IMG/VR virus record: IMGVR_UViG_3300028114_000011
Location: 1-64,000 of that record
DNA length: 64,000 bases
Strand: one strand, 5' to 3'
Source of the DNA: an uncultured virus (IMG/VR IMGVR_UViG_3300028114_000011)
Lineage: Duplodnaviria > Heunggongvirae > Uroviricota > Caudoviricetes
The position numbers and the translations under genes are program-made. Within the stretch, counting starts at the first letter, position 1; every line of letters starts with the position of its first letter. A model generated the notes under the pieces. The model did no database searches, was not told the DNA's origin, and saw only the letters and a list, made by a program, of their open reading frames with translations. This document shows positions 1-64,000 of this stretch, one piece after another.

Positions 1-240
1 TTTACCACCAAAACCAAAATTTACTTTAACAACCTTTCCTTTGTCGTTTTTGACATACACTTTGAACTTCTTGATGTCTCCTTGCATGATTTTACCAAGT
101 TGAACTTTTCTTCCTTGGTATTCTGCTTCTTGAAGTAAATTAACGTCTTCTACTGAACCATAAATGTCTTCGTAGATGAAGTCATTAGTATTAATGAATT
201 CCTCCATTAAAACCTTCTTTATGATTGTTTCTATATTCAT
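1..240 (-). CDS. Conserved phage protein (DUF6321-like), 3' end outside the window
   Basis: Manual translation from ATG at 240: MNIETIIKKVLMEE...EAEYQGRKVQLGKIMQGDIKKFKVYVKNDKGKVVKVNFGFGGK; TATTTAT motif 4 nt upstream. Confidence 0.7.
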   Translation of the reverse strand, partial: MNIETIIKKVLMEEFINTNDFIYEDIYGSVEDVNLLQEAEYQGRKVQLGKIMQGDIKKFKVYVKNDKGKVVKVNFGFGGK

Positions 241-261
241 ACCTATAAATATCATATAAAC

Positions 262-290
262 AAAAAAAGGTGAAGTCTCCTTCACCTTAA
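262..290 (-). terminator. Intrinsic terminator
   Basis: Minus strand AAGGTGAAG-GAGA-CTTCACCTT followed by a T run. Confidence 0.75.
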
Positions 291-353
291 TTTTGGGTCA
301 ACACGGTTCGTGTCAACATCTCTCCACCACTTTGTTTTTATAGAACAAAGAAA

Positions 354-620
354 CTATCCCTCTAACTTGGATTTAGCAACAACAACTTCCGCCATTGATA
401 CTTCTTTATTTGTTCCCAAAATTAACGATTCTTTTAACATTGCAAACGGTATATGGATTAAAAAATCCTTGCCGTTGAAGGTCGTAAAATCTTCTTTCAA
501 GGATAGGGACGCATGAACCATATTCAAAAATATTTTGAACTGGATTTCATCCACAAAAGTTTCATTTAGAATTTCACCGTGTTTTGGGTGAACAAGAAGT
601 ACGTTTTTTACTGTTGCCAT
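354..620 (-). CDS. Hypothetical protein (probable start MATVKN at 620 rather than 671)
   Basis: ORF 354..671; TACATTTG promoter box at 628-635 just upstream of the internal ATG. Confidence 0.65.
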   Translation of the reverse strand: MATVKNVLLVHPKHGEILNETFVDEIQFKIFLNMVHASLSLKEDFTTFNGKDFLIHIPFAMLKESLILGTNKEVSMAEVVVAKSKLEG

Positions 621-663
621 ATGTTTACAAATGTAATTGTTTTTTTTTAATAAACCAAATTTT

Positions 664-1092
664 TTATTCAATTATCCATTTAATTTTTGATACAGTAAGG
701 TCTTCATAAACATTCATATATTTCAATTCATTATGAATGTAAGTGGTAATTGCATCCCTATATCTTCGGTTCATTCTTTTGACTCCATTAATAAAATCTT
801 GTCTGATATACCAACCGGAATGTTCGTATTCTTCCATATACTGGCTATTTTTGACATCAATTTCAACATCAACTTCATAAACAAATTCTCTTTGATGCCA
901 AGCGTAACCATTTTGGTATTTTCTAATTGAAGTAATTTTTATGGTTGAATTTATTAAAACTCCCCATGAATCAATATACCTATAAGGATGAGGATAACCA
1001 TTAGTTTTTATTTCTAAGGTTTTAACATATTTTTTTATAAACTTGATGTCTTTATCTTTAAGTGCGTATCCTGTTTTATATTTGTTTTCCAT
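664..1092 (-). CDS. Hypothetical protein
   Basis: 142-aa ORF; TATATTTG box at 1097-1104. Confidence 0.7.
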   Translation of the reverse strand: MENKYKTGYALKDKDIKFIKKYVKTLEIKTNGYPHPYRYIDSWGVLINSTIKITSIRKYQNGYAWHQREFVYEVDVEIDVKNSQYMEEYEHSGWYIRQDFINGVKRMNRRYRDAITTYIHNELKYMNVYEDLTVSKIKWIIE

Positions 1093-1123
1093 ACAACAAA
1101 TATACTAAAAAAAATTAATTGCA

Positions 1124-1154
1124 CAAAAAAATGGATAAGAAAAAACTTATCCAT
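1124..1154 (-). terminator. Intrinsic terminator downstream of the large ncRNA
   Basis: Inverted repeat ATGGATAAG (1131-1139) / CTTATCCAT (1146-1154) followed on the minus strand by a T run. Confidence 0.75.
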
Positions 1155-1184
1155 CAAATTTTTTACCGGTGGCTCCATTAAAAA

Positions 1185-2005
1185 AAACGTTGAGATTACA
1201 CGTTTGTTGTGAGAACCTTTAGAGTCATTATTGTTTCTACTCCTATCCACTTTCTTTTGGAAAGTATTTCTCAGTGACGGTCTTTTAGGTTTACCACTCC
1301 TTGAGGTTTGAATTACTCTCATCTTACTTGACTCTTTTTGAGGATGCCTCCCCAATTCGTCCTTGCGGGACTAAAGGTTTTTTGGATAATTACACGTCAG
1401 CTTGGGGCCTTCGTGTGCAATGAACGGCTCATTACTATGTAGTCACCTTTCATCCAAACCTGACGGACACTTTTCCTTAATTTATTTTTAATTGTTATTA
1501 ATCATAATAATAAGTTTTTGTGTTGTGGATTGTCGAAGTAGTGGTCCGCCACCCGAGATGACCTATCTTTTGAACAAGTCAATACTCAACTACTCCGTGA
1601 GATATCCCTACCTCCATATTTCAAGACTACTTCGTGATAGACCTCTTGGTAGAGGTTAATCAAGGTTAATAACGACACCACTCGTACTTTAACATACCTT
1701 TCGGTTTTAAGTATCCTTTAATATTGGAAAACGCAATAATGAAATTGGATAACTTCATGTTTTGCAAATATTCCTACGGGTTATTCCTATTGGTGTTCCC
1801 ACCTCAAACAGACGACCCACATCGCCTAATCACCTAACCACTTTCCCTACAGCGTTGCCCTCGGTACTAAAGGTTAAACGGTATCCCGCTTGTGTACTCG
1901 ACCTCGATTGTCCAAAGACAACCAAGACGCAAACCATCTAACACAAATGATTCACTTTATCCCACTTTCGTGGTTTATTTTAATGGACCATACACGGCCC
2001 ATTGA
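1185..2005 (-). ncRNA. Large structured ncRNA, probably GOLLD family
   Basis: ~820 nt with no credible ORF and higher GC than flanks; GAAA tetraloop hairpins (1962-1973, 1696-1705); long-range helices 1534-1542/1626-1634 and 1214-1222/1371-1379; AU-rich linker ~1475-1520 splitting two domains; size, phage context and remembered sequence features fit GOLLD. Confidence 0.7.
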
Positions 2006-2085
2006 ACTCTTCGTTTCATAAACTTTAAAGAAAAGGGGGTTAATCTTTTATTTCAAATTTTATATGAACAATTTGTTCGTTAGAA

Positions 2086-2097
2086 TTTCAAAGAACG
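2086..2097 (-). promoter_or_regulatory. boxA-like antitermination element
   Basis: Minus strand CGTTCTTTGAAA, resembling rRNA-leader boxA, located between the promoter and the large ncRNA. Confidence 0.45.
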
Positions 2098-2290
2098 AAT
2101 TAATGATATAACTATTGCGGTAATATGTTACACTTACACTTTAAATGTGAAGGACTTCTGCTTTGTTTCATACAGTTAAATGTTTGTCCCGTAGTCACTT
2201 TCCTCACATACAACAGTAGCCCTACGGACCTAGACTGTTTTAATCATCAATATTTCAATTTTTTATTTCGGACGTTTCCGATTTGTTTTA

Positions 2291-2321
2291 CAAATTTAAG
2301 ACATTTATTTCAATCTGTCAA
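2291..2321 (-). promoter_or_regulatory. Promoter of the ncRNA unit (TTGACA-N17-TAAATTTG)
   Basis: TAnnTTTG Bacteroidota-type -7 box at 2291-2298 and TTGACA at 2316-2321. Confidence 0.7.
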
Positions 2322-2338
2322 GTAATTTGTGAACTTTT

Positions 2339-2482
2339 TTAAACATTTTCTACAAAAACTTTTATAGTTCCATAGAATTTAGCTCTTACACTTGCAAAGA
2401 CTTCATTTGAAGTATAAAGTTTTCTTCCTTTATCATCAAAGTAAAAAAAAATCTCTGTAGTGATGATTAAATCTTCACTCAT
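2339..2482 (-). CDS. Small hypothetical protein (47 aa; below ORF-track cutoff)
   Basis: MSEDLIITTEIFFYFDDKGRKLYTSNEVFASVRAKFYGTIKVFVENV, downstream of the promoter at 2531-2561. Confidence 0.6.
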   Translation of the reverse strand: MSEDLIITTEIFFYFDDKGRKLYTSNEVFASVRAKFYGTIKVFVENV

Positions 2483-2530
2483 AATTTTAATTTTTCAAAT
2501 TATACAAAGGGTCGTTTCCCAATTGTTTTA

Positions 2531-2561
2531 CAAATTTAAAACTAATATTCTGATTTGTCAA
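2531..2561 (-). promoter_or_regulatory. Second copy of the TTGACA-N17-TAAATTTG promoter
   Basis: Same boxes and spacing as 2291-2321, offset by 240 nt. Confidence 0.7.
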
Positions 2562-2666
2562 ACAAAACAATAAAAATTTTTTGATTTTTTTGTAATAAAT
2601 ATAAATATATTATACTTCATCAAAAGTTTTATTGTTTTTAAATTTTTTTTCAAATATTTATATAAT

Positions 2667-3023
2667 GTGAAAATTTTAGTTAACGATAACGTTTTTAATT
2701 GTAAAGTTGCGGCAAACTCCGAGTCCATTCAAAAAGGTATGATGGGTAAAAAGTTTGATAGTAATTTTGATGGTATGTTGTTTATGATGCCAGATAAAAA
2801 AAATCAAACGTTTTGGATGTACGATTGTTTAATTCCTTTAGATATTATTATGATTGATGGAAATGTAATAACAAAAATTAATCATAACTGCCCTCCTTGT
2901 AATGACCAAAAAAATTGTGAAATGTTTGAGGGATTTGGAAATATTGTTTTAGAATTGGATGGGGGTATTTGTAAAGAATTGGGAATAAAAGAAGGTGATA
3001 GAATTAAAACTTCCTTATTTTAA
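2667..3023 (+). CDS. DUF192 family protein
   Basis: Motifs QKGMM, GMLF, FWMYDCLIPLDII, VLELDGG typical of DUF192. Confidence 0.85.
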   Translation: MKILVNDNVFNCKVAANSESIQKGMMGKKFDSNFDGMLFMMPDKKNQTFWMYDCLIPLDIIMIDGNVITKINHNCPPCNDQKNCEMFEGFGNIVLELDGGICKELGIKEGDRIKTSLF

Positions 3024-3154
3024 TTTTTATCAATTTTTCTTTGTAGAATATCAATAAATTTATTTCTCATATCAATTACTAAATCATTTATATTTCTAAT
3101 ACCAGATTCTGAAATAAGAAAATTTAGTTGATTTTCTGTGATGATGATTTTCAT
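3020..3154 (-). CDS. 44-aa ORF with MKIIITENQL-type leader; possible deletion remnant
   Basis: MKIIITENQLNFLISESGIRNINDLVIDMRNKFIDILQRKIDKN. Confidence 0.45.
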   Translation of the reverse strand: MKIIITENQLNFLISESGIRNINDLVIDMRNKFIDILQRKIDKN

Positions 3155-3235
3155 ATTAATGAATACCTTGTAAAAATAGAACTTAGTCTTTGTTTTATGT
3201 TATGTAATATATTTATCTAATAAATTGAATAATTT

Positions 3236-3841
3236 ATGAAACTTTTACTCGAAAAAGAATTGTATCTCATAAAAAAAATGATGGGTATAATATTAGAAGA
3301 AGAAGACCCAAAAACAGAAGAAGAGTGCGATAAAAAAAGAGATACCGGTACTAATTGTTATTGGGCTTACAAAAAAAATAAATGTATAACTTGCCCTGAA
3401 GGTCAACGTTTGAGTTATCCATCGGAAGAATGTAGTTCATGTGACCCTGATGATGAGGTATTTGTACCAGGATTTGGTTGTGAAAAAATTTGTGATGATG
3501 ACGAATATTTTAATAGGGACAGTGGTGAATGTGAAAAAATACCACCAGGTAAATTTTATGATGGTAACCAATTACGTGATATTGACGAAGATATTTTAAA
3601 ATTTTGGGATTTAGAAAATGAAAAAAGAGAAAAGGAAGGTAAATCAATATTAAATCCTTACGAAAAACCTGAAAGCGAAGAAGACAGGGAGGATTGGGAT
3701 GAGATTTTTAAAATGGCAAACTTTTTTGTGAATGAAGACAGGATTAACGGTAAAGAAGAGAAAATATCAATCAGAAAATGGAACAAACAGACGGAGAACT
3801 GTTTGAACAATAACACTCGCCCACCAGAGTTTCCATTATAG
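3236..3841 (+). CDS. Cys-rich acidic hypothetical protein
   Basis: 201 aa with ten Cys in short repeats (CITCPEG, CSSCDPD, CEKICDD); TATTTAT upstream. Confidence 0.7.
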   Translation: MKLLLEKELYLIKKMMGIILEEEDPKTEEECDKKRDTGTNCYWAYKKNKCITCPEGQRLSYPSEECSSCDPDDEVFVPGFGCEKICDDDEYFNRDSGECEKIPPGKFYDGNQLRDIDEDILKFWDLENEKREKEGKSILNPYEKPESEEDREDWDEIFKMANFFVNEDRINGKEEKISIRKWNKQTENCLNNNTRPPEFPL

Positions 3842-4684
3842 CTTTTCGTTTTTAATTTCTTTTATTGTTTTAAAATATTCAACTCTTGTTTTTGCAACTT
3901 CACAATAGTTTGGTGATAGTTCTATTCCTAACCATCTTCTACCTAAAACTTCAGCCGCCACCAAACTGGTACCACTTCCTGCGAAGGGGTCTAATACTAT
4001 ATCGTTTTTGTAGGATAATATCTTAATCGCCTTAGTTGGTATGTCCATCGAGAACGTAGCCTTGGTGAGTGACTTAGTATCTGCAAAGTAATTCCACTGA
4101 CCAAACACAAGTTCCATAAACTCTTTCTTATCTTGTTCTTCATACACCACTTTTTTCTTAAAGGTTCCGTCTTCTTGTTCAATATCAGTTGGGACTCCTG
4201 TCCATTGCGGTTGTCCTTTGGTCAATTTTTTTGGACTATTTTTATAAGCTAGTATCAAACACTCTTTCGGGTTATATATGTATGGTTGACTACAATTCAT
4301 CCATGAACCCCAAGCGGTAGTCTTACTTCTATGTGGAGAATCTTCAACTAAATCCACAAGACCGAACCATTTAAATCCTATAGATTTCATTACGTTCCAT
4401 ATTTCAGAAACTATAAAAACTCGGCCACCTCGGTCTTTCAAATTAATCTCGAATGGGATATTTACGCAAATTCTACCATCATCTTTTAAAACTCTAAAAG
4501 CCTGTTCTAACCATTTCTTGGAAAATTCAAGGTATTCTTCCAAATTTGTATTATCATCGTAAACATCATAATTAATGTTAACTGAATATGGCGGGCTGGT
4601 TAAAACTAAATCTATTGAATTTTCAGGAAGTATTTTCATTACTTCAACACAATCCCCATTTATTATTTTTCCTGTTTCTATCAT
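3836..4684 (-). CDS. DNA methyltransferase (N4-C/N6-A family, beta class)
   Basis: LTSPPY catalytic motif N-terminal to the VLDPFAGSGT SAM-binding motif. Confidence 0.92.
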   Translation of the reverse strand: MIETGKIINGDCVEVMKILPENSIDLVLTSPPYSVNINYDVYDDNTNLEEYLEFSKKWLEQAFRVLKDDGRICVNIPFEINLKDRGGRVFIVSEIWNVMKSIGFKWFGLVDLVEDSPHRSKTTAWGSWMNCSQPYIYNPKECLILAYKNSPKKLTKGQPQWTGVPTDIEQEDGTFKKKVVYEEQDKKEFMELVFGQWNYFADTKSLTKATFSMDIPTKAIKILSYKNDIVLDPFAGSGTSLVAAEVLGRRWLGIELSPNYCEVAKTRVEYFKTIKEIKNEKL

Positions 4685-4685
4685 T

Positions 4686-4784
4686 TTAAAATATCATTTT
4701 TACTACTTCATAAACTAATGTCCATACCATTGTCAACCAAACTATGGTAATTGTTGTTGCTACTATTCTATATCTTGTTTTCAT
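4686..4784 (-). CDS. Small membrane peptide (32 aa)
   Basis: MKTRYRIVATTITIVWLTMVWTLVYEVVKMIF fills the gap between adjacent genes. Confidence 0.45.
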   Translation of the reverse strand: MKTRYRIVATTITIVWLTMVWTLVYEVVKMIF

Positions 4785-4786
4785 TT

Positions 4787-5182
4787 TTATACCATATTAA
4801 CTATTATTTGTGCCAATTTATAACCTGTAAATGCTCCTGCCGCCGCTGAGCCAGGTAATACTATAAATTTACCTAATATTGTGTCATACTTTTTCCTATT
4901 TACAATATAAGAAATGAGTATGTAATAAACAATATAGTTGATTAAAACCATAAAGTCCAGTTCTTTTGCAACAAATACAACAACTGAGTTTCCTAAAACC
5001 CCCCACATAAAATTTATTAGAGTTTCTCGAAGTAATTCGTTTGGTGTTGTTATTGCATCTAAGACATTAATCTCTCGATTCAGACTTGATTTTTTGTTCG
5101 ATTGTTTCGATGTGGTGTTCGAGGTACCAGAGAGCTTTTCTGAGGTCCTCAAGTTCTTTATCTTTTCTTTTTTTTCCTGCAC
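4787..5182 (-). CDS. Membrane protein (true start uncertain)
   Basis: Hydrophobic C-terminal half; N-terminal part overlaps the DUF3310 gene. Confidence 0.55.
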   Translation of the reverse strand: MQEKKEKIKNLRTSEKLSGTSNTTSKQSNKKSSLNREINVLDAITTPNELLRETLINFMWGVLGNSVVVFVAKELDFMVLINYIVYYILISYIVNRKKYDTILGKFIVLPGSAAAGAFTGYKLAQIIVNMV

Positions 5183-5302
5183 GTGATATATATTTTACTG
5201 TGTTTCCTAAACTAAATCCTAATTCCCAAGCATCAATTACTTTGATTGCTTCATATGTATTTTCTTCCCTCCGTAGTGTTCAGGGTGATTAACTTGTTCC
5301 AT
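5067..5302 (-). pseudogene. DUF3310 family gene with a 1-nt frameshift near 5266-5272
   Basis: MEQVNHPEHYGG in one frame, continuing in a shifted frame as EENTYEAIKVIDAWELGFSLGNTVKYISRAGKK...EDLRKALWYL; span 236 nt, not a multiple of 3. Confidence 0.75.
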
Positions 5303-6423
5303 TATTCCTCTTCTCTATATTCTTTTAATAATTCATCAGCCGGTCTTGTTCCGTATTTACCATCAATATTTTTAATATCAACTTTAGAATTCATTTTCAT
5401 TGTTATTTCCATAAGTTCTTCAGCAGTATTTAAAGATTTTAAAACTTGATTAACAACTCTATAAGAATCGGCATTTGATGCTGGTCTTCTATCTTCTAAA
5501 TAACCTCTCCAATTTTCAGCAGTTGTTTTAGGAATTCTAATTGATGAGCCTCTATCCCCAACACCGTATGAAAACTTATCAATATTTTGTGTTTCGTGTT
5601 TACCGGTTAATCTCATATTATTATTTGAACCATATTCTTTTATATGGTCTTCGTGTCTTGAACCAAACGTATTAAAAATAGATTGGAAGTATTCGTATCC
5701 ACCTAAACTTCTCATTCTTTCATTTGAAAAGTTTGTATGCATTCCTGAACCATTCCAATCACCAGTAATTGGTTTTGGATGTAATACAATTTCATAGTTA
5801 AAGTTTTCAGACAATCTGTACAAGAAATATCTACTCATCCATAAATCGTCCGCAGCATTTAAACTACCTTTTGAAAATATTTGATACTCCCATTGTCCAA
5901 GAGCAACTTCCGCATTTATACCGGTAATTTCCATACCATATAACATACATAAACGCATATGTTCTTCGGCAAAACTACGACCAACAACATTGTGACCAAC
6001 ACCACAATAGTATTTACCTTGAGGGTCTAATCTAAAACCAGTATCGTGTCCTAAAAATTCATTTGTTTTTTGGTTTTTAATAAAGTATTCTTGTTCAAAT
6101 CCAAACCAAACATCACTTTGGTCTTCTATTTTTGACCTCATATTTGATTCGTGTGGTGTCCCGTCAGGATTTACAACTTCACATAAAACATAAACTCTAC
6201 TATTTTCCAAAGGAAAACTTTTTTGTGAGTAATATTTCACAGGTTTAAGAATCCTATCTGAGTTTTCAGTGTCAGCTTGCATTGTAGATGACCCATCAAA
6301 CCCCCATTCAGGAAATTTAAACTCAATGGAGTTTAAATCCATTTCTTCAACTTTAACTTTACTTCTGAGGTTAGGTTCAGGTAAATAACCATCCAACCAC
6401 ACATATTCTAATGTAACTTTCAT
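5302..6423 (-). CDS. glnII: Glutamine synthetase, type II
   Basis: LEYVWLDG, WGFDGSST, WFGFEQEY, GINAEVALGQWEYQI, GDWNGSGMHTNFS, RLTGKHET, GYLEDRRPASN. Confidence 0.92.
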   Translation of the reverse strand: MKVTLEYVWLDGYLPEPNLRSKVKVEEMDLNSIEFKFPEWGFDGSSTMQADTENSDRILKPVKYYSQKSFPLENSRVYVLCEVVNPDGTPHESNMRSKIEDQSDVWFGFEQEYFIKNQKTNEFLGHDTGFRLDPQGKYYCGVGHNVVGRSFAEEHMRLCMLYGMEITGINAEVALGQWEYQIFSKGSLNAADDLWMSRYFLYRLSENFNYEIVLHPKPITGDWNGSGMHTNFSNERMRSLGGYEYFQSIFNTFGSRHEDHIKEYGSNNNMRLTGKHETQNIDKFSYGVGDRGSSIRIPKTTAENWRGYLEDRRPASNADSYRVVNQVLKSLNTAEELMEITMKMNSKVDIKNIDGKYGTRPADELLKEYREEE

Positions 6424-6602
6424 TTTATTTTATTTATGTAATTTATTATTTGTTCTTTTTTTACTCCTTTTTTATACAAGTTATAGACTTGCATAGAAAA
6501 ATTGTCGGTACACACAATAGCATCCGCTTTTAAGTAGTTTTCAAGATTATGTAGATTATTAAGTATATTTTCTTTTTTTAATACTCTTTTATTAAACCCC
6601 AT
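6420..6602 (-). CDS. Hypothetical protein
   Basis: 60-aa ORF translationally coupled to the glutamine synthetase gene. Confidence 0.6.
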   Translation of the reverse strand: MGFNKRVLKKENILNNLHNLENYLKADAIVCTDNFSMQVYNLYKKGVKKEQIINYINKIK

Positions 6603-6720
6603 TTTGTTTTTTTTCTTTAATGGTTAAATATAACTTTCTAACTTGATTACCTAACTCTGTATCGTTAGGGTATTTTTTTATTAAATTTTTTATTTCTTTA
6701 ACTAATTCTTTTTTTTTCAT
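6592..6720 (-). CDS. Small hypothetical protein (42 aa, YPNDxELG motif)
   Basis: MKKKELVKEIKNLIKKYPNDTELGNQVRKLY...; TTGACA-N17-TATATTTC directly upstream. Confidence 0.55.
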   Translation of the reverse strand: MKKKELVKEIKNLIKKYPNDTELGNQVRKLYLTIKEKKQNGV

Positions 6721-6734
6721 ATTAGAAATATAAA

Positions 6735-7487
6735 TTATTCGCGACTTTTTGTCAAACTAGGTTTACTTAATATTTTGGATTGTTGTATATAATTTAATAT
6801 TTTTCTTTTTGATATTGGAAGAAGAGTTTCGTTAAATGGGAAGTTATTATCGTGATTAACTTTAAAAACAATTATATTTTTGTGGATTAACGGGTCCTGT
6901 AGATTTTTAATTAATGATTTTCTATTTTCAAACAATTCAGGTGATAAGTTGTTATCCTTAACTTCACATATTTTTTTAACTTGACATTTTAAATCTAAAG
7001 TATTTTTTTTGATTTCTTTTATAATGAATTCATATAAAAAGTTTTTGCCATTATTTTCAATAATAAATAAACCTTCTTTTTTATCAAAACTTTTTTGATT
7101 GCTAATAACTGTAAGTGATACGGCATCGTTAACCAATTCCCAAATTGCTTTTGCTTGGTCAAAAAATTCTTGTAATTTTTGTGATGAAAATTTACAAATC
7201 CTATAGACCTCTAAAATGTCTTCTTGGGTCATTAATGGAATGTCTTGGGCTACTAAATCTGAAATTAGTATTTCTTCATCTTTTTCTTTTATTTTTTTGG
7301 TGAGCATTAAAAACTGACCTTTTTGAATCATCAAATTTATGTTTGCCAAATGAAGCGACAAGAATTGAAAATTTGGGTATAACTTAAAGTTGGATAGGTC
7401 TTTATCTATTTTTTGTAGATAACTTAATAAGATGTATTGTTTGTGTTCTAAATCAATAGGTTCTTGAAACGGCCAATTTGTATCCAT
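6735..7487 (-). CDS. Hypothetical protein
   Basis: 250-aa ORF; TTTACA-N17-TACATTTT upstream. Confidence 0.75.
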   Translation of the reverse strand: MDTNWPFQEPIDLEHKQYILLSYLQKIDKDLSNFKLYPNFQFLSLHLANINLMIQKGQFLMLTKKIKEKDEEILISDLVAQDIPLMTQEDILEVYRICKFSSQKLQEFFDQAKAIWELVNDAVSLTVISNQKSFDKKEGLFIIENNGKNFLYEFIIKEIKKNTLDLKCQVKKICEVKDNNLSPELFENRKSLIKNLQDPLIHKNIIVFKVNHDNNFPFNETLLPISKRKILNYIQQSKILSKPSLTKSRE

Positions 7488-7527
7488 ACTAAAAAATGTA
7501 AGAAAAAGTTTCTAACCTGTAAATAAA

Positions 7528-8727
7528 TTAGTCGTATCTAATAATAATAAAATCAAGTCCATTTACATTTAATTCGTCGTGGTCACCATCATAACTTCCA
7601 AATATATTACCCCAACTATCATGGTTAATTATAAAATTAATAACATCTCCTTGGTCGACATAATCCAAAATATCACTCTTATCAAGACCAGTTTCTTTAA
7701 AATAAGATAAAAATTCATCTTCATTATTATCTACCCACATTTCAATAGCCTCTTCAATTTCATTTTCGTCAAAATCACCTTTTGGATTTTCTTTGATGTC
7801 TTCAATAAGTTCTTCTAAATCAGATATTTCTTCTTCCAAACTGTTTTCAGTCTCTTCATCCAAATCTTCGTTATCAATTCTGTATTGTAGTTTAGACATT
7901 TTTTCTTCATAGATTCTAATATAATTTTCTTGTTCTTTTGTAAGTTTTTCTTCTAATCCAAAATCTTCAGGACTATCATACATAGGTCCTTCTATATACC
8001 ATCGTAACCAGTCTCTAACCCTTTCTGAATCAAGGTGGTCTTCCCATACCCAATTTGCAAATGCATCATAACCTAATTCATCAATTCTAGATTCAATAGC
8101 TTCTCGAGCATTTTGTTCAATTGTTCTTGAATCAAAAACTATGTATTCATTTTCCATACCTTCTTCTCCTAACCACGTAAATGATTTACCACCATAATGG
8201 TTATAATTGTTAGGATATAAGTTATATTTGTCTTCCAAAACTATTTCACCGTCTTCTTCAATTTCTTGGGGGTAGTTATTATTTTCTAAGTATTCATATA
8301 AAGCTTCTGTTTGGTAAGATATTAATTTTTTATTATTTATATTCCAAGCGTCTTCTTTTCTTAATTGGTCTAAATAATTGAGTCTTTTTTGTAGTTCTTT
8401 TTGTTTTCTAATAATTTCTCTTCTACTTCCATAGTCTATAATACTTTTAGCTTTATCTTTGTCAAAAACGTCAACGTTAGAATATGATATATCTAAATCA
8501 CCATTTATCTTTGATATTAAATTAAGATTTTGAATGTCTTTATTGTTATTAAGATTCAAATTTCCGTCAATTATAATTTTTTTGTTTCTATATTGAGGTA
8601 ATCTAAGAATATTTGCAACATCATCATTCACATACTTCAATAGTTCTAAAAATTCGCTAGGTGAAATAATTACTTCATCTTGCTCGTTTTCTAAAATTAT
8701 ATTTCTGATAATATTTTTATATGACAT
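7528..8727 (-). CDS. Acidic hypothetical protein with IILE-type leader
   Basis: 399-aa ORF starting MSYKNIIRNIILENE; TATTTAT upstream. Confidence 0.75.
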   Translation of the reverse strand: MSYKNIIRNIILENEQDEVIISPSEFLELLKYVNDDVANILRLPQYRNKKIIIDGNLNLNNNKDIQNLNLISKINGDLDISYSNVDVFDKDKAKSIIDYGSRREIIRKQKELQKRLNYLDQLRKEDAWNINNKKLISYQTEALYEYLENNNYPQEIEEDGEIVLEDKYNLYPNNYNHYGGKSFTWLGEEGMENEYIVFDSRTIEQNAREAIESRIDELGYDAFANWVWEDHLDSERVRDWLRWYIEGPMYDSPEDFGLEEKLTKEQENYIRIYEEKMSKLQYRIDNEDLDEETENSLEEEISDLEELIEDIKENPKGDFDENEIEEAIEMWVDNNEDEFLSYFKETGLDKSDILDYVDQGDVINFIINHDSWGNIFGSYDGDHDELNVNGLDFIIIRYD

Positions 8728-8831
8728 ATTTTATAAATATTACAAAAAAAAGAATTGATTAATTCAAAAAATGATTTAAAGTTTTAAACAAAGATATTTA
8801 TAATAAAATAAACTAATTAAAAATTATAACC

Positions 8832-8978
8832 ATGGCAGGATGCGGATGTAAAAACAATCAACAACAAACACAAACTCAAACACAAACTCAACAAACTCAA
8901 ACACAAGCACAACAAACAACACAAACTGTTAAAAGTGCCGTAACAAAAATTGTTGAAAAGTATTACAACAAAAAGTAA
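8832..8978 (+). CDS. Small Gln/Thr-rich peptide with N-terminal CGC (48 aa)
   Basis: MAGCGCKNNQQQTQTQ...VKSAVTKIVEKYYNKK; TATTTAT at 8795-8801. Confidence 0.6.
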   Translation: MAGCGCKNNQQQTQTQTQTQQTQTQAQQTTQTVKSAVTKIVEKYYNKK

Positions 8979-9041
8979 TTAGTATTTAACTTAATTTTTT
9001 TTTTACATAAGATTGTAAAAATAAAAAGTTAAATATTAAAA

Positions 9042-9893
9042 ATGTCACAAATAGAAATCAACAATCCATTAGATGGAAAAAGATTATGTAATGCTTTAGC
9101 GGATTTACTTGTAAAAAAATTTGAAGAAACAACTCCTGGGTGTAAAACTGAAATAACAGTATTTAACCACAGGAGTTTTTTTATTGTGAATGGTTTTACA
9201 ACCTCAACTAAAACAATAAACATTGCAGACTTATTCAAAAATTATCTCAAAAATTTTAATGATAAGATGTATGAAACTATCAAAGTAATTGATATTATCA
9301 AATTTGTGGATGTTTTAGTTGTAAATCCACTAAACATTAATTTTAATTACAATAAAAATTATGATAGTATTCAAAAGGAACTATGTTTATTAGTGGATGA
9401 ATTTTTCAATAATGGAATCAAAGTAAACTTAAAGTTAGATTTAAAAAATAAAATAATGTTTTATCAAGCAAATAATAGTGAGTCCTTATTTGTTGAAAAG
9501 TTAAATTTAAAGTATCCCGAATATAAGTTAATTAAGTATAATTTTGATAATATAGAATACAGTTCAGATAAAAAATATGGTTTATCTTTTGGAAGTGAAA
9601 AATTATATTATTTTTTAGGTGACTACATATCAAATCATTTATTTAATAAATCAATATCTAATAAATTAAAATTTTGTATGTATAGTGATGAAAATTTTAA
9701 AGATATTAATTCAGAAAATATTATTTTTAAAATATCAAATAATGACCATATTGTTAAAACAGAATGGTTAGAGTCTTTAGTTTTAGATGTATTCCCATTT
9801 GATTCAGGTTCATTACTTAATACTTTCACTGAAGAAAATTTAGAAACAAAAACTAAAGAACTTAATTTAATTAATGAACTTATATTATTCTGA
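9042..9893 (+). CDS. Hypothetical protein with degenerate SAM-synthetase (MetK)-like N-terminus
   Basis: KRLCNALADLLVKKF...CKTEITVFNHRSFFIVNGFTT follows the pattern of MetK DKICDQISDAIL...ACET...VAGEITT. Confidence 0.45.
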   Translation: MSQIEINNPLDGKRLCNALADLLVKKFEETTPGCKTEITVFNHRSFFIVNGFTTSTKTINIADLFKNYLKNFNDKMYETIKVIDIIKFVDVLVVNPLNINFNYNKNYDSIQKELCLLVDEFFNNGIKVNLKLDLKNKIMFYQANNSESLFVEKLNLKYPEYKLIKYNFDNIEYSSDKKYGLSFGSEKLYYFLGDYISNHLFNKSISNKLKFCMYSDENFKDINSENIIFKISNNDHIVKTEWLESLVLDVFPFDSGSLLNTFTEENLETKTKELNLINELILF

Positions 9894-10175
9894 CAAATAT
9901 TTACGGACCAACTCTAAAGCCTCTGTTACGCCTTCGTAGTCGTCATCAGGGGCTAAAAGTTTAACGTTTGAATAATCTTCATTATTTTCTTCCAATGTCA
10001 TTAACATAAGTGCCGGAACATATTCATTATTTTTAGCTTCAGCAAACGCTCCATACTCCTCTTCATATTCGTAAATATCTCTATCCACATAAGGTATGTT
10101 GTGTTCATCAAACAACTCTTTAATATGAACACAATGAGGACAACTTTTCATACTAAATAAAATTACTACTTTCAT
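9885..10175 (-). CDS. Glutaredoxin-like protein
   Basis: CPHC active site and cis-Pro YVP motif. Confidence 0.85.
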   Translation of the reverse strand: MKVVILFSMKSCPHCVHIKELFDEHNIPYVDRDIYEYEEEYGAFAEAKNNEYVPALMLMTLEENNEDYSNVKLLAPDDDYEGVTEALELVRKYLSE

Positions 10176-10513
10176 ATACTATCTATTGTAAAATATTTAT
10201 TTAAACCTAATAATAAAATATCTATTTTGGATACGTTATCTGTCAAGATATTTATTTTATAGGTCATTTCATTTTTATTTTTTTGGAAAAAAATTAAAAT
10301 CTCATGTTTACTCCACCTAATGGTGCCTTCAATATACTGATGTTTTGTATCATATACCGAATTAGACCAAATAAGATTTCCTTTAGTTATTAACTGATTT
10401 AAACCTTCGTTTGTTATATTTTTTGTTCTAACACAATTTGGTCTCAAATTGTTTTCAAACAATGATTTAAAAATGTCATAAACATATTCTGGAACAAATT
10501 CTTCTTTTTCCAT
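10172..10513 (-). CDS. Hypothetical protein
   Basis: 113-aa ORF. Confidence 0.65.
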   Translation of the reverse strand: MEKEEFVPEYVYDIFKSLFENNLRPNCVRTKNITNEGLNQLITKGNLIWSNSVYDTKHQYIEGTIRWSKHEILIFFQKNKNEMTYKINILTDNVSKIDILLLGLNKYFTIDSI

Positions 10514-10533
10514 AGTAAAAAATAATAAGTCAT

Positions 10534-12249
10534 TTAAGGAAGTAAATCTTCAAAAAAATTGTTGCCTTCTAATTGTAAATATTGTTCATCTAAAATTTGA
10601 TGTTGCCAAGTACTAAATTCTTCTGTTTCATTTTCCCATCTTGGCATTAAAGCAACTATTCTTGTCCCTAAATGTTCAGAACTTTTGAATGTAGAAACTT
10701 GTTCAACAACTTTTCCGTTTCTATACTTTTTAACCATTTTAGGTAGTTTTAAAGTACCTAACTTATAAAGTAGGTTGATATTTGCCAATTGAATGTTTGC
10801 AACTTCTGAAAATTCTAATGATGGTTGGTAGTTGTATTTAGCTCTTTCTTGAACATTCAATACTTCATCACTCCTGAATATATACTCAACAGTAATTCTG
10901 TCGTCCCCATCTTTAGAATCTTTTCTAATTGAAAAAATTATGCTGTCAGCCCTTTCAACATATGTTCTTACACAATTTTTTTGATGTTGTGATTCTTTTT
11001 CGTAATCCCAAGAAGTTTTCAATAAAACTGGATAATAGGTTTCACCTTTATGTTCTATTGGTTTTTCTAAATCATCTATATTTCCGTAAAATCTTTCAAT
11101 TTCCCCCGTTCTATAAGACTGAATTAATCTACTCCATTCTTCATGTTCTACATTGAATTCGTGAATTGAGTTGAATTTCATTTTTACATTTTCTCCAAGT
11201 TTTGTTAATTTCCTTTTGAAATTAATATGCTCACATAATGTTGAATACAAATAATTGTCCATATTTTCACACAACAGAACAATCCTATCTTTTTCTTTAT
11301 CCGTTAGTTCTAGACCTTCAAACAAATAATTGTCCTGATGTGGTTGTGTTAGATGATACCAATCAGATGGTGACTCTTCCTCGTTTAATTTTATTTCGTT
11401 ATTTGTTTTGAAAATTTTTTCATTTAGTTTGTTAAATCTATCAATACCCAAAAGGTGGTAAAGGCATATCATTTTTTCAAAATTTAAAAGTTTAATCTCA
11501 TTCAGCATTTTTTTAGCTTTATTTCCTTTAATTTTTAATGCCCCCATAAATGTGTCTACAAGGTTCATATTGTTTTTTCTTAAATCTTTAAGAGAAACAA
11601 AAGTACCTGAAAACTTAATCCATTCATTTGGTAACTTCACTCCCTGTATAAGGTATTTTGTTAAACTATAAAATGAATAAACGTTATTTGTTTTGAAGTT
11701 TTGAGGATTTTTTAGTTCTAACTTTTCCCAAATTTTTCCTAAAAAAAAGTATATGTAACTTTGTGAGTCAACTGTTTCGTGAATTTTTAACGCATATGTT
11801 ATATTAAAAATATTATTACAAGTCGGATTTACTTTCATTGAGGTTCCGATTTTCTTTTTGTTTTTACCATTAAAGGTTCCAAGATAAAACATTTTTGTTT
11901 TAAAATTGAATGACAAAAAGTTAGTCTGTTTTCTAACAACAAAATATCTATTTGATAAAATCCTATAACGTGTATAAACTTGAGACTTTAAGGAAATTGA
12001 ATCTTCACTTTCTTCAACAAATATTCTTCTTCTCTGAAAGGATAAGTCAGCCATTAAATTACCATAGTTTTTTTCATAATCTACCTCATCAAAAGATTGG
12101 TAATCATCAAAATATTTTAATTCTTTTTTTGTGACATAATTATCAACTTTTTCTACGGGTTCTACAGGACAATAGTTTTTGAAAACTCTTGTATTATATG
12201 ATTTAATTTCAAGAAATTTATGAAATGTTTTACCTTCTACTTTTAGCAT
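10534..12249 (-). CDS. PcfJ-domain protein (probable start MLKVEG at 12249)
   Basis: C-terminal EKESQHQKNCVRTY...IFSIR...RITVE motif; TACATTTG box at 12255-12262. Confidence 0.75.
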   Translation of the reverse strand: MLKVEGKTFHKFLEIKSYNTRVFKNYCPVEPVEKVDNYVTKKELKYFDDYQSFDEVDYEKNYGNLMADLSFQRRRIFVEESEDSISLKSQVYTRYRILSNRYFVVRKQTNFLSFNFKTKMFYLGTFNGKNKKKIGTSMKVNPTCNNIFNITYALKIHETVDSQSYIYFFLGKIWEKLELKNPQNFKTNNVYSFYSLTKYLIQGVKLPNEWIKFSGTFVSLKDLRKNNMNLVDTFMGALKIKGNKAKKMLNEIKLLNFEKMICLYHLLGIDRFNKLNEKIFKTNNEIKLNEEESPSDWYHLTQPHQDNYLFEGLELTDKEKDRIVLLCENMDNYLYSTLCEHINFKRKLTKLGENVKMKFNSIHEFNVEHEEWSRLIQSYRTGEIERFYGNIDDLEKPIEHKGETYYPVLLKTSWDYEKESQHQKNCVRTYVERADSIIFSIRKDSKDGDDRITVEYIFRSDEVLNVQERAKYNYQPSLEFSEVANIQLANINLLYKLGTLKLPKMVKKYRNGKVVEQVSTFKSSEHLGTRIVALMPRWENETEEFSTWQHQILDEQYLQLEGNNFFEDLLP

Positions 12250-12286
12250 AATTACAAATGTATATATAATTTTAAAATAAAAAAAA

Positions 12287-12574
12287 TTAGTTAAGTGATA
12301 TTTTACCCATATGGTGGTCCATAAATGTACCCACAATTTTGTCTAACTTTTTGACGGTTGCGTTTTTTTGAACTTCAAGAATAATTTCTATCATTTGTTT
12401 TCTTGTTGGTGCTAACTCCTTTTCATCCTTTTCATTTGTTTCAACAATTTTTCTTATTTTCTGAAAGAAAATATTGCTGTCATTGTCACCAATAAGTATT
12501 TTTAATTGTTCGGGATTTTTGTCAAAAAACTTGACAAGATTTGTCATATAAATTTCAATATCAACATTACTCAT
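12287..12574 (-). CDS. Hypothetical protein
   Basis: 95-aa ORF. Confidence 0.65.
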   Translation of the reverse strand: MSNVDIEIYMTNLVKFFDKNPEQLKILIGDNDSNIFFQKIRKIVETNEKDEKELAPTRKQMIEIILEVQKNATVKKLDKIVGTFMDHHMGKISLN

Positions 12575-12613
12575 AAGACAAAGTTAATAAAACTCTTCTT
12601 AAATGTAAAATTT

Positions 12614-13975
12614 TTAGAAGAAAATATGTAATGGTGAATCATCACTAATGTTTTGTAAACTTTCAGGTAACGCATCTTTATTACTTCCTTTAAGATTAAT
12701 AATAGAAAGTCTTGGTAATTCTGAAATACAATCAGGTAATCTTTGTAACTCTGGGTTATCAGGTAAAGACAAGAATTGTAGTTTTTGAAGATTACAAATT
12801 GAATCCGGTAACGACACAACACAACCAACTAAGTGGATAGCCGTAAGATTTGTTAATTCACCAATACTTTGTGGGAATTTGAATTTCAATTCTGCACCTT
12901 TAGCTATAATTTCAAGTCTTGTAATGGTTTTAGGTAAACTGTTAATAAATTCTTCAGTTCCGTATAATGCCATAAATTTGGATGCTGGGTCTCTTGGGTA
13001 ATCAACAGTGGCTTTGTTTTTATCAACACCTTGCATAATATTTTCCATCATTTCAGGTTTGAAATATGTTTTCAAATCTTCATTTTTCTTTAAAAACTCA
13101 ACAAGGTCAATTTGCCTGTCATCTGCGTCCATAAACTGTTTGTCTTGGAAATGGAATTGGTATCTATTTGCAGGTAAACCTGATATGTCACCTACTTCTT
13201 TACCATAGCCTTTAAATGGTGTTGGTGAATTTGGAATAACAACATAAAGTGGTCCTTTTGATAAATAAGATTTCCAATAACTAAGACCAGGTGAAGATGT
13301 ACACCATCTTGTTTCACCTTTAATTGGTTCGTTGTGGGAACCACCATAAAAACAAGCGGCATCTTTACCTAAATCATCAGTTCTTGTAATTTTTACCACT
13401 GTCCAATTAGAAAGTCTTGTAACATTATCGGCACCTGGATGTGAATATGTTTGTGAGGCTTCTTTTTTCTCTTCTTTAGATGCCTTGGTTTTTTCTAAAC
13501 TAAAATCTTTTACTTGGTCGTAAAGTGTCTGTGGTGTTAGTTTATTGATGTCTCTATATTCTTGTGGTAATTTGTTTTTGTTTCTTTCAAACTTCATCAA
13601 ATCTTGAGTTGTTTTATACAAATCTTCTAAAAACAAATCTTGCCATTCCTTAATTGCTTGTTTTACCGCAGGACTATTAGGGTCGGTAACTCCACTTTGA
13701 AATTCAATTTTTGGTGATACAAAGTTTTTCAATAACCATTGGGTGTACTTACCAATTTTAACGTTCTCCATTTTTTCAGCAGTAACATTATCTTCAGTCA
13801 TGCCATCAGGAATTTTTGATGTGGGGTCTCCTGCGATAATTTTAAATAATACTTGTAAAGGCATCATTCCTTTTTGCCCTCTTTCCTTTGGTTTAACGTA
13901 TTTGTCAAAAAGAACTTGAAATCTTGAACTTTCAAGAATTATATCTCTTAAAATATTGGTAAATCTAATAGCCAT
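12614..13975 (-). CDS. Phage protein with central TRWCTS domain and C-terminal leucine-rich repeats
   Basis: LPDSICNLQKLQFLSL and LPDCISELPRLSIINL repeats; IILES leader; TATTTAT upstream. Confidence 0.75.
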   Translation of the reverse strand: MAIRFTNILRDIILESSRFQVLFDKYVKPKERGQKGMMPLQVLFKIIAGDPTSKIPDGMTEDNVTAEKMENVKIGKYTQWLLKNFVSPKIEFQSGVTDPNSPAVKQAIKEWQDLFLEDLYKTTQDLMKFERNKNKLPQEYRDINKLTPQTLYDQVKDFSLEKTKASKEEKKEASQTYSHPGADNVTRLSNWTVVKITRTDDLGKDAACFYGGSHNEPIKGETRWCTSSPGLSYWKSYLSKGPLYVVIPNSPTPFKGYGKEVGDISGLPANRYQFHFQDKQFMDADDRQIDLVEFLKKNEDLKTYFKPEMMENIMQGVDKNKATVDYPRDPASKFMALYGTEEFINSLPKTITRLEIIAKGAELKFKFPQSIGELTNLTAIHLVGCVVSLPDSICNLQKLQFLSLPDNPELQRLPDCISELPRLSIINLKGSNKDALPESLQNISDDSPLHIFF

Positions 13976-14021
13976 CTTAATTATTTTATATATAAATATT
14001 ATGATTTAAAGAAAACGATAA

Positions 14022-14870
14022 TTAATAGTTCATTATTAGTAGTTCTTCTCCCATGTTTTGTTTTTCACCTTTCTTTGCCGCTGCCGCTTTAGCAAACTCT
14101 TTTTTAACCCAAGTGTATTGGTCTTCAGGAAACCATTGGTGTAATAATTCAAAATCATAATACGATAAAGAAAACTTACCTTGAACATTATGTAATACAT
14201 TAGCAAGTCTTTCGTGGTCTTGTCTATCAAAATCGTGATTTGAGTAATATTTCCCTTCACCAACGATATAATACGGCGGGTCAACATAAAAATATGTCGT
14301 AGGTGAGTCATATTTTGTGATTACATCTCCAAAATCCATATTTTCAACATCAGTAATTTTAAGAAAATGTTCAATGTAATTACTATCCATTAATTTATTT
14401 TTAAATGATGTGAATTTTGAGTGATATTTACCTTTTAAATCAATAAATTTGGATTTTTCAGGATTTGCCCCCGAGAACACTTGACTTAAAACGTATGCAT
14501 ATTTTGCCGCAGTTTTATAGTCACCAGTCTCTACGTTGAAATTTTCATTGAATAATTCAGCCTGAAAGTTGATAAATTGTTCTTCACATATTGGGTTAGT
14601 TGGTGTAATCCCTTTTTGTTGAACAACTAATTTTTCACATTCTTCTAACAATCTTTTTGGGTTCCTTATGCAATAAAATAGATTGTAATTTAAAGGGTTA
14701 TAGTCATTATATACAACTTTATTTAAATTAGGATAATTTTTTAAATCCATTTTAAGGAAAACCCAAAACATTCCGCTAAAACTTTCAACGTATGTTTCAA
14801 TATCATTAGGAATATAAGGTATGATGAATGATGAAATTTTGGATTTACCTCCGATATAACTTAGTGCCAT
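14022..14870 (-). CDS. Dam-like DNA adenine methyltransferase (D12 class)
   Basis: YIGGKS, YVESFSG, VYND and FYVDPPY motifs. Confidence 0.9.
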   Translation of the reverse strand: MALSYIGGKSKISSFIIPYIPNDIETYVESFSGMFWVFLKMDLKNYPNLNKVVYNDYNPLNYNLFYCIRNPKRLLEECEKLVVQQKGITPTNPICEEQFINFQAELFNENFNVETGDYKTAAKYAYVLSQVFSGANPEKSKFIDLKGKYHSKFTSFKNKLMDSNYIEHFLKITDVENMDFGDVITKYDSPTTYFYVDPPYYIVGEGKYYSNHDFDRQDHERLANVLHNVQGKFSLSYYDFELLHQWFPEDQYTWVKKEFAKAAAAKKGEKQNMGEELLIMNY

Positions 14871-15005
14871 TTATTTAATTTCTTTAAACTTTGTTAATTT
14901 TCTTTCTAAAAAAGTGAATGCATTTGAGTAAATATAATTCTTAAAATTCATAAAGTCCATTTTTTTAATATTTATTTTCAACTAACTGATAATTAAATTA
15001 TAGGT

Positions 15006-15161
15006 ATGAAAAAAGAAAAAGCAACAGAAGTAGGATGTAGTGCATGTAAAAAAGGCATGTCAGGTTCACAAAAATGGATTACAGTCTTGGCGGTTTATAT
15101 GTTAATTGCCGCAGTTTACGGAACAGTTGAAATGGTTAAAAATATTATATCTTTATTTTAA
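15006..15161 (+). CDS. Small CxxC membrane peptide (51 aa)
   Basis: MKKEKATEVGCSACKKGMSGSQKWITVLAVYMLIAAVYGTVEMVKNIISLF. Confidence 0.55.
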   Translation: MKKEKATEVGCSACKKGMSGSQKWITVLAVYMLIAAVYGTVEMVKNIISLF

Positions 15162-16124
15162 GATATTTTCTATTTGTTCTTTTTGTTCGTTTGTAAGTGT
15201 TATGGTATTTGTAATACTTAACTTTACGTACAGATTACCAATCCCATTATTGAGTTTATAACCCTTACCGACCAATTTAAGAGGTTTATCTGTGTCAAAA
15301 TTATCAGGTAGATTTATTTTAATATTACCGTCGGGATGTGGTATTTCTATTTCACCATTTAATAACAAGTCTTTAAAATTCAACTTTAAATAATAAACCA
15401 AGTCTGCGTTAGATTTTTCAAAATTATTATGTTTAATACAAACAACCTTTAAAATTAAATCACCTTTACCTAATCCAGGTATTTCGTCACCTATCCCCCT
15501 CATTCTCATAAAATCACCATTATCAACATTTTTGGGAATTTGGACATTAAATTTTGTGTGGTTAGATGTCACTCCGTTTCCATAACAAAACCCACAAGCA
15601 TCTATTAAGTATTCACCAACACCTTTACAATCCGTACAAGTTGCTTGTATTTGTGTTTTGAAAAATCCTGTACCTACAGTTTGGACGGTAAACCCTCTAC
15701 CTGCACATCTACTACAGACTTTTTTAGTACCACCAGTTCCATTACAACTATTACAAGATTTATTAACATCAACTTCTATTGTTTTTTCAACACCTTTATA
15801 AGATTCTTCTGCACTAATAACAATTTCAATAACTTTATCTGCCGGTTTTGGTTTCCTTTTGGATTGTCCCATCATTTCCTCAAAAATAGACCCAAATCCA
15901 AAATCGCCACCACCACCAAATGGGTTCCTCCTTTTCATATCGTAGTCACCTCTTTTTTTGTCATCCCCTAAAGTGTCATACGCTTCAGAAATCTCTTTAA
16001 ACTTTTCTTCACCTTCAGGGTTTACATCCGGATGGTATTGCTTACTTAATTTTTTATATGTTTTTTTTATATCTTCTTGTGTTGCGGTTTCAGAAACACC
16101 TAATATTTCATAATAGTTTTTCAT
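15153..16124 (-). CDS. dnaJ: DnaJ co-chaperone
   Basis: J-domain with HPD, G/F-rich linker, four CxxCxGxG repeats and C-terminal domain. Confidence 0.93.
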   Translation of the reverse strand: MKNYYEILGVSETATQEDIKKTYKKLSKQYHPDVNPEGEEKFKEISEAYDTLGDDKKRGDYDMKRRNPFGGGGDFGFGSIFEEMMGQSKRKPKPADKVIEIVISAEESYKGVEKTIEVDVNKSCNSCNGTGGTKKVCSRCAGRGFTVQTVGTGFFKTQIQATCTDCKGVGEYLIDACGFCYGNGVTSNHTKFNVQIPKNVDNGDFMRMRGIGDEIPGLGKGDLILKVVCIKHNNFEKSNADLVYYLKLNFKDLLLNGEIEIPHPDGNIKINLPDNFDTDKPLKLVGKGYKLNNGIGNLYVKLSITNTITLTNEQKEQIENILK

Positions 16125-16125
16125 A

Positions 16126-16767
16126 ATGTCAAATTATATTGTCGTACTTTTTAAGAATAAGAAAAAAAGAAAAATTATCAAACGTTATTTAACAGAAAAA
16201 AACGCGATAGATTCTTTTAAAGAATTGGTTAACAAAAATCAAAAAATCTTATTTGATAAAAAAATTGAAAACGCAACTCCGGTTGATTATCATATTGGTC
16301 TTTTAACAAACCAATCCAGTGTTCAAAATACACTTTATTTTGTTGATGATTTAGGTAGAAACCACGTTGCAAATTTACAAGATAAAGATTATGTTTTTTT
16401 AAAAATAGAAAAATTTAAAATTGAAGAAAAAATATACGACTATCAAAAAAAAGATAAAATAACTTTTGAAGATTTTATAAATTCGTATTGTAAAAGTAAT
16501 GAACTCAAAAACATTTTTTCACTGAACAACAAAATTTGTATTCAGATTAATGAAGATGTTTATCTTTTTTCATTAAAAGAAATTGAAGAGTCCCATAGGT
16601 TTTTAGACATCTTGGAAAAACATTTTTATGAAAACTCAAGAAATGATGCAATCATTGTAAGAGATGTATCAATTTCTCAAAGAAAATGGATTTATAATAT
16701 TTTAGTTGAAAAGGGTTACAATAAAAGAAACCTATATAGACAAAAAACTACTTTCTCAAAAAGGTAA
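16126..16767 (+). CDS. Hypothetical protein
   Basis: 213-aa ORF. Confidence 0.7.
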   Translation: MSNYIVVLFKNKKKRKIIKRYLTEKNAIDSFKELVNKNQKILFDKKIENATPVDYHIGLLTNQSSVQNTLYFVDDLGRNHVANLQDKDYVFLKIEKFKIEEKIYDYQKKDKITFEDFINSYCKSNELKNIFSLNNKICIQINEDVYLFSLKEIEESHRFLDILEKHFYENSRNDAIIVRDVSISQRKWIYNILVEKGYNKRNLYRQKTTFSKR

Positions 16768-16969
16768 ATTCCAAATTAGATATTTGAATTACACATTTTT
16801 TTTCGTTTTGATTAATCATTAGGTGTTGTAATAGATTAGAAAAGGTGCCTTCATCCAAAGACACCTTTACTTCAACTTTTTCATTTTTTATAAAAGAACT
16901 TTCAATTAAATCTGAAACCTGAGCCAGTTTTTCTAAGTCATCCCTAAAGCTTGCTTGATTCTCTCCCAT
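16748..16969 (-). CDS. Hypothetical protein
   Basis: 73-aa ORF in an overlapping operon. Confidence 0.6.
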   Translation of the reverse strand: MGENQASFRDDLEKLAQVSDLIESSFIKNEKVEVKVSLDEGTFSNLLQHLMINQNEKKCVIQISNLEFTFLRK

Positions 16970-17145
16970 AAAGTTAATTTTTTTGTTTCAGATATGGTAT
17001 TCTTTATTTCTGACGGTTTAAACATTTTGATTTCAGATGAAAACTTTTTTTTAAGTTCGTCATTAATCTTGTTGGACTTTTTTACTTCCTCCTTCAGCGA
17101 CTCCATTTCCCTCAACAACGGATGTAAGTTTTTGTTTGGTTCCAT
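16933..17145 (-). CDS. Hypothetical protein
   Basis: 70-aa ORF. Confidence 0.55.
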   Translation of the reverse strand: MEPNKNLHPLLREMESLKEEVKKSNKINDELKKKFSSEIKMFKPSEIKNTISETKKLTLWERIKQALGMT

Positions 17146-17527
17146 TAGTATTTAAAGTTGTTAATTCGTTAGTATCAAATTTCAAAGTTCTAAGGGTATC
17201 AATATCCCCATTTTCAAAAATACCTTTTAATTCATTCACTTTCATCTTAAAAAGTCTTTCTTTTTCTTCTCTTTCTAAATTTGTGGATATTACAGCATCA
17301 ATTGTTTTTTCTACAATATCAATTAAGGATGTGTTATTTTCACAAACAAAAGAAGTTATTGTTCTAGATTCATTATCTTGATTTTGTAAAATCTCTAATC
17401 CTTCTGGTGCCTTTTTTAACGTAGACCACGTTGATGGGAAAATCATATCGAATGTCACATAATTTTTTAAAATCCTTACTGACCTAAGATAACTTCCCGT
17501 TTTGTTAATAAATTCACTATAAATCAT
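17063..17527 (-). CDS. Hypothetical protein
   Basis: 154-aa ORF. Confidence 0.7.
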   Translation of the reverse strand: MIYSEFINKTGSYLRSVRILKNYVTFDMIFPSTWSTLKKAPEGLEILQNQDNESRTITSFVCENNTSLIDIVEKTIDAVISTNLEREEKERLFKMKVNELKGIFENGDIDTLRTLKFDTNELTTLNTNGTKQKLTSVVEGNGVAEGGSKKVQQD

Positions 17528-17709
17528 TACAACATAATTAAATAAGTTAATACATATGATATTGATAAACCATAATATAATTGTTCATACTTTTCAAATT
17601 CATAAGGTACTGGTGGGTTAGAAAAAACAGACCTAGAAAAATTAAATATAAAACGTAGTAGTAATAATATAGTGAAAATAAAACCAAAAAGTAATAGATA
17701 ATTAATCAT
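17527..17709 (-). CDS. Small two-TM membrane protein
   Basis: 60 aa with two hydrophobic segments. Confidence 0.6.
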   Translation of the reverse strand: MINYLLLFGFIFTILLLLRFIFNFSRSVFSNPPVPYEFEKYEQLYYGLSISYVLTYLIML

Positions 17710-17884
17710 TTTTTTCTTCCTTATTGTTATTTAAAATTTCAGTTCTTAGTTGTTGTGATAGACTTTTTAATTGTTGGCAAGTTTTTCTGGCTCTAATACC
17801 GGCAGACTTGTTTCCATTATAAAATTTTGTGGTGTCAACTGATAATTCTTCAACTAACGCCTTGATTTGTTCTAAAGTTTCCAT
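17702..17884 (-). CDS. Histone H1-like (Hc1-type) small protein
   Basis: KFYNGNKSAGIRARKTCQQLKSLSQQLR motif. Confidence 0.8.
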   Translation of the reverse strand: METLEQIKALVEELSVDTTKFYNGNKSAGIRARKTCQQLKSLSQQLRTEILNNNKEEKND

Positions 17885-17943
17885 TTATATTTTTTTATAC
17901 ATTTATTTTTTTTAATTTAAATACTATTAGGTGTTTGTAAATA

Positions 17944-18438
17944 TTATTGTGTCAATTTTACAGACCTTTCTAACATCTTATACAGTTCTGTAAAAATTTC
18001 AATATCAGATTTACTTTTAGGAGTTTCTAAATCAAACATGTGGTTAAAAAACTTATCAACAGTTTTTTTTATTTTTTCATCTTTTTGATTATAAAAGGTA
18101 TCAAAGAAAAAACTTTCAAAAAAAACAACGTCTTTTTGATTTAGTTGAAAATCTATATTTTCTTTTTTAAAACTTTCTATTGTTTTGTTAAGACACCAAT
18201 CAAAATGTTCTTTCTTTTGTTGTTCTGTCATACCTGTTTTAGTTTCTAATGAATTGTTGTTTTCTTCACCCAAGTATGTAATTTTTATTAATCCGTAAAA
18301 AGAAAAACAAAAATCTCTAAAAAGTTCAGTATATTCAGGGATGATATTGTTAGCTAAATACCAAGCAAATATATCTTCTTTTTCCATTGGTTTAGCTAAC
18401 CAATCAAAAAAATTCCCCATGTTATTAGATAATGACAT
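17944..18438 (-). CDS. Hypothetical protein
   Basis: 164-aa ORF (start may be the internal MGNFF). Confidence 0.7.
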   Translation of the reverse strand: MSLSNNMGNFFDWLAKPMEKEDIFAWYLANNIIPEYTELFRDFCFSFYGLIKITYLGEENNNSLETKTGMTEQQKKEHFDWCLNKTIESFKKENIDFQLNQKDVVFFESFFFDTFYNQKDEKIKKTVDKFFNHMFDLETPKSKSDIEIFTELYKMLERSVKLTQ

Positions 18439-18478
18439 GGGGAAAATATAATATAATTTTTATGAAAATGAATTTTAA

Positions 18479-20203
18479 TTATTGTGTTTTTCTATTATAT
18501 CCAATTAAACTTTTCATTTTTTCCATTTCGTTAATTACTTCACCACCGTTAACTGACTCTAATTTCATCATAATTTTATTAGCTCCTGACTCAGAACCAC
18601 TTTTGTCAGACACCACAGGTTGTGGAGATTTATTATATGCCTTTTTCTTTAACTTAGCTAAATAATTATTTTTACGTACTTTATCTCTCATATCATTTAC
18701 AGGAGTTTCAACAGCATTAGCCCACTTAGGGTTATTACCTGTTTCTGATGACCCTTTAAGGTATTTAGAAACTCTCTCTTCATTTGGTTCAAAAGAATCG
18801 TAATCTAAATTTTCTAAAGCCGCTGCAGTAAAGTTTGTAATATACTCATCAACAGCCTTAGATGGTACGTAAGCCATTTTATCCATTTTAGCAAGTTCTC
18901 CATTACCTTTGGGAAATCCTTTGGGTGACATTTCGTATTTACCTTTAGAACCTGTTTTAAGATAATCTTTCATTTTTTTAACAACACTATCAATATAATC
19001 CTCTTCTTGTTTTTTTGATTGTCCAAGTGAAGATTTTAAGTATGTATCCGCTTTAGTTAATTTTTTTCTTTTTTCTTCTAATACTATTGATTCAATCAAA
19101 CTAATCATTTCACTTTCTGTAAAAATTAATCTTGATTCTTCAACTTTAGCTTTACCTTTACCTGGCCAATCTTTTTTTGCTCTTTTAGCAAAATAAAGTT
19201 GTCCCATTTTTTCTCTACTTGAACTTGGTACTTTTTTACCTAACCTTTTTAATTCAGCGTTTCTTTTCTTCAATTTTTTAATTGCGGACTCTATTTCTTC
19301 AACAGACATATCGGCATACTCACCTGTTTGTTCTACTTCAACATCTCCTTTCCATTTTTCAGTAATGTAAGATTCTTCAACAGGATATGTTTTACCACCA
19401 ACTCTAAAAGTTTTATCACCTCTTTCACGTGCTGCGGATAATGCTCCTGAAAATGCATTACCTTCTTCAACATCTTCTTCTTCTAAATCTAATTCATATA
19501 AAGTTTCTTCAACTTCTTTTTTCATAGACCTTAGAGCTTTAAAATCTGCACCTGTAATTTTTCCGTATGGTTTAGCTTTATCAATGTTTCTTCTACCATC
19601 CGTAAAACCTTCGTAGTCATCTTCATCTAGTTTTTCACGATACTTAGTTTTGTATGATGGCATATCATCAGGAATTCTTAAATCATCTTCATCTTCCTCA
19701 TCATCACCATAGTATGGACTATACATACTTCGGTCTTTATAATCGTCGTCATGTGATGGAGCATTAAACCTTAAATCATCTTCATCTTCCTCATCATCAC
19801 CATAGTATGGACTATACATACTTCGGTCTTTATAATCGTCGTCATGTGATGGAGCATTAAACCTTAAATCATCTTTATCAAAATCATTACCTTTTCTATC
19901 TAAACTTAATTCAAAAGTTCTATCACCCATTAAATCGTCTTTTTCTTTTCTTGACATTCTTGATAAATTTTTATTACCAAATCTTGGGTGTCCATCTTCC
20001 ATACCTCCCAATTCCATCATTTCACCATATCCTCGGTTTCCACATTCACACATTCTTCCTTCGTACATTTTACCCCCACATTCTGAGCACATTTGTTTTT
20101 TCATATCTTTATTTTCAAATATTTTATTTTCAATATCAAAAATTCTTTTATCTATTTCTTCGGATATTAATTTTTTTGCGATATTTTTTATGTAATCGTC
20201 CAT
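18479..20203 (-). CDS. Charged low-complexity protein, possible head/core protein
   Basis: 574 aa with many I/L-x-E segments, a CxxC...CxC motif and a 31-aa tandem duplication; TATTTAT upstream. Confidence 0.6.
   Translation of the reverse strand: MDDYIKNIAKKLISEEIDKRIFDIENKIFENKDMKKQMCSECGGKMYEGRMCECGNRGYGEMMELGGMEDGHPRFGNKNLSRMSRKEKDDLMGDRTFELSLDRKGNDFDKDDLRFNAPSHDDDYKDRSMYSPYYGDDEEDEDDLRFNAPSHDDDYKDRSMYSPYYGDDEEDEDDLRIPDDMPSYKTKYREKLDEDDYEGFTDGRRNIDKAKPYGKITGADFKALRSMKKEVEETLYELDLEEEDVEEGNAFSGALSAARERGDKTFRVGGKTYPVEESYITEKWKGDVEVEQTGEYADMSVEEIESAIKKLKKRNAELKRLGKKVPSSSREKMGQLYFAKRAKKDWPGKGKAKVEESRLIFTESEMISLIESIVLEEKRKKLTKADTYLKSSLGQSKKQEEDYIDSVVKKMKDYLKTGSKGKYEMSPKGFPKGNGELAKMDKMAYVPSKAVDEYITNFTAAALENLDYDSFEPNEERVSKYLKGSSETGNNPKWANAVETPVNDMRDKVRKNNYLAKLKKKAYNKSPQPVVSDKSGSESGANKIMMKLESVNGGEVINEMEKMKSLIGYNRKTQ
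19677..19875. repeat. Perfect 93-bp tandem duplication (~2.1 copies)
   Basis: Unit starts at 19677, 19770 and (partial) 19863; encodes DDLRFNAPSHDDDYKDRSMYSPYYGDDEEDE twice. Confidence 0.95.
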
Positions 20204-20235
20204 ATTAATAAATATTAGGTATGAAGAAAAAAACC

Positions 20236-20805
20236 TTAAATATTATCAATAAGAATTTTTAATATTTCTTCTTCCGTTAAACCTGTTTTATATGACACGT
20301 TTAAAATTGCCTCTTTAAGTTTTGATTTTTTCTTTTTTGGAGTTTTTTTTGTTAGTTTCATACCAAAATCACCAGTCTTACTAAAATCCAATGAATTGAT
20401 ATCACCTTGGTTACAATATGGAAAAGTTTTACATTTTTCTTTTGGTTTTACAAACATACCTCCAGGTAGTTGTGTTTTTTTGGATGGACCCCAATTATTA
20501 AGGTTTTTAGCCAAAAAAGATGCCCCTTCAAAGGAACCTGAAGATGATGCACCGGTTGCTTCAGTTGCTTCAATTTTTTGAGCTTCGTCATCCTCTTCAT
20601 TAAAATTTATAGCCGGTGAAAAACTTCCAGCGGAACTTGCACCCATTCCTTCTTTTGGTTCTTTTTTAATTTTCTTATATTCTTTTTTTGCCTTCGTATC
20701 TTTAGAAAATAAACTAAATATAGGTCTACTTATCGTTGATGACTTTTCTTGTAGGATTTCTTTAAGTGCGTTTTCTATTAACTTTTCTGGGCTTATATTT
20801 CTCAT
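20236..20805 (-). CDS. Hypothetical protein
   Basis: 189 aa with repeated E-x-x-GASS-x-GSF and CKTFPYC motifs. Confidence 0.7.
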   Translation of the reverse strand: MRNISPEKLIENALKEILQEKSSTISRPIFSLFSKDTKAKKEYKKIKKEPKEGMGASSAGSFSPAINFNEEDDEAQKIEATEATGASSSGSFEGASFLAKNLNNWGPSKKTQLPGGMFVKPKEKCKTFPYCNQGDINSLDFSKTGDFGMKLTKKTPKKKKSKLKEAILNVSYKTGLTEEEILKILIDNI

Positions 20806-20807
20806 TA

Positions 20808-21059
20808 TTATAATTTTAAGTTTTTAATTGTTCCTCCCCACATACTTCTCTGTCTATAAAGTTCAAAGTAAAATTCAGTAAAAGCCTTTGCTATGTACTC
20901 AGTTATATCCCCTCTTAACTTTCCTTTTTTAATTTCTTTTTGGATTAAATCTATCATTTGATTTTCAAACTGTTTTAATGTACTTGAATTAAAAAAGTTT
21001 TGTATCTCTTTTTTTACTATTCTTTCAACTTCTTTTTTATCTGTTTGTGAAAGTGCCAT
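20808..21059 (-). CDS. Hypothetical protein
   Basis: 83-aa ORF. Confidence 0.65.
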   Translation of the reverse strand: MALSQTDKKEVERIVKKEIQNFFNSSTLKQFENQMIDLIQKEIKKGKLRGDITEYIAKAFTEFYFELYRQRSMWGGTIKNLKL

Positions 21060-21475
21060 TACTTCATTATGCTAAATACAGTTAATGTTGTAATAAGAAC
21101 ACCACTAATAATTTGTGTCATTGTATTTTTAACTTTTAATTTTTTAACTTCCTTTCTTAAATCATCGTTTTGGTCAGAAATGATTTTAAATTTTTCTTCA
21201 GTTTTATTAACTATTTCACTACTTAATGAATCTTTTTCTTTCCAAGTTGCAATAGTTTTATCTAAAAAATATATTTTATTATTTAATTGTTTGATTTCTT
21301 CTTTATCCAACTTAGATAGTTCTTTTAGTTTATCGTATTCATTAAGGTCTAACAACATTTTTTGTGCAACACCATAAGGAATACATAATTCTGACGTATC
21401 CACTGGTTTTATTTTTTGAGTTAGTCCAACAAAACTAAATAACAATATTATGGTGAGTAAAATAATTTTTTTCAT
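21059..21475 (-). CDS. Signal-peptide coiled-coil protein with C-terminal TM (spanin-like candidate)
   Basis: N-terminal signal peptide, coiled coil, C-terminal hydrophobic helix. Confidence 0.5.
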   Translation of the reverse strand: MKKIILLTIILLFSFVGLTQKIKPVDTSELCIPYGVAQKMLLDLNEYDKLKELSKLDKEEIKQLNNKIYFLDKTIATWKEKDSLSSEIVNKTEEKFKIISDQNDDLRKEVKKLKVKNTMTQIISGVLITTLTVFSIMK

Positions 21476-21478
21476 AAT

Positions 21479-21829
21479 TTAAAAGTTATATCTTTTTCTT
21501 AACAGACTATCTATTTGTTTTTTGTCTGCATTTTTTATTTCTTCTTTTTTCTGAGTGTAATAATTATTTACCTCTTTTTTCTCAACTTTAATGTTAGATA
21601 TTTTGTCATCAATTTTATCTATTTTTTGTTGATATACATTAAGTGAGTCATTCAAACTTTTTTGAAGGTTTTTTAATTCTTCAATTTTTTTATTTAATTG
21701 GTCTATTTTATACTTGTCAAGTTCTGACATTTGAGGTTTTGGTGTTGCCAAATAAACTATTAGATATAAAATTAAAATTGAAGCTATAATCCCAACAATC
21801 CATTTCCAATATTTTTTTATATATTCCAT
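21479..21829 (-). CDS. N-terminal TM plus coiled-coil protein (i-spanin-like candidate); probable start MEYIKK
   Basis: WIVGIIASILILYLIVYL TM segment followed by heptad repeats. Confidence 0.5.
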   Translation of the reverse strand: MEYIKKYWKWIVGIIASILILYLIVYLATPKPQMSELDKYKIDQLNKKIEELKNLQKSLNDSLNVYQQKIDKIDDKISNIKVEKKEVNNYYTQKKEEIKNADKKQIDSLLRKRYNF

Positions 21830-21830
21830 A

Positions 21831-22364
21831 TTACTCCTCTTCTGTAAATTTAGTTTTCTTTCTTGTTGAAATAATTTTAGCCCATTTGCTTTTAAACTTT
21901 TCAAAAAATGATTTTAATTTATTTGTCAATTCAACTAGTTGTTCGTCAAGTTGTATCATATCTCCATTTATATAAACACCGTTGTTTTCTCCAATTGAAT
22001 AGAAAAACTCAATGTCGGCATCTACAATTTTACCACTCCACTGAACAGAGTTACTATATACATTTAAAACTCCAAAGTCAGAAAGGTCTGAAACTTCATT
22101 AACAAACTCTTCCATAGTTTCTTGGTACGACTGTTTTTCATCACTTGTCAATTCCAAATCTTTTTTGTCTTTTCCGTGAAGAGTTAAAAGTCCACCTGAA
22201 ATTCTGTAAGTTTTACTTTTATCTTTTTTGACTTTATCAACATCAATTTCTTGGTCTTGTTCAATATTGTCTTCAATACTTTTTGCCAAATTAACAGGCC
22301 CTGTTTGTTCTTGCAAAAGTCTAGACTTTTTCAACAACATTTTTATTTCATCATATTGGTTCAT
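21831..22364 (-). CDS. Hypothetical protein
   Basis: 177-aa ORF. Confidence 0.7.
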   Translation of the reverse strand: MNQYDEIKMLLKKSRLLQEQTGPVNLAKSIEDNIEQDQEIDVDKVKKDKSKTYRISGGLLTLHGKDKKDLELTSDEKQSYQETMEEFVNEVSDLSDFGVLNVYSNSVQWSGKIVDADIEFFYSIGENNGVYINGDMIQLDEQLVELTNKLKSFFEKFKSKWAKIISTRKKTKFTEEE

Positions 22365-22959
22365 ATTCGTTTAATAATTTTTCAAATTTTTTAAAATCAA
22401 AAGAAGGGTTTATATCCTTACAGTTTGATATGTGATTACTTTTAGTTGTAATTCCATTAAAGTTTTCAACACCAGGTATTTTAACATTTGTACCCGTTGT
22501 TTGTTTTTTAATGTTAAAATCATCACATAACACATGTGTTAATAAAACCAAACTTTCAATTTGTTTTTGACTATAGCTGTCCCAAAAAAATTGTTCCCTC
22601 CATTTTTTTTCAAAAACTTTCTCTTTATAAATATCACCTATCCAGTTTAAGTGGTGTTGTTCTATTGGTATTTTTTTTAACCAAGTAAGATTCTCCAATA
22701 CAATTACTATTGAGTTCTTATCCAAACTTTCATCCCTCATATATTTTGAGTATTTGTTAGGTTCTGAAACCATAAAAATTTCACCATTTTTGTTAATAAC
22801 ATAGTTTGGTAGATATGGATTGTTTTTATTATATCTATTAATAAGTGATTGTATATAATTTTTGTAAGGCCTTTTGGTATCGGCCAATATAATTTGACTT
22901 TTTTTGTCGTTTTTGGACAGGTCTTTATATTCTATTAATTTTGAAATTTCCTGTATCAT
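22351..22959 (-). CDS. N-acetylmuramoyl-L-alanine amidase (Amidase_2)-like protein, catalytic His apparently lost
   Basis: QIILADT, PNYVINKNGEI, NSIVIVLEN, YSQKQIESLVLL, KDINPSFDF follow the Amidase_2 layout. Confidence 0.65.
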   Translation of the reverse strand: MIQEISKLIEYKDLSKNDKKSQIILADTKRPYKNYIQSLINRYNKNNPYLPNYVINKNGEIFMVSEPNKYSKYMRDESLDKNSIVIVLENLTWLKKIPIEQHHLNWIGDIYKEKVFEKKWREQFFWDSYSQKQIESLVLLTHVLCDDFNIKKQTTGTNVKIPGVENFNGITTKSNHISNCKDINPSFDFKKFEKLLNEYEPI

Positions 22960-24136
22960 TTTTTGTGTATGAAAGTCTTCTGTTAATTACAGGTTCTATT
23001 GGTTGTATAACTTCTTGTATGGTTTCAGTTTCAACATCTTTTTTGGGTTGTTCAATAACTTCTTCAACTATAATTTTATTTTCAACGGTATCTGGTTCAT
23101 ATTCATCAACAATACCATAAATGTCATCTTCATTAATGATTTCATCATTTTCTATTGATTCTTCATTTGTTTCGTAAACATTTTCATATAAATAATCAAT
23201 ATTTTCATCGTAGTCATCTTCGTAGATGTCTTCGTCCATAAAGTCTATGTGTTCTTCAAAAGGGTCATTTATATCCTCTTGAACTTGATGTGTTTCTTCT
23301 TTAACTTGGGGGGTAACTTGGGGGGTATCCTCTTCTTTTCTTTTTGCTTTAAACGCTTGATTTGTTGCAATTACTAACGTTATTGCCAATGGGTCAAACA
23401 CAAAGATTAAAATTAGAATGAACAGATTTGCCGTTTTTTTAATATCCCAATCTAATAACTCACTCATATATTTAATTGTTCCAAGTTCGTTACCTGATAT
23501 TTCTTCAGATTCTAAATTTAACACATCTATATCCAACTTTGTAATACTGTCATTTAATGATTCTATTTTCTTTGACAATATGTCCCTATTTTGTTGGGCA
23601 ACTTTTAATTGGTCCTCAAACGCTCTTCTATTACCTGTGTTAGCGCTTGTAATAACTTGTCCTGATGTTCTATCAATAGATTGGGTGGTTGTGTTTGTTG
23701 ATAGTGCGTTTCTTAAATTTGTAATGTCTTTATCTAATACTGACTTTTCGGTTTGGTGTTCTTTTTTTATTTCTTCAAACCTTTCTTTTTTTACCTCAAT
23801 GTTTTTAATCTTTTTATTATTGATTTCTAATTTTGCAATGTTTGAAGAAAACCCCGTACTTAAAAGTCCATAAATTCCTAAAGATGTGATAATTGATAAG
23901 GTTATAAGAGCTATTGTCATATATATTTTTAAACCCCCATAAGTTTCTTTCCAATTGTCGTGAAGATAAGTGGCAATTGCAATTTTAGATAATTCCAAAA
24001 ATGACCCCATAATAATCACAGGAATGGCAACACCAATAAAAACAACTGATAACCCAACAACACTATAATACGCAGCGGTCCCTGATAATCCAATAGCACA
24101 AAATAGTAAAAACCAAGGTAACATTTTATCTTTCAT
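22925..24136 (-). CDS. Multi-pass membrane protein with coiled coil and acidic tail
   Basis: Three N-terminal TMs, coiled coil, LILIFVFDPLAITLVIA TM. Confidence 0.75.
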   Translation of the reverse strand: MKDKMLPWFLLFCAIGLSGTAAYYSVVGLSVVFIGVAIPVIIMGSFLELSKIAIATYLHDNWKETYGGLKIYMTIALITLSIITSLGIYGLLSTGFSSNIAKLEINNKKIKNIEVKKERFEEIKKEHQTEKSVLDKDITNLRNALSTNTTTQSIDRTSGQVITSANTGNRRAFEDQLKVAQQNRDILSKKIESLNDSITKLDIDVLNLESEEISGNELGTIKYMSELLDWDIKKTANLFILILIFVFDPLAITLVIATNQAFKAKRKEEDTPQVTPQVKEETHQVQEDINDPFEEHIDFMDEDIYEDDYDENIDYLYENVYETNEESIENDEIINEDDIYGIVDEYEPDTVENKIIVEEVIEQPKKDVETETIQEVIQPIEPVINRRLSYTKNDTGNFKINRI

Positions 24137-24171
24137 AACATCAACTATAATAGATAAATACTAAAGATAAA

Positions 24172-24302
24172 TAAAAACCCCCATTGGTACCGTGGGAGTA
24201 GTGTGGTTTCATTCTATCATTTATGTAGAATTGAGGATTTTCACCCAAGGAGCTTCGTGTCCCATTCCGCCGAGTTGTGTGGGTAATCTCGGTTCAACCC
24301 AT
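24172..24302 (-). ncRNA. Candidate structured RNA element B
   Basis: GC-richer intergenic segment with CCGAG/CTCGG stem, AAAATCCTCAA motif and a terminal hairpin plus U run. Confidence 0.4.
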
Positions 24303-24305
24303 ATT

Positions 24306-24842
24306 TTAGATATGTATCACAATATAATTATCAATACTTTTTTGTTCAACTCTCACTCTTTCTGCATTATCTTCTTGTCTTTTAGTTTTCAAAAATTGAC
24401 CATCTTTAGAAAAGGCTGAAGTGATGATATTAAAAAAATTACCATCTTTATGTAATAAAACTTCAATATAATCAAAGTTTTCTTCATCTTCATTGTTTTT
24501 TCTTTTGTGAACAAAAATGATTTTGTTATTTTTTGGTTGTTCGTTCTCAAATGCTCCATATATTTTGTCAACATTATCACTGAAAAAATTTTTAATCATT
24601 GTATCAGGAACCGCAAATCTTGGTGGTTGTCTAAACTTCGATTTATTGGTATATAAAAAATCGTTGTATTTATCAACTATGTCTTTATATGTTTCATTTC
24701 CATGTCTTTCATTTCTTTGATGATAAGTCGATTTCAACTGTATAAGCCTATCGTTTGAAATTGTAGAAAATATTGTAGTACCTCTAGGTTTATTATTTTC
24801 CTCGTTTAAAATAATATTCTTTAATGTAAGTAATAGTTTCAT
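24306..24842 (-). CDS. Hypothetical protein (probable start MKLLLTLKNIILNEE)
   Basis: ORF 24306..24878; TATTTAT at 24848-24854 just before the ATG at 24842. Confidence 0.7.
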   Translation of the reverse strand: MKLLLTLKNIILNEENNKPRGTTIFSTISNDRLIQLKSTYHQRNERHGNETYKDIVDKYNDFLYTNKSKFRQPPRFAVPDTMIKNFFSDNVDKIYGAFENEQPKNNKIIFVHKRKNNEDEENFDYIEVLLHKDGNFFNIITSAFSKDGQFLKTKRQEDNAERVRVEQKSIDNYIVIHI

Positions 24843-24855
24843 ACTATATAAATAC

Positions 24856-25001
24856 AAAAAGGGTGAGAAAAAACTCACCCTTTAATTTTTCAGTACGACT
24901 TGAGGATTTTAAACCCGACACACTAACCGCGGTGTCCCGACGACTTACGACCCCAGAAGTAAGCTTCCCGACAAACTTGAGGATATATCTCGTCGTTTGT
25001 G
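24856..25001 (-). ncRNA. Candidate sRNA A (~145 nt)
   Basis: Own promoter TTGGCA-N17-TATCTTTG (25005-25035); terminator AAAGGGTGAG/CTCACCCTTT; repeated ATCCTCAAG and GTCGGG motifs; no ATG-started ORF within the transcript. Confidence 0.55.
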
Positions 25002-25043
25002 ATACAAAGATAATATAAAAGTTGACATCTGCCAAACTTTTTA

Positions 25044-25859
25044 TCATAAATATTCAAATAAATCTGAACATTCATTTCTAAGTTTACGAAGAGCTTTTTC
25101 TTTGATTTGTCTAACTCTTTCTTTTGTTAGATTAAAATCCGAGCCAATATCTTCCAAAGTTCTTGGTGTTCCTGAAATACCGTAATAATCTTCAACAATT
25201 ACCTTTTCTCTTGAATCCAAAACTGACATTATTTCATTCATTTTTTGTTTCAAGGTATCTTGTGTTGAAAATACTTCATCAGGTAATGACGCTCCATCAT
25301 TTTTAATTACATCAATCAAAGTATCACCATCTTCGTTAATATGCATGTCCAAATCAACAATCTTTGGAAGGGATGCAAATTTAGCAGATAATTCACCATT
25401 TGTTTTTTCCAATTCTTTTTTCTCTTTGTGCATATCCTGAACAACATTGACCGGGAGTCTAATTGTTCTTGAGTTATCATTTAAAGATTGTAGAATTGAT
25501 TGTTTAATCCACCAAACCGCATATGAAATGAAACGGTTATTTTTGGTCCAATCAAAATTCTTGATTGCCTTTAATAGCCCATAATTACCTTCAGCAATCA
25601 AATCAGATAAATCAATTCCTTGATTTTGATATTGTTTTGCAACGGTAATAACAAAACGTAAATTACCTTCCAAAAGTTCTTTATAGATAAGTTCTTTTTC
25701 TCTTTCTGTACAATCCCCATCTGTAATTTTTTTTGAAAGTATCTTTTCCCTTTCAGGTGTCATTACTTTTAATTTTCGGATGTCTTTTAAGTACAGTTGA
25801 ATTTCGTCTTGGTTAATTGGGTTTGTTGATTTAATTTCCTCGGTCTTCTCTTTTTCCAT
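25044..25859 (-). CDS. RNA polymerase sigma-70 factor, RpoD/SigA-like (no region 1.1)
   Basis: GNLRFVITVAKQYQNQG, FISYAVWWIKQSI, RTIRLPVN and the LTKERVRQIKEKALRKL HTH. Confidence 0.93.
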   Translation of the reverse strand: MEKEKTEEIKSTNPINQDEIQLYLKDIRKLKVMTPEREKILSKKITDGDCTEREKELIYKELLEGNLRFVITVAKQYQNQGIDLSDLIAEGNYGLLKAIKNFDWTKNNRFISYAVWWIKQSILQSLNDNSRTIRLPVNVVQDMHKEKKELEKTNGELSAKFASLPKIVDLDMHINEDGDTLIDVIKNDGASLPDEVFSTQDTLKQKMNEIMSVLDSREKVIVEDYYGISGTPRTLEDIGSDFNLTKERVRQIKEKALRKLRNECSDLFEYL

Positions 25860-26421
25860 AATTGTCTAATATTTGTTTTTCTTCCTCTGTTAATGACTCT
25901 ATCCCTTCTTCTGATATTTTATCCAAAATTTGGTCCACAGTCGGTTTCTCTTTTTTTTCTTCTCTGTTAAATGGGAATTTAATTTCACCTTCTGTTAATG
26001 GAAAAATAAATTCCATCATCCCACTTATTCTTTTCTTTTTTTCTTCTGTTAAATCATCTTTACTTACTCCTTTAGTTTTTGTTGGTTTTTTTACTCCGTC
26101 TATATTTAAAAAATCTCTCTTCAATTTTTGTTCCATTTTAATGTCAATGTTTGATGTCACTTCCATTAAAAAATATTGCTCAACAATTTCATTCATACAC
26201 ATATCAACATACTCTTTCAAATCTTGAAATGTTTCTTTGGTTCTAAAGTTAATAACCATACCAAACTCACCATAGTTGAACTTCATAAATTTGGAGCTCA
26301 CAACGGTAATTAATTGATATGATACGTCATTTACGAAGGTTTCGTTGTCTGCAAAATCACCAAACATAAATAACATATATTGTTTTCCTTCTGACTCCAT
26401 TTCTGTTTTCTTCTTTCTCAT
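25831..26421 (-). CDS. Hypothetical protein with C-terminal DUF6576-like motif
   Basis: VDQILDKISEEGIESLTEEEKQIL. Confidence 0.7.
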   Translation of the reverse strand: MRKKKTEMESEGKQYMLFMFGDFADNETFVNDVSYQLITVVSSKFMKFNYGEFGMVINFRTKETFQDLKEYVDMCMNEIVEQYFLMEVTSNIDIKMEQKLKRDFLNIDGVKKPTKTKGVSKDDLTEEKKKRISGMMEFIFPLTEGEIKFPFNREEKKEKPTVDQILDKISEEGIESLTEEEKQILDNYGKREDRGN

Positions 26422-26478
26422 AAATATCTTTTGGTGTGGTTTCTAATTGTTCTACAAACTTAATTAAACTAAGTCCAT

Positions 26479-28851
26479 TTACAAAACTTTTGACACATTA
26501 TTTTCTTTTTTTATTTTCACAACACTATCATTCCATTGATTCACGAGCGGATTGTGACTTATAACGAAGATTTTATCAAAGTATTCTTTAATCTTAATGA
26601 AGAACTCAGCAACCATTTCCAAGTTGTCATTACTGATTTTACCGAATACCTCATCAAACACAATTACGTTGGGTTTGGGTAAACTACATATCTTACTTAA
26701 CACTGAACGAAGAGCAAGGGCCGCAATTGTTCTTTCAAATCCTGAACCAGAAACCATTAGTTTTTCAATTCCTGTTCCATTATCAATCATCATAAACTCT
26801 ACCTCATTTTTGTCTGAAATTCTAATTTCAAGTTTAAAGTATGAACTATCTTCCATTAATCTTTGAAGTTCTGAGTTGATGAGTGGCATCATAGTTTTCA
26901 TTATCATTTTAGAAATGCCATTTTTACCAAATAGTTCCAAATATATTTTGTATATTTTTTCTTTTTCTTCCTCTTCTTTAATCCTTATTATCAACTTTTT
27001 GTTGTTTTCTATTTTTTCGTCAATAGTGGTGATACTAAACTTATTGTTGGATATTGTGTTATTAATATTACTTTTTTGAATTTCAAGTTCATCTAATCTT
27101 AAATCGGCTTTTATTAACATAGATTCAATTTTTTGATTTTCTTGAATTTTATCTTGAATTTCTTCCCAACTTTTGATTTTTTGTTTTAGGTTTTCAATTT
27201 TTAAATCACAAGACTCAACACTTACTTCATACTTTTCTTTTATAAGTTTGTTTTTTTCATATTCATCAAACTCTTTTTTTAACTGAACAAAACTTTGTTC
27301 TTTGCGGGATAAATCCTGCATAAGTGTCGTTTTTGTGGTTTTGTGCACGATAAGTCCATCTAACTCTGCAATTTTAGCATTTGTAATTGCGGCATTCATT
27401 AATTCAATTCCACAATGTTCACACTTGATGCCTCCTTCTACTTCAGACTTCAACTTGTTAATTGATGCAATTTCTGTATCAATATGAACTACTTCTTTAT
27501 AAACCTCGTTGTATTGTTCTTTAACCTCATCGTGTTTATCCTCGTGATAAAACTCACTTGGTTCAACAACTTTAAGTTCGTTGATTTTAGAAATATAACC
27601 CTTCTTTTCAAAATCAATTGCATTGATTTCTTCTTGAGTTTTTGTTGGATTTAAAAGTAATAGTTCTTTATCAATATTAGAATGTTTTTTCTTTAACATG
27701 TCGTCACGATAAGTTTTACCTTTTACAATCGCGTCTTCAACATTTTGTAGTTCTGAAACTTTTTCTTCAATTTGAGTTTTGATTTCTTTAATTTTTTCTT
27801 CACTTAATAAAATATCATCTTTTAATTGTTGTGAAGAATAAACGTTTGACATTTTTGATTTAGAAAAATCCCCGTAAACTTCTTTTGCAACTTCTTCTTT
27901 TTTCTTTAGAAATTCTAATCCCATAAATCTTGAAAGGACCTGACCTCTCGCCGTTGGTTTTGCTTCCAATAATTCCTCAAGGTTTGATGCTGTTGTAAGA
28001 ATGGTCATTAAGAAGTCTTCTTTTGTCCCAATAGAAGATTTGATGAACGCTTCAGTTTCTCTTCTTTGTTCTCCTGTAAAGTTTTGTAAACTCCCATCTG
28101 AAAGTTTTTTAAAGAAATCTAACTCAGTTTTTACATTCCATTCACCTTTCTTAGACATTTTACGTTCAATGTTCCTAACTATAACGTAATCCTCACCATC
28201 TATTGAAACTTCACCTTTAACGTGTACTTTATCTTTTGTTGTAAACCTGTTAAATATTTCTTCAGCCTTTGTTGTTTTTGTTGTTTCATTAAAGAACAAA
28301 AACATTAAAAGGTCCACAGATAAAACGGTTTTCCCGCCAAAGTTAGGTGGGTCTGACTCAACAACTACAATACCATTAAGTTTTTCAAAATCTAATTTTT
28401 GATTTTCTCCGTAAGATAAAAAGTTTGAAAACTCAATGTTTTTAATATACCACTTTTTGAATTGTGTGGTCTCTTCTTGTTTTTCTATTATTTTGTTTTC
28501 AACTATTCTATTAATTGTTAATACATCATCTAAATTAGAAAAAAGACCTCTGTTTTCCAAGAATTGTTTAATCAAACCAAGTTGGTAGTTTGTATCAGTT
28601 ATGTTTACCGACACATCAACACTTTGAGTTTCCTCCGTATTTGTTGTTTTTGCTTTAGTTAAGACATTAACATTAGTGGTGTTATACTTTTTAGAAAAGT
28701 AATGTTTAACCGACTTTATTTTATCTTGCGTAAAGTTTTCTGGTAAATCTTCCCAAACAACTTGAATAGTTGGATTTATAAACTTTGAAAAATCAAGGTC
28801 CTTAATCATAATTTTATAGTTGAAATGTTTTGGTGGATTAAATAAATCCAT
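26479..28851 (-). CDS. SbcC/Rad50 (gp46-like) recombination ATPase
   Basis: NFLSYG, NFGGKT Walker A, coiled coils with CEHC hook, SGFE signature, VFDEVF Walker B, VISH. Confidence 0.92.
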   Translation of the reverse strand: MDLFNPPKHFNYKIMIKDLDFSKFINPTIQVVWEDLPENFTQDKIKSVKHYFSKKYNTTNVNVLTKAKTTNTEETQSVDVSVNITDTNYQLGLIKQFLENRGLFSNLDDVLTINRIVENKIIEKQEETTQFKKWYIKNIEFSNFLSYGENQKLDFEKLNGIVVVESDPPNFGGKTVLSVDLLMFLFFNETTKTTKAEEIFNRFTTKDKVHVKGEVSIDGEDYVIVRNIERKMSKKGEWNVKTELDFFKKLSDGSLQNFTGEQRRETEAFIKSSIGTKEDFLMTILTTASNLEELLEAKPTARGQVLSRFMGLEFLKKKEEVAKEVYGDFSKSKMSNVYSSQQLKDDILLSEEKIKEIKTQIEEKVSELQNVEDAIVKGKTYRDDMLKKKHSNIDKELLLLNPTKTQEEINAIDFEKKGYISKINELKVVEPSEFYHEDKHDEVKEQYNEVYKEVVHIDTEIASINKLKSEVEGGIKCEHCGIELMNAAITNAKIAELDGLIVHKTTKTTLMQDLSRKEQSFVQLKKEFDEYEKNKLIKEKYEVSVESCDLKIENLKQKIKSWEEIQDKIQENQKIESMLIKADLRLDELEIQKSNINNTISNNKFSITTIDEKIENNKKLIIRIKEEEEKEKIYKIYLELFGKNGISKMIMKTMMPLINSELQRLMEDSSYFKLEIRISDKNEVEFMMIDNGTGIEKLMVSGSGFERTIAALALRSVLSKICSLPKPNVIVFDEVFGKISNDNLEMVAEFFIKIKEYFDKIFVISHNPLVNQWNDSVVKIKKENNVSKVL

Positions 28852-28858
28852 TTTTTAT

Positions 28859-29110
28859 TTAGTCGTTTTCGGTTACATTGTGAAATCCAGCAACTTCAAT
28901 TTTTGAACCATCAGGTAGTGTAGTATCTAAATCTTCATTTAAATCATTTGATTCAGTATCTCCGCTAATTTCGGAAAAACTTTCTTTTAATTCCTCCATC
29001 TTTTTTTCAAACATTTCATTCCATTTTTTCTTTAAAATGTTTTCTTCGTGTTTTACTCTGTTGTTTCTTTTTTGAACTTTTGCTTTATGTGCTTTTGCCG
29101 CTTTTCCCAT
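28859..29110 (-). CDS. Hypothetical protein
   Basis: 83-aa ORF. Confidence 0.65.
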   Translation of the reverse strand: MGKAAKAHKAKVQKRNNRVKHEENILKKKWNEMFEKKMEELKESFSEISGDTESNDLNEDLDTTLPDGSKIEVAGFHNVTEND

Positions 29111-29130
29111 TTTTATATTATTTAATTATT

Positions 29131-29478
29131 TTATTGATTACTAGGTCTGTTTTGTTCATACCACTCAACAATTGCATTGATTGCCCAAACGGCCCCTGAT
29201 GATAGTATTCCGTCAAAAAACCAAGAACACCATAAGGGTGTGTTAAACATAACATTTGTTGGTGAATAAATCAACAGGGATAATACAAACCCTCCCCAAG
29301 TTGAAAAACACATAGGGCAAGATAATATTCCTGAAATAAATTCACCTAAAGAACTTAAAGGTGTATATTTGTTTTCACCCCATTTATGGAAAAAATTCCT
29401 TAATCCTTGAAAGATTGAACCATAAACCATTATGTTCATCAAACCATAACTTAAAATAAACCAAACTACAATACTCAT
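29131..29478 (-). CDS. Membrane protein, DUF1360-like
   Basis: TM helices with an LSCPMCFSTW motif. Confidence 0.6.
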   Translation of the reverse strand: MSIVVWFILSYGLMNIMVYGSIFQGLRNFFHKWGENKYTPLSSLGEFISGILSCPMCFSTWGGFVLSLLIYSPTNVMFNTPLWCSWFFDGILSSGAVWAINAIVEWYEQNRPSNQ

Positions 29479-29490
29479 ATTTTTTATTTT

Positions 29491-30141
29491 TTAACTGTTT
29501 AGATTAGAACTACCATGAAATCTAGCATTTATAAAACTATTATTCTTTGATTGTTCTGATAACTTTTTTTCTAATTCTTTATTTTTATTTTTTAATTCTC
29601 TTATCTCTTCATTCAATTTTTGAATTGTTTGTTGAAAAAGAGCAACTTTATCATCCCCCACATTTTGTTTAGAAATGTCTAAACTTTGTCTAAGTTTGTC
29701 TAATTCTTCATTTTTTTTAGACATTTCGTTTTCCAACTGTTGTATTTTTAACAACAGTTCATTTTCACCACTTTTGTCACTTATATATTCAATTTTTGTG
29801 ACAACTTTTTCTACTGGAACTTCAACAATCTTTTCAACTTCTTTAATGACCTCAACAATTTTCTCCACCTCTTTTATCACTTCAACAGGAATTTCCACTC
29901 GTTTTTCAACAATTAACTCCTTTATTACCTGTTTTTCTTCAATACTACTCGTTTTTAAGTCTTTTTCACTATCATTAAGTGTTTTTCCCAAAAGTCCATA
30001 TCTTTTAATATCGAACCCTTGTTTAAAACATAGATACATGAAGTTGTCAATATCTTTTATATTTTCATCTTCACAAAATGCAAAAACCGTCTGAAATATT
30101 TCCTTACTAAATATTTTGGAGTTTTTCTGTTCCATTTTCAA
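29491..30141 (-). CDS. Coiled-coil protein with VEVIKEVEKI repeats
   Basis: 216-aa ORF. Confidence 0.7.
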   Translation of the reverse strand: MKMEQKNSKIFSKEIFQTVFAFCEDENIKDIDNFMYLCFKQGFDIKRYGLLGKTLNDSEKDLKTSSIEEKQVIKELIVEKRVEIPVEVIKEVEKIVEVIKEVEKIVEVPVEKVVTKIEYISDKSGENELLLKIQQLENEMSKKNEELDKLRQSLDISKQNVGDDKVALFQQTIQKLNEEIRELKNKNKELEKKLSEQSKNNSFINARFHGSSNLNS

Positions 30142-30764
30142 TATCTTTTTTCTAAATTTTCAAACCACCATAAAGGTTGTAAATTCGTATAATGACATAA
30201 GTCATATATTTCATCTTGTGTTTTACCACTTATGAGTGGAATAATATGGTCAATGTGCCACCCATTTAGACCATAGTTTTCCCAACTCATCCCTTCTTTG
30301 AATTGTTTTTCAAGGTGTTCTTTTAATTTAATTGGTTCACACCCAACTATGTCAAATGTTGAGTTACTTTTTGTTATGTTTTTACTTTTTAAAAAATTCT
30401 TAATCCTACTTCTAACATTACACCTTATTTTAAAAACATCGTCATATTTTTTTCTCTCTTTAGCGTAATTATTAATTTTTTCTTTATTATTTTCTCGATA
30501 TTTTTTAGCTCGTATTTTTTGTTCGTCTTTAGTTTTTTCTCTGTATTTTTTCTTAGTCTCTTTGTGTTTTTTAAGATTTCTGAAATACGTTTCTTTGTTC
30601 CAATTGTTAATTTTTTCTTTATTTATTTTTCTGTAAGAATTAATTCTAATTCTTGTGCAAATTTTACATTCATTTCTTACACCATCTTTTGAGTCTTTTC
30701 TTAAATGAAAATCATTTAAGGTTTTTTCAATATTACAAATGTTACAAATCTTTGTATTTTTCAT
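30138..30764 (-). CDS. HNH homing endonuclease
   Basis: N-terminal CxxC...CxxC; C-terminal GMSWENYG...WHIDHIIP...CHYTNLQPLW..EN. Confidence 0.88.
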   Translation of the reverse strand: MKNTKICNICNIEKTLNDFHLRKDSKDGVRNECKICTRIRINSYRKINKEKINNWNKETYFRNLKKHKETKKKYREKTKDEQKIRAKKYRENNKEKINNYAKERKKYDDVFKIRCNVRSRIKNFLKSKNITKSNSTFDIVGCEPIKLKEHLEKQFKEGMSWENYGLNGWHIDHIIPLISGKTQDEIYDLCHYTNLQPLWWFENLEKRY

Positions 30765-30903
30765 TTTTATAATCTTTAAGAAGTTTATTTACTAATGAAG
30801 ACAAGTTAATGTGTAAAGAACGATAAAATTTTAATAATTCAGGTTCAAGCGCAACCGATACTTTTGTTTTTTTATCTTCATCTTTTATTTTCAATCTTCC
30901 CAT
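30742..30903 (-). CDS. Ribbon-helix-helix-like small protein (53 aa)
   Basis: MGRLKIKDEDKKTKVSVALEPELLKFYRSLHINLSSLVNKLLKDY...; overlaps the HNH start. Confidence 0.6.
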   Translation of the reverse strand: MGRLKIKDEDKKTKVSVALEPELLKFYRSLHINLSSLVNKLLKDYKNEKYKDL

Positions 30904-30948
30904 ATAATATAAATATCTTAATAAATTAAAAAGTGTGAATATTATTAA

Positions 30949-31728
30949 TTAAATATTTAATAATTTTTCAGTTCCATTTTCAATATCTTCAAATGAATTA
31001 ATTGAAAATTTTAAAAAAGGTTTAGGGTTTGGTAAATCGACATAAGAATATTCTTTTGTGTTAACATCATAAATTCCATAACCATGTCTTCCAATACTTT
31101 CTCCAATGTTCTGTTGAATTGGTGAACCGACCATATATCCTTTTCCTGTTTTGAATTTGAACTCTTGTCTTTTGTGAATATCTCCACATAAGACAACTTC
31201 AAGACCATCAAACTTTTCAACATCGTATGCTTCTTCACCAAAGTCAAACCCTAAATCAGTTTTCATTCCTTGTATTGGTCCGTGAAATAAACCAATTCTC
31301 ACACCTTTAGCATCTGTAATATCTGGTGGAATGTTTCCTTGAAATTGCGAATATACGCACCAACTAATATTGTCGTCCTCATAAACACCTCTATCTTTAT
31401 AATAAACAATATTCTTACTATTCAAGGAATTGATAATTGGTGATAACGCATCCAATCTATCTAAATTATTTAAAATTGCATCATGGTTTCCAGGTATAAT
31501 AATTGTTTTACAAATAAACGAACATTCAGTTAAAACCCATCTAACCATTTCAATAAGTTCAGGTGTCATTTGATTTTTAGAATGAACAAGGTCACCGGTA
31601 AAAATAATTCTATCGGGCCCCAATTCTTTCCATTGTTCAATTGCGTTTTCCAAAATTGACCTATACAAATCGTGGTCTTTGAAAAGACGAATATGTAAAT
31701 CTGAAAAGTGAACTAGTTTTTTAATCAT
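30949..31728 (-). CDS. SbcD/Mre11 (gp47-like) metallophosphoesterase nuclease
   Basis: SDLH, GDLVH, GNHD, FHG, GDIH motifs. Confidence 0.92.
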   Translation of the reverse strand: MIKKLVHFSDLHIRLFKDHDLYRSILENAIEQWKELGPDRIIFTGDLVHSKNQMTPELIEMVRWVLTECSFICKTIIIPGNHDAILNNLDRLDALSPIINSLNSKNIVYYKDRGVYEDDNISWCVYSQFQGNIPPDITDAKGVRIGLFHGPIQGMKTDLGFDFGEEAYDVEKFDGLEVVLCGDIHKRQEFKFKTGKGYMVGSPIQQNIGESIGRHGYGIYDVNTKEYSYVDLPNPKPFLKFSINSFEDIENGTEKLLNI

Positions 31729-31963
31729 TTAATTGTGTTTTATCTCCGCAGTATATTTCGTATGGTGGTTTGAATGGGTCATCATTTTTTGGAAAAGGGT
31801 TAATTGGTATTGGTACGCGGTATGGTTCAGTTATTCCAATCTTTGGTTCATCTTTTACTTCCCCCATTTTTTCCACAATAGGTGTGATATCTATGTGTTT
31901 GTTTTCAAGTTTACCGGTTAAATACCCTTCTAACCAAATATAAAATTCTTTATAACTTAACAT
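31721..31963 (-). CDS. Hypothetical protein
   Basis: 80-aa ORF. Confidence 0.65.
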   Translation of the reverse strand: MLSYKEFYIWLEGYLTGKLENKHIDITPIVEKMGEVKDEPKIGITEPYRVPIPINPFPKNDDPFKPPYEIYCGDKTQLND

Positions 31964-32106
31964 AATTCTCTACAATAAAGGTTTGCCAATACAATTCTTG
32001 CGAACTTAAATTCTTTTGCTCTGTTTAATTTTAATCCATAAGCAAGTGCCACAGTTTTAAGGTGAGGATATGCTTGTGATACTGTCATTTTTCCTATTTC
32101 TATCAT
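31957..32106 (-). CDS. Small hypothetical protein (49 aa)
   Basis: MIEIGKMTVSQAYPHLKTVALAYGLKLNRAKEFKFARIVLANLYCRELC, overlapping both neighbours. Confidence 0.55.
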   Translation of the reverse strand: MIEIGKMTVSQAYPHLKTVALAYGLKLNRAKEFKFARIVLANLYCRELC

Positions 32107-32321
32107 TTTTCAAATAATTGTAAGTCTTTGTTAACGTGACCACAATCATTACACATATATGTTGGAAATGGTACAATCGTATCTTCGTGACTACCTGTTA
32201 GTAATTTTGAAACTTTTTTTAATAAAGTAATTTCTTTAAAGTATGTTGATTCACACTTTTCACACTTGACGGTTTCTTGCTGTCGTAAGTCTATTTTGGG
32301 TCTAATAATTTCTTCACTCAT
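32103..32321 (-). CDS. Zinc-ribbon protein
   Basis: CEKC...CNDC. Confidence 0.7.
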   Translation of the reverse strand: MSEEIIRPKIDLRQQETVKCEKCESTYFKEITLLKKVSKLLTGSHEDTIVPFPTYMCNDCGHVNKDLQLFEK

Positions 32322-32324
32322 AAT

Positions 32325-32573
32325 TTAATAATTTACAATTTCTTCTTCCTCGTTGGAGTATTTTTGTTTTATCATTTCAGTATTGAATGTAAATTCATCC
32401 ACTAAATTAGACTCAGAACCACCTTCAATGGTTTCTTCATACATTATTTGATTGAAATGTTCAAGAATTTCTTCTTCACTTTTTCCTTGTAAGTTTGGAT
32501 AATCCTCCAAATTAATTTCAATCGGCCCATAGGATTCAAAAACCGAATAAGTTTTGGTCATATAAATTTTCAT
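32325..32573 (-). CDS. Hypothetical protein
   Basis: 82-aa ORF. Confidence 0.6.
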   Translation of the reverse strand: MKIYMTKTYSVFESYGPIEINLEDYPNLQGKSEEEILEHFNQIMYEETIEGGSESNLVDEFTFNTEMIKQKYSNEEEEIVNY

Positions 32574-32678
32574 TTGATTATATAATTAACGTTTATTTTA
32601 AATTTTATTAAATGGTCCCAACTTGTTGTTGTGTACCATAGTGGTGTAATATTTTTTTCCATACTAAAAGATAATTTA

Positions 32679-33545
32679 TTAATTTATTTTTGTCAAATAC
32701 TTTGTCATATCCATTTTTAAAATAATATCAACAACTTCTTTTGGAATGCGGTATTCTTTAAACTCAGTATCTTCTTTTAAATGCACAATTACCCCTCCAA
32801 GTAATGGTGTATTTTCATATTTACTACCTTCTAACATTTTCAAAAGTAATTTACCATAAAAAGGTAATTGTGTGTTGTAATGTCCAAGAGCATTATTTGG
32901 AAGGTTTTCAAATGGTTTTTTCATAGGTTTTGTAAAATTATTAATCTCCATATTTTTTTCCTTATTTGTTTTCCAATCTGTAATCACAAACCCAAAACCG
33001 GTTTTTTGTTTATTAAACATAATCCAAACCTTATCAGGTTGACCGGTATAACCAAGTTCGGGATGACCTAAAACAATTTCCGTATCAAGTAATACAGCAC
33101 CTCTTTCTTCCATAAGTGATAAAAACTTTTTACCACCCTTAATCATTTTATCCCCTTTCATAACAAGTTCCAAATCACATTCAAAAAGTGGTTGTCTAAC
33201 TTCCTTATCAATTTTGAATCTGTTTATTGTTTCCAATTCCAACTCATAGTGAACTCTACTTCCCATATTAGTTGATATTAAACCACTTTGTTTCCATTCT
33301 TCTAAATAGGTATGAGTCAAATATGGGTCACCTTTTGCCATTCTTCTTGCAACTTCCTCTGATGGAAATTCATCATAAAACAATTTCATAACTTTTGATA
33401 CAGATGGAAAGTCGTCTCTTACTTCACCATTAATATCCAACATAGTATATCTATGTTTATCTTCTTCAAAAGTTAATTGAAACTCACTTTGTTTTTGAGT
33501 TATTATTTCTCTTATTTCTTTTGCTATTTTTTTTAAATCTATCAT
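32679..33545 (-). CDS. PD-(D/E)XK exonuclease
   Basis: PSVS, GSRVH, GQPD, ITDWKT and YNTQLPFY motifs. Confidence 0.85.
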   Translation of the reverse strand: MIDLKKIAKEIREIITQKQSEFQLTFEEDKHRYTMLDINGEVRDDFPSVSKVMKLFYDEFPSEEVARRMAKGDPYLTHTYLEEWKQSGLISTNMGSRVHYELELETINRFKIDKEVRQPLFECDLELVMKGDKMIKGGKKFLSLMEERGAVLLDTEIVLGHPELGYTGQPDKVWIMFNKQKTGFGFVITDWKTNKEKNMEINNFTKPMKKPFENLPNNALGHYNTQLPFYGKLLLKMLEGSKYENTPLLGGVIVHLKEDTEFKEYRIPKEVVDIILKMDMTKYLTKIN

Positions 33546-34459
33546 TTGAATTCTACGTAATATTTTTCAATGTCACCTCTAAGGTCACATACATCTTTAT
33601 CTTTTGGTAGTTTTACTAACTTTACTCTATTGTAAAGTGCACCACCATTTAATTTATCATATAAGTTTTTTGCGTCAGTGTAAGCATCACCATCCAAACA
33701 AACTATTATATTCTTTTTTGCTTTGGTATATAATTTTTCCCAAAGATTGTCATTTAAAAACTTTCCTAATAAACAAATAGAATTATCTAAAAAGAAACTA
33801 TCAAACACCCCCTCAACCAAGTATATGTCTTTTTTCCAATCAATTAAACTTTCATTAAAAATTAGAAAATCCTTTGATGCTTCGGGGTTTTTGTATTTTA
33901 ATTTACTTCGTGGGTTCCAAGACCTTGATACAAAAAAGTTGAGTTCTCCTTTTTTATCAAACGAGGGGACTACTATTCTTCCTGCATATTCACCTTCCAA
34001 ACAGAAACCAATTTGATATTTTTCAATTATATAATCGGAAATTCCCCGTTTATGTAGGTAATTTATGGCTTCTTTTCTTGGAATATGGAGTGGGTGGACC
34101 TCATCAAACTTTTTGTATTCTTTTGGTAGTTCAAGTTTTTTATAAACCTTTTCTTTTTTTTCAAACTCATCGGGTCTGATTAACTTATAGATTTTTTTAT
34201 CTTTTTTTGAACCAAACTTATCAATAAGTTTTCCTAAATGTCCGTGAGTACCGTGTGTTTCAGAACAACCCCAGCATTTATAAACGTGTTGTTGATAATT
34301 GATTTCAAGATTACCTTTTCCATCTGTCTTATCCATTCCTTTTATCTCGTGTGAACATACAGGACAATCTACCGAAATTTGTCCTCTAATTTCATTTACC
34401 ATCTTTGGTTCTCCAAAAATGTTTGTTATAAGGTCTATGATTAATTCTTCAGCTTCCAC
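33542..34459 (-). CDS. DNA primase (Zn finger plus TOPRIM)
   Basis: CPVC...CWGC, YLHKRGI, RIVVPS, LVEGVFD, LDGD. Confidence 0.9.
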   Translation of the reverse strand: MEAEELIIDLITNIFGEPKMVNEIRGQISVDCPVCSHEIKGMDKTDGKGNLEINYQQHVYKCWGCSETHGTHGHLGKLIDKFGSKKDKKIYKLIRPDEFEKKEKVYKKLELPKEYKKFDEVHPLHIPRKEAINYLHKRGISDYIIEKYQIGFCLEGEYAGRIVVPSFDKKGELNFFVSRSWNPRSKLKYKNPEASKDFLIFNESLIDWKKDIYLVEGVFDSFFLDNSICLLGKFLNDNLWEKLYTKAKKNIIVCLDGDAYTDAKNLYDKLNGGALYNRVKLVKLPKDKDVCDLRGDIEKYYVEFK

Positions 34460-34498
34460 CCTTTAAAGATAAGAATTATAGGGTAAATGTCAATTAAC

Positions 34499-34526
34499 AA
34501 AAAAACCCACCTTTGAGGGGTGGGTT
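34499..34526 (-). terminator. Intrinsic terminator
   Basis: AACCCACC/GGTGGGTT stem followed by a T run on the minus strand. Confidence 0.7.
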
Positions 34527-34544
34527 ACTCTAATTTTATTTTAT

Positions 34545-35018
34545 TTACCTATTTCCATCAAAAAAAATCAATTCTTGTCTACAAAATAATTGATAATTTT
34601 TTTTCTTACCGTCAGTTTTAACCATTATTCTTTGTTCATAATCAACCCTACCATTCACGTCCATATTTTCTGTTGCAGTTCCCCCTTTTACTAATTTTTG
34701 TGTCGCCGTAAAACCAAAAGTTTGACCTGGTTGTACTACAAAAGGTAATTGTTTGTCAGGTCTAATTCTCATATTATCGTTCATAGGTTGAATATCGTAT
34801 ATTGTGATAGGTAATGACCCAGCATTTTTAACTCCTGTAAACTTAAAATCAATTGTGTCTCCAAATTCAACAAGAGTTTTACGTGGATTTATAACTTGCA
34901 ATTGTCCCGTTAATGGTCCCGCATTTCCTCCCATCATTCCAGGATTAGATTGTTCTAAAACAATTCTTCTAACAATTCTTGTTAAATCTGATTCTGTTAA
35001 TCTTACTATTCTTTTCAT
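34545..35018 (-). CDS. Hypothetical protein (RLTESDL leader; Ig-like/DUF1573-like domain)
   Basis: KNAGSLPITI...VVQPGQT pattern after a 20-aa leader. Confidence 0.65.
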   Translation of the reverse strand: MKRIVRLTESDLTRIVRRIVLEQSNPGMMGGNAGPLTGQLQVINPRKTLVEFGDTIDFKFTGVKNAGSLPITIYDIQPMNDNMRIRPDKQLPFVVQPGQTFGFTATQKLVKGGTATENMDVNGRVDYEQRIMVKTDGKKKNYQLFCRQELIFFDGNR

Positions 35019-35030
35019 ACTAAAATATTT

Positions 35031-35444
35031 TTAATAATTCATTCCCCCTCTATCAGGTCGAATTTTATCTGCAATATATTGAAAGTTTTTAATAAATAAA
35101 GTAGCTAAAGTTGCAAAAGTAACAAGACCACCAACAGCAGCAATTTTGTCTGACTTTTTTGTTCTTCTTACTTCTCTTCTGATTTTTCTTCCCGTTCTTC
35201 TAAACCATTGAACTAATTTTTTTAACCATTTTGGTTTTCTTCTTGATAACTCCATTATGTAGTTTTCAGCTTCTTCTTCTGTCATATCTGCAAATAAATT
35301 ATCTACACATCTTTCCATTGCCATATCATTGTTTTCGTCACAATTTTCTATAGCAACTTCAGCTTGCATATTTGTATTTTCGTTAACAATTCTTCTAACA
35401 ATTCTTGTTAAATCTGATTCTGTTAATCTTACTATTCTTTTCAT
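35031..35444 (-). CDS. Hypothetical protein (RLTESDL leader, C-terminal TM)
   Basis: First 20 aa identical to the downstream gene. Confidence 0.7.
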   Translation of the reverse strand: MKRIVRLTESDLTRIVRRIVNENTNMQAEVAIENCDENNDMAMERCVDNLFADMTEEEAENYIMELSRRKPKWLKKLVQWFRRTGRKIRREVRRTKKSDKIAAVGGLVTFATLATLFIKNFQYIADKIRPDRGGMNY

Positions 35445-35504
35445 AATTATTTTTTTTTAGTTATTTTACTATAAATACTTTACAAATACAAAAAAAACCA
35501 ATCT

Positions 35505-36110
35505 TTACCAAATTTTTTTTTCTTTCATATAACCAAGAACACAAGTGTAAGAATCCGCCATATCAAAACATTCTTTTTTCAAAGTGTTATTCTTTGTGTA
35601 ATGCCAAGTGATTTGAGGTTCTTTATCTGAAACTTTTTTCCAAATAATTTCTTTTTTATCTGCATCTTTTGGTAATCCACCAAACAATACAAATTTATCT
35701 TTGTCATTTTTTTGTATTAAATCAGGCCAAGCATATTTTCTTGAATTGTATGTTGAAATGTAGTTTGGAACAATACCCAAAATATCATAAATTGATTTTG
35801 TAATCATTGAATTATATCTTAAAAGTATCCCAACTGTCCATACATTGTTTGAATTTAATAATGGTTCCTCAATTACTACTTTAGTAATACCAAGGTTTCT
35901 GTAATTTTGAAGTTTTTCTTCAAATGAAACGACCTTTAATAATAACTCTTGGATTTTATCTTCAGGTTTAGGTTTTATCACTGGTGAAAAATGTGTTAAT
36001 TCTAATAACTCTTTTGATTGAATGTCAAATAAAGACCACCCGATTGTTCGAGTTGATATGTCTAAGCCAAGAACTTTTGGTGAGTTCTTCAAATCTGATT
36101 TTGTCCCCAT
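35505..36110 (-). CDS. RuvC-like Holliday junction resolvase
   Basis: VLGLDIS, VVIEEP, DMADS RNase H-fold acidic residues. Confidence 0.8.
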   Translation of the reverse strand: MGTKSDLKNSPKVLGLDISTRTIGWSLFDIQSKELLELTHFSPVIKPKPEDKIQELLLKVVSFEEKLQNYRNLGITKVVIEEPLLNSNNVWTVGILLRYNSMITKSIYDILGIVPNYISTYNSRKYAWPDLIQKNDKDKFVLFGGLPKDADKKEIIWKKVSDKEPQITWHYTKNNTLKKECFDMADSYTCVLGYMKEKKIW

Positions 36111-36116
36111 ATAAAA

Positions 36117-38330
36117 TTAAAAATCGTACTTAATAGGATACTGTTGGACACCTTGTCTTTTTTCAGGTGATTGTATCTTAGAAATAACCATAAGTTCTTT
36201 GTCTGCATTGTAAAGTGCAACTTCAGTAACATAAGGTGGTGTCGTACCATCCCAAGTTGGATTTGAAGAATCAAAGAATTGTGTTTGACCTAAATTACAT
36301 AAGAAGTTCATAACATATATAGTTGCTTGAATATCTGTTTCAATTGTACCAAAAAAGAAGAATTCACCACCAAAGTTTAATGTAACCCCCGTTTGATTTA
36401 ATACAGGTAATGTTATATAATCATTAAGGTCATATATTGGTGCAGTGTCATACATATTTTTTGTCAACTGTAAAGTTGTTCCAGTTAAACCTGTTACAGT
36501 TAGATAACCACCAACCGTTGTTGCTGATAACTGTGATGTGACATCAATTTCTCTCCATTGCGTTACATCAGGTCTTGTTGTTGCTGTTGTAACTTTTTGA
36601 GCCAATAACTTTATATCATTTGCCGTAAATCCTGATGGTAATCCAACTGAAGGTACTTGTAAAAATGGGAACTCATTACCAAACCTAACAAGGATGTCAG
36701 AAGCGCCCGGTAATAAACTTTGGTCGTTTCCTGTGATTGTTTGGTAGTAATTACAATGAAGTGAATTTGTAAATGCTGAGTTATTAAATCTATATGTTAA
36801 AAACAAAGTTTCAGTATTTCCTGTTAACAATCCTTGAGTTCCACCTAAAACGCCACTAAATGTATTTGGTGTTACTAAACCTAATTTAGGTGCCGGTAAA
36901 GTCCAACTTCTATTTGATTTGTAATTTAATGCTGCAACTATTTCATCATCATCAAAAACAATAATTTTTAAATCAGGAAAAACCTTACCAACTCTATTTG
37001 GGATACCATTTGAATTTGCGTGAGTGTCCCAAAGATGATAATATCTTAAACCAGGAGCATTAAAGTTTATACTTTTTCTTGACTCAATATAATGTGGAGT
37101 AAATAAATTTAAACTAGTAAAACCTGATGGGTCTGTATATAATACTTCACCAGTTGTACCACTTGGATTTTTATGCCACATTAACCACGGAATTGAAAGT
37201 TTGAAGTTTATTGCTTGACCTGTATTTCCCGGATTGTTTGCGTCAAAATCTTGCATTGCAAACTTTTCACCATAATAATTGTCTATTGCTTGATTTGTGT
37301 AATGTACAATCGCAATGGCCTTTTGTTCGGATGGTTTTAGAGTTATTTTTTCAGAAAATGAATTATAAAAATAAACTGAGTCAGTATCTGTTTGACCACT
37401 ATCGGAATAGTAACCCAAATATTCTTTAGAACCCGTATATCCTGTTGATGCGAATTGATTAAAGTCTTGGTTTACCGTATCAAAAATACCAGCCGGTGAT
37501 TCTGTCCACGGAATGTTCATATTCCAAACTTTAACATCATTTTGTGAAACATCACAATTAGTTTCAAAATTAAATACATTCGGATGCCAATAAGGTTCAG
37601 GTGTAAAAGAATCATAAATAACAGTCATACCTGATGGGTAAAAAACAACTCTTGAGTCACCAGTATAACCCATTCCACTAAAGTTTGGTAGTTGTCTATC
37701 AACTTGTATATTTACGGTTGTCGCAGTAGATGTGTCACCTGTTACTCCAACCACAACATAACTAAATATCGGCGCCGCTCCTGTAAATGGTTGTATGTTA
37801 TCCGTTCCAAATAAAAATAAAAACATTCCATTTGTAACTGTACCTGATACCGTTGGGTCAATACTTGAATATGTTAATGTTAATACATCTCCCGAGGTTA
37901 CCGCCGAATTTGAAACAATAAAATTTGGATTAATTGTATAGGCTGTTGAGGTGTATGCACTAAAAACAACGGGTGAGCCAGTTGACCCTGTGAAAAAACC
38001 ACGAGGAGCTGCACTATTAAAAACATTATCTATGTAAGACGCATCAAATGGAACACCTAAAGTACTTCCTGATGTTGAGTCCACAAATAACGGGTATTTA
38101 ACTTGCATTCTATTTTTTTCAGGAATTGGAGCTAAATTTTGTGCGTTGTATTGAGGCATTAAAACATTAAGTTGTACATAATCTGTATTACTTGTACAGT
38201 TATAACAAACTTCACTATCTCCTACCTCAAAATAAGAAATATCAAATTTACCTTGCGATATCTTTTTTCTTGCTGCGTCAGTGATTATGGTGTTAATTAA
38301 CGCTGAGGTATTTTTGATTATATATGACAT
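36117..38330 (-). CDS. Putative tail/baseplate structural protein
   Basis: 737 aa; N-terminal ITDAARKKISQG..ISYFEVGDSE and C-terminal YVTEVALYN..ELMVISK resemble tail-fibre-attachment/baseplate proteins. Confidence 0.65.
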   Translation of the reverse strand: MSYIIKNTSALINTIITDAARKKISQGKFDISYFEVGDSEVCYNCTSNTDYVQLNVLMPQYNAQNLAPIPEKNRMQVKYPLFVDSTSGSTLGVPFDASYIDNVFNSAAPRGFFTGSTGSPVVFSAYTSTAYTINPNFIVSNSAVTSGDVLTLTYSSIDPTVSGTVTNGMFLFLFGTDNIQPFTGAAPIFSYVVVGVTGDTSTATTVNIQVDRQLPNFSGMGYTGDSRVVFYPSGMTVIYDSFTPEPYWHPNVFNFETNCDVSQNDVKVWNMNIPWTESPAGIFDTVNQDFNQFASTGYTGSKEYLGYYSDSGQTDTDSVYFYNSFSEKITLKPSEQKAIAIVHYTNQAIDNYYGEKFAMQDFDANNPGNTGQAINFKLSIPWLMWHKNPSGTTGEVLYTDPSGFTSLNLFTPHYIESRKSINFNAPGLRYYHLWDTHANSNGIPNRVGKVFPDLKIIVFDDDEIVAALNYKSNRSWTLPAPKLGLVTPNTFSGVLGGTQGLLTGNTETLFLTYRFNNSAFTNSLHCNYYQTITGNDQSLLPGASDILVRFGNEFPFLQVPSVGLPSGFTANDIKLLAQKVTTATTRPDVTQWREIDVTSQLSATTVGGYLTVTGLTGTTLQLTKNMYDTAPIYDLNDYITLPVLNQTGVTLNFGGEFFFFGTIETDIQATIYVMNFLCNLGQTQFFDSSNPTWDGTTPPYVTEVALYNADKELMVISKIQSPEKRQGVQQYPIKYDF

Positions 38331-38362
38331 ATTTTATAAATATATTTTTTTATAAATTTATT

Positions 38363-39937
38363 TTAAGAAAAACCTATTTTTTGTAAAGGCATAGTTTTAG
38401 GTGAACCGTTAACACTTATACCACTACAGGTTGATGGTGTTATAGTAACATTTGTAATTGAAACTGAATCCAATATATACCCTTCTAATTGACATCCTCT
38501 AAATTCTATAGTTGGTGTGTTAATAAATTGGGTAATTGTTCCGTTTATAAGTCCACCTGAAGATATTGTCGCAGTATAAGTATTTGTGTAAGAACTAAAG
38601 TTTATATAAGATGAAGCACAAGAAGGTCTACTTAATCCTGTTGATGTGACAATTGAATTAACAGGTGAACTAAGTGTTGCACTACCAACAGTTGTTGCGG
38701 TTATTGAATTTGTAATTACAGGAACGTTTGATGCGAATGTTTTACCTGTAAATCCAACGGCAGTATTAATTGTAAAGTTTACAGTTTTACCAGCAGGTAA
38801 TGTAGGACTTACATTAATTTGATAGTACCAAGTTTTTGTTACGGTAGTCCCAACATTCACTTGATTAGCTAAAGGTGTCAAACTTAAATTTAAAACATAA
38901 TTAGTAAATGCACTTTGTGGTGTTAGAGTTACTGATTGTGTTGTAACAGTATTATTGGTATCTTTAATATGAACTGTATAATTTCCAGCAACTAAACCTA
39001 AAAAGACATTTGACGCTTGGTAATTAACCCCATTTATTGAATAAGTGTAAGAAGGGACCCCACCATATCCTGTCACATTTAACACTCCATTACTTGTATT
39101 TGAGCAAGTTGGTTGGGTTGTTACAACAGATAATGTAAGTGGTGGTGTTGTGCAAACTCCTGTACTAACTAATACGGTTCCTTGATAAGTCCCTAACAAT
39201 GACCAATTTCCTGTTGGTGGTGTTGTTGGTTGAAGTAGTGCGGGTACACCAGGATTAGTCCATCCACTTATTTCCCATCTTGTATTTCCTGTGTTGTAGT
39301 ACATTGTTGTTGTTGAACTTGTCCAAGATGGGTATCCATTAATTGTTGAACCGCTTGTGTATGTGGTTAGATATGTGTTGTTTAATGAAGGAGTATATTC
39401 AAAACATAAATTTTGTGGGTAAACCGGTGTAGGTACTGGTGGTGGTAAACAATCTGAACAAGTATCAAATGGCCCTGTAGAAATTACTGCAAAATTATTT
39501 ACATAGGATTGTCCCGTATAAAGTGTTTGACCACTATGTGTCCAACAACCCGTTTGTGTTGTTAAACTATAAACTTTACCATCAACAAACTTAGATGGTA
39601 AATCGGCAACATAATAAACAAAGTTTCCTGAATTTTGACAATCCTCAAATTGTTCCAAATAAAAACTATCATAGTCAACACTACAAGTTGTTCTTCCTGT
39701 AAAATCACCATAATAATCAATAACCGTTGCGGTATAATCACCAGGTAGTAAGTTTGTTATTAAAGAACCTTGAGCTCCGTTGCTCCAAGAAATATTATAT
39801 GGTGGTGTTCCTCCTGTAACATAAAGAGTTATAAGACCATTTGTAGAATCAGGTGTTGACGCATTAATACTATCACAATCTAACCCCAATGGTAGAAGTG
39901 TTATTATATTACAACTATTTCCACTTAAAAGTCCCAT
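38363..39937 (-). CDS. SprB-repeat structural protein
   Basis: GGTPPYNISWSNG...NLLPGDYTATVID and GGVPSYTYSING...GLVAGNYTVHIKD. Confidence 0.7.
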   Translation of the reverse strand: MGLLSGNSCNIITLLPLGLDCDSINASTPDSTNGLITLYVTGGTPPYNISWSNGAQGSLITNLLPGDYTATVIDYYGDFTGRTTCSVDYDSFYLEQFEDCQNSGNFVYYVADLPSKFVDGKVYSLTTQTGCWTHSGQTLYTGQSYVNNFAVISTGPFDTCSDCLPPPVPTPVYPQNLCFEYTPSLNNTYLTTYTSGSTINGYPSWTSSTTTMYYNTGNTRWEISGWTNPGVPALLQPTTPPTGNWSLLGTYQGTVLVSTGVCTTPPLTLSVVTTQPTCSNTSNGVLNVTGYGGVPSYTYSINGVNYQASNVFLGLVAGNYTVHIKDTNNTVTTQSVTLTPQSAFTNYVLNLSLTPLANQVNVGTTVTKTWYYQINVSPTLPAGKTVNFTINTAVGFTGKTFASNVPVITNSITATTVGSATLSSPVNSIVTSTGLSRPSCASSYINFSSYTNTYTATISSGGLINGTITQFINTPTIEFRGCQLEGYILDSVSITNVTITPSTCSGISVNGSPKTMPLQKIGFS

Positions 39938-39938
39938 A

Positions 39939-41513
39939 TTACCAAGTTGCTCCGCTTATTCTTTTCCAACCTGTGTTGTCTTTATAGTAAAAATAACTAT
40001 TGTCCCATCGTAAAGAACCGGGTTCTCCTAATGTGTCTAAACTACTTGTTGGTGTACCTGAATAAGCCAAAACAATGTTTGGAACATATACTGTATTTGA
40101 TAATGTTGCAGTAATACCAGTCCCTCCTAAAATAACTGAACGAAATGTATTTACCGTATTTCCTGAACCACCAATAATTGCAGAATCATAAACTGGAGCT
40201 GAAGGTCCAGAACCCGTGATGGTATTATATTTTCCTCCTAAAATTGTTGAGTTATCCGTATCACCACTCTGAATTAAATTAGAAATACCTCCTAATATCG
40301 CACCTTGTGAATTATTAATTGTAGATTGTTTACTATAAACAAAAGATAATTCCCCGTTATTTATGTTGTCATTTCCCCCCGCAAAAGCTTTGTCTGAGTT
40401 AATTTGATTTGCTACCCCAATAATAAATGAATTATTCCCTTCTATTTTGTTAGAGTCCCCAAAAGAAACTGAACTTGTTCCGACCACATAATTATTATTA
40501 TTAAAAACACAAGAATTGATGCCAAATACGGTGTTGGATTTTCCTTGTGCAAAAGTAGATTTACTTAATGCGTTATTAGTTTCATTTATAGCCATTGAAA
40601 AATCTCCCAAGGCTGCAGCACTGCTACCTTTAGCGTTAGAAATGAATCCACCAACGTTTTGGTTACCATTCCAAGTAGAAACAGGCGCAGTATTTCCAAC
40701 AACCGCAAATGAACTAGTACTTGTTGAAATATCGTACAAATAAATTATTGTTTGACTTCCGTTAAAAGTTGCTCCTGATACTTTTCTATAGGTTTCAGTT
40801 AAAGTATTTGCATATGACACATCATTTATATACACATAATCATCTGAAGTATATTCTGTTGTGATGTCACCATAAGAACTTGAAAGGTAAATAACTCCAG
40901 CAGTCAATCCTGTTGCTAAATATCCTTTGTTTGTACCGGCCAAAGTTCTATAACCTTCAGCGTGTGAATAAGTACCTATTGCAATTGTAGTCTTACCTTC
41001 AGCGTGAGATGCATTTCCAAATGCAAGTGTGTTTTCACCTTCAGCGTGTGAAGTAATTCCTGACGCGATTGTACCTGAACCTTCAGCGTGTGTGTAATTA
41101 CTTAACGCTTGTGTATTATTACCAAACGCAAAAGATAAAGTCCCTTGAGCATCAGAACCTGTGGATTGAACTCTATTATGTACTGTTATTTCGTTTGAAC
41201 AAGCATGAATATTTTCAGTGTAAAAACTTGTAATACAATTTCCCGAACCACCTGTAAATGGTGTTGTAAGACCTGAAACGGTAAAAGTTCCGCCAGTACT
41301 ATTGGTAAAAGTTAATGTACCTCCTGAAGAAACTGCAGTTCCACCTGTTAAATATACATCAGGTGAACCCCCAAATAAAGGTACCAACTGACTTAGTGAT
41401 GCTTTATATGATGAACCACTAGCACTTTGTGATGTATCACCTGTTATTACAATATGTATAAGGTCATTAAGTGAAGCCCCTGTGGCGAATGTCCTTGATG
41501 TTAAAGTTGCCAT
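39939..41513 (-). CDS. Putative tail fibre with YadA-head-like beta-roll repeats
   Basis: 14-aa periodic SHAEG repeats and GGxxN repeats. Confidence 0.7.
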   Translation of the reverse strand: MATLTSRTFATGASLNDLIHIVITGDTSQSASGSSYKASLSQLVPLFGGSPDVYLTGGTAVSSGGTLTFTNSTGGTFTVSGLTTPFTGGSGNCITSFYTENIHACSNEITVHNRVQSTGSDAQGTLSFAFGNNTQALSNYTHAEGSGTIASGITSHAEGENTLAFGNASHAEGKTTIAIGTYSHAEGYRTLAGTNKGYLATGLTAGVIYLSSSYGDITTEYTSDDYVYINDVSYANTLTETYRKVSGATFNGSQTIIYLYDISTSTSSFAVVGNTAPVSTWNGNQNVGGFISNAKGSSAAALGDFSMAINETNNALSKSTFAQGKSNTVFGINSCVFNNNNYVVGTSSVSFGDSNKIEGNNSFIIGVANQINSDKAFAGGNDNINNGELSFVYSKQSTINNSQGAILGGISNLIQSGDTDNSTILGGKYNTITGSGPSAPVYDSAIIGGSGNTVNTFRSVILGGTGITATLSNTVYVPNIVLAYSGTPTSSLDTLGEPGSLRWDNSYFYYKDNTGWKRISGATW

Positions 41514-41537
41514 TTTTTATTTTATATATATCATAGT

Positions 41538-41828
41538 TTATTGAAAGTCGTATGGTATTCCGTCTTGGAATTCAAAACATATTAAATTTTCAAATTGTTT
41601 ATATGTGCAAAAACTATCTGAACAGAATTCACATCCATTTGCATCTATTATTTTAATAACATAACTGTTCATTGATTCAAAGGAAACAGGTAAGGTAAAT
41701 GAATATGGTACGGTAGTAATTGTTGCAATATATTGACAAGTACCATATATACCACATTCATCGCAAACCCACACGTCGTATGGACTTGTTCCTGATATAA
41801 TTGTGTTAAGTGTTACTATTGTTGCCAT
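41538..41828 (-). CDS. Small Cys-containing structural-module protein (paralog 1)
   Basis: SGTSPYDVWVCD...C...IKIIDANGC. Confidence 0.65.
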   Translation of the reverse strand: MATIVTLNTIISGTSPYDVWVCDECGIYGTCQYIATITTVPYSFTLPVSFESMNSYVIKIIDANGCEFCSDSFCTYKQFENLICFEFQDGIPYDFQ

Positions 41829-41830
41829 TT

Positions 41831-43441
41831 TTAACAAACTCCATTAACTGTGCAGAACTCAGTGATTACACCACTATTATCAACACTATAAATTTTATTT
41901 CCGTATCTTATATAATCAATCGTCAAAGGATATAATAATGATGAATTACTATAAACTGTAACACCTGTTTGTATTTGATTAATTGAAGGGTGGGTATAGA
42001 ATATTGTTTGAACTCCAAAGTTTGTTAATTGACATCCTGGACAATTAACTGAATATGCACCATTACCTATCCAAGTATTAAATGTACCAACGAGTGGTTC
42101 AACTTGTAAACATTCTGTGCAGTCAACATATGTTGTTGCTGTTGTCGCCGTAAATCTATCTTCATTTACCACAATATAACCTGAAGGTGGAACATAATTT
42201 ATAAAGTATCCTACATAACTATAACAATTTCCGGAATAATCCCTAATTACTTCTCCTGGGTCTAGATTTGTTGGTGGATATGCTGTTTGTGTAATCATAG
42301 ATGTTGTCGTACAAGATGTGAACACAAAGTAAGTACCAGGGGCATATGTTGGTGTAGGTGTCGGCGTAGGTGTAGGTGTCGGAGTTGGTGTCGGAGTTGG
42401 TGTAGGTGTCGGAGTTGGCGCTGGACAAACAGTACATCCTGTGTACGCTGAAACAACAAGTTTAACTGTCGCGTTTGGACTAGCAGTTGTATCTTGTATG
42501 TAAGTTGCACATTTTAATTGGTCGTTAATGACACCCAAGAACGTCTGACCTGTTGTTATTGGTGTTCCTGATATATCTAAAGAACCTGAAACATAATAAG
42601 TGACGTTTTCATTACAATCTCTTAACTCTTTAACTCTAAAACATACAAAGTTTCCATCATCAATTGTAAATGTTACAGTTTCACCCGTTAAATTAATTGT
42701 TGGTGTCGGTGTTGGAGTTGGTGTAGGAGTTGGAGTTGGTGTAGGAGTTGTTCCACTAACTGTAATATCAACGGTAAACCCTGAACATATATCGGGTGTT
42801 GGTGATGGTGTCGGAGTTGGTGTGGGTGTTGGAGTTGGTGTGGGTGTTGGAGTTGGGGTTGGTGATACACATAACACATCAACTTCAAAATCAAATATAT
42901 CACAAACAGGTGTTGGTGTTGGCGTTGGAGTAACACAAGAACCTGCGTAAAATAAATCCGTATATAAATTTGGACAAGTTGATAATGTTGGGTCTTGTCC
43001 AAAGAAATAACAACCTGTTCCAGGTGCTGTACCTAAACACCATTTTGTAGGTCCTTTATAAATGTATCCCGGTTGTGTTCCACCTGTAAAAAACGGTAAA
43101 GTATTATAACTTCCCGCCACAACATAACTACCACTATATGCTGAAAAATTTACATCGTTAATTTGAACACAATACACATTTGAACAACATTCTCCCGTTG
43201 CGCAAAATGATGATGAGCAACCTGATAGTTGTTGGGTGTATATTCCGTTAGGTACAATACTTGTTGCAGTGAATCCTGAAGTGAATGCAGATACTATAGT
43301 ATAACATCCATTAACAACAACACTATCATAAGTGACACTAAAAACTGTTGTAACAGCCGATGTTGCACCGGTCCAATTTGATTGGTCCGTATAATATTGT
43401 AATCCGGGATAACAACAACTTTGTAAGAGTATATTCGCCAT
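41831..43441 (-). CDS. Cys-rich putative virion protein with four (Pro-Thr)n tracts
   Basis: Tracts up to ~24 residues of TPTPTP between Cys-rich domains; TATTTAT upstream. Confidence 0.75.
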
Positions 43442-43486
43442 TAAAAAATTAACTTTATAATATAAATAAGCTTATGTTTATTTTAT

Positions 43487-44284
43487 TTACAACTCAAGGT
43501 CCGTTTCTTCAGGAAGATAGTTATAAAAGTGTTTATATGCGTGAATAAAAGCAACATCGGGCTGTTCTTCCATAGGTATTGACCAACCACTTTTATCCCA
43601 CCAATTTCCTTTATTTTTTGAATCGTATTCTGCCCAATCATTCCAAACACCACTTGTATAACCAAAAAATTGAAAAAGAAATGAAAGTGTCGCATCACAC
43701 CACTCGATTGGTCTTGAATCCAACTGATATATTTCACCCCAAGGAACCTCGTTTAAATTATTATATATTTCAATAAATTTTTTACGATTGAATATTGCCC
43801 CTCCACACGCACCATAACCTTCTAATGAGCCAATCTCACTCCAATAATGTCGTGATTCGTCTGTTATATTGAATTTGTTTTTCAAATATTTGTAAAGTTC
43901 AGGAGTATACATAGGTCCGTTTGCTCCCGCAATATCAAAAGTCGGTGGTTTTGTTATTTCACATTTACACCAAACATCATCTTCATAATGTATTACCCAA
44001 TCAACGTCTTTTAATGTTGTCACACAAGCATCATAAATTCTTTTTAACCAATCCAAAGGTCCATTTTCACCTAAAAAAACCCTACCCGAATGAGGATTAT
44101 TAATTCCTTGTTGTTCAATCCAAGTATAGTCACAATTAAATTTTTTTGCAACAGGCTCTAATAATTTAGAACCATCTTCATATAACGCAACTGGAATGTT
44201 TGGGTAAATTTTTCTTAACTGTTCTAGCGCTTTATAACAAGCAACAAGTTTATGCCCTGATTGATAAAATGCACCTATTTTCAT
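43487..44284 (-). CDS. Putative glycosyltransferase (GT-A fold)
   Basis: LYEDG, DWVIHYEDDVW (DxD-like), CGGAIF, WCDATLS and HAYK motifs. Confidence 0.6.
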   Translation of the reverse strand: MKIGAFYQSGHKLVACYKALEQLRKIYPNIPVALYEDGSKLLEPVAKKFNCDYTWIEQQGINNPHSGRVFLGENGPLDWLKRIYDACVTTLKDVDWVIHYEDDVWCKCEITKPPTFDIAGANGPMYTPELYKYLKNKFNITDESRHYWSEIGSLEGYGACGGAIFNRKKFIEIYNNLNEVPWGEIYQLDSRPIEWCDATLSFLFQFFGYTSGVWNDWAEYDSKNKGNWWDKSGWSIPMEEQPDVAFIHAYKHFYNYLPEETDLEL

Positions 44285-45522
44285 ATTTCACCTGTTATTT
44301 GTTTTATCCACCCATTTTCTTTATGGTGTAACCATATTGACCACGATTTAGCAGAATCATCAACCATAAAGGTTCTCTTAATTTGGACGTAGTCACTTTT
44401 AACACTATAACAAGTTTTTAATTCGTCTTCAGAGGCATCTTCTCTAAATATTTCACCACCAAATTCATCTAAAAATGAAACGGCCCAAAAATCATAATTA
44501 TCTTCAGGTGCTTCAATTCTTGGAACAACTATATTGTATGTGAATTTATTTAGTTTTGTTTCAAACCAATTTGAGTCGTCGTTAATTGGCGGGTCAGTCC
44601 CTTTTAATGTTTCGGGGTGTAATCTTCTTTTTTTAAAATCAATACCAGCATATAACTCATAATCCCTATGAGACCTTACATCACCTAAACCAAATTCCCC
44701 TAAATCAATATTATTATCTTCTTCTTGTAACATATGTCTTAATCTAACCAACCCTTCTGAATTGATTACATGCCATTCTTTTTCAATTAGACCACTTTTT
44801 ACATTTTCTTCATTAAAATCATCCCAATGTTTAGTTCTACCTATTCTTGTATATTCATGCCAAACAACTGTCTTATGGGGGTGGAATAAATCATAACCCA
44901 AAGTATAAGACCTAATAGATAGACTTATTTCATCACCTGCAAAATATATATTTGGGTCGTACTTGTACTCATCACAATGTTTACCTAATGTAAAAAAGAA
45001 ATGACCGCTTACAAATCTTGCAGGTATAGGTTTTTCTAATTTTTGCCAATTTGGTATTTGTTCAGGATAAAAGAAAATTGTTCCATACTCTGAAAACTTT
45101 CTTGCAACACACTTGTATGGTTCTTCGTTTAATAACTTATTAGTTTTTGGTTCATACATACCTGCGTATGCGGTAATTATTGGTTTTTCAACACCAGTTA
45201 ATTTCATCATTTCAATTAATTCTACATCCCAATCTTGTAAAAAACGGTGATGTGAGTCTAATTGCATTGTGTATTCTTCACCCTTCCATAGTTTTTGAAT
45301 AAGACTTCTAGCCCAACATAAACCTTTACTTTTGGTCCAGTGATAGTCCAAAATTGTGAACCTTTCGTCTTTTTGAAACTCTTCTAAGGATTCATTTTCG
45401 TCTCTTTGCCAACAAAGACCGAATGTTAGATTTTCAGGATATTTTGCTTTATTAATACAATCTCTAATTGTTGGTAAGAGTTCGGGGTCGCGATAAGATG
45501 CGATTTGAACAAATATTTTCAT
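44281..45522 (-). CDS. GT60-like polypeptide alpha-GlcNAc transferase
   Basis: IFVQIASYRDPEL, SKGLCWAR, YTMQLDSHHRF..WD, SGHFFF, YDP.IYF.GDEI.LS.R, VWHEY. Confidence 0.85.
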   Translation of the reverse strand: MKIFVQIASYRDPELLPTIRDCINKAKYPENLTFGLCWQRDENESLEEFQKDERFTILDYHWTKSKGLCWARSLIQKLWKGEEYTMQLDSHHRFLQDWDVELIEMMKLTGVEKPIITAYAGMYEPKTNKLLNEEPYKCVARKFSEYGTIFFYPEQIPNWQKLEKPIPARFVSGHFFFTLGKHCDEYKYDPNIYFAGDEISLSIRSYTLGYDLFHPHKTVVWHEYTRIGRTKHWDDFNEENVKSGLIEKEWHVINSEGLVRLRHMLQEEDNNIDLGEFGLGDVRSHRDYELYAGIDFKKRRLHPETLKGTDPPINDDSNWFETKLNKFTYNIVVPRIEAPEDNYDFWAVSFLDEFGGEIFREDASEDELKTCYSVKSDYVQIKRTFMVDDSAKSWSIWLHHKENGWIKQITGEI

Positions 45523-45570
45523 AAAGAAAAATTATCAAATAAAGTATACAAATAAACATTTTTTTAAAAA

Positions 45571-46377
45571 TTAATTCCACACTTGGATATAACCTAAATA
45601 AGATGTAAATGAGTTAGTTGTTCCTCCACTCATTATTAATTGAAAATCTCCTCCCGTAAAACCAGAAACCGTTACGGGGGTCGACGCATCTGAAAGTGCA
45701 TATCTTTTAAAATCACCATTATTGTCACACCATCCAATAGAATAACAACCGATTGCTGTACCACCACTAAAAACAATTTCACCAAATATTTCGGATGGAT
45801 GGTTATTTGCTTGGGCGGTAGACGCACCAAGGATAGTATAACTAATTAATGTGTCTGAACCAAATTTTGTAACCATTTCAATAGTAGGTGAGTTGTCCAA
45901 AGACCCCCATATACCCGTTACCCTAAAATGTATAATTTTTGAAATATAATTAACACTATCAGTAAAAAATTGAGTTGTAAAATTTTTTGAGCCAAAATTT
46001 GTTGCCCCACTAAATAAATCAGCACTTGACCCAACTCCATATGTAATAACATTATTTCTAGTATAAATAGTTCTCATTGCAACTCCACCCAAAATATCTG
46101 TATTCCCACTTATTGAGTTTAGTGATGGTGAAGTACCTGATGTTCCGTTTGTGCCGCTAGTTCCGTTTGTACCTGAAGTACCATTCGTACCACTTGACCC
46201 TGAGGAACCACTAGTCCCACTACTACCTGAAGTTCCAGCAATTGATGCTGTTATCGCACTAAAAGGTACCGCCTCAGTTCTACCACTTGTAATTGGTGTG
46301 TAATTAACAATAACTAATAATGAATTGGCGTATCCTGTGGTTGCTGCCGGTAAGGAGGATATTGGTAAATCTGGCAT
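45571..46377 (-). CDS. Putative fibre protein with G-T/S-S/N triplet repeats
   Basis: MPDLPISSLP N-terminus; GTSGSSGTSGSSGSSGTNGTSGTNG. Confidence 0.65.
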   Translation of the reverse strand: MPDLPISSLPAATTGYANSLLVIVNYTPITSGRTEAVPFSAITASIAGTSGSSGTSGSSGSSGTNGTSGTNGTSGTNGTSGTSPSLNSISGNTDILGGVAMRTIYTRNNVITYGVGSSADLFSGATNFGSKNFTTQFFTDSVNYISKIIHFRVTGIWGSLDNSPTIEMVTKFGSDTLISYTILGASTAQANNHPSEIFGEIVFSGGTAIGCYSIGWCDNNGDFKRYALSDASTPVTVSGFTGGDFQLIMSGGTTNSFTSYLGYIQVWN

Positions 46378-46400
46378 AGGTTTTTATAAATAAATATTTG

Positions 46401-46688
46401 TTATGTTATTTTGATTCTAAATCCATCTTCTTGTAATATATAAAAACCATCTTCTTGTAATAAATAACTTCCACAATCAATTTGTATTTCTCTTATACAC
46501 CCATCCGCAGTTATAACTTTAATATAAACAATGTCTTCATTTGGAAAAAAAACTGATGAATCTATTACGACATTTGGTGGGATAGAAGTGACCCCTGATA
46601 CATAAAAACAAGATACGTTTGTTGGGTCACATATATAAACATCATATGGACTTGTGCCACTTGTTACTCCAGTAATTTCTATTATCAT
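46401..46688 (-). CDS. Small Cys-containing structural-module protein (paralog 2)
   Basis: SGTSPYDVYICD...VITADGC; C-terminal LQEDG repeats. Confidence 0.65.
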   Translation of the reverse strand: MIIEITGVTSGTSPYDVYICDPTNVSCFYVSGVTSIPPNVVIDSSVFFPNEDIVYIKVITADGCIREIQIDCGSYLLQEDGFYILQEDGFRIKIT

Positions 46689-46691
46689 AAT

Positions 46692-46901
46692 TTAACAATT
46701 TACTTCTTGAAATGTTTCACAACCGTTATCATCAATAGCCTTTATAACTAATGAACTCGCACCACTGTAATATGCACTTAAAACATAAGTACCAAGTGAA
46801 GTACCAAGAAGTGAGCAGTTGTTACCATTTTGGTCACAAACATAATAATCAATTGGAGGCGTTCCTCCTGTTAAACCCGTTATGTCTATAGAATAAGGCA
46901 T
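46692..46901 (-). CDS. Small Cys-containing structural-module protein (paralog 3)
   Basis: GGTPPIDYYVCD...IKAIDDNGC. Confidence 0.65.
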   Translation of the reverse strand: MPYSIDITGLTGGTPPIDYYVCDQNGNNCSLLGTSLGTYVLSAYYSGASSLVIKAIDDNGCETFQEVNC

Positions 46902-49208
46902 CTACGTGTTACAGGTTACATCATACTCTATTGTTAATTCCAATGTAAAATTGGCATCTGATAATGGGTCAAAATCACCTTCACAATTTGATTCAATATG
47001 TATTGTATTATCAGTTAAACTTATTGTGTAAAGACTAATATCTGTAATACCACTTAAGACACCCTCTATTGTTGATTGCCATAATGTGTCTTGTGGAACG
47101 TCGTTTAATGTTGTGGCAGTATAGAATGGTTGTGTGAAACCTGAACCATTTATATCTAACTCAAGTATGAATTCTGCAGTATTTAAACTACAACCCGTAT
47201 ATCCACTTGTAACGTCAATATAACCTTCATTTAACATTTCTAAAAAGCCTCTTTTTGCGCCAACTGTTGTTGTAAACACATCATTACATAATGAAACGAC
47301 AGAATAAGTTGTCACGTTATTTCCTGAACACGTAATTGTAAAATTGTGAGTTTGTGAACAACCACTACTATCCACAACTTCAACTGAGTAAGTGCCGGCA
47401 GTTAATCCTGAAATTGTGGAACCTGTTTGTCCTGATGGTATGTTGTCAGACCAATCATAAGTAAATGTTGGTTCGCCATCGTAAATTAAAACTTCGGCAG
47501 TGCCATTTTGACCATTATAACATTGTGTTGTAGAAATTGCTGAAATTAAACTACCTCCTGTTGAAATGGTTATTGATTCTCTTATTTCGCAACCTTCTCC
47601 ATCGACTATTGTTAATATATAACTTCCAGCCGTTAAGTTATTAAATGTATATGCCGTTGCAGATGTATCAATCACTGACTGACCATCACTTAAGATGTAA
47701 TCTAATGGTAAAGTATAACCTGTACTAACTTCAATATATAGTACACCATCAGTTTGCGAACAAGTTGAACCAGTTGTTAATGTTGTTGCACTAAACTTAT
47801 CCGTTGAAGAAACTGTAAATGTTGTTGTATACTCACAATTAGTTCCTGTTGCCGATATTGTTAAGTCATAAGTATCGTTAGTCAAACCTGAAAATGAACT
47901 TGTTAAACTTTGTGTTGTATTTGTATAAACTTGCCCATTGGTTTGTCCTGATAAACTGTAAGTATAAAAGTTGTTTGACCCTTGTAATGAAATTGAAACT
48001 GAACCTAGTTGTTGACTACAATTCGAATTTGATACTTGTGTATCAACAACAAAAAATGAGTTAGTAGCATTTATAAATGCACTTATAGTTTCCTTACAAA
48101 AATTACCATCAGTAATTTCTAAATTGTAATTACCGCTTGATAAACCTGAAAGTGTTAGTGTATTACTAAGTGTATATCCAACTTGTGAAGTACTTGCCGA
48201 ATAGTAATATGGAACACTACCACCTGTAATTGTGAAAGTTATACTCCCATCTGATGAAAAACAACTTGGATTGTTTGATGTGACAATACCTAAACCTAAT
48301 GGTTCGGCTTGACCTATGGTTTCACTTTTAGTGGTACTACACCCATTTGAGTCTGTAACGGTACAACTATATGTGCCTATTGTTAGACCAGTAATTGTTT
48401 GACCGGTTTCACCATTACTCCAAAGATATGTATATGGTGCGGTTCCTGTTACGCCAGTGACTGAAAGTTTGCCTTGATTTATCACACAAGTCGACGCATC
48501 TACTTTCCAAAATCCAAAGTCTAATGCAGTACTTGCAGAAATAATAGCATTCGCAGTTGTGGCGGTTGACAACCCGTAATCAACAACTTCAACAAAATAA
48601 GTATCCGCAGATAAATTTGTGAACGTATAGGGAAAAAGTGTAGTATTTTGTGATTGTATTGTACCACCACTTGTCTTTAAAAACAAAACATAAGGTGATG
48701 ATTGTGAATTTGCACTTACAGTTAAAGTACCATCGTTTGAGCCACAAAAAGTTCCTGTGACTTCAATAATATCTGTGTAGAAACAACCAGTGATTATTAC
48801 ATTAACATATAATTCATTATTTTCATACCCCAATGAATCATTTAATCTAAATACATAAGTGTCCGCAGTTAACCCTGTAAAGGTTATTGGACTTGAGGAT
48901 GTTTGAGCGGTAATCCCTCCTGGTATGACATTATCAATAGTGTATGGTGGTATTCCTCCAAAGGGTGAAAATGTAACCGAACCTGTTGGGTCTGAACAAG
49001 TTCCTGTTACCGAAAATGATAATCCAATTGGTTGTTCTTCGCAAGTTGGGTCGCAAGAACTATCCTCATCAATATATATACCATATGACGACCCAGAGTA
49101 TACGCCATCTACACAAATACTTTCACCTAAAGATGCCCCTGTTCTGGTGACACCACAACAGTCAATATAATAATATACACCATCCGTTAATCCTGTATAA
49201 CAAGCCAT
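46902..49208 (-). CDS. Multi-SprB-repeat structural protein
   Basis: Repeated GTAPYTYLWSNG...ITGLTIGTYSCTVTDSNGC-type units. Confidence 0.75.
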   Translation of the reverse strand: MACYTGLTDGVYYYIDCCGVTRTGASLGESICVDGVYSGSSYGIYIDEDSSCDPTCEEQPIGLSFSVTGTCSDPTGSVTFSPFGGIPPYTIDNVIPGGITAQTSSSPITFTGLTADTYVFRLNDSLGYENNELYVNVIITGCFYTDIIEVTGTFCGSNDGTLTVSANSQSSPYVLFLKTSGGTIQSQNTTLFPYTFTNLSADTYFVEVVDYGLSTATTANAIISASTALDFGFWKVDASTCVINQGKLSVTGVTGTAPYTYLWSNGETGQTITGLTIGTYSCTVTDSNGCSTTKSETIGQAEPLGLGIVTSNNPSCFSSDGSITFTITGGSVPYYYSASTSQVGYTLSNTLTLSGLSSGNYNLEITDGNFCKETISAFINATNSFFVVDTQVSNSNCSQQLGSVSISLQGSNNFYTYSLSGQTNGQVYTNTTQSLTSSFSGLTNDTYDLTISATGTNCEYTTTFTVSSTDKFSATTLTTGSTCSQTDGVLYIEVSTGYTLPLDYILSDGQSVIDTSATAYTFNNLTAGSYILTIVDGEGCEIRESITISTGGSLISAISTTQCYNGQNGTAEVLIYDGEPTFTYDWSDNIPSGQTGSTISGLTAGTYSVEVVDSSGCSQTHNFTITCSGNNVTTYSVVSLCNDVFTTTVGAKRGFLEMLNEGYIDVTSGYTGCSLNTAEFILELDINGSGFTQPFYTATTLNDVPQDTLWQSTIEGVLSGITDISLYTISLTDNTIHIESNCEGDFDPLSDANFTLELTIEYDVTCNT

Positions 49209-52156
49209 TAATTACAATTTATACTAGCGTTTATACCTATATTTAAGTAGAGTTTTTTGTTTGTGAAGTCATCATAACAAGTTGAGTTACTAATTATTAA
49301 AGTTTTACCTGCAAAATAGTAGTTCAAACCTTGGTTATACAACCCTACTAATTTGTTATCGATTTCCGTTATAATTTGAGCAACTGTAGGAACGTCATAG
49401 AACCCATACCCCGTATAGAATTGTTCTTGTACTAATATTGTATTATCCAATCTACAATCAACAAACCATTCCGAAACTATACTAGTTAAATCACAATTCG
49501 CCTGTGTATATCCACTTTGAGCGACAACTGCACTCAACACTTGAGTTAAATATGTTTGAGGGCTTTGGAAATTCAATTCACAAGATAGGGTTTGGTCAAT
49601 ACAATCATAACCAAATAACTGACCGTCGAATGTACAAGGTACACATTCAACTTGAATAAATTGGCATCCTCTTTGTCTTCTCCATACAAACTTTTGTCTA
49701 TGGAAAATTGAATTCTCCATTTTTTGACCCGTTAACCAAAGAGTTGTTGCTGGAACCAATTGTTCCAATAATCTTTGCCAATAATCACCAATACCTAAAG
49801 TATAATCAATCATTTTTTGATATGTGAATTGATTAGAAGGTATACCTACGGTTTGTTGTGACTGAAGATATTTCCAATATATTGATTGGAGTGTTGGATA
49901 TCCCCCTGTTTTACCATCAAAAATAGTTTGTCTATTACGAACATTAATCATATTCATAAAGAATGATTGTGCAAACTCAAAGAAAGTTTTTTGTTTTGGT
50001 TTTGGATTAACAAATGTCCAATCAATTGCACCAGGATATGGGTAAGGTGATGTAAGACCTGAGTTTGGAATTGGGTAGTCATATTTAACACACATATCCC
50101 AAACGTCATAAACTAACCCTTGACCCATATTAATGTTTAGTTCAATATTTTTAGAGTTAATAATTTGCTTATCACTCGTTACTGTATAATCAACTCCATT
50201 AAAATTTGAGTCGTTTTTTCTATTACCAATATCATCAACTGACCAAGACTTTTGATTATCAAATATTTTTGTAATAGTATAACCTTCATTTAGATATGGA
50301 AACTTTGTAAATCGGTTTAAGTATTCTTGACCGTATGAAGGTGCTTGTAACTTTGTTAGAACACTAGGAACATTTTGATTAAGTTGTGAATTTTCTAAAT
50401 CAACAACTTGAGGTGCCCTATGTTTAGGACTTGACTCAAACCAACCTGAACCTTTTTGATAAAAATAATCATCAGTTTGTTGAGGAGCTTTTGGGTATCC
50501 GTCGTCAGATATGCCGTAGTCATTTAAAGTTGTTGTTACCGTTTCGACTCTTCCATCAGTAGTAAAACCTGTATAAGTAACACCATGCACCGAAAAAGTA
50601 TTTGTTGGGTCTAATGCCGGTCTTTCAACATATACTGTCCCACCACTAATTTTAGCATAGTTTTCTTTAAATTGCTCAACATTAATTTTAGAATCCACTA
50701 AATAAACAACCTCGTTAAATTCTGTAATTGCTTCAGGTGCCCCAATAAGTCTCATTATGTATTCTAAAGAATTTCTTGTACCTTTAGATTTGAACATATA
50801 GGCAGAATTTAAAATTACGTTTCTATAATATTGATAATTTAACTCTGATGGTGTTTGGTCTTGAGCCTGACCTGTATAAATTTGTTCAGAACTTGTACTA
50901 AATACTGCCTCTAATAATTGGTCATTATTAATCGGTGATATGTTGGTATTTACTCCGAGTGTTTGCGCTAAATTGACCAAAAGTTGTGATGGTATATCAT
51001 TTCCAACTTTATAATTAACGGAGTTCATATTAGCCAATGCGTCAATAAACTTTTTAACCTCATCAAAACTTCTACCGTAAATTTGTAGAATTTTTTCCAT
51101 TTTTTGGTCTTGGGTGTCAAAGTCTTTAAATGCCCCTGTTGTTAAAAATCTAGATATTAAATTTGTTTTATATTCATCTAAATTTAATGATATATTACTT
51201 AACTTATCTAAGTAATTGTCAAAATTTGATGATACTATATCTAAATTCCAAGTCCCATCTAAAAACCAAGTAACACTTTCAATTTTTAAAGTAAAATCAC
51301 CATTAGAGTCATAGTAAGGATACTGAAAAGTTGATGTATATTTAGGTTGACTATTTCTATTTAAAATAAAATCCTCAACTTCATCAAATTCATCTTGAAA
51401 TATTTCTGCCGTTTTTTGTGTATTGGGTTTTATAATTAAATTATCAGTTGATGCGGTTACCCCTGAAAAAGGGTCTCCAATTACTGTCATCGTGATGGTA
51501 CCTGCAGTTAAAGTTGTTGAGGGTATAAAATCAACTAAAGGATATTCTGTAGTAACACTTGAAAAGTATAAACTAAAATCTTGATAATTGTTTGTTATAT
51601 CTCGGTATTTAGAAACTTTGATTGGTCTAACTTGTAAGTTTCTTCTTGCATTTGTAGAAAAATCAATGTCAAATGGATTTGTAATCCACGGAACATTAAC
51701 ATCAAAAGTTGTTAAATTTTCTATTGGGTCAAAAGTAATGTTAATAGCCGTATAACCCGTTGTTAATGACAATGTTTGGTTTCTTACATCAAGAGCCGCT
51801 GGATAATAACTAATTATTTTTGTTACAGATGCCGATAATCTTTTTTGTAGTGAACCATACAAGGTAAAACTTGTGACTTGTGAAATATCAAAATTTGGAT
51901 AAACTGAAAAATTCTTTTGTATTATTTTTTTGGTTTGCTCAATATCTTCAATATTAAGATTTTCCAAATTATAAAGTTGTGAAAATACACCTAAATCAAA
52001 ATTTCTGTTTACCTTTTCATAAATGGCAGTTGTAAATTCAAAATTTCCTTGTGTTAAACCACCACCAGTAACCAACTGAAATCCAACAATATTGTTAAAA
52101 GCAGTAGAACTACCTACAGGGGGAGCCGGTGGATATCTAAAAATTTGTTTTGCCAT
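49208..52156 (-). CDS. Baseplate wedge-like protein (gp7/gpI-type motif)
   Basis: LAQTLG...YMFKSKGTRNSLEYIMRLIG; position in the baseplate module. Confidence 0.65.
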   Translation of the reverse strand: MAKQIFRYPPAPPVGSSTAFNNIVGFQLVTGGGLTQGNFEFTTAIYEKVNRNFDLGVFSQLYNLENLNIEDIEQTKKIIQKNFSVYPNFDISQVTSFTLYGSLQKRLSASVTKIISYYPAALDVRNQTLSLTTGYTAINITFDPIENLTTFDVNVPWITNPFDIDFSTNARRNLQVRPIKVSKYRDITNNYQDFSLYFSSVTTEYPLVDFIPSTTLTAGTITMTVIGDPFSGVTASTDNLIIKPNTQKTAEIFQDEFDEVEDFILNRNSQPKYTSTFQYPYYDSNGDFTLKIESVTWFLDGTWNLDIVSSNFDNYLDKLSNISLNLDEYKTNLISRFLTTGAFKDFDTQDQKMEKILQIYGRSFDEVKKFIDALANMNSVNYKVGNDIPSQLLVNLAQTLGVNTNISPINNDQLLEAVFSTSSEQIYTGQAQDQTPSELNYQYYRNVILNSAYMFKSKGTRNSLEYIMRLIGAPEAITEFNEVVYLVDSKINVEQFKENYAKISGGTVYVERPALDPTNTFSVHGVTYTGFTTDGRVETVTTTLNDYGISDDGYPKAPQQTDDYFYQKGSGWFESSPKHRAPQVVDLENSQLNQNVPSVLTKLQAPSYGQEYLNRFTKFPYLNEGYTITKIFDNQKSWSVDDIGNRKNDSNFNGVDYTVTSDKQIINSKNIELNINMGQGLVYDVWDMCVKYDYPIPNSGLTSPYPYPGAIDWTFVNPKPKQKTFFEFAQSFFMNMINVRNRQTIFDGKTGGYPTLQSIYWKYLQSQQTVGIPSNQFTYQKMIDYTLGIGDYWQRLLEQLVPATTLWLTGQKMENSIFHRQKFVWRRQRGCQFIQVECVPCTFDGQLFGYDCIDQTLSCELNFQSPQTYLTQVLSAVVAQSGYTQANCDLTSIVSEWFVDCRLDNTILVQEQFYTGYGFYDVPTVAQIITEIDNKLVGLYNQGLNYYFAGKTLIISNSTCYDDFTNKKLYLNIGINASINCN

Positions 52157-53064
52157 TATTCAACTATGTTCGTAAAGTTTTTACTATAATCAATGTTATT
52201 ATTTCTATCTTGTCTAACTTCATAAAGAAGCTCATTGAATGTATCTCTAATTTCAAACAAGTTGTATTGTTTGTAGATGTTGCCAGCACTATCGTAAAGA
52301 GTGTAAATACCATCTTCAATACTTTTAGTTTGGTTCCCATAAAGAGCAATTGCCAACGTATCAATATCGTATTCAGCCATTTGAATATCGATAGTTATCG
52401 GATTGAAAAATGTATTAGTTATTATAATGTTTTGATTTGGTTGTCCAATAAATGGTATTGCGTTTGGTTTATTAGACGGTGATGAAGACGGTGAAACAGT
52501 ACAAAAAATTAAATCTGTTGGGTTATCAACATATCTATATCTTATGGCCTTTTGTGATGTATTAACTTGTTCTGTCACCACGGGTTCACAATAAAATGAT
52601 GAGGTTACTATTCTATAAAAATTTGGGATTTTGGTGCCGTCAGAATTTAAATACTCAATTCTAAACCCAACGAGTCCTTGGTTAACAAACTTGTTTCTAT
52701 ACTGTGAAGGAACACTGTTAATATCAATAATGATACCTTTAACGTTTGGTAGTGCAGATAGAACACCACAATCGGTAATTGTTGTTCTAATTTCTGCAGG
52801 TCTTATCATTAAAGTATATATTCCTAATCTACTAAACTCTGTTGCCGGTAGTTTAAGATTGTATAATCCTCCTAATATTTCTACATTATTGTTTCCACCA
52901 GTGTCGGAATTATGGAAGTATGGTGTTAAAATATTTGCAGCATTTAATTTTTTCAATAAAAAATTATCTGTCACATCTCGTGAAGGTGTATAGTGAAGAA
53001 TGATTTCAACATCTTCAGGTGATACGTCAGCGGGTCTAGTTATGCCGTATGTGCCAAGTGCCAT
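52156..53064 (-). CDS. Putative structural protein
   Basis: 302-aa ORF in the tail module; TATTTAT upstream. Confidence 0.6.
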   Translation of the reverse strand: MALGTYGITRPADVSPEDVEIILHYTPSRDVTDNFLLKKLNAANILTPYFHNSDTGGNNNVEILGGLYNLKLPATEFSRLGIYTLMIRPAEIRTTITDCGVLSALPNVKGIIIDINSVPSQYRNKFVNQGLVGFRIEYLNSDGTKIPNFYRIVTSSFYCEPVVTEQVNTSQKAIRYRYVDNPTDLIFCTVSPSSSPSNKPNAIPFIGQPNQNIIITNTFFNPITIDIQMAEYDIDTLAIALYGNQTKSIEDGIYTLYDSAGNIYKQYNLFEIRDTFNELLYEVRQDRNNNIDYSKNFTNIVE

Positions 53065-53096
53065 TTTTTTATTTTATAAATAGTTTATGTAATTTT

Positions 53097-54185
53097 TTAT
53101 GTTTGATTAATTTTATAATATCCGTATCCATACCTAACCATATCACCTATATTATCAACTTCATTTAATCTTTGTAAAGGTTCAAAGGCACTATACTTAC
53201 CTCTTTCAATGTAAACATCACTTTGAACTTCGGGGTCCATAACAAAGTCTAATAGATATTCATTTTTTGTTATTGCCGAAAATAAAAGGTCGTTTTGGGT
53301 AAATCCTGAACTTTGAAGTAGGTATAATGTTTGCCCATTTGGAAAATCGTAATACGTAATGTCATTAATTGTGTATGAGGTATACCCTGAAGTTATTGAA
53401 TTTATTTGACCGTATGGGACTCCATTTTTTATAAAAGTATATCCAACAGTATATGGGTTAGGTCCCCATCTTTTTACGTCAGTTAATTTAGATTTAGTGA
53501 ACCCCGATACAGGAAAAGGTACTGTCGTATAAGAACTTGATATTTGTGACGCTACGTTGTTTTGTGAATCACCTGTTGCAATAAAATCATAACTAACAGG
53601 TATTCCTGACCAAATACCACCTTGTGGTGTAAAAGTAAAATTACCTTGTAAATTGGAAATGGTCACACCCGTCAAAGGGACAGTAATTGGTTTTTGAATA
53701 ACCGTCATTCCAAATGTGTTTTGACCTGAAAAGGTTATAGTATAATCACCAGGTGTTGTCGGATATAAATGATTTAGTGGTTGGTTTGAAACTTGTTGTG
53801 TTGGGCTACCGTCCCCCCAATCAACAAAGTAATTTGAAAGACTTATAAAAGATATTTCAATATCCCCCGATGTGTTATAGAAATATACATCATACGGACT
53901 TAAAGTATTTGCAGAAAAAACAAAGTTTGCTAATACATCTTTTTGTAATAATAATCCGTCAAATTCACTATAAAATCCAATGTCATTCATTGTTTGGGTT
54001 AACATTATAGGAATTGTTAACCCTGTAAGTAAAGAAGTTCCACCTGTACCACCACTTAAAATATAAGACATACCAGAATAGACACCAAACGTTTCAAGTC
54101 CTGTGTCACCACTATAAGTTTCTGTAAAAATATCTGATAAGATATTTTCAGGAGAAACAACTATTGAATATTTTTCAGCCTCCAT
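53097..54185 (-). CDS. Putative structural protein with PKD-like motif
   Basis: VDWGDG...HLY....GDYTITF. Confidence 0.6.
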   Translation of the reverse strand: MEAEKYSIVVSPENILSDIFTETYSGDTGLETFGVYSGMSYILSGGTGGTSLLTGLTIPIMLTQTMNDIGFYSEFDGLLLQKDVLANFVFSANTLSPYDVYFYNTSGDIEISFISLSNYFVDWGDGSPTQQVSNQPLNHLYPTTPGDYTITFSGQNTFGMTVIQKPITVPLTGVTISNLQGNFTFTPQGGIWSGIPVSYDFIATGDSQNNVASQISSSYTTVPFPVSGFTKSKLTDVKRWGPNPYTVGYTFIKNGVPYGQINSITSGYTSYTINDITYYDFPNGQTLYLLQSSGFTQNDLLFSAITKNEYLLDFVMDPEVQSDVYIERGKYSAFEPLQRLNEVDNIGDMVRYGYGYYKINQT

Positions 54186-55036
54186 TATGGGTTTCCGTAT
54201 TCATACCATTTTATGACATTAGTCGTATCACCAACTCTTAATAATGTTGGTGCTTGGTTTTGTTGTGGAATTTCTTTATAAACTTGGTATTCATAATTTG
54301 TAAAATCTAACTCCACTTTGTAGTAAAAGTATTGGGATTTATTAAAGTTAAATTCATTTCCTGCAGAAAATGTAGATTGTGGTTCATTCATAAATCTAAC
54401 AAACTGACCGGTTTTTGCGTTAAAAAACTTTGCAGTCATATAAAATTCTGTAATATTAATAAAATCTCTTTCTTTTAACCAATAGATAAAAAACCCCTCT
54501 TTATCAGCCCCTGTGTAATCTAACTTAAACTTTGGTTTTTTAACATTTACTTGGGTTTGATTATTTAAAGGACCTAAAAACCCAACTCTTGTTTGTCCTT
54601 GTTGTGTTGGAATTACAACACTAAAATATGCTTTTTGATTTTCATTTGTTTTTGTATCATAAAAATCTAATTTGAAAAAACTACCTTTAAAAGAGTTTAC
54701 AAAATAATATAATTCAGGGTCTGTAAATGTTGCATTTGCATAATCAACGGACCAATCACTTGAAGTTGCTGAGGTAACTTGTACGGTTGAATCTAAAAAA
54801 TAAAACTCATAGTTTATATCAGTTTTATCGGGTGTTTGTAAGTAAGATGTATTTGCAAATCTTGTAGTTTCAAAATCATCAATACCATTTATCAAATCTT
54901 GTAATATATCTTTTTCAAATTCAACTATACCATCATTTCTTCCTGCCATATCAAAACTTATTTCAACAGGAATATTAAAAAATGTGTCTTCCGGTGTTAC
55001 ACTAAATCTATAGTAGTTATTATTCACAATCGTCAT
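54185..55036 (-). CDS. Putative structural protein
   Basis: 283-aa ORF in the tail module. Confidence 0.6.
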   Translation of the reverse strand: MTIVNNNYYRFSVTPEDTFFNIPVEISFDMAGRNDGIVEFEKDILQDLINGIDDFETTRFANTSYLQTPDKTDINYEFYFLDSTVQVTSATSSDWSVDYANATFTDPELYYFVNSFKGSFFKLDFYDTKTNENQKAYFSVVIPTQQGQTRVGFLGPLNNQTQVNVKKPKFKLDYTGADKEGFFIYWLKERDFINITEFYMTAKFFNAKTGQFVRFMNEPQSTFSAGNEFNFNKSQYFYYKVELDFTNYEYQVYKEIPQQNQAPTLLRVGDTTNVIKWYEYGNP

Positions 55037-56735
55037 TTATTATCTGTTGATATTCATTAGAGAATGTATTGTTGTTTCTTAGTATTGGGTACTGTAAAAA
55101 TATGCAGTTTAAAAATGGGTAATGGGAACCATTTATAAATGGATTATTAACACCAATACCATCACTATCAATAAACCCATAGGTGTATAAATCCCTCCAA
55201 AACCATTTATTATTGTATTGACTAAACCAAGAATATCCAGGTATTCCTACTACAGATTTTTTATCACCATTTTCAATATAATCACTAAACGCTCTAATTG
55301 GTATAGAATAGTGTGGATTATACAAGTAACCATCAGGATAGTTTTGATTACCTGTTGTTAAAAACAATATGTCATTAAATGAGTACTTATGAACCATTCT
55401 TGATAAAACATATTCTTTTTGTTCTATATAGTTGTACTCACAAAAATCCCCTGAAATAACATCACCCTGATTTAATATATCGTTATAATAAAAAGTTTGA
55501 CCGTTATATAAATAAGAAGAAGTGGGAATGTTATCTTTATTCAAACTACTACTGTGATTCCACCACGTATCTATTGAGTTTTCTAAAAAGTTAAAGTTCC
55601 AACCAATATCAATACCACTTGGTATACTATTTTGATTTGGGAATGGTTTATTAAACCACCCCATATAACCTCGGTTAATAATGGTAAAAAACAATTCGGT
55701 GATTGGTTTTCCATTATTGTCAATATACCCCCCAATTTTAACATCCTTATCAAATGTGAATGAAAAACTTTGTGAATTATTTTTTACCGAAACTCTTTGT
55801 ACTTGGTTTGGTGTAAGTGCTGAGTATTCTAATTTTTTATCAATTGCAAAAGGGTTATTTTCAAATCCAACTTTACCTACATTGCATTGCTCACTATTTT
55901 TTATTATTTTATGTAATCTTACATAATATATTGATTTTGTTTCCGCAGAGTTTGCAGGTTCAGTTATTCTTTTTAGGTTTCCGTAAATACCTGTCTGAAC
56001 ATCAATGGTAGGGTATTTTAAATCATAAATTGTAAAAACTTTTTCTTCTGAATTAATAGTACCATCACCCAAAGAATAAACTTGAAATACTGTTTTGTTA
56101 TTTATTGGTGTTGATAGTTCAACGTATTGACCCACTTGTAAGTTATGAATTGTACCACAATAAAAATATACAAGTTGTTTTCCATTAAATTTACCTGTTG
56201 TTAATACATAAGGTATTCCATCACCCGCCAAAAAACCACTATTAGTAACACCAAACTTTTCATCAGTATATGACATAGTTTGAGCCGTTGTACTTGAAAA
56301 TGCATAACTCATATAAAACGACCAATTATATGATGATGCACTTTTAGTGACAAACGGAATATGTCCAGTAATCCCACTAACTCTTACCATAGAAAACTCA
56401 TCAAATTGAGGATTTCCTTCCCAAAAGTTTGCGTTATTTGTTGCATTTGCAATAGCATTTGTATAATACAAATAATTTTTAAATGGGGTATATGAAGTTT
56501 TACCTGTTACTGTATTATCAAACACATTTGTGATTTTACCTGCAACTCTAAACTTATCACTTGATTGTCTTTCTTGGTCAAAAATATTTTGTTGGTTTAC
56601 AAGAATACTTCTATCCCCTTCAATTAACTCCCTTCTATCCCCAATTAAAGGTGGTTGTATCCAAACATCTCTGTCAACACTTCCGGCACTTCTTTCAGAC
56701 CCAAGTACAATTCTTATTTCACTTTCGTTAGACAT
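55020..56735 (-). CDS. Putative structural protein
   Basis: 571-aa ORF in the tail module. Confidence 0.6.
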   Translation of the reverse strand: MSNESEIRIVLGSERSAGSVDRDVWIQPPLIGDRRELIEGDRSILVNQQNIFDQERQSSDKFRVAGKITNVFDNTVTGKTSYTPFKNYLYYTNAIANATNNANFWEGNPQFDEFSMVRVSGITGHIPFVTKSASSYNWSFYMSYAFSSTTAQTMSYTDEKFGVTNSGFLAGDGIPYVLTTGKFNGKQLVYFYCGTIHNLQVGQYVELSTPINNKTVFQVYSLGDGTINSEEKVFTIYDLKYPTIDVQTGIYGNLKRITEPANSAETKSIYYVRLHKIIKNSEQCNVGKVGFENNPFAIDKKLEYSALTPNQVQRVSVKNNSQSFSFTFDKDVKIGGYIDNNGKPITELFFTIINRGYMGWFNKPFPNQNSIPSGIDIGWNFNFLENSIDTWWNHSSSLNKDNIPTSSYLYNGQTFYYNDILNQGDVISGDFCEYNYIEQKEYVLSRMVHKYSFNDILFLTTGNQNYPDGYLYNPHYSIPIRAFSDYIENGDKKSVVGIPGYSWFSQYNNKWFWRDLYTYGFIDSDGIGVNNPFINGSHYPFLNCIFLQYPILRNNNTFSNEYQQIINDDCE

Positions 56736-59700
56736 CTTGGTTTAATATATACGCTTTAATGTATCTGTTAATGGCACTTTTACCTTTATTCAAACCAAAA
56801 TAAAAATGGTTTGGTCCCCCAACAATAAATGACTGTTGTGTACCTGCCGGCCAGTTTGGATTTGCCAATCCTTGTGGTGTTTGATTGTAAATATAACCTC
56901 GTCTTCCTGTTGTTGATGGATTAAAGTATGGTGTTGTTGGGGGGTTAAAACTAAAGTTTTGGTATAGTTGTGAGTAAAACCCACCATTAGATAAAACATT
57001 AGTATTCCAATCATTTGTATCTGAACCAAATATTGATGATGTTGTGGTTGATGACCATTGATATGTTGGTACTAGTTGGGTATTTGGATACCCAAAATAA
57101 TTTGTAAGTGTTGGTGTAAATGTTTGAATACCAGGACTCAATGTTAATCTATTAACGGTATTTGAACTAAAGAATATACCCATTAAAGCATCACCTGTAC
57201 CAAGGTATAATTCATTATCTGAATAATTATCTTCATCAAATTCTTCAATCCCATATTCAGAATTTATTGAAAACATTTGTGCAACATCCCCATCAATTCT
57301 GTCTTCACTTCTTGAAAACATTCTGTTTATTGATGCATCACCTAAACCTAAAACTTGTCCCCAAAAGTTTGAATTTATCAATCTTGAAATAATGAATAAC
57401 TGTAAAATTTCAGAAGTGTCATTATACGATGTACTTTTTATTGACTCAATTAAATAACCTTCAAAGTTAGGGTTAGTACAAATTTCTTTTGTAAATTCAT
57501 CTCTTGGTCCTAAATCCATTATGGTTGTAGGGAAAAATAAATTACGAACATTCATTCCCTTAAAGTTTGCATCTTGCAAAGTTGGGCTTGCAAATGTTCC
57601 TTGTCTTGGTTTTTGACCAATAAATTTAGTTCCATCGTAAATCGCACTTCTATAAAAAAGTGAATTCGTTGTTCCACGAGTATAAAATATTGGTCCTTGA
57701 TATGGTCTTAATGTACTATCAGGTGTTCCACAAAACTTATACTTTTTTGGTTGTCCTGTAATATTGAAAATTGTTTGTTTTTTTAACGAAAACATATATA
57801 GTGAACCATTCACCCAATTGTTTTGAAACACTTGTGAAAATATACCTCTACACGCAGCAAACACCATTCTAAATCTTGTCTTCCATTCAAAGAAGTAAGT
57901 AATGTCTTTTGGTATTGAAACAATAAGTGGGTTATCAACAAACTTATAACATCCCCCCGACATTCTTTTGCCGTTAGGGTTTTCACTACAAGGATTTTGA
58001 ACAGAAAATGAGGTTCCTCCCCCTTGATAACATTTAAGTACTGTCATATTTTCACAACTTAATGAAGCCAAGACTGTACTTGAAACTTGACTTGGAGTAT
58101 CTCCTGTCAAATCTTGAGCATTGTTTGTGGTATCACCGGGCCCATTTGTTGTTGGCGCCAACGCCGTTCCACCTTCTTCATCAACAGCATAAACTGAAAA
58201 GTTGTCATTTAAAAATAAACTAAATGAACTATTACCACTTACTTCTGTTATATCTGAAGTTGGTAATCTATCAGACCTAAATACAATGTTTAATGAGTTA
58301 GATACTGATATATTAGAAACCGCTGTTGTGTGGTAAGCCGGGGAATAAACTCTTGTTGTTGTAGTTGCAACATTTATTGGGGAACCTGGAGTTGCATTTG
58401 AAGCAATTAATGAACCACCTTCAATATTACCTTGAGGACTTAATACCCCATTTGTCCATTGGAACGCCAACTTATTGTTACCAACACTTGGTTGAATATT
58501 AGAGTACACACCAGGTGTTGATGTAAAATACCCTAAATTAACAACGTCACTGTTATAAGACTTAAATGAACTTTGTGATTTATCGGTTGAGTTGTAGTAA
58601 TATGGTGCATTGTTTGTAAATGCAGTAAATAATGTACTATCAGGTGTAAAACCAAAAGGTGGGTGATAAAGAGTCGCATTATTGTTATTTGATACTGAAT
58701 GTGATTCAGGGGTTTTATAGTCATTAAACCATGCACCACTTCCTGAGTTTTGTTGTATTGGGACGTTCAAGTAATAACTTCCTTCAACAAAAGGACCTGT
58801 ACCTAAGTTAAAACCAAAAATTTTAGATAAGTCGTATTTAATATTTTGTTTTTCGGTGTATGGGTCAGTACCTCTTGTCAAAAATATTACTTCATAATTT
58901 GCAAAATCATCAATGAACTTAATTGGGAATACATAATCACATTGTTGTGGTAAAATTCCATAACAGAACCTTTGTGTTTTTTTGAATAGGTATTTGTTTA
59001 ATAAACCACCAGTTGTATTTGTAAGTCCTGAAAACTGTGTTACAGTCCCCCCTGTAATTACTTGGAAATATTCAACACCGGCAGGGAATTTGTAATCTTT
59101 ACCATCTTCAGATATTTTCAACTTTAAGTTTACGGTTTGCTGTGTACCTCCTTGTGTTATATAATTAACAGGGACTGTAACTAAACTTGAGGCATTGTAA
59201 GGTGTTGTACCTGTAATACTATTAGTATTAAATTGATTTGAATTTGTAATTCCCGTTAAGTTAGGGTCATTGATTGAATCAGTGTCTTGGAATGTTAAAA
59301 GTTGTCCAGGTGGTAACCCATTGAATGTTCCACTATCAACAAATAACATCATAATACTATCTGTAAACGGCTGTGACGCATCTACTGTTGTCGTGTTAGG
59401 TATTGTGTTTCTAACTGTTGTTTGAATTAAGTTATCCCCATCAAAATACCTTTGTCTTATATTTGCCAAGTTTAACGATTGGGATAATGTAACATCGTTT
59501 GCTAAAAATTTTATCCCTCCTTGAGCAGGAAACTCAGATATTGGAGTTTTTACTAATTTATCATTATCATTTCCAAGATTTTGATATTGATATCCAGCCA
59601 TAGCTTGAGCAATACCATTGTTAAATGCCGCTGGGTCGTTTGATGTGGACGATAAAATAGAATTGTACGTACTATAACTTACTGTTGAATTAGTATCACC

Positions 59701-61581
59701 CAAAGGACTATTATTTTCTGATGATATTGATACATTAGCACTTTGTGCAAATCCACTTTGTGTATCATCTTCAGGTAAAGTTTCATCGGTACAAGGACAC
59801 GCCTCACAATCAGGATATGATAACATTGGTAAAGATATTCTTTTAAAAATATTTTCTTTACCTAACTTTTTTATCGCTTCTTTTTTACATCCACCTTGTG
59901 GTCTAGCACCAAAAGTTATTGCTCTTATGGCTAAACAAATACCATAGATAACAACGTTTATTACCCATATTAATAAATTTATGATGATTCTTAATATTGG
60001 GTAGATAAACGCCAATACGTGTAAAAGTATTATAAGAATTATAAAAGTAGGGGTTATAATTATTGTTAATAAACTAAATAAAAAGAATATAAAATCAAAA
60101 TTTCTAACACCGTCATTAACAGGGAATCTATTTGTTGTTGTTGTACACCTTCTATCTGTTATTTCTTTTATCCCTAAATGACGACTTCTATTGAACCCCC
60201 ATTTCCATCTATCTATAAAATTTGCAACAGTATAAACTTTATTAAAATTAAATTCATAGAATTTATCATCACAATTAACGGCCTCTTGAATCATTTGTTG
60301 ACCAATAGTTGTGTTTACATCACCGTAGTCATCCCAATCAAGACTAAACGCATATGAATTTAACTGAGCTGTTAGGTCAGTAGGTGCATTCACATTTGCC
60401 GTTGTCCATCCCCATTCTTTTACATTAGGAACAAGATAATCGGCGCGTAATATACTGGCGTTCATACCATCTTCATTTTGGTATTGAATTCTAAATCTAT
60501 ATTTACCTTTTGTTGGTATACCCACGTTTGGGTCTGTTGAAAGTACTTGTTCTCCAAATTCATTTGTGGTTACGTAGTCTAAATTCATTGGCACGTTTGC
60601 CAACCAAGTACCATTATCGTCAATTATTTTTCCGCCTTCAGGTAAAGAGTACTGTTCTAAAGCGGGTCTACCGTTAATGTCGTAATTAATTGTTTGTCTG
60701 ATTGCTAAAATTCTACCTTGACCTGTTACTAAATCACATAAATTACCTGAATCTTTTTTTGGTTTACAGTTTGATTTTAAAAAGTCTTCTTCACTTGTTG
60801 AAAATAAAGAACCCATAAAAACGGCCTGTGGTGTGATTTCTATACCTAAATCTCTTAAATCAAAATCAACTCTTGTAATACCAACATTACAAATGTTTTC
60901 TTCACCCCAAAAAGATGCAACATCAATATCTTTTTTCTGACCAACTATTTGTGGTAATGAGTCCAAATCTGTTGATGCTTTAAGTTGGTCCCCATCAAAT
61001 TGTTCAGAAGTCCCACGACCCAATCTAATTAAGTCTGCAGGTCTTAGTGAAAAACACCCAATATTAGAAAGGTCTAAATCTAAAACCGCTGTTTGAATTC
61101 CTAACGGAACCCCTACAATCATAAAGTCACCACTTTCATTTGTTTTGACAGTGTACTTATAATACTTTTCATAAACTTCTAATACTTCTTTTCGTTTCAG
61201 AACATCTTCAACATCAGGAAATGTACCTGTTGGGGTGTGACCTCCGTATTCTTTAACGTATGGAAGTAAATTATATCTAAACCCATCTTCATTTTTTTGG
61301 TCAGGTCTTTTGTATGGATATAATGTAGACACTATAGGGTCATTTTCATCAACAGCGTCTAAAGGTACGAATATTGAAACATTCGCATTTGGTACTCCGT
61401 AACCACCATTAACAATAACTCGGCCAGCAACAACACCATAATCGGCACAGAATCTTGTGTACACATCTTCTTGTCTTAATTTTAGGGAAAGTATTTCCAA
61501 AAAATCGAAGTCTTGTGTGACGTTGATTCTTAGATTTTGGTCTTTTAGTGGTTGAGCCTTTAGTCTGTACGTCTTGGTCAT
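56728..61581 (-). CDS. Large baseplate-associated protein with internal hydrophobic hairpin
   Basis: 1617 aa; N-terminal GVVAGRV...GVPNANVSIF domain; ~60-aa hydrophobic stretch. Confidence 0.65.
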   Translation of the reverse strand: MTKTYRLKAQPLKDQNLRINVTQDFDFLEILSLKLRQEDVYTRFCADYGVVAGRVIVNGGYGVPNANVSIFVPLDAVDENDPIVSTLYPYKRPDQKNEDGFRYNLLPYVKEYGGHTPTGTFPDVEDVLKRKEVLEVYEKYYKYTVKTNESGDFMIVGVPLGIQTAVLDLDLSNIGCFSLRPADLIRLGRGTSEQFDGDQLKASTDLDSLPQIVGQKKDIDVASFWGEENICNVGITRVDFDLRDLGIEITPQAVFMGSLFSTSEEDFLKSNCKPKKDSGNLCDLVTGQGRILAIRQTINYDINGRPALEQYSLPEGGKIIDDNGTWLANVPMNLDYVTTNEFGEQVLSTDPNVGIPTKGKYRFRIQYQNEDGMNASILRADYLVPNVKEWGWTTANVNAPTDLTAQLNSYAFSLDWDDYGDVNTTIGQQMIQEAVNCDDKFYEFNFNKVYTVANFIDRWKWGFNRSRHLGIKEITDRRCTTTTNRFPVNDGVRNFDFIFFLFSLLTIIITPTFIILIILLHVLAFIYPILRIIINLLIWVINVVIYGICLAIRAITFGARPQGGCKKEAIKKLGKENIFKRISLPMLSYPDCEACPCTDETLPEDDTQSGFAQSANVSISSENNSPLGDTNSTVSYSTYNSILSSTSNDPAAFNNGIAQAMAGYQYQNLGNDNDKLVKTPISEFPAQGGIKFLANDVTLSQSLNLANIRQRYFDGDNLIQTTVRNTIPNTTTVDASQPFTDSIMMLFVDSGTFNGLPPGQLLTFQDTDSINDPNLTGITNSNQFNTNSITGTTPYNASSLVTVPVNYITQGGTQQTVNLKLKISEDGKDYKFPAGVEYFQVITGGTVTQFSGLTNTTGGLLNKYLFKKTQRFCYGILPQQCDYVFPIKFIDDFANYEVIFLTRGTDPYTEKQNIKYDLSKIFGFNLGTGPFVEGSYYLNVPIQQNSGSGAWFNDYKTPESHSVSNNNNATLYHPPFGFTPDSTLFTAFTNNAPYYYNSTDKSQSSFKSYNSDVVNLGYFTSTPGVYSNIQPSVGNNKLAFQWTNGVLSPQGNIEGGSLIASNATPGSPINVATTTTRVYSPAYHTTAVSNISVSNSLNIVFRSDRLPTSDITEVSGNSSFSLFLNDNFSVYAVDEEGGTALAPTTNGPGDTTNNAQDLTGDTPSQVSSTVLASLSCENMTVLKCYQGGGTSFSVQNPCSENPNGKRMSGGCYKFVDNPLIVSIPKDITYFFEWKTRFRMVFAACRGIFSQVFQNNWVNGSLYMFSLKKQTIFNITGQPKKYKFCGTPDSTLRPYQGPIFYTRGTTNSLFYRSAIYDGTKFIGQKPRQGTFASPTLQDANFKGMNVRNLFFPTTIMDLGPRDEFTKEICTNPNFEGYLIESIKSTSYNDTSEILQLFIISRLINSNFWGQVLGLGDASINRMFSRSEDRIDGDVAQMFSINSEYGIEEFDEDNYSDNELYLGTGDALMGIFFSSNTVNRLTLSPGIQTFTPTLTNYFGYPNTQLVPTYQWSSTTTSSIFGSDTNDWNTNVLSNGGFYSQLYQNFSFNPPTTPYFNPSTTGRRGYIYNQTPQGLANPNWPAGTQQSFIVGGPNHFYFGLNKGKSAINRYIKAYILNQDV

Positions 61582-61655
61582 TTATCGTTTTAAAATAAAT
61601 AGATAATTTAGGTTTTTTATTAAAAACTAATAACCTTAAAAATAAAATAAAGGAT

Positions 61656-63494
61656 TTAGTAGAAGTCTACAGTTCTTAGTTGTTTTACTCGAACATTAAT
61701 ATCTCTTGAATCAAACCTAATTTGATAAATTTGGTCCGGTTCTGCAAAGATAGTGTCGTCAATTAAAAGTATCTCTTTTGTATCTTTATTAGAATATCTT
61801 TGTGAAGTTTCAGATGAAGAATATTGACCACCAACTCTATTATAAATTTTAAGTTCGGTTAATGTACTAACCCCTGCAGTATTTTGTATTATCCTTCTTA
61901 TATCAGACACATTCACATTTTGACCTAAGTCTCTATTTTGTGGGTTCATATATGTTGACACTTGGTCAATAATTTGTGTAATAATTTGACTTTGAGCTGT
62001 GTTATTTTCTATAACTACCGAAATTTCAAACTCTAAATCAATTACTTTAGCAACATCGATTGATATGTAGTCATTAATCATTCTGTATTTAGAAAGATAG
62101 GTTGCTAAATTTGTTTTCAATGCGTTTGGTACTGTTTGAGTTAAATTACCTTCAGAGTCGTAAGATAAAATTTGTACAGTAACTTTATTATTATTTTCGG
62201 TAATTGCAACCTTTGCAGGTGCTCCAAATTTACCAGGCATTGTATCAATCAATGATTTATAATCATTTACAGTTACCGCTCTTTTTTGGGATGCAAAATT
62301 AAACGAAACCATATTTCTTACTTCTTCAACGGTTGGTTGGTTAGCACCCCCAACAGCACTTGTAATATTATTAACTTTCAGTGATTGTATAACACTTTGA
62401 TTAATTTGTGTTGACGGTCCATTTACTGCGAAATCTATTAAACCAACTTGATTTATTGCACCAACTCCAACATTTGATGCAGTTCCACCACCCACACGAT
62501 ATTGAACAAATAGTGTTGAATTAGGTGTTACTGTTAACCCCAATCCAATGTTATTTTGGTAATTTTGTATTTTAAGTGGAGTTCCTAAATTTGCAAATAG
62601 TTGTAACTGTTGGTTTGGTGTGGTTGTTGCCGCTCCAAATTGTATTTTCATATACCCTTCAGGTGTATATTCACTAATAAATCTATTATCTGTTTTAATG
62701 TATCTACCAACTTTTATACCTGCGTTATCTATAGGTTTAGTTGTATCTTCAATAAAAATAGTATCTTCGGCTAACGCATCAACTTCGTACCATTTATTAT
62801 TACTTGTGATAAACTCCGCATTTGTTGGTGTTGATTGGTATTGCGTTCCGTCTTTTTGAATAATTGTTGTTATTGACAATACATTTTTTTCAGGTAGAAA
62901 AAAGTTATAAAAAGGGACCACGTCAGCAGCATTAACAACCTGTTTATAAACTTTTGTTGCACCATTAACAACAACTTCTCTTTTGGTGATAATATAACTT
63001 ATTATTTTGTTGTTCGCATCAAATACGGGCACTTTCGTTCTATTGTTAAATCCTTCGTTATTATATTGTGTTGAAAAATCAATGTCGTACACTGTTTCAA
63101 AAATTTGACCTCCACCATTAAATTGAGCACCTGTTCTTAAAATACCCAAATATCTACTATCTTCATTGTCACCAAAAGCGGGAACTTGAATTGATACCTC
63201 AACTAAAGCAACAGAGGGTCTAAATCCTGGTATTTTTAAACCGTATGTTCTTGCGATATTGAATACCGAAGACCTTTGTTGAGCGTATTGTAATACTGTT
63301 TCTTGTATACTTCGGTCTATGTGAAAATGTAAGTTATCTCCAATGGCAGCATTTAAATCCATCAACACTGAAAATATTGATGCATCATTAAAGTTTTGAA
63401 TTATATCTGGATAATATTGTTGGGTATAATTTATTAGGTCCTTTCTTAGACTTTCAAAATCCCTACTTGTATAATTAATTTTTTGTGTAGCCAT
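61656..63494 (-). CDS. Baseplate wedge protein (T4 gp6-like)
   Basis: INYTSRDFESLRKDLINY, YRVGGG, AVGGAN, FASQKRAVTVNDY. Confidence 0.85.
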   Translation of the reverse strand: MATQKINYTSRDFESLRKDLINYTQQYYPDIIQNFNDASIFSVLMDLNAAIGDNLHFHIDRSIQETVLQYAQQRSSVFNIARTYGLKIPGFRPSVALVEVSIQVPAFGDNEDSRYLGILRTGAQFNGGGQIFETVYDIDFSTQYNNEGFNNRTKVPVFDANNKIISYIITKREVVVNGATKVYKQVVNAADVVPFYNFFLPEKNVLSITTIIQKDGTQYQSTPTNAEFITSNNKWYEVDALAEDTIFIEDTTKPIDNAGIKVGRYIKTDNRFISEYTPEGYMKIQFGAATTTPNQQLQLFANLGTPLKIQNYQNNIGLGLTVTPNSTLFVQYRVGGGTASNVGVGAINQVGLIDFAVNGPSTQINQSVIQSLKVNNITSAVGGANQPTVEEVRNMVSFNFASQKRAVTVNDYKSLIDTMPGKFGAPAKVAITENNNKVTVQILSYDSEGNLTQTVPNALKTNLATYLSKYRMINDYISIDVAKVIDLEFEISVVIENNTAQSQIITQIIDQVSTYMNPQNRDLGQNVNVSDIRRIIQNTAGVSTLTELKIYNRVGGQYSSSETSQRYSNKDTKEILLIDDTIFAEPDQIYQIRFDSRDINVRVKQLRTVDFY

Positions 63495-63495
63495 A

Positions 63496-63960
63496 TTATA
63501 TGTTAATTATTATAAATTCTCTTGAACCAAAAGAATTATTATCATCAGTGTAATCAATAGTTAGTTTCGCCGTATATTCTTGAGTTTCTTTTCCGGGTAT
63601 TTTATATATATCACTTGTTCCAAGTAATTCTTGATTTATTTCACCAGGTGCTTCATCAGATTGCAAATATGGAACAACACTAATATCGTTTATTGTTAGG
63701 TTTGGTATATATTTTTCAACCTGTTGTTGTATTTCAGATTTTATCCCATCAAAAGTTTCACCATCTAATGGGTCAAATATAAATTCATATATTCTAGTCC
63801 CAAAGTCAGGATTATAGTATCTACTACCTTTAGCAGTTAATATTAGATGTAATAAATTAGTCCTGATTTCATCACCAGCATTTTCAGTTAAATCAAAGTA
63901 ATAAGATTTTGGGCTATCCCTAAACGGGAAAGTAACACCATATGTTCTACCATCTGCCAT
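63496..63960 (-). CDS. Baseplate wedge subunit (gp25/GPW-like); probable start MADGRT
   Basis: IRTNLLHLILTAKGSRYYNPDFGTRIYEFIFDP. Confidence 0.88.
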   Translation of the reverse strand: MADGRTYGVTFPFRDSPKSYYFDLTENAGDEIRTNLLHLILTAKGSRYYNPDFGTRIYEFIFDPLDGETFDGIKSEIQQQVEKYIPNLTINDISVVPYLQSDEAPGEINQELLGTSDIYKIPGKETQEYTAKLTIDYTDDNNSFGSREFIIINI

Positions 63961-64000
63961 ATTCAATAAATATAATATCGAATATTTTTAGTTAAATAGA

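What the first reader, a model, noticed from the sequence alone, without database searches (positions are those of the whole stretch)
1185..2005. ~820-nt highly structured phage ncRNA (GOLLD-like)
Seen: the largest non-coding gap in the window is GC-richer than its flanks and full of base-pairing. It has a 5' hairpin (1982-2003), GAAA tetraloop hairpins (1962-1973, 1696-1705), hairpins at 1641-1656 and 1359-1371, and perfect 9-bp long-range helices (1534-1542/1626-1634; 1214-1222/1371-1379). An AU-rich linker (~1475-1520) splits it into two domains, and a terminator follows at 1124-1154. Established: GOLLD RNAs are ~800-nt two-domain RNAs of phages and aquatic metagenomes with unknown function, often found near tRNAs. 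Inference: this is a GOLLD member or a new relative, here with no tRNA visible in the window.
Basis: partly seen in the sequence, partly recalled or inferred. Interest (0 to 1): 0.8.

Follow-up and report, generated by a model that had tools for sequence, protein, structure and literature searches.

The report
Standard GOLLD RNA, rRNA-style leader
The gene-free kilobase encodes an ordinary member of GOLLD, a known giant phage RNA that builds RNA-only cages, but it is driven by a ribosomal-RNA-style leader that also carries a small, uncatalogued folded RNA.

Summary
Window 2003..1187 (minus strand, 817 nt) is a full-length GOLLD RNA. The 3' domain (1597..1187) matches Rfam RF02032 at 313.3 bits (cut-off 150, model 1-416). 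The 5' domain (2003..1598), which Rfam does not model, is conserved in 40 non-identical viral-contig relatives. The consensus fold is strongly supported: 97.9% of cells paired against 86.5% in shuffles, and 117 of 198 pairs with compensatory changes. Its two "perfect 9-bp long-range helices" are not. The overlapping ORF 1035..1355 is not conserved.

Two things go beyond the finding. First, 39 of 40 relatives and the window carry GTTCTTTGA shortly upstream of GOLLD. The same 9-mer sits in the 16S leaders and 16S-23S spacers of Bacteroidota genomes, so it reads as a boxA, which suggests rRNA-type antitermination. Second, the window has an extra 118-nt double-pseudoknot RNA (2228..2111) between promoter and boxA. 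It matches no Rfam family. It recurs ahead of GOLLD, tmRNA or tRNA genes in 23 of 31 metagenome loci.

Earlier notes of this scan already hold many GOLLD findings on other DNA. Verdict: new member of a known kind.

The parts
2291..2321 (-). Promoter-like site TTGACA-N17-TAAATTTG; its last 8 bases fit the TAnnTTTG -7 box
   Evidence: 2 matches in 64 kb against 0.05 expected. The other copy is at 2531-2561. In relatives the TAnnTTTG box lies about 36 or about 62 nt upstream of the boxA-like motif. That TAnnTTTG is the Bacteroidota -7 consensus is recalled, not tested.
2268..2281 (-). 5' stem-loop CGGAAACGUCCG just after the promoter, in the position of boxB in an rrn leader
   Evidence: One search finds the palindrome. 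The sequences printed show the same hairpin between the -7 box and the boxA-like motif in most relatives, with stem variants CGGA/UCCG, CAGGA/UCCUG and UUGG/CCAA. This was seen by eye and not counted formally.
2111..2236 (-). Leader element: a 118-nt four-helix double pseudoknot (2228..2111) preceded by conserved AGUCUAGG. It is absent from the closest GOLLD relative, L030.
   Evidence: 76% identity to 29 Flavobacterium psychrophilum phage records. 31 homologous metagenome loci. 28 pairs, 96.4% paired against 83.2% shuffled; 16 pairs with compensatory change against 8.9 (0/500). No Rfam match (best E 1.8-7). Contigs of 153 and 180 nt in 2 of 4 RNA libraries cover 2108/2123-2240.
2088..2096 (-). 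boxA-like motif GUUCUUUGA
   Evidence: It occurs once in the 64-kb window. It lies at -150..-1 of GOLLD in 39 of 40 relatives. The same 9-mer is in the 16S leader of 12 of 22 and the 16S-23S spacer of 17 of 22 Bacteroidota rRNA loci.
1598..2003 (-). GOLLD 5' domain (406 nt), 20 helix segments including a hairpin-loop pseudoknot and an invariant GAAA loop at 1969-1966
   Evidence: Alignable at 71-88% identity in 47 IMG/VR loci plus LR745206.1. Helices 1-20 mostly have compensatory changes.
1187..1597 (-). GOLLD 3' domain, including the AU-rich variable linker (about 1533-1469)
   Evidence: Rfam RF02032, 313.3 bits, model 1-416. Helices 21-37. Two further covarying helices: 1550-1544 with 1468-1462, and 1447-1442 with 1278-1273.
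1166..1177 (-). Conserved 3' tail motif UGGAGCCACCGG of unknown role
   Evidence: Visible in about 17 rows of the alignment, as TGGAGC(C/G/T..)ACCGG between the end of GOLLD and the terminator. No pairing partner was found.
1124..1155 (-). Intrinsic-terminator-like hairpin (10 pairs) with a T run
   Evidence: Most relatives have an equivalent hairpin plus T run. Six have a tRNA-Met there instead.

Best explanation
Window 2003..1187 (minus strand) is the gene for a standard two-domain GOLLD RNA of an uncultured lake-water phage, probably one that infects Bacteroidota.

Shown: family membership, the covarying fold of both domains, and presence in RNA libraries.

Inferred from sequence motifs: the gene is its own transcription unit. 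A host-type promoter (2321-2291) is followed by a 5' hairpin, a leader with an rRNA-type boxA (2096-2088), the 817-nt RNA and an intrinsic terminator (1155-1124). I propose that boxA recruits the host NusB/S10 antitermination complex. That would carry RNA polymerase through this long, untranslated, hairpin-rich RNA without Rho-dependent or premature termination, as it does for ribosomal RNA.

Inferred by homology to solved relatives: the RNA then self-assembles without protein into a closed homo-oligomeric cage. The 5' domains form the caps, the 3' domains form the ring, and the AU-rich linker faces inwards.

What the cage does for the phage is unknown. My guess is that it holds or organises parts of the translation apparatus (odds about 0.3).
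For: - Rfam RF02032 at 313.3 bits against a cut-off of 150, over the full model.
- 48 loci (47 IMG/VR and LR745206.1) align over both domains.
- On 41 rows, 97.9% of cells are paired against 86.5% in shuffles. 117 of 198 pairs have compensatory changes against 74.4 (0/500). Slid partners pair at 38-45%.
- MFE z-score is -3.8.
- Viral context: the contig is classed as a virus record and has baseplate wedge, SbcC-like nuclease and methyltransferase hits.
- Contigs of 4 of 4 lake or freshwater metatranscriptome runs, from 4 studies, cover 1207-2010 at 90% identity or more.
- Leader: GTTCTTTGA is in 39 of 40 relatives at -150..-1. The same 9-mer is in 12 of 22 16S leaders and 17 of 22 spacers of Bacteroidota genomes.
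- Cage: env-38 GOLLD (833 nt; 5' region 1-420, 3' region 421-833) is a 14-mer, stable down to nanomolar concentrations (PMC12286853, passages read). Stoichiometry differs in the S. agalactiae GOLLD (PMC12990946, passages read).
Against: - No experiment exists on this RNA. Strand, ends and transcript level cannot be read from contigs, and RNA libraries can contain DNA (warnings).
- Oligomer formation and subunit number are extrapolated. I could not align this RNA to the solved env-38 sequence.
- boxA function rests on a 9-mer match and its position. One relative (L082) lacks the exact motif. The motif occurs 13 more times in 113,635 bases of the relatives' loci.
- I did not test whether the same 9-mer is also the boxA of other phyla, so it does not identify the host.
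- Host assignment is weak. The best named protein match is a Flavobacterium phage baseplate protein at 28% identity.
- No tRNA lies nearby, unlike many GOLLD genes. However, the contig is only about 25% complete and ends 1.2 kb beyond the gene.
Confidence: 0.9

Rival explanations
1. The conservation reflects a protein gene, the 106-codon frame 1035..1355 on the minus strand that overlaps the 3' end of the region, and not an RNA.
For: The frame is open in the window.
Against: The frame stays open for 80 codons or more in 1 of 41 aligned sequences (median 24 codons). Its TTG start is CTG or TCG in 20 of 41. It has no PHROG family at E <= 1e-5. It runs through the terminator hairpin. Substitutions follow base pairs.
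Confidence: 0.01
2. It is a new relative that shares only the 3' domain with GOLLD. Its 5' half would be an unrelated domain, so the cage architecture would not carry over.
For: Rfam models only the 3' domain. The 5' domain is described as variable across the family (PMC12286853 and PMC12990946, passages). I could not compare it with the solved env-38 sequence.
Against: The 5' domain (406 nt) is close in size to that of env-38 (420 nt). It aligns with the GOLLD of the 634-kb phage LR745206.1 over window 2069-1175 (62.6% identity). It keeps an invariant GAAA loop in all 41 rows. The paper names a conserved GAAA loop, L11a, in the cap.
Confidence: 0.06
3. The 118-nt pseudoknot element is not an independent module. 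It is a third, integral domain of this phage's GOLLD transcript, which would make a longer GOLLD variant of about 1.1 kb.
For: It lies between the only nearby promoter-like site and GOLLD, with no terminator-like site between them. 15 of 31 metagenome loci with the element have GOLLD downstream.
Against: - The closest GOLLD relative, L030 (87.7% identity), and all other IMG/VR relatives lack it.
- The same element precedes tmRNA or tRNA genes in 8 metagenome loci and in the FpV4 phages.
- In L236, L239, L222 and L238 a tRNA starts directly after it. In L225, L228 and L245 further promoter modules separate it from GOLLD.
- RNA-library contigs of 153 and 180 nt hold it alone.
Confidence: 0.12
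4. The GOLLD copy is a decaying relic that is no longer functional or expressed.
For: There is no adjacent tRNA, and the gene sits near a contig end.
Against: The score is far above the threshold with 0.98 mean posterior. Only 4 non-standard pairs are flagged in the Rfam alignment, and every helix is kept. Near-identical sequence is held by at least 14 DNA runs and partly by 6 RNA runs. RNA-library contigs cover it.
Confidence: 0.02

Closest known systems
GOLLD RNA (Rfam RF02032); solved example env-38, a 14-mer cage (Kretsch et al. 2025, PMC12286853, passages read)
   Same: Full-length match to the family model. About 0.8 kb. A 5' domain of about 400 nt and a 3' domain of about 410 nt. A variable linker after the first 3'-domain hairpin. 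Phage origin and aquatic source.
   Different: No tRNA beside or inside it. The env-38 gene lies downstream of a tRNA-Met, while here 6 of 40 relatives have tRNA-Met directly downstream instead. Cage formation is untested. The leader with hairpin, boxA-like motif and extra pseudoknot RNA is not described for GOLLD in the papers I searched.
Streptococcus agalactiae GOLLD (review PMC12990946, passages read)
   Same: Same family and the same conserved 3' domain.
   Different: That RNA is described as shorter, lacking P9, P11a-c and P21b, with a different and variable subunit number. The window's RNA is env-38-sized and keeps both adjacent hairpins after the big 3'-domain helix.
ROOL RNA (Weinberg et al. 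2017, PMC5737381, passages read)
   Same: A large ornate phage-associated RNA, often near tRNAs, that also forms cages.
   Different: No ROOL match at E <= 1 in 900-2500. Sequence and fold are unrelated.
Ribosomal RNA operon antitermination leader (boxB-boxA-boxC; NusB/S10, NusA, NusG): established knowledge, recalled
   Same: A promoter-proximal hairpin is followed by a boxA-like 9-mer identical to the one in Bacteroidota 16S leaders and spacers. It sits ahead of a long, untranslated, highly structured RNA.
   Different: It sits on a phage gene for a non-ribosomal RNA. Binding of Nus factors is untested. In the window the hairpin and boxA are separated by about 170 nt that hold the pseudoknot element.
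Cis-acting leader RNAs such as the put RNA of phage HK022, and 5' leaders removed from tRNA precursors by RNase P (recalled; working analogies for the 118-nt element only)
   Same: A compact folded RNA at the start of a phage transcription unit. In some loci it directly abuts a tRNA 5' end.
   Different: There is no sequence or structural match to any Rfam family. It has four helices with two pseudoknots, unlike put's two stem-loops. Its function is untested.

Membership tests
GOLLD RNA (RF02032) | Match to the family covariance model above the curated gathering score, over the whole model | tested here: met
   313.3 bits against 150, E 8.2e-89, model 1-416 of 416, not truncated.
GOLLD RNA (RF02032) | About 800 nt with a conserved 3' domain and a less conserved 5' domain | tested here: met
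   817 nt in total. The 3' domain is 1597..1187 (411 nt) and the 5' domain is 2003..1598 (406 nt). Homology among relatives starts at window 1999-2019 in most loci.
GOLLD RNA (RF02032) | Ornate secondary structure kept by compensatory changes | tested here: met
   198 pairs in 37 helices. 97.9% paired against 86.5% in shuffles. 117 pairs with changes on both sides against 74.4 (0/500).
GOLLD RNA (RF02032) | Variable, unstructured linker after the first hairpin of the 3' domain | tested here: met
   AU-rich stretch at about 1533-1469, aligned to the unpaired model positions of about 64-136. These columns are poorly alignable among relatives.
GOLLD RNA (RF02032) | Phage or prophage context | tested here: met
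   Virus record of 73,541 nt. Baseplate wedge, SbcC-like nuclease and DNA methyltransferase families. Baseplate protein similar to those of Flavobacterium and uncultured jumbo phages.
GOLLD RNA (RF02032) | Neighbouring or embedded tRNA genes (frequent in the family, not obligatory) | tested here: not met
   0 tRNAs in the window and 0 in the other 9.5 kb of the contig. 6 of 40 relatives have tRNA-Met directly 3' of GOLLD, 2 have ARAGORN tmRNA calls and 32 have neither. The contig is about 25% complete.
GOLLD RNA (RF02032) | RNA-only homo-oligomeric cage | not testable with these tools
   Known for env-38 and S. agalactiae GOLLD. No nucleic-acid structure tool was available here.
GOLLD RNA (RF02032) | Expressed as a stable RNA | tested here: inconclusive
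   Contigs of 4 of 4 RNA libraries cover 1207-2010. Contigs give neither strand, ends nor level, and RNA libraries can hold DNA.
rRNA-type boxA antitermination leader | boxA sequence of the host clade, on the sense strand, promoter-proximal and upstream of the structured RNA | tested here: met
   GTTCTTTGA at 2096-2088. It is in 39 of 40 relatives at -150..-1, about 36 or about 62 nt after a TAnnTTTG box. The same 9-mer is in 12 of 22 16S leaders and 17 of 22 16S-23S spacers of Bacteroidota genomes.
rRNA-type boxA antitermination leader | Binding of NusB/S10 and resistance to Rho-dependent termination | not testable with these tools
   This needs a binding assay or a reporter experiment.
Any Rfam family, for the 118-nt leader element | Match to a curated covariance model | tested here: not met
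   Scan of 2090-2300 at E <= 10 gave 3 chance-level rows (10.5-14.3 bits, E 1.8-7.1). None came near a gathering score.
ROOL RNA | Match to the family model | tested here: not met
   No family other than GOLLD reached E <= 1 in 900-2500.

The most novel reading that the evidence does not exclude
The 118-nt double-pseudoknot RNA at 2228..2111 is an undescribed family of phage small RNAs that heads stable-RNA operons (GOLLD, standard or permuted tmRNA, tRNA arrays). Together with the hairpin-boxA leader it forms a phage 'stable-RNA expression cassette'. This cassette would borrow the host's ribosomal-RNA antitermination machinery and RNase P processing to make large amounts of untranslated phage RNA. 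The small RNA would be released as a separate product with its own, still unknown, activity.
Probability: 0.45. Interest if true: 0.6.

Novelty: new member of a known kind. Interest (0 to 1): 0.33.

Why it matters
This GOLLD copy adds little to the family itself. The family has been known since 2009, cage structures have been solved, and this scan has met it on other DNA many times.

The useful part is the transcription unit around it. GOLLD's function is an open question, and how a phage produces an 0.8-kb untranslated RNA in bulk has not been addressed in the papers I could search. A conserved rRNA-type boxA leader gives a concrete, testable answer. It also suggests a genetic handle: mutating boxA should starve the phage of GOLLD.

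The co-occurring pseudoknot RNA links GOLLD, tmRNA and tRNA genes into one class of phage operon. That points towards a translation-related role and offers a second new RNA to characterise.

Tried and rejected
2. ORF 1035..1355 as a gene was rejected.
3. The genome-contig scan with the GOLLD core pattern gave 67 pattern matches. None of the 67 is homologous to the window's GOLLD by blastn, so they are chance matches. There is therefore no prophage copy and no host clue.
4. The IMG/VR scan for the leader element with a strict pattern gave only one contig, of FpV4 type. The looser metagenome pattern then found 33 loci, of which 2 (L219, L230) are not homologous.
5. The record behind L227 is a 172-kb contig whose element core is identical to the window's. 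It is not held for the genome search, so I could not look for tRNAs beyond the window's contig end.
6. Weinberg et al. 2009 (PMC4140389) is not held. What I say of it comes from later papers or from recall.
7. Metatranscriptome flanks: most bins outside 1207-2278 had no cover in X17, X18 and X20, and low figures in X15.
8. A back-joint reported for X20 (2240 to 2108 with 17 other letters between, table 5c) could mean a tandem or circular form of the leader element. It rests on one short contig at under 95% identity and was not pursued.
9. A helix between AACAGUC (about 2238-2232) and AACUGU (about 2176-2171) in the leader element was dropped, because the first strand varies while the second is invariant.
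10. Pairing of the 3' tail motif UGGAGCCACCGG with the GGUGGCGG bulge at about 1551-1544 fits the window but not L082 (by eye), so it was dropped.
11. The resemblance of GAGGAAAGU in the leader element to the RNase P RNA CR-I motif is recalled only. Rfam's RNase P models gave no match.
12. RNAalifold with RIBOSUM scoring gave a different, less plausible long-range fold. I kept the default-parameter fold, which reproduces.
13. PHROG scans of the two ORFs downstream of GOLLD (664-1092, 354-671) found nothing.

Full report
WHAT IS THERE

The window is the first 64 kb of a 73.5-kb linear virus contig that CheckV rates about 25% complete. Its ORFs hit phage families: baseplate wedge, SbcC-like nuclease, two DNA methyltransferases and a glycosyltransferase.

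No ORF of 90 aa or more lies between 1092 and 2667, apart from the frame 1035..1355. GC rises to 0.36-0.465 over 1201-2000, against 0.235-0.335 beside it.

Rfam at gathering thresholds finds exactly one RNA in the whole window. It is GOLLD (RF02032) at 1597..1187 on the minus strand, at 313.3 bits against a cut-off of 150, E 8e-89, covering model positions 1-416 of 416. Nothing else reaches E <= 1 in 900-2500.

The Rfam model covers only the family's conserved 3' domain. In the solved env-38 RNA the 5' region is residues 1-420 and the 3' region is 421-833 (PMC12286853, passages read).

THE 5' DOMAIN AND THE FOLD

Of these, 80 came with 1.5-kb flanks.

By blastn, 48 loci (47 IMG/VR and the 634-kb uncultured phage LR745206.1) align with the window over both domains, at 62.6-88% identity. 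Homology usually starts at window 1999-2019 and ends at 1100-1190. I dropped 7 exact duplicates and LR745206.1, then aligned the window with 40 relatives (A3).

RNAalifold predicts 196 pairs, of which 115 have changes on both sides. I removed two spurious pairs and added the 5' hairpin as a pseudoknot. On that structure the counts are:
- 198 pairs in 37 helices.
- 97.9% of cells paired, against 86.5% in 500 shuffles.
- 117 pairs with compensatory changes, against 74.4 (0 of 500 shuffles as high).
- 38-45% paired when partners are slid by 1-3 columns.

Helices 1-20 make up the 5' domain (2000..1599).

A scan for further complementary, covarying runs found two more helices in the 3' domain:
- 1550-1544 with 1468-1462, which closes the linker.
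- 1447-1442 with 1278-1273 (GGUGAC:GUCACU).

The single sequence folds at -229.6 kcal/mol, against -197.0 +/- 8.6 for shuffles.

Confirmed, most with covariation:
- the 5' hairpin;
- both GAAA hairpins (1973-1962 and 1705-1696);
- the hairpins at 1656-1641 and 1371-1359;
- the AU-rich linker;
- the terminator.

The loop of the 5' hairpin (1995-1990) also pairs with 1897-1892.

The two "perfect 9-bp long-range helices" are complementary in this one sequence only. Segment 1534-1542 really pairs with 1589-1597, at 99.7% of cells with CG/GC/AU covariation. With 1626-1634 it pairs at 83.5% with no compensation. The helix 1371-1379/1214-1222 fails at one pair in 26 of 41 rows.

The linker lies inside the 3' domain and not at the domain boundary.

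The frame 1035..1355 is open for 80 codons or more in 1 of 41 rows, with a median of 24 codons. It has no PHROG match.

EXPRESSION

The stretch is held almost whole by lake-water DNA runs, and in part (0.25-0.41 of sampled words) by six metatranscriptome runs. I laid four of these, from four studies, on window 1-4000 at 90% identity or more. Contigs of all four cover 1207-2010.

Contigs show neither strand, ends nor level, and RNA libraries can contain DNA. This shows presence in RNA libraries and not proof of a discrete transcript.

One contig of a relative joins 2578-2335, 97 other letters, and 2096-1952. That is a genome form without the window's 238-nt leader segment.

tRNA CONTEXT

There is no tRNA in the window or in the rest of the contig. 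This is normal for the clade. Among 40 relatives with 1.5-kb flanks, 6 have a tRNA-Met(CAT) directly 3' of GOLLD, 2 have ARAGORN tmRNA calls and 32 have neither.

More distant GOLLDs do sit among tRNAs. Examples are Acinetobacter phage Ab15 and LR745206.1, and a mycobacterial tRNA cluster in print (PMC6582537, passages read).

THE LEADER

In 39 of 40 relatives the 150 nt before GOLLD hold GTTCTTTGA on the sense strand (40 of 41 rows within 420 nt). It usually lies about 36 nt, in one subclade about 62 nt, after a TAnnTTTG box. A short hairpin (CGGAAACGUCCG, with covarying stem variants seen by eye) sits between them.

I took 16S rRNA loci from 22 genomes of the phylum of a Bacteroidetes MAG. 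The same 9-mer lies 78-210 nt upstream of the 16S gene in 12 of 22, and in the 16S-23S spacer in 17 of 22. Five of the loci had under 200 nt of upstream sequence. Occurrence in both leader and spacer is the hallmark position of boxA (established knowledge of rrn operons, recalled).

So the GOLLD gene has an rRNA-style leader: promoter, hairpin, boxA. I infer that host Nus factors make transcription of this long untranslated RNA termination-resistant. This step is inferred and not shown.

Full-text searches for GOLLD with boxA found 4 papers, all on plants. Searches for GOLLD RNA with antitermination found 4 papers, none linking the two.

In the window the motif occurs once in 64 kb, at 2096-2088. 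The promoter-like site TTGACA-N17-TAAATTTG occurs twice, at 2321-2291 and 2561-2531, against 0.05 expected.

THE EXTRA PSEUDOKNOT RNA

In the window the -7 box and the boxA-like motif lie about 200 nt apart, not about 36 or 62 nt as in relatives. The extra length includes a segment that matches 29 Flavobacterium psychrophilum phage records at 76% over 114 nt. In FpV4 this segment lies 417 nt upstream of a phage tmRNA, inside a 2.3-kb gene-free gap. The closest GOLLD relatives lack it.

A metagenome scan found 33 loci, of which 31 are homologous. What lies downstream on the same strand:

| Downstream RNA | Loci (of 31) |
|---|---|
| GOLLD | 15 |
| Permuted tmRNA | 3 |
| tRNA(s) | 5 |
| Nothing recognised | 7 |
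| Locus truncated | 1 |

In four loci a tRNA begins directly after the element. In three others, further promoter modules lie between it and GOLLD.

Twenty distinct sequences support four helices that form two pseudoknots. There are 28 pairs, 96.4% of cells paired against 83.2% shuffled, 16 pairs with compensatory changes against 8.9 (0/500), and 34-52% paired when slid. I derived this structure by eye from the same sequences, which inflates the comparison with the slid versions.

No Rfam family matches it. Contigs of 153 and 180 nt in two RNA libraries hold it alone.

I read it as an independent small RNA module of phage stable-RNA operons. Its function is unknown. Candidates are a processing leader released by RNase P, a cis-acting element that helps transcription, or a ligand-sensing element.

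HOST AND HABITAT

The DNA recurs in lake-water and some wastewater runs. A Bacteroidota (Flavobacteriia-like) host is plausible; my estimate is about 0.7. The grounds are:
- the TAnnTTTG box (consensus recalled);
- the boxA match;
- the element shared with Flavobacterium phages;
- a baseplate protein whose best named match is a Flavobacterium phage, at 28% identity.

No prophage copy was found in the species-genome collection: 0 of 67 pattern hits were homologous.

COMPARISON, NOVELTY AND EARLIER NOTES

This is a member of GOLLD by every defining feature I could test. Cage formation is inferred from env-38 and from the S. agalactiae RNA. The function of the family is unknown in print.

The scan's own notebook lists 1412 earlier notes that mention GOLLD. 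Some mention an "rRNA-style leader" (e1-5858465), and others a conserved leader domain ahead of GOLLD, tmRNA or tRNA (e1-5391251, which shares 12 of 30 words with the element; e1-3275000; e1-5669824). I used these as leads and tested the claims here on this window's own relatives.

The GOLLD call itself is ordinary. The leader architecture and the uncatalogued pseudoknot RNA are the parts worth following.

Noticed in passing
window 2111-2236 (minus): A 118-nt double-pseudoknot RNA with no Rfam match. It is shared with Flavobacterium psychrophilum phages (FpV4 family) and 31 metagenome loci, where it precedes GOLLD, tmRNA or tRNA genes.
   Followed up: yes
window 2088-2096 and 2268-2281 (minus): An rRNA-style leader ahead of GOLLD: a 5' hairpin and a boxA-like GUUCUUUGA. 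It is conserved in 39 of 40 relatives and identical to the 9-mer in Bacteroidota 16S leaders and spacers.
   Followed up: yes
window 2339-2561 (minus): A second copy of the same promoter type (2561-2531) with its own 5' hairpin GGGAAACGACCC drives a 47-codon ORF (2482-2339). The segment 2700-2284 is 89% identical in relative L030. Whether the small ORF is a real gene was not tested.
   Followed up: no
window 1166-1177 (minus): A motif UGGAGCCACCGG lies between the end of GOLLD and the terminator. It is kept in about 17 relatives, and no partner or role was found.
   Followed up: partly
window 1626-1634 and 1589-1597 (minus): CGAAGUAGU is a near-repeat of CGGAGUAGU, and both are complementary to 1534-1542. 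Only the second pairing covaries. The first could be a folding intermediate or chance.
   Followed up: partly
L229 and L247 (metagenome loci): A divergent GOLLD (162.9 bits) has a tRNA call inside its linker region and the leader element upstream.
   Followed up: no
L059 2024-2426 and L041 891-1287 (IMG/VR loci): ARAGORN calls tmRNA genes with unusual tag peptides downstream of GOLLD, on the opposite strand, in two relatives. They were not checked with Rfam.
   Followed up: no
window 2108-2240, run X20 (table 5c): One RNA-library contig appears to run from the end of the leader element back to its start with 17 other letters between them. This hints at a tandem or circular form in some relative.
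   Followed up: no
window 15153-16124 (minus): A 323-aa protein matches regions annotated as chaperone DnaJ in other phage records at about 35% identity.
   Followed up: no
window 31729-32678 (minus): The second-largest stretch without an ORF of 90 aa or more is filled by a tandem run of small minus-strand ORFs (80, 49, 72, 82 and 30 aa), so it is probably small genes and not RNA.
   Followed up: partly
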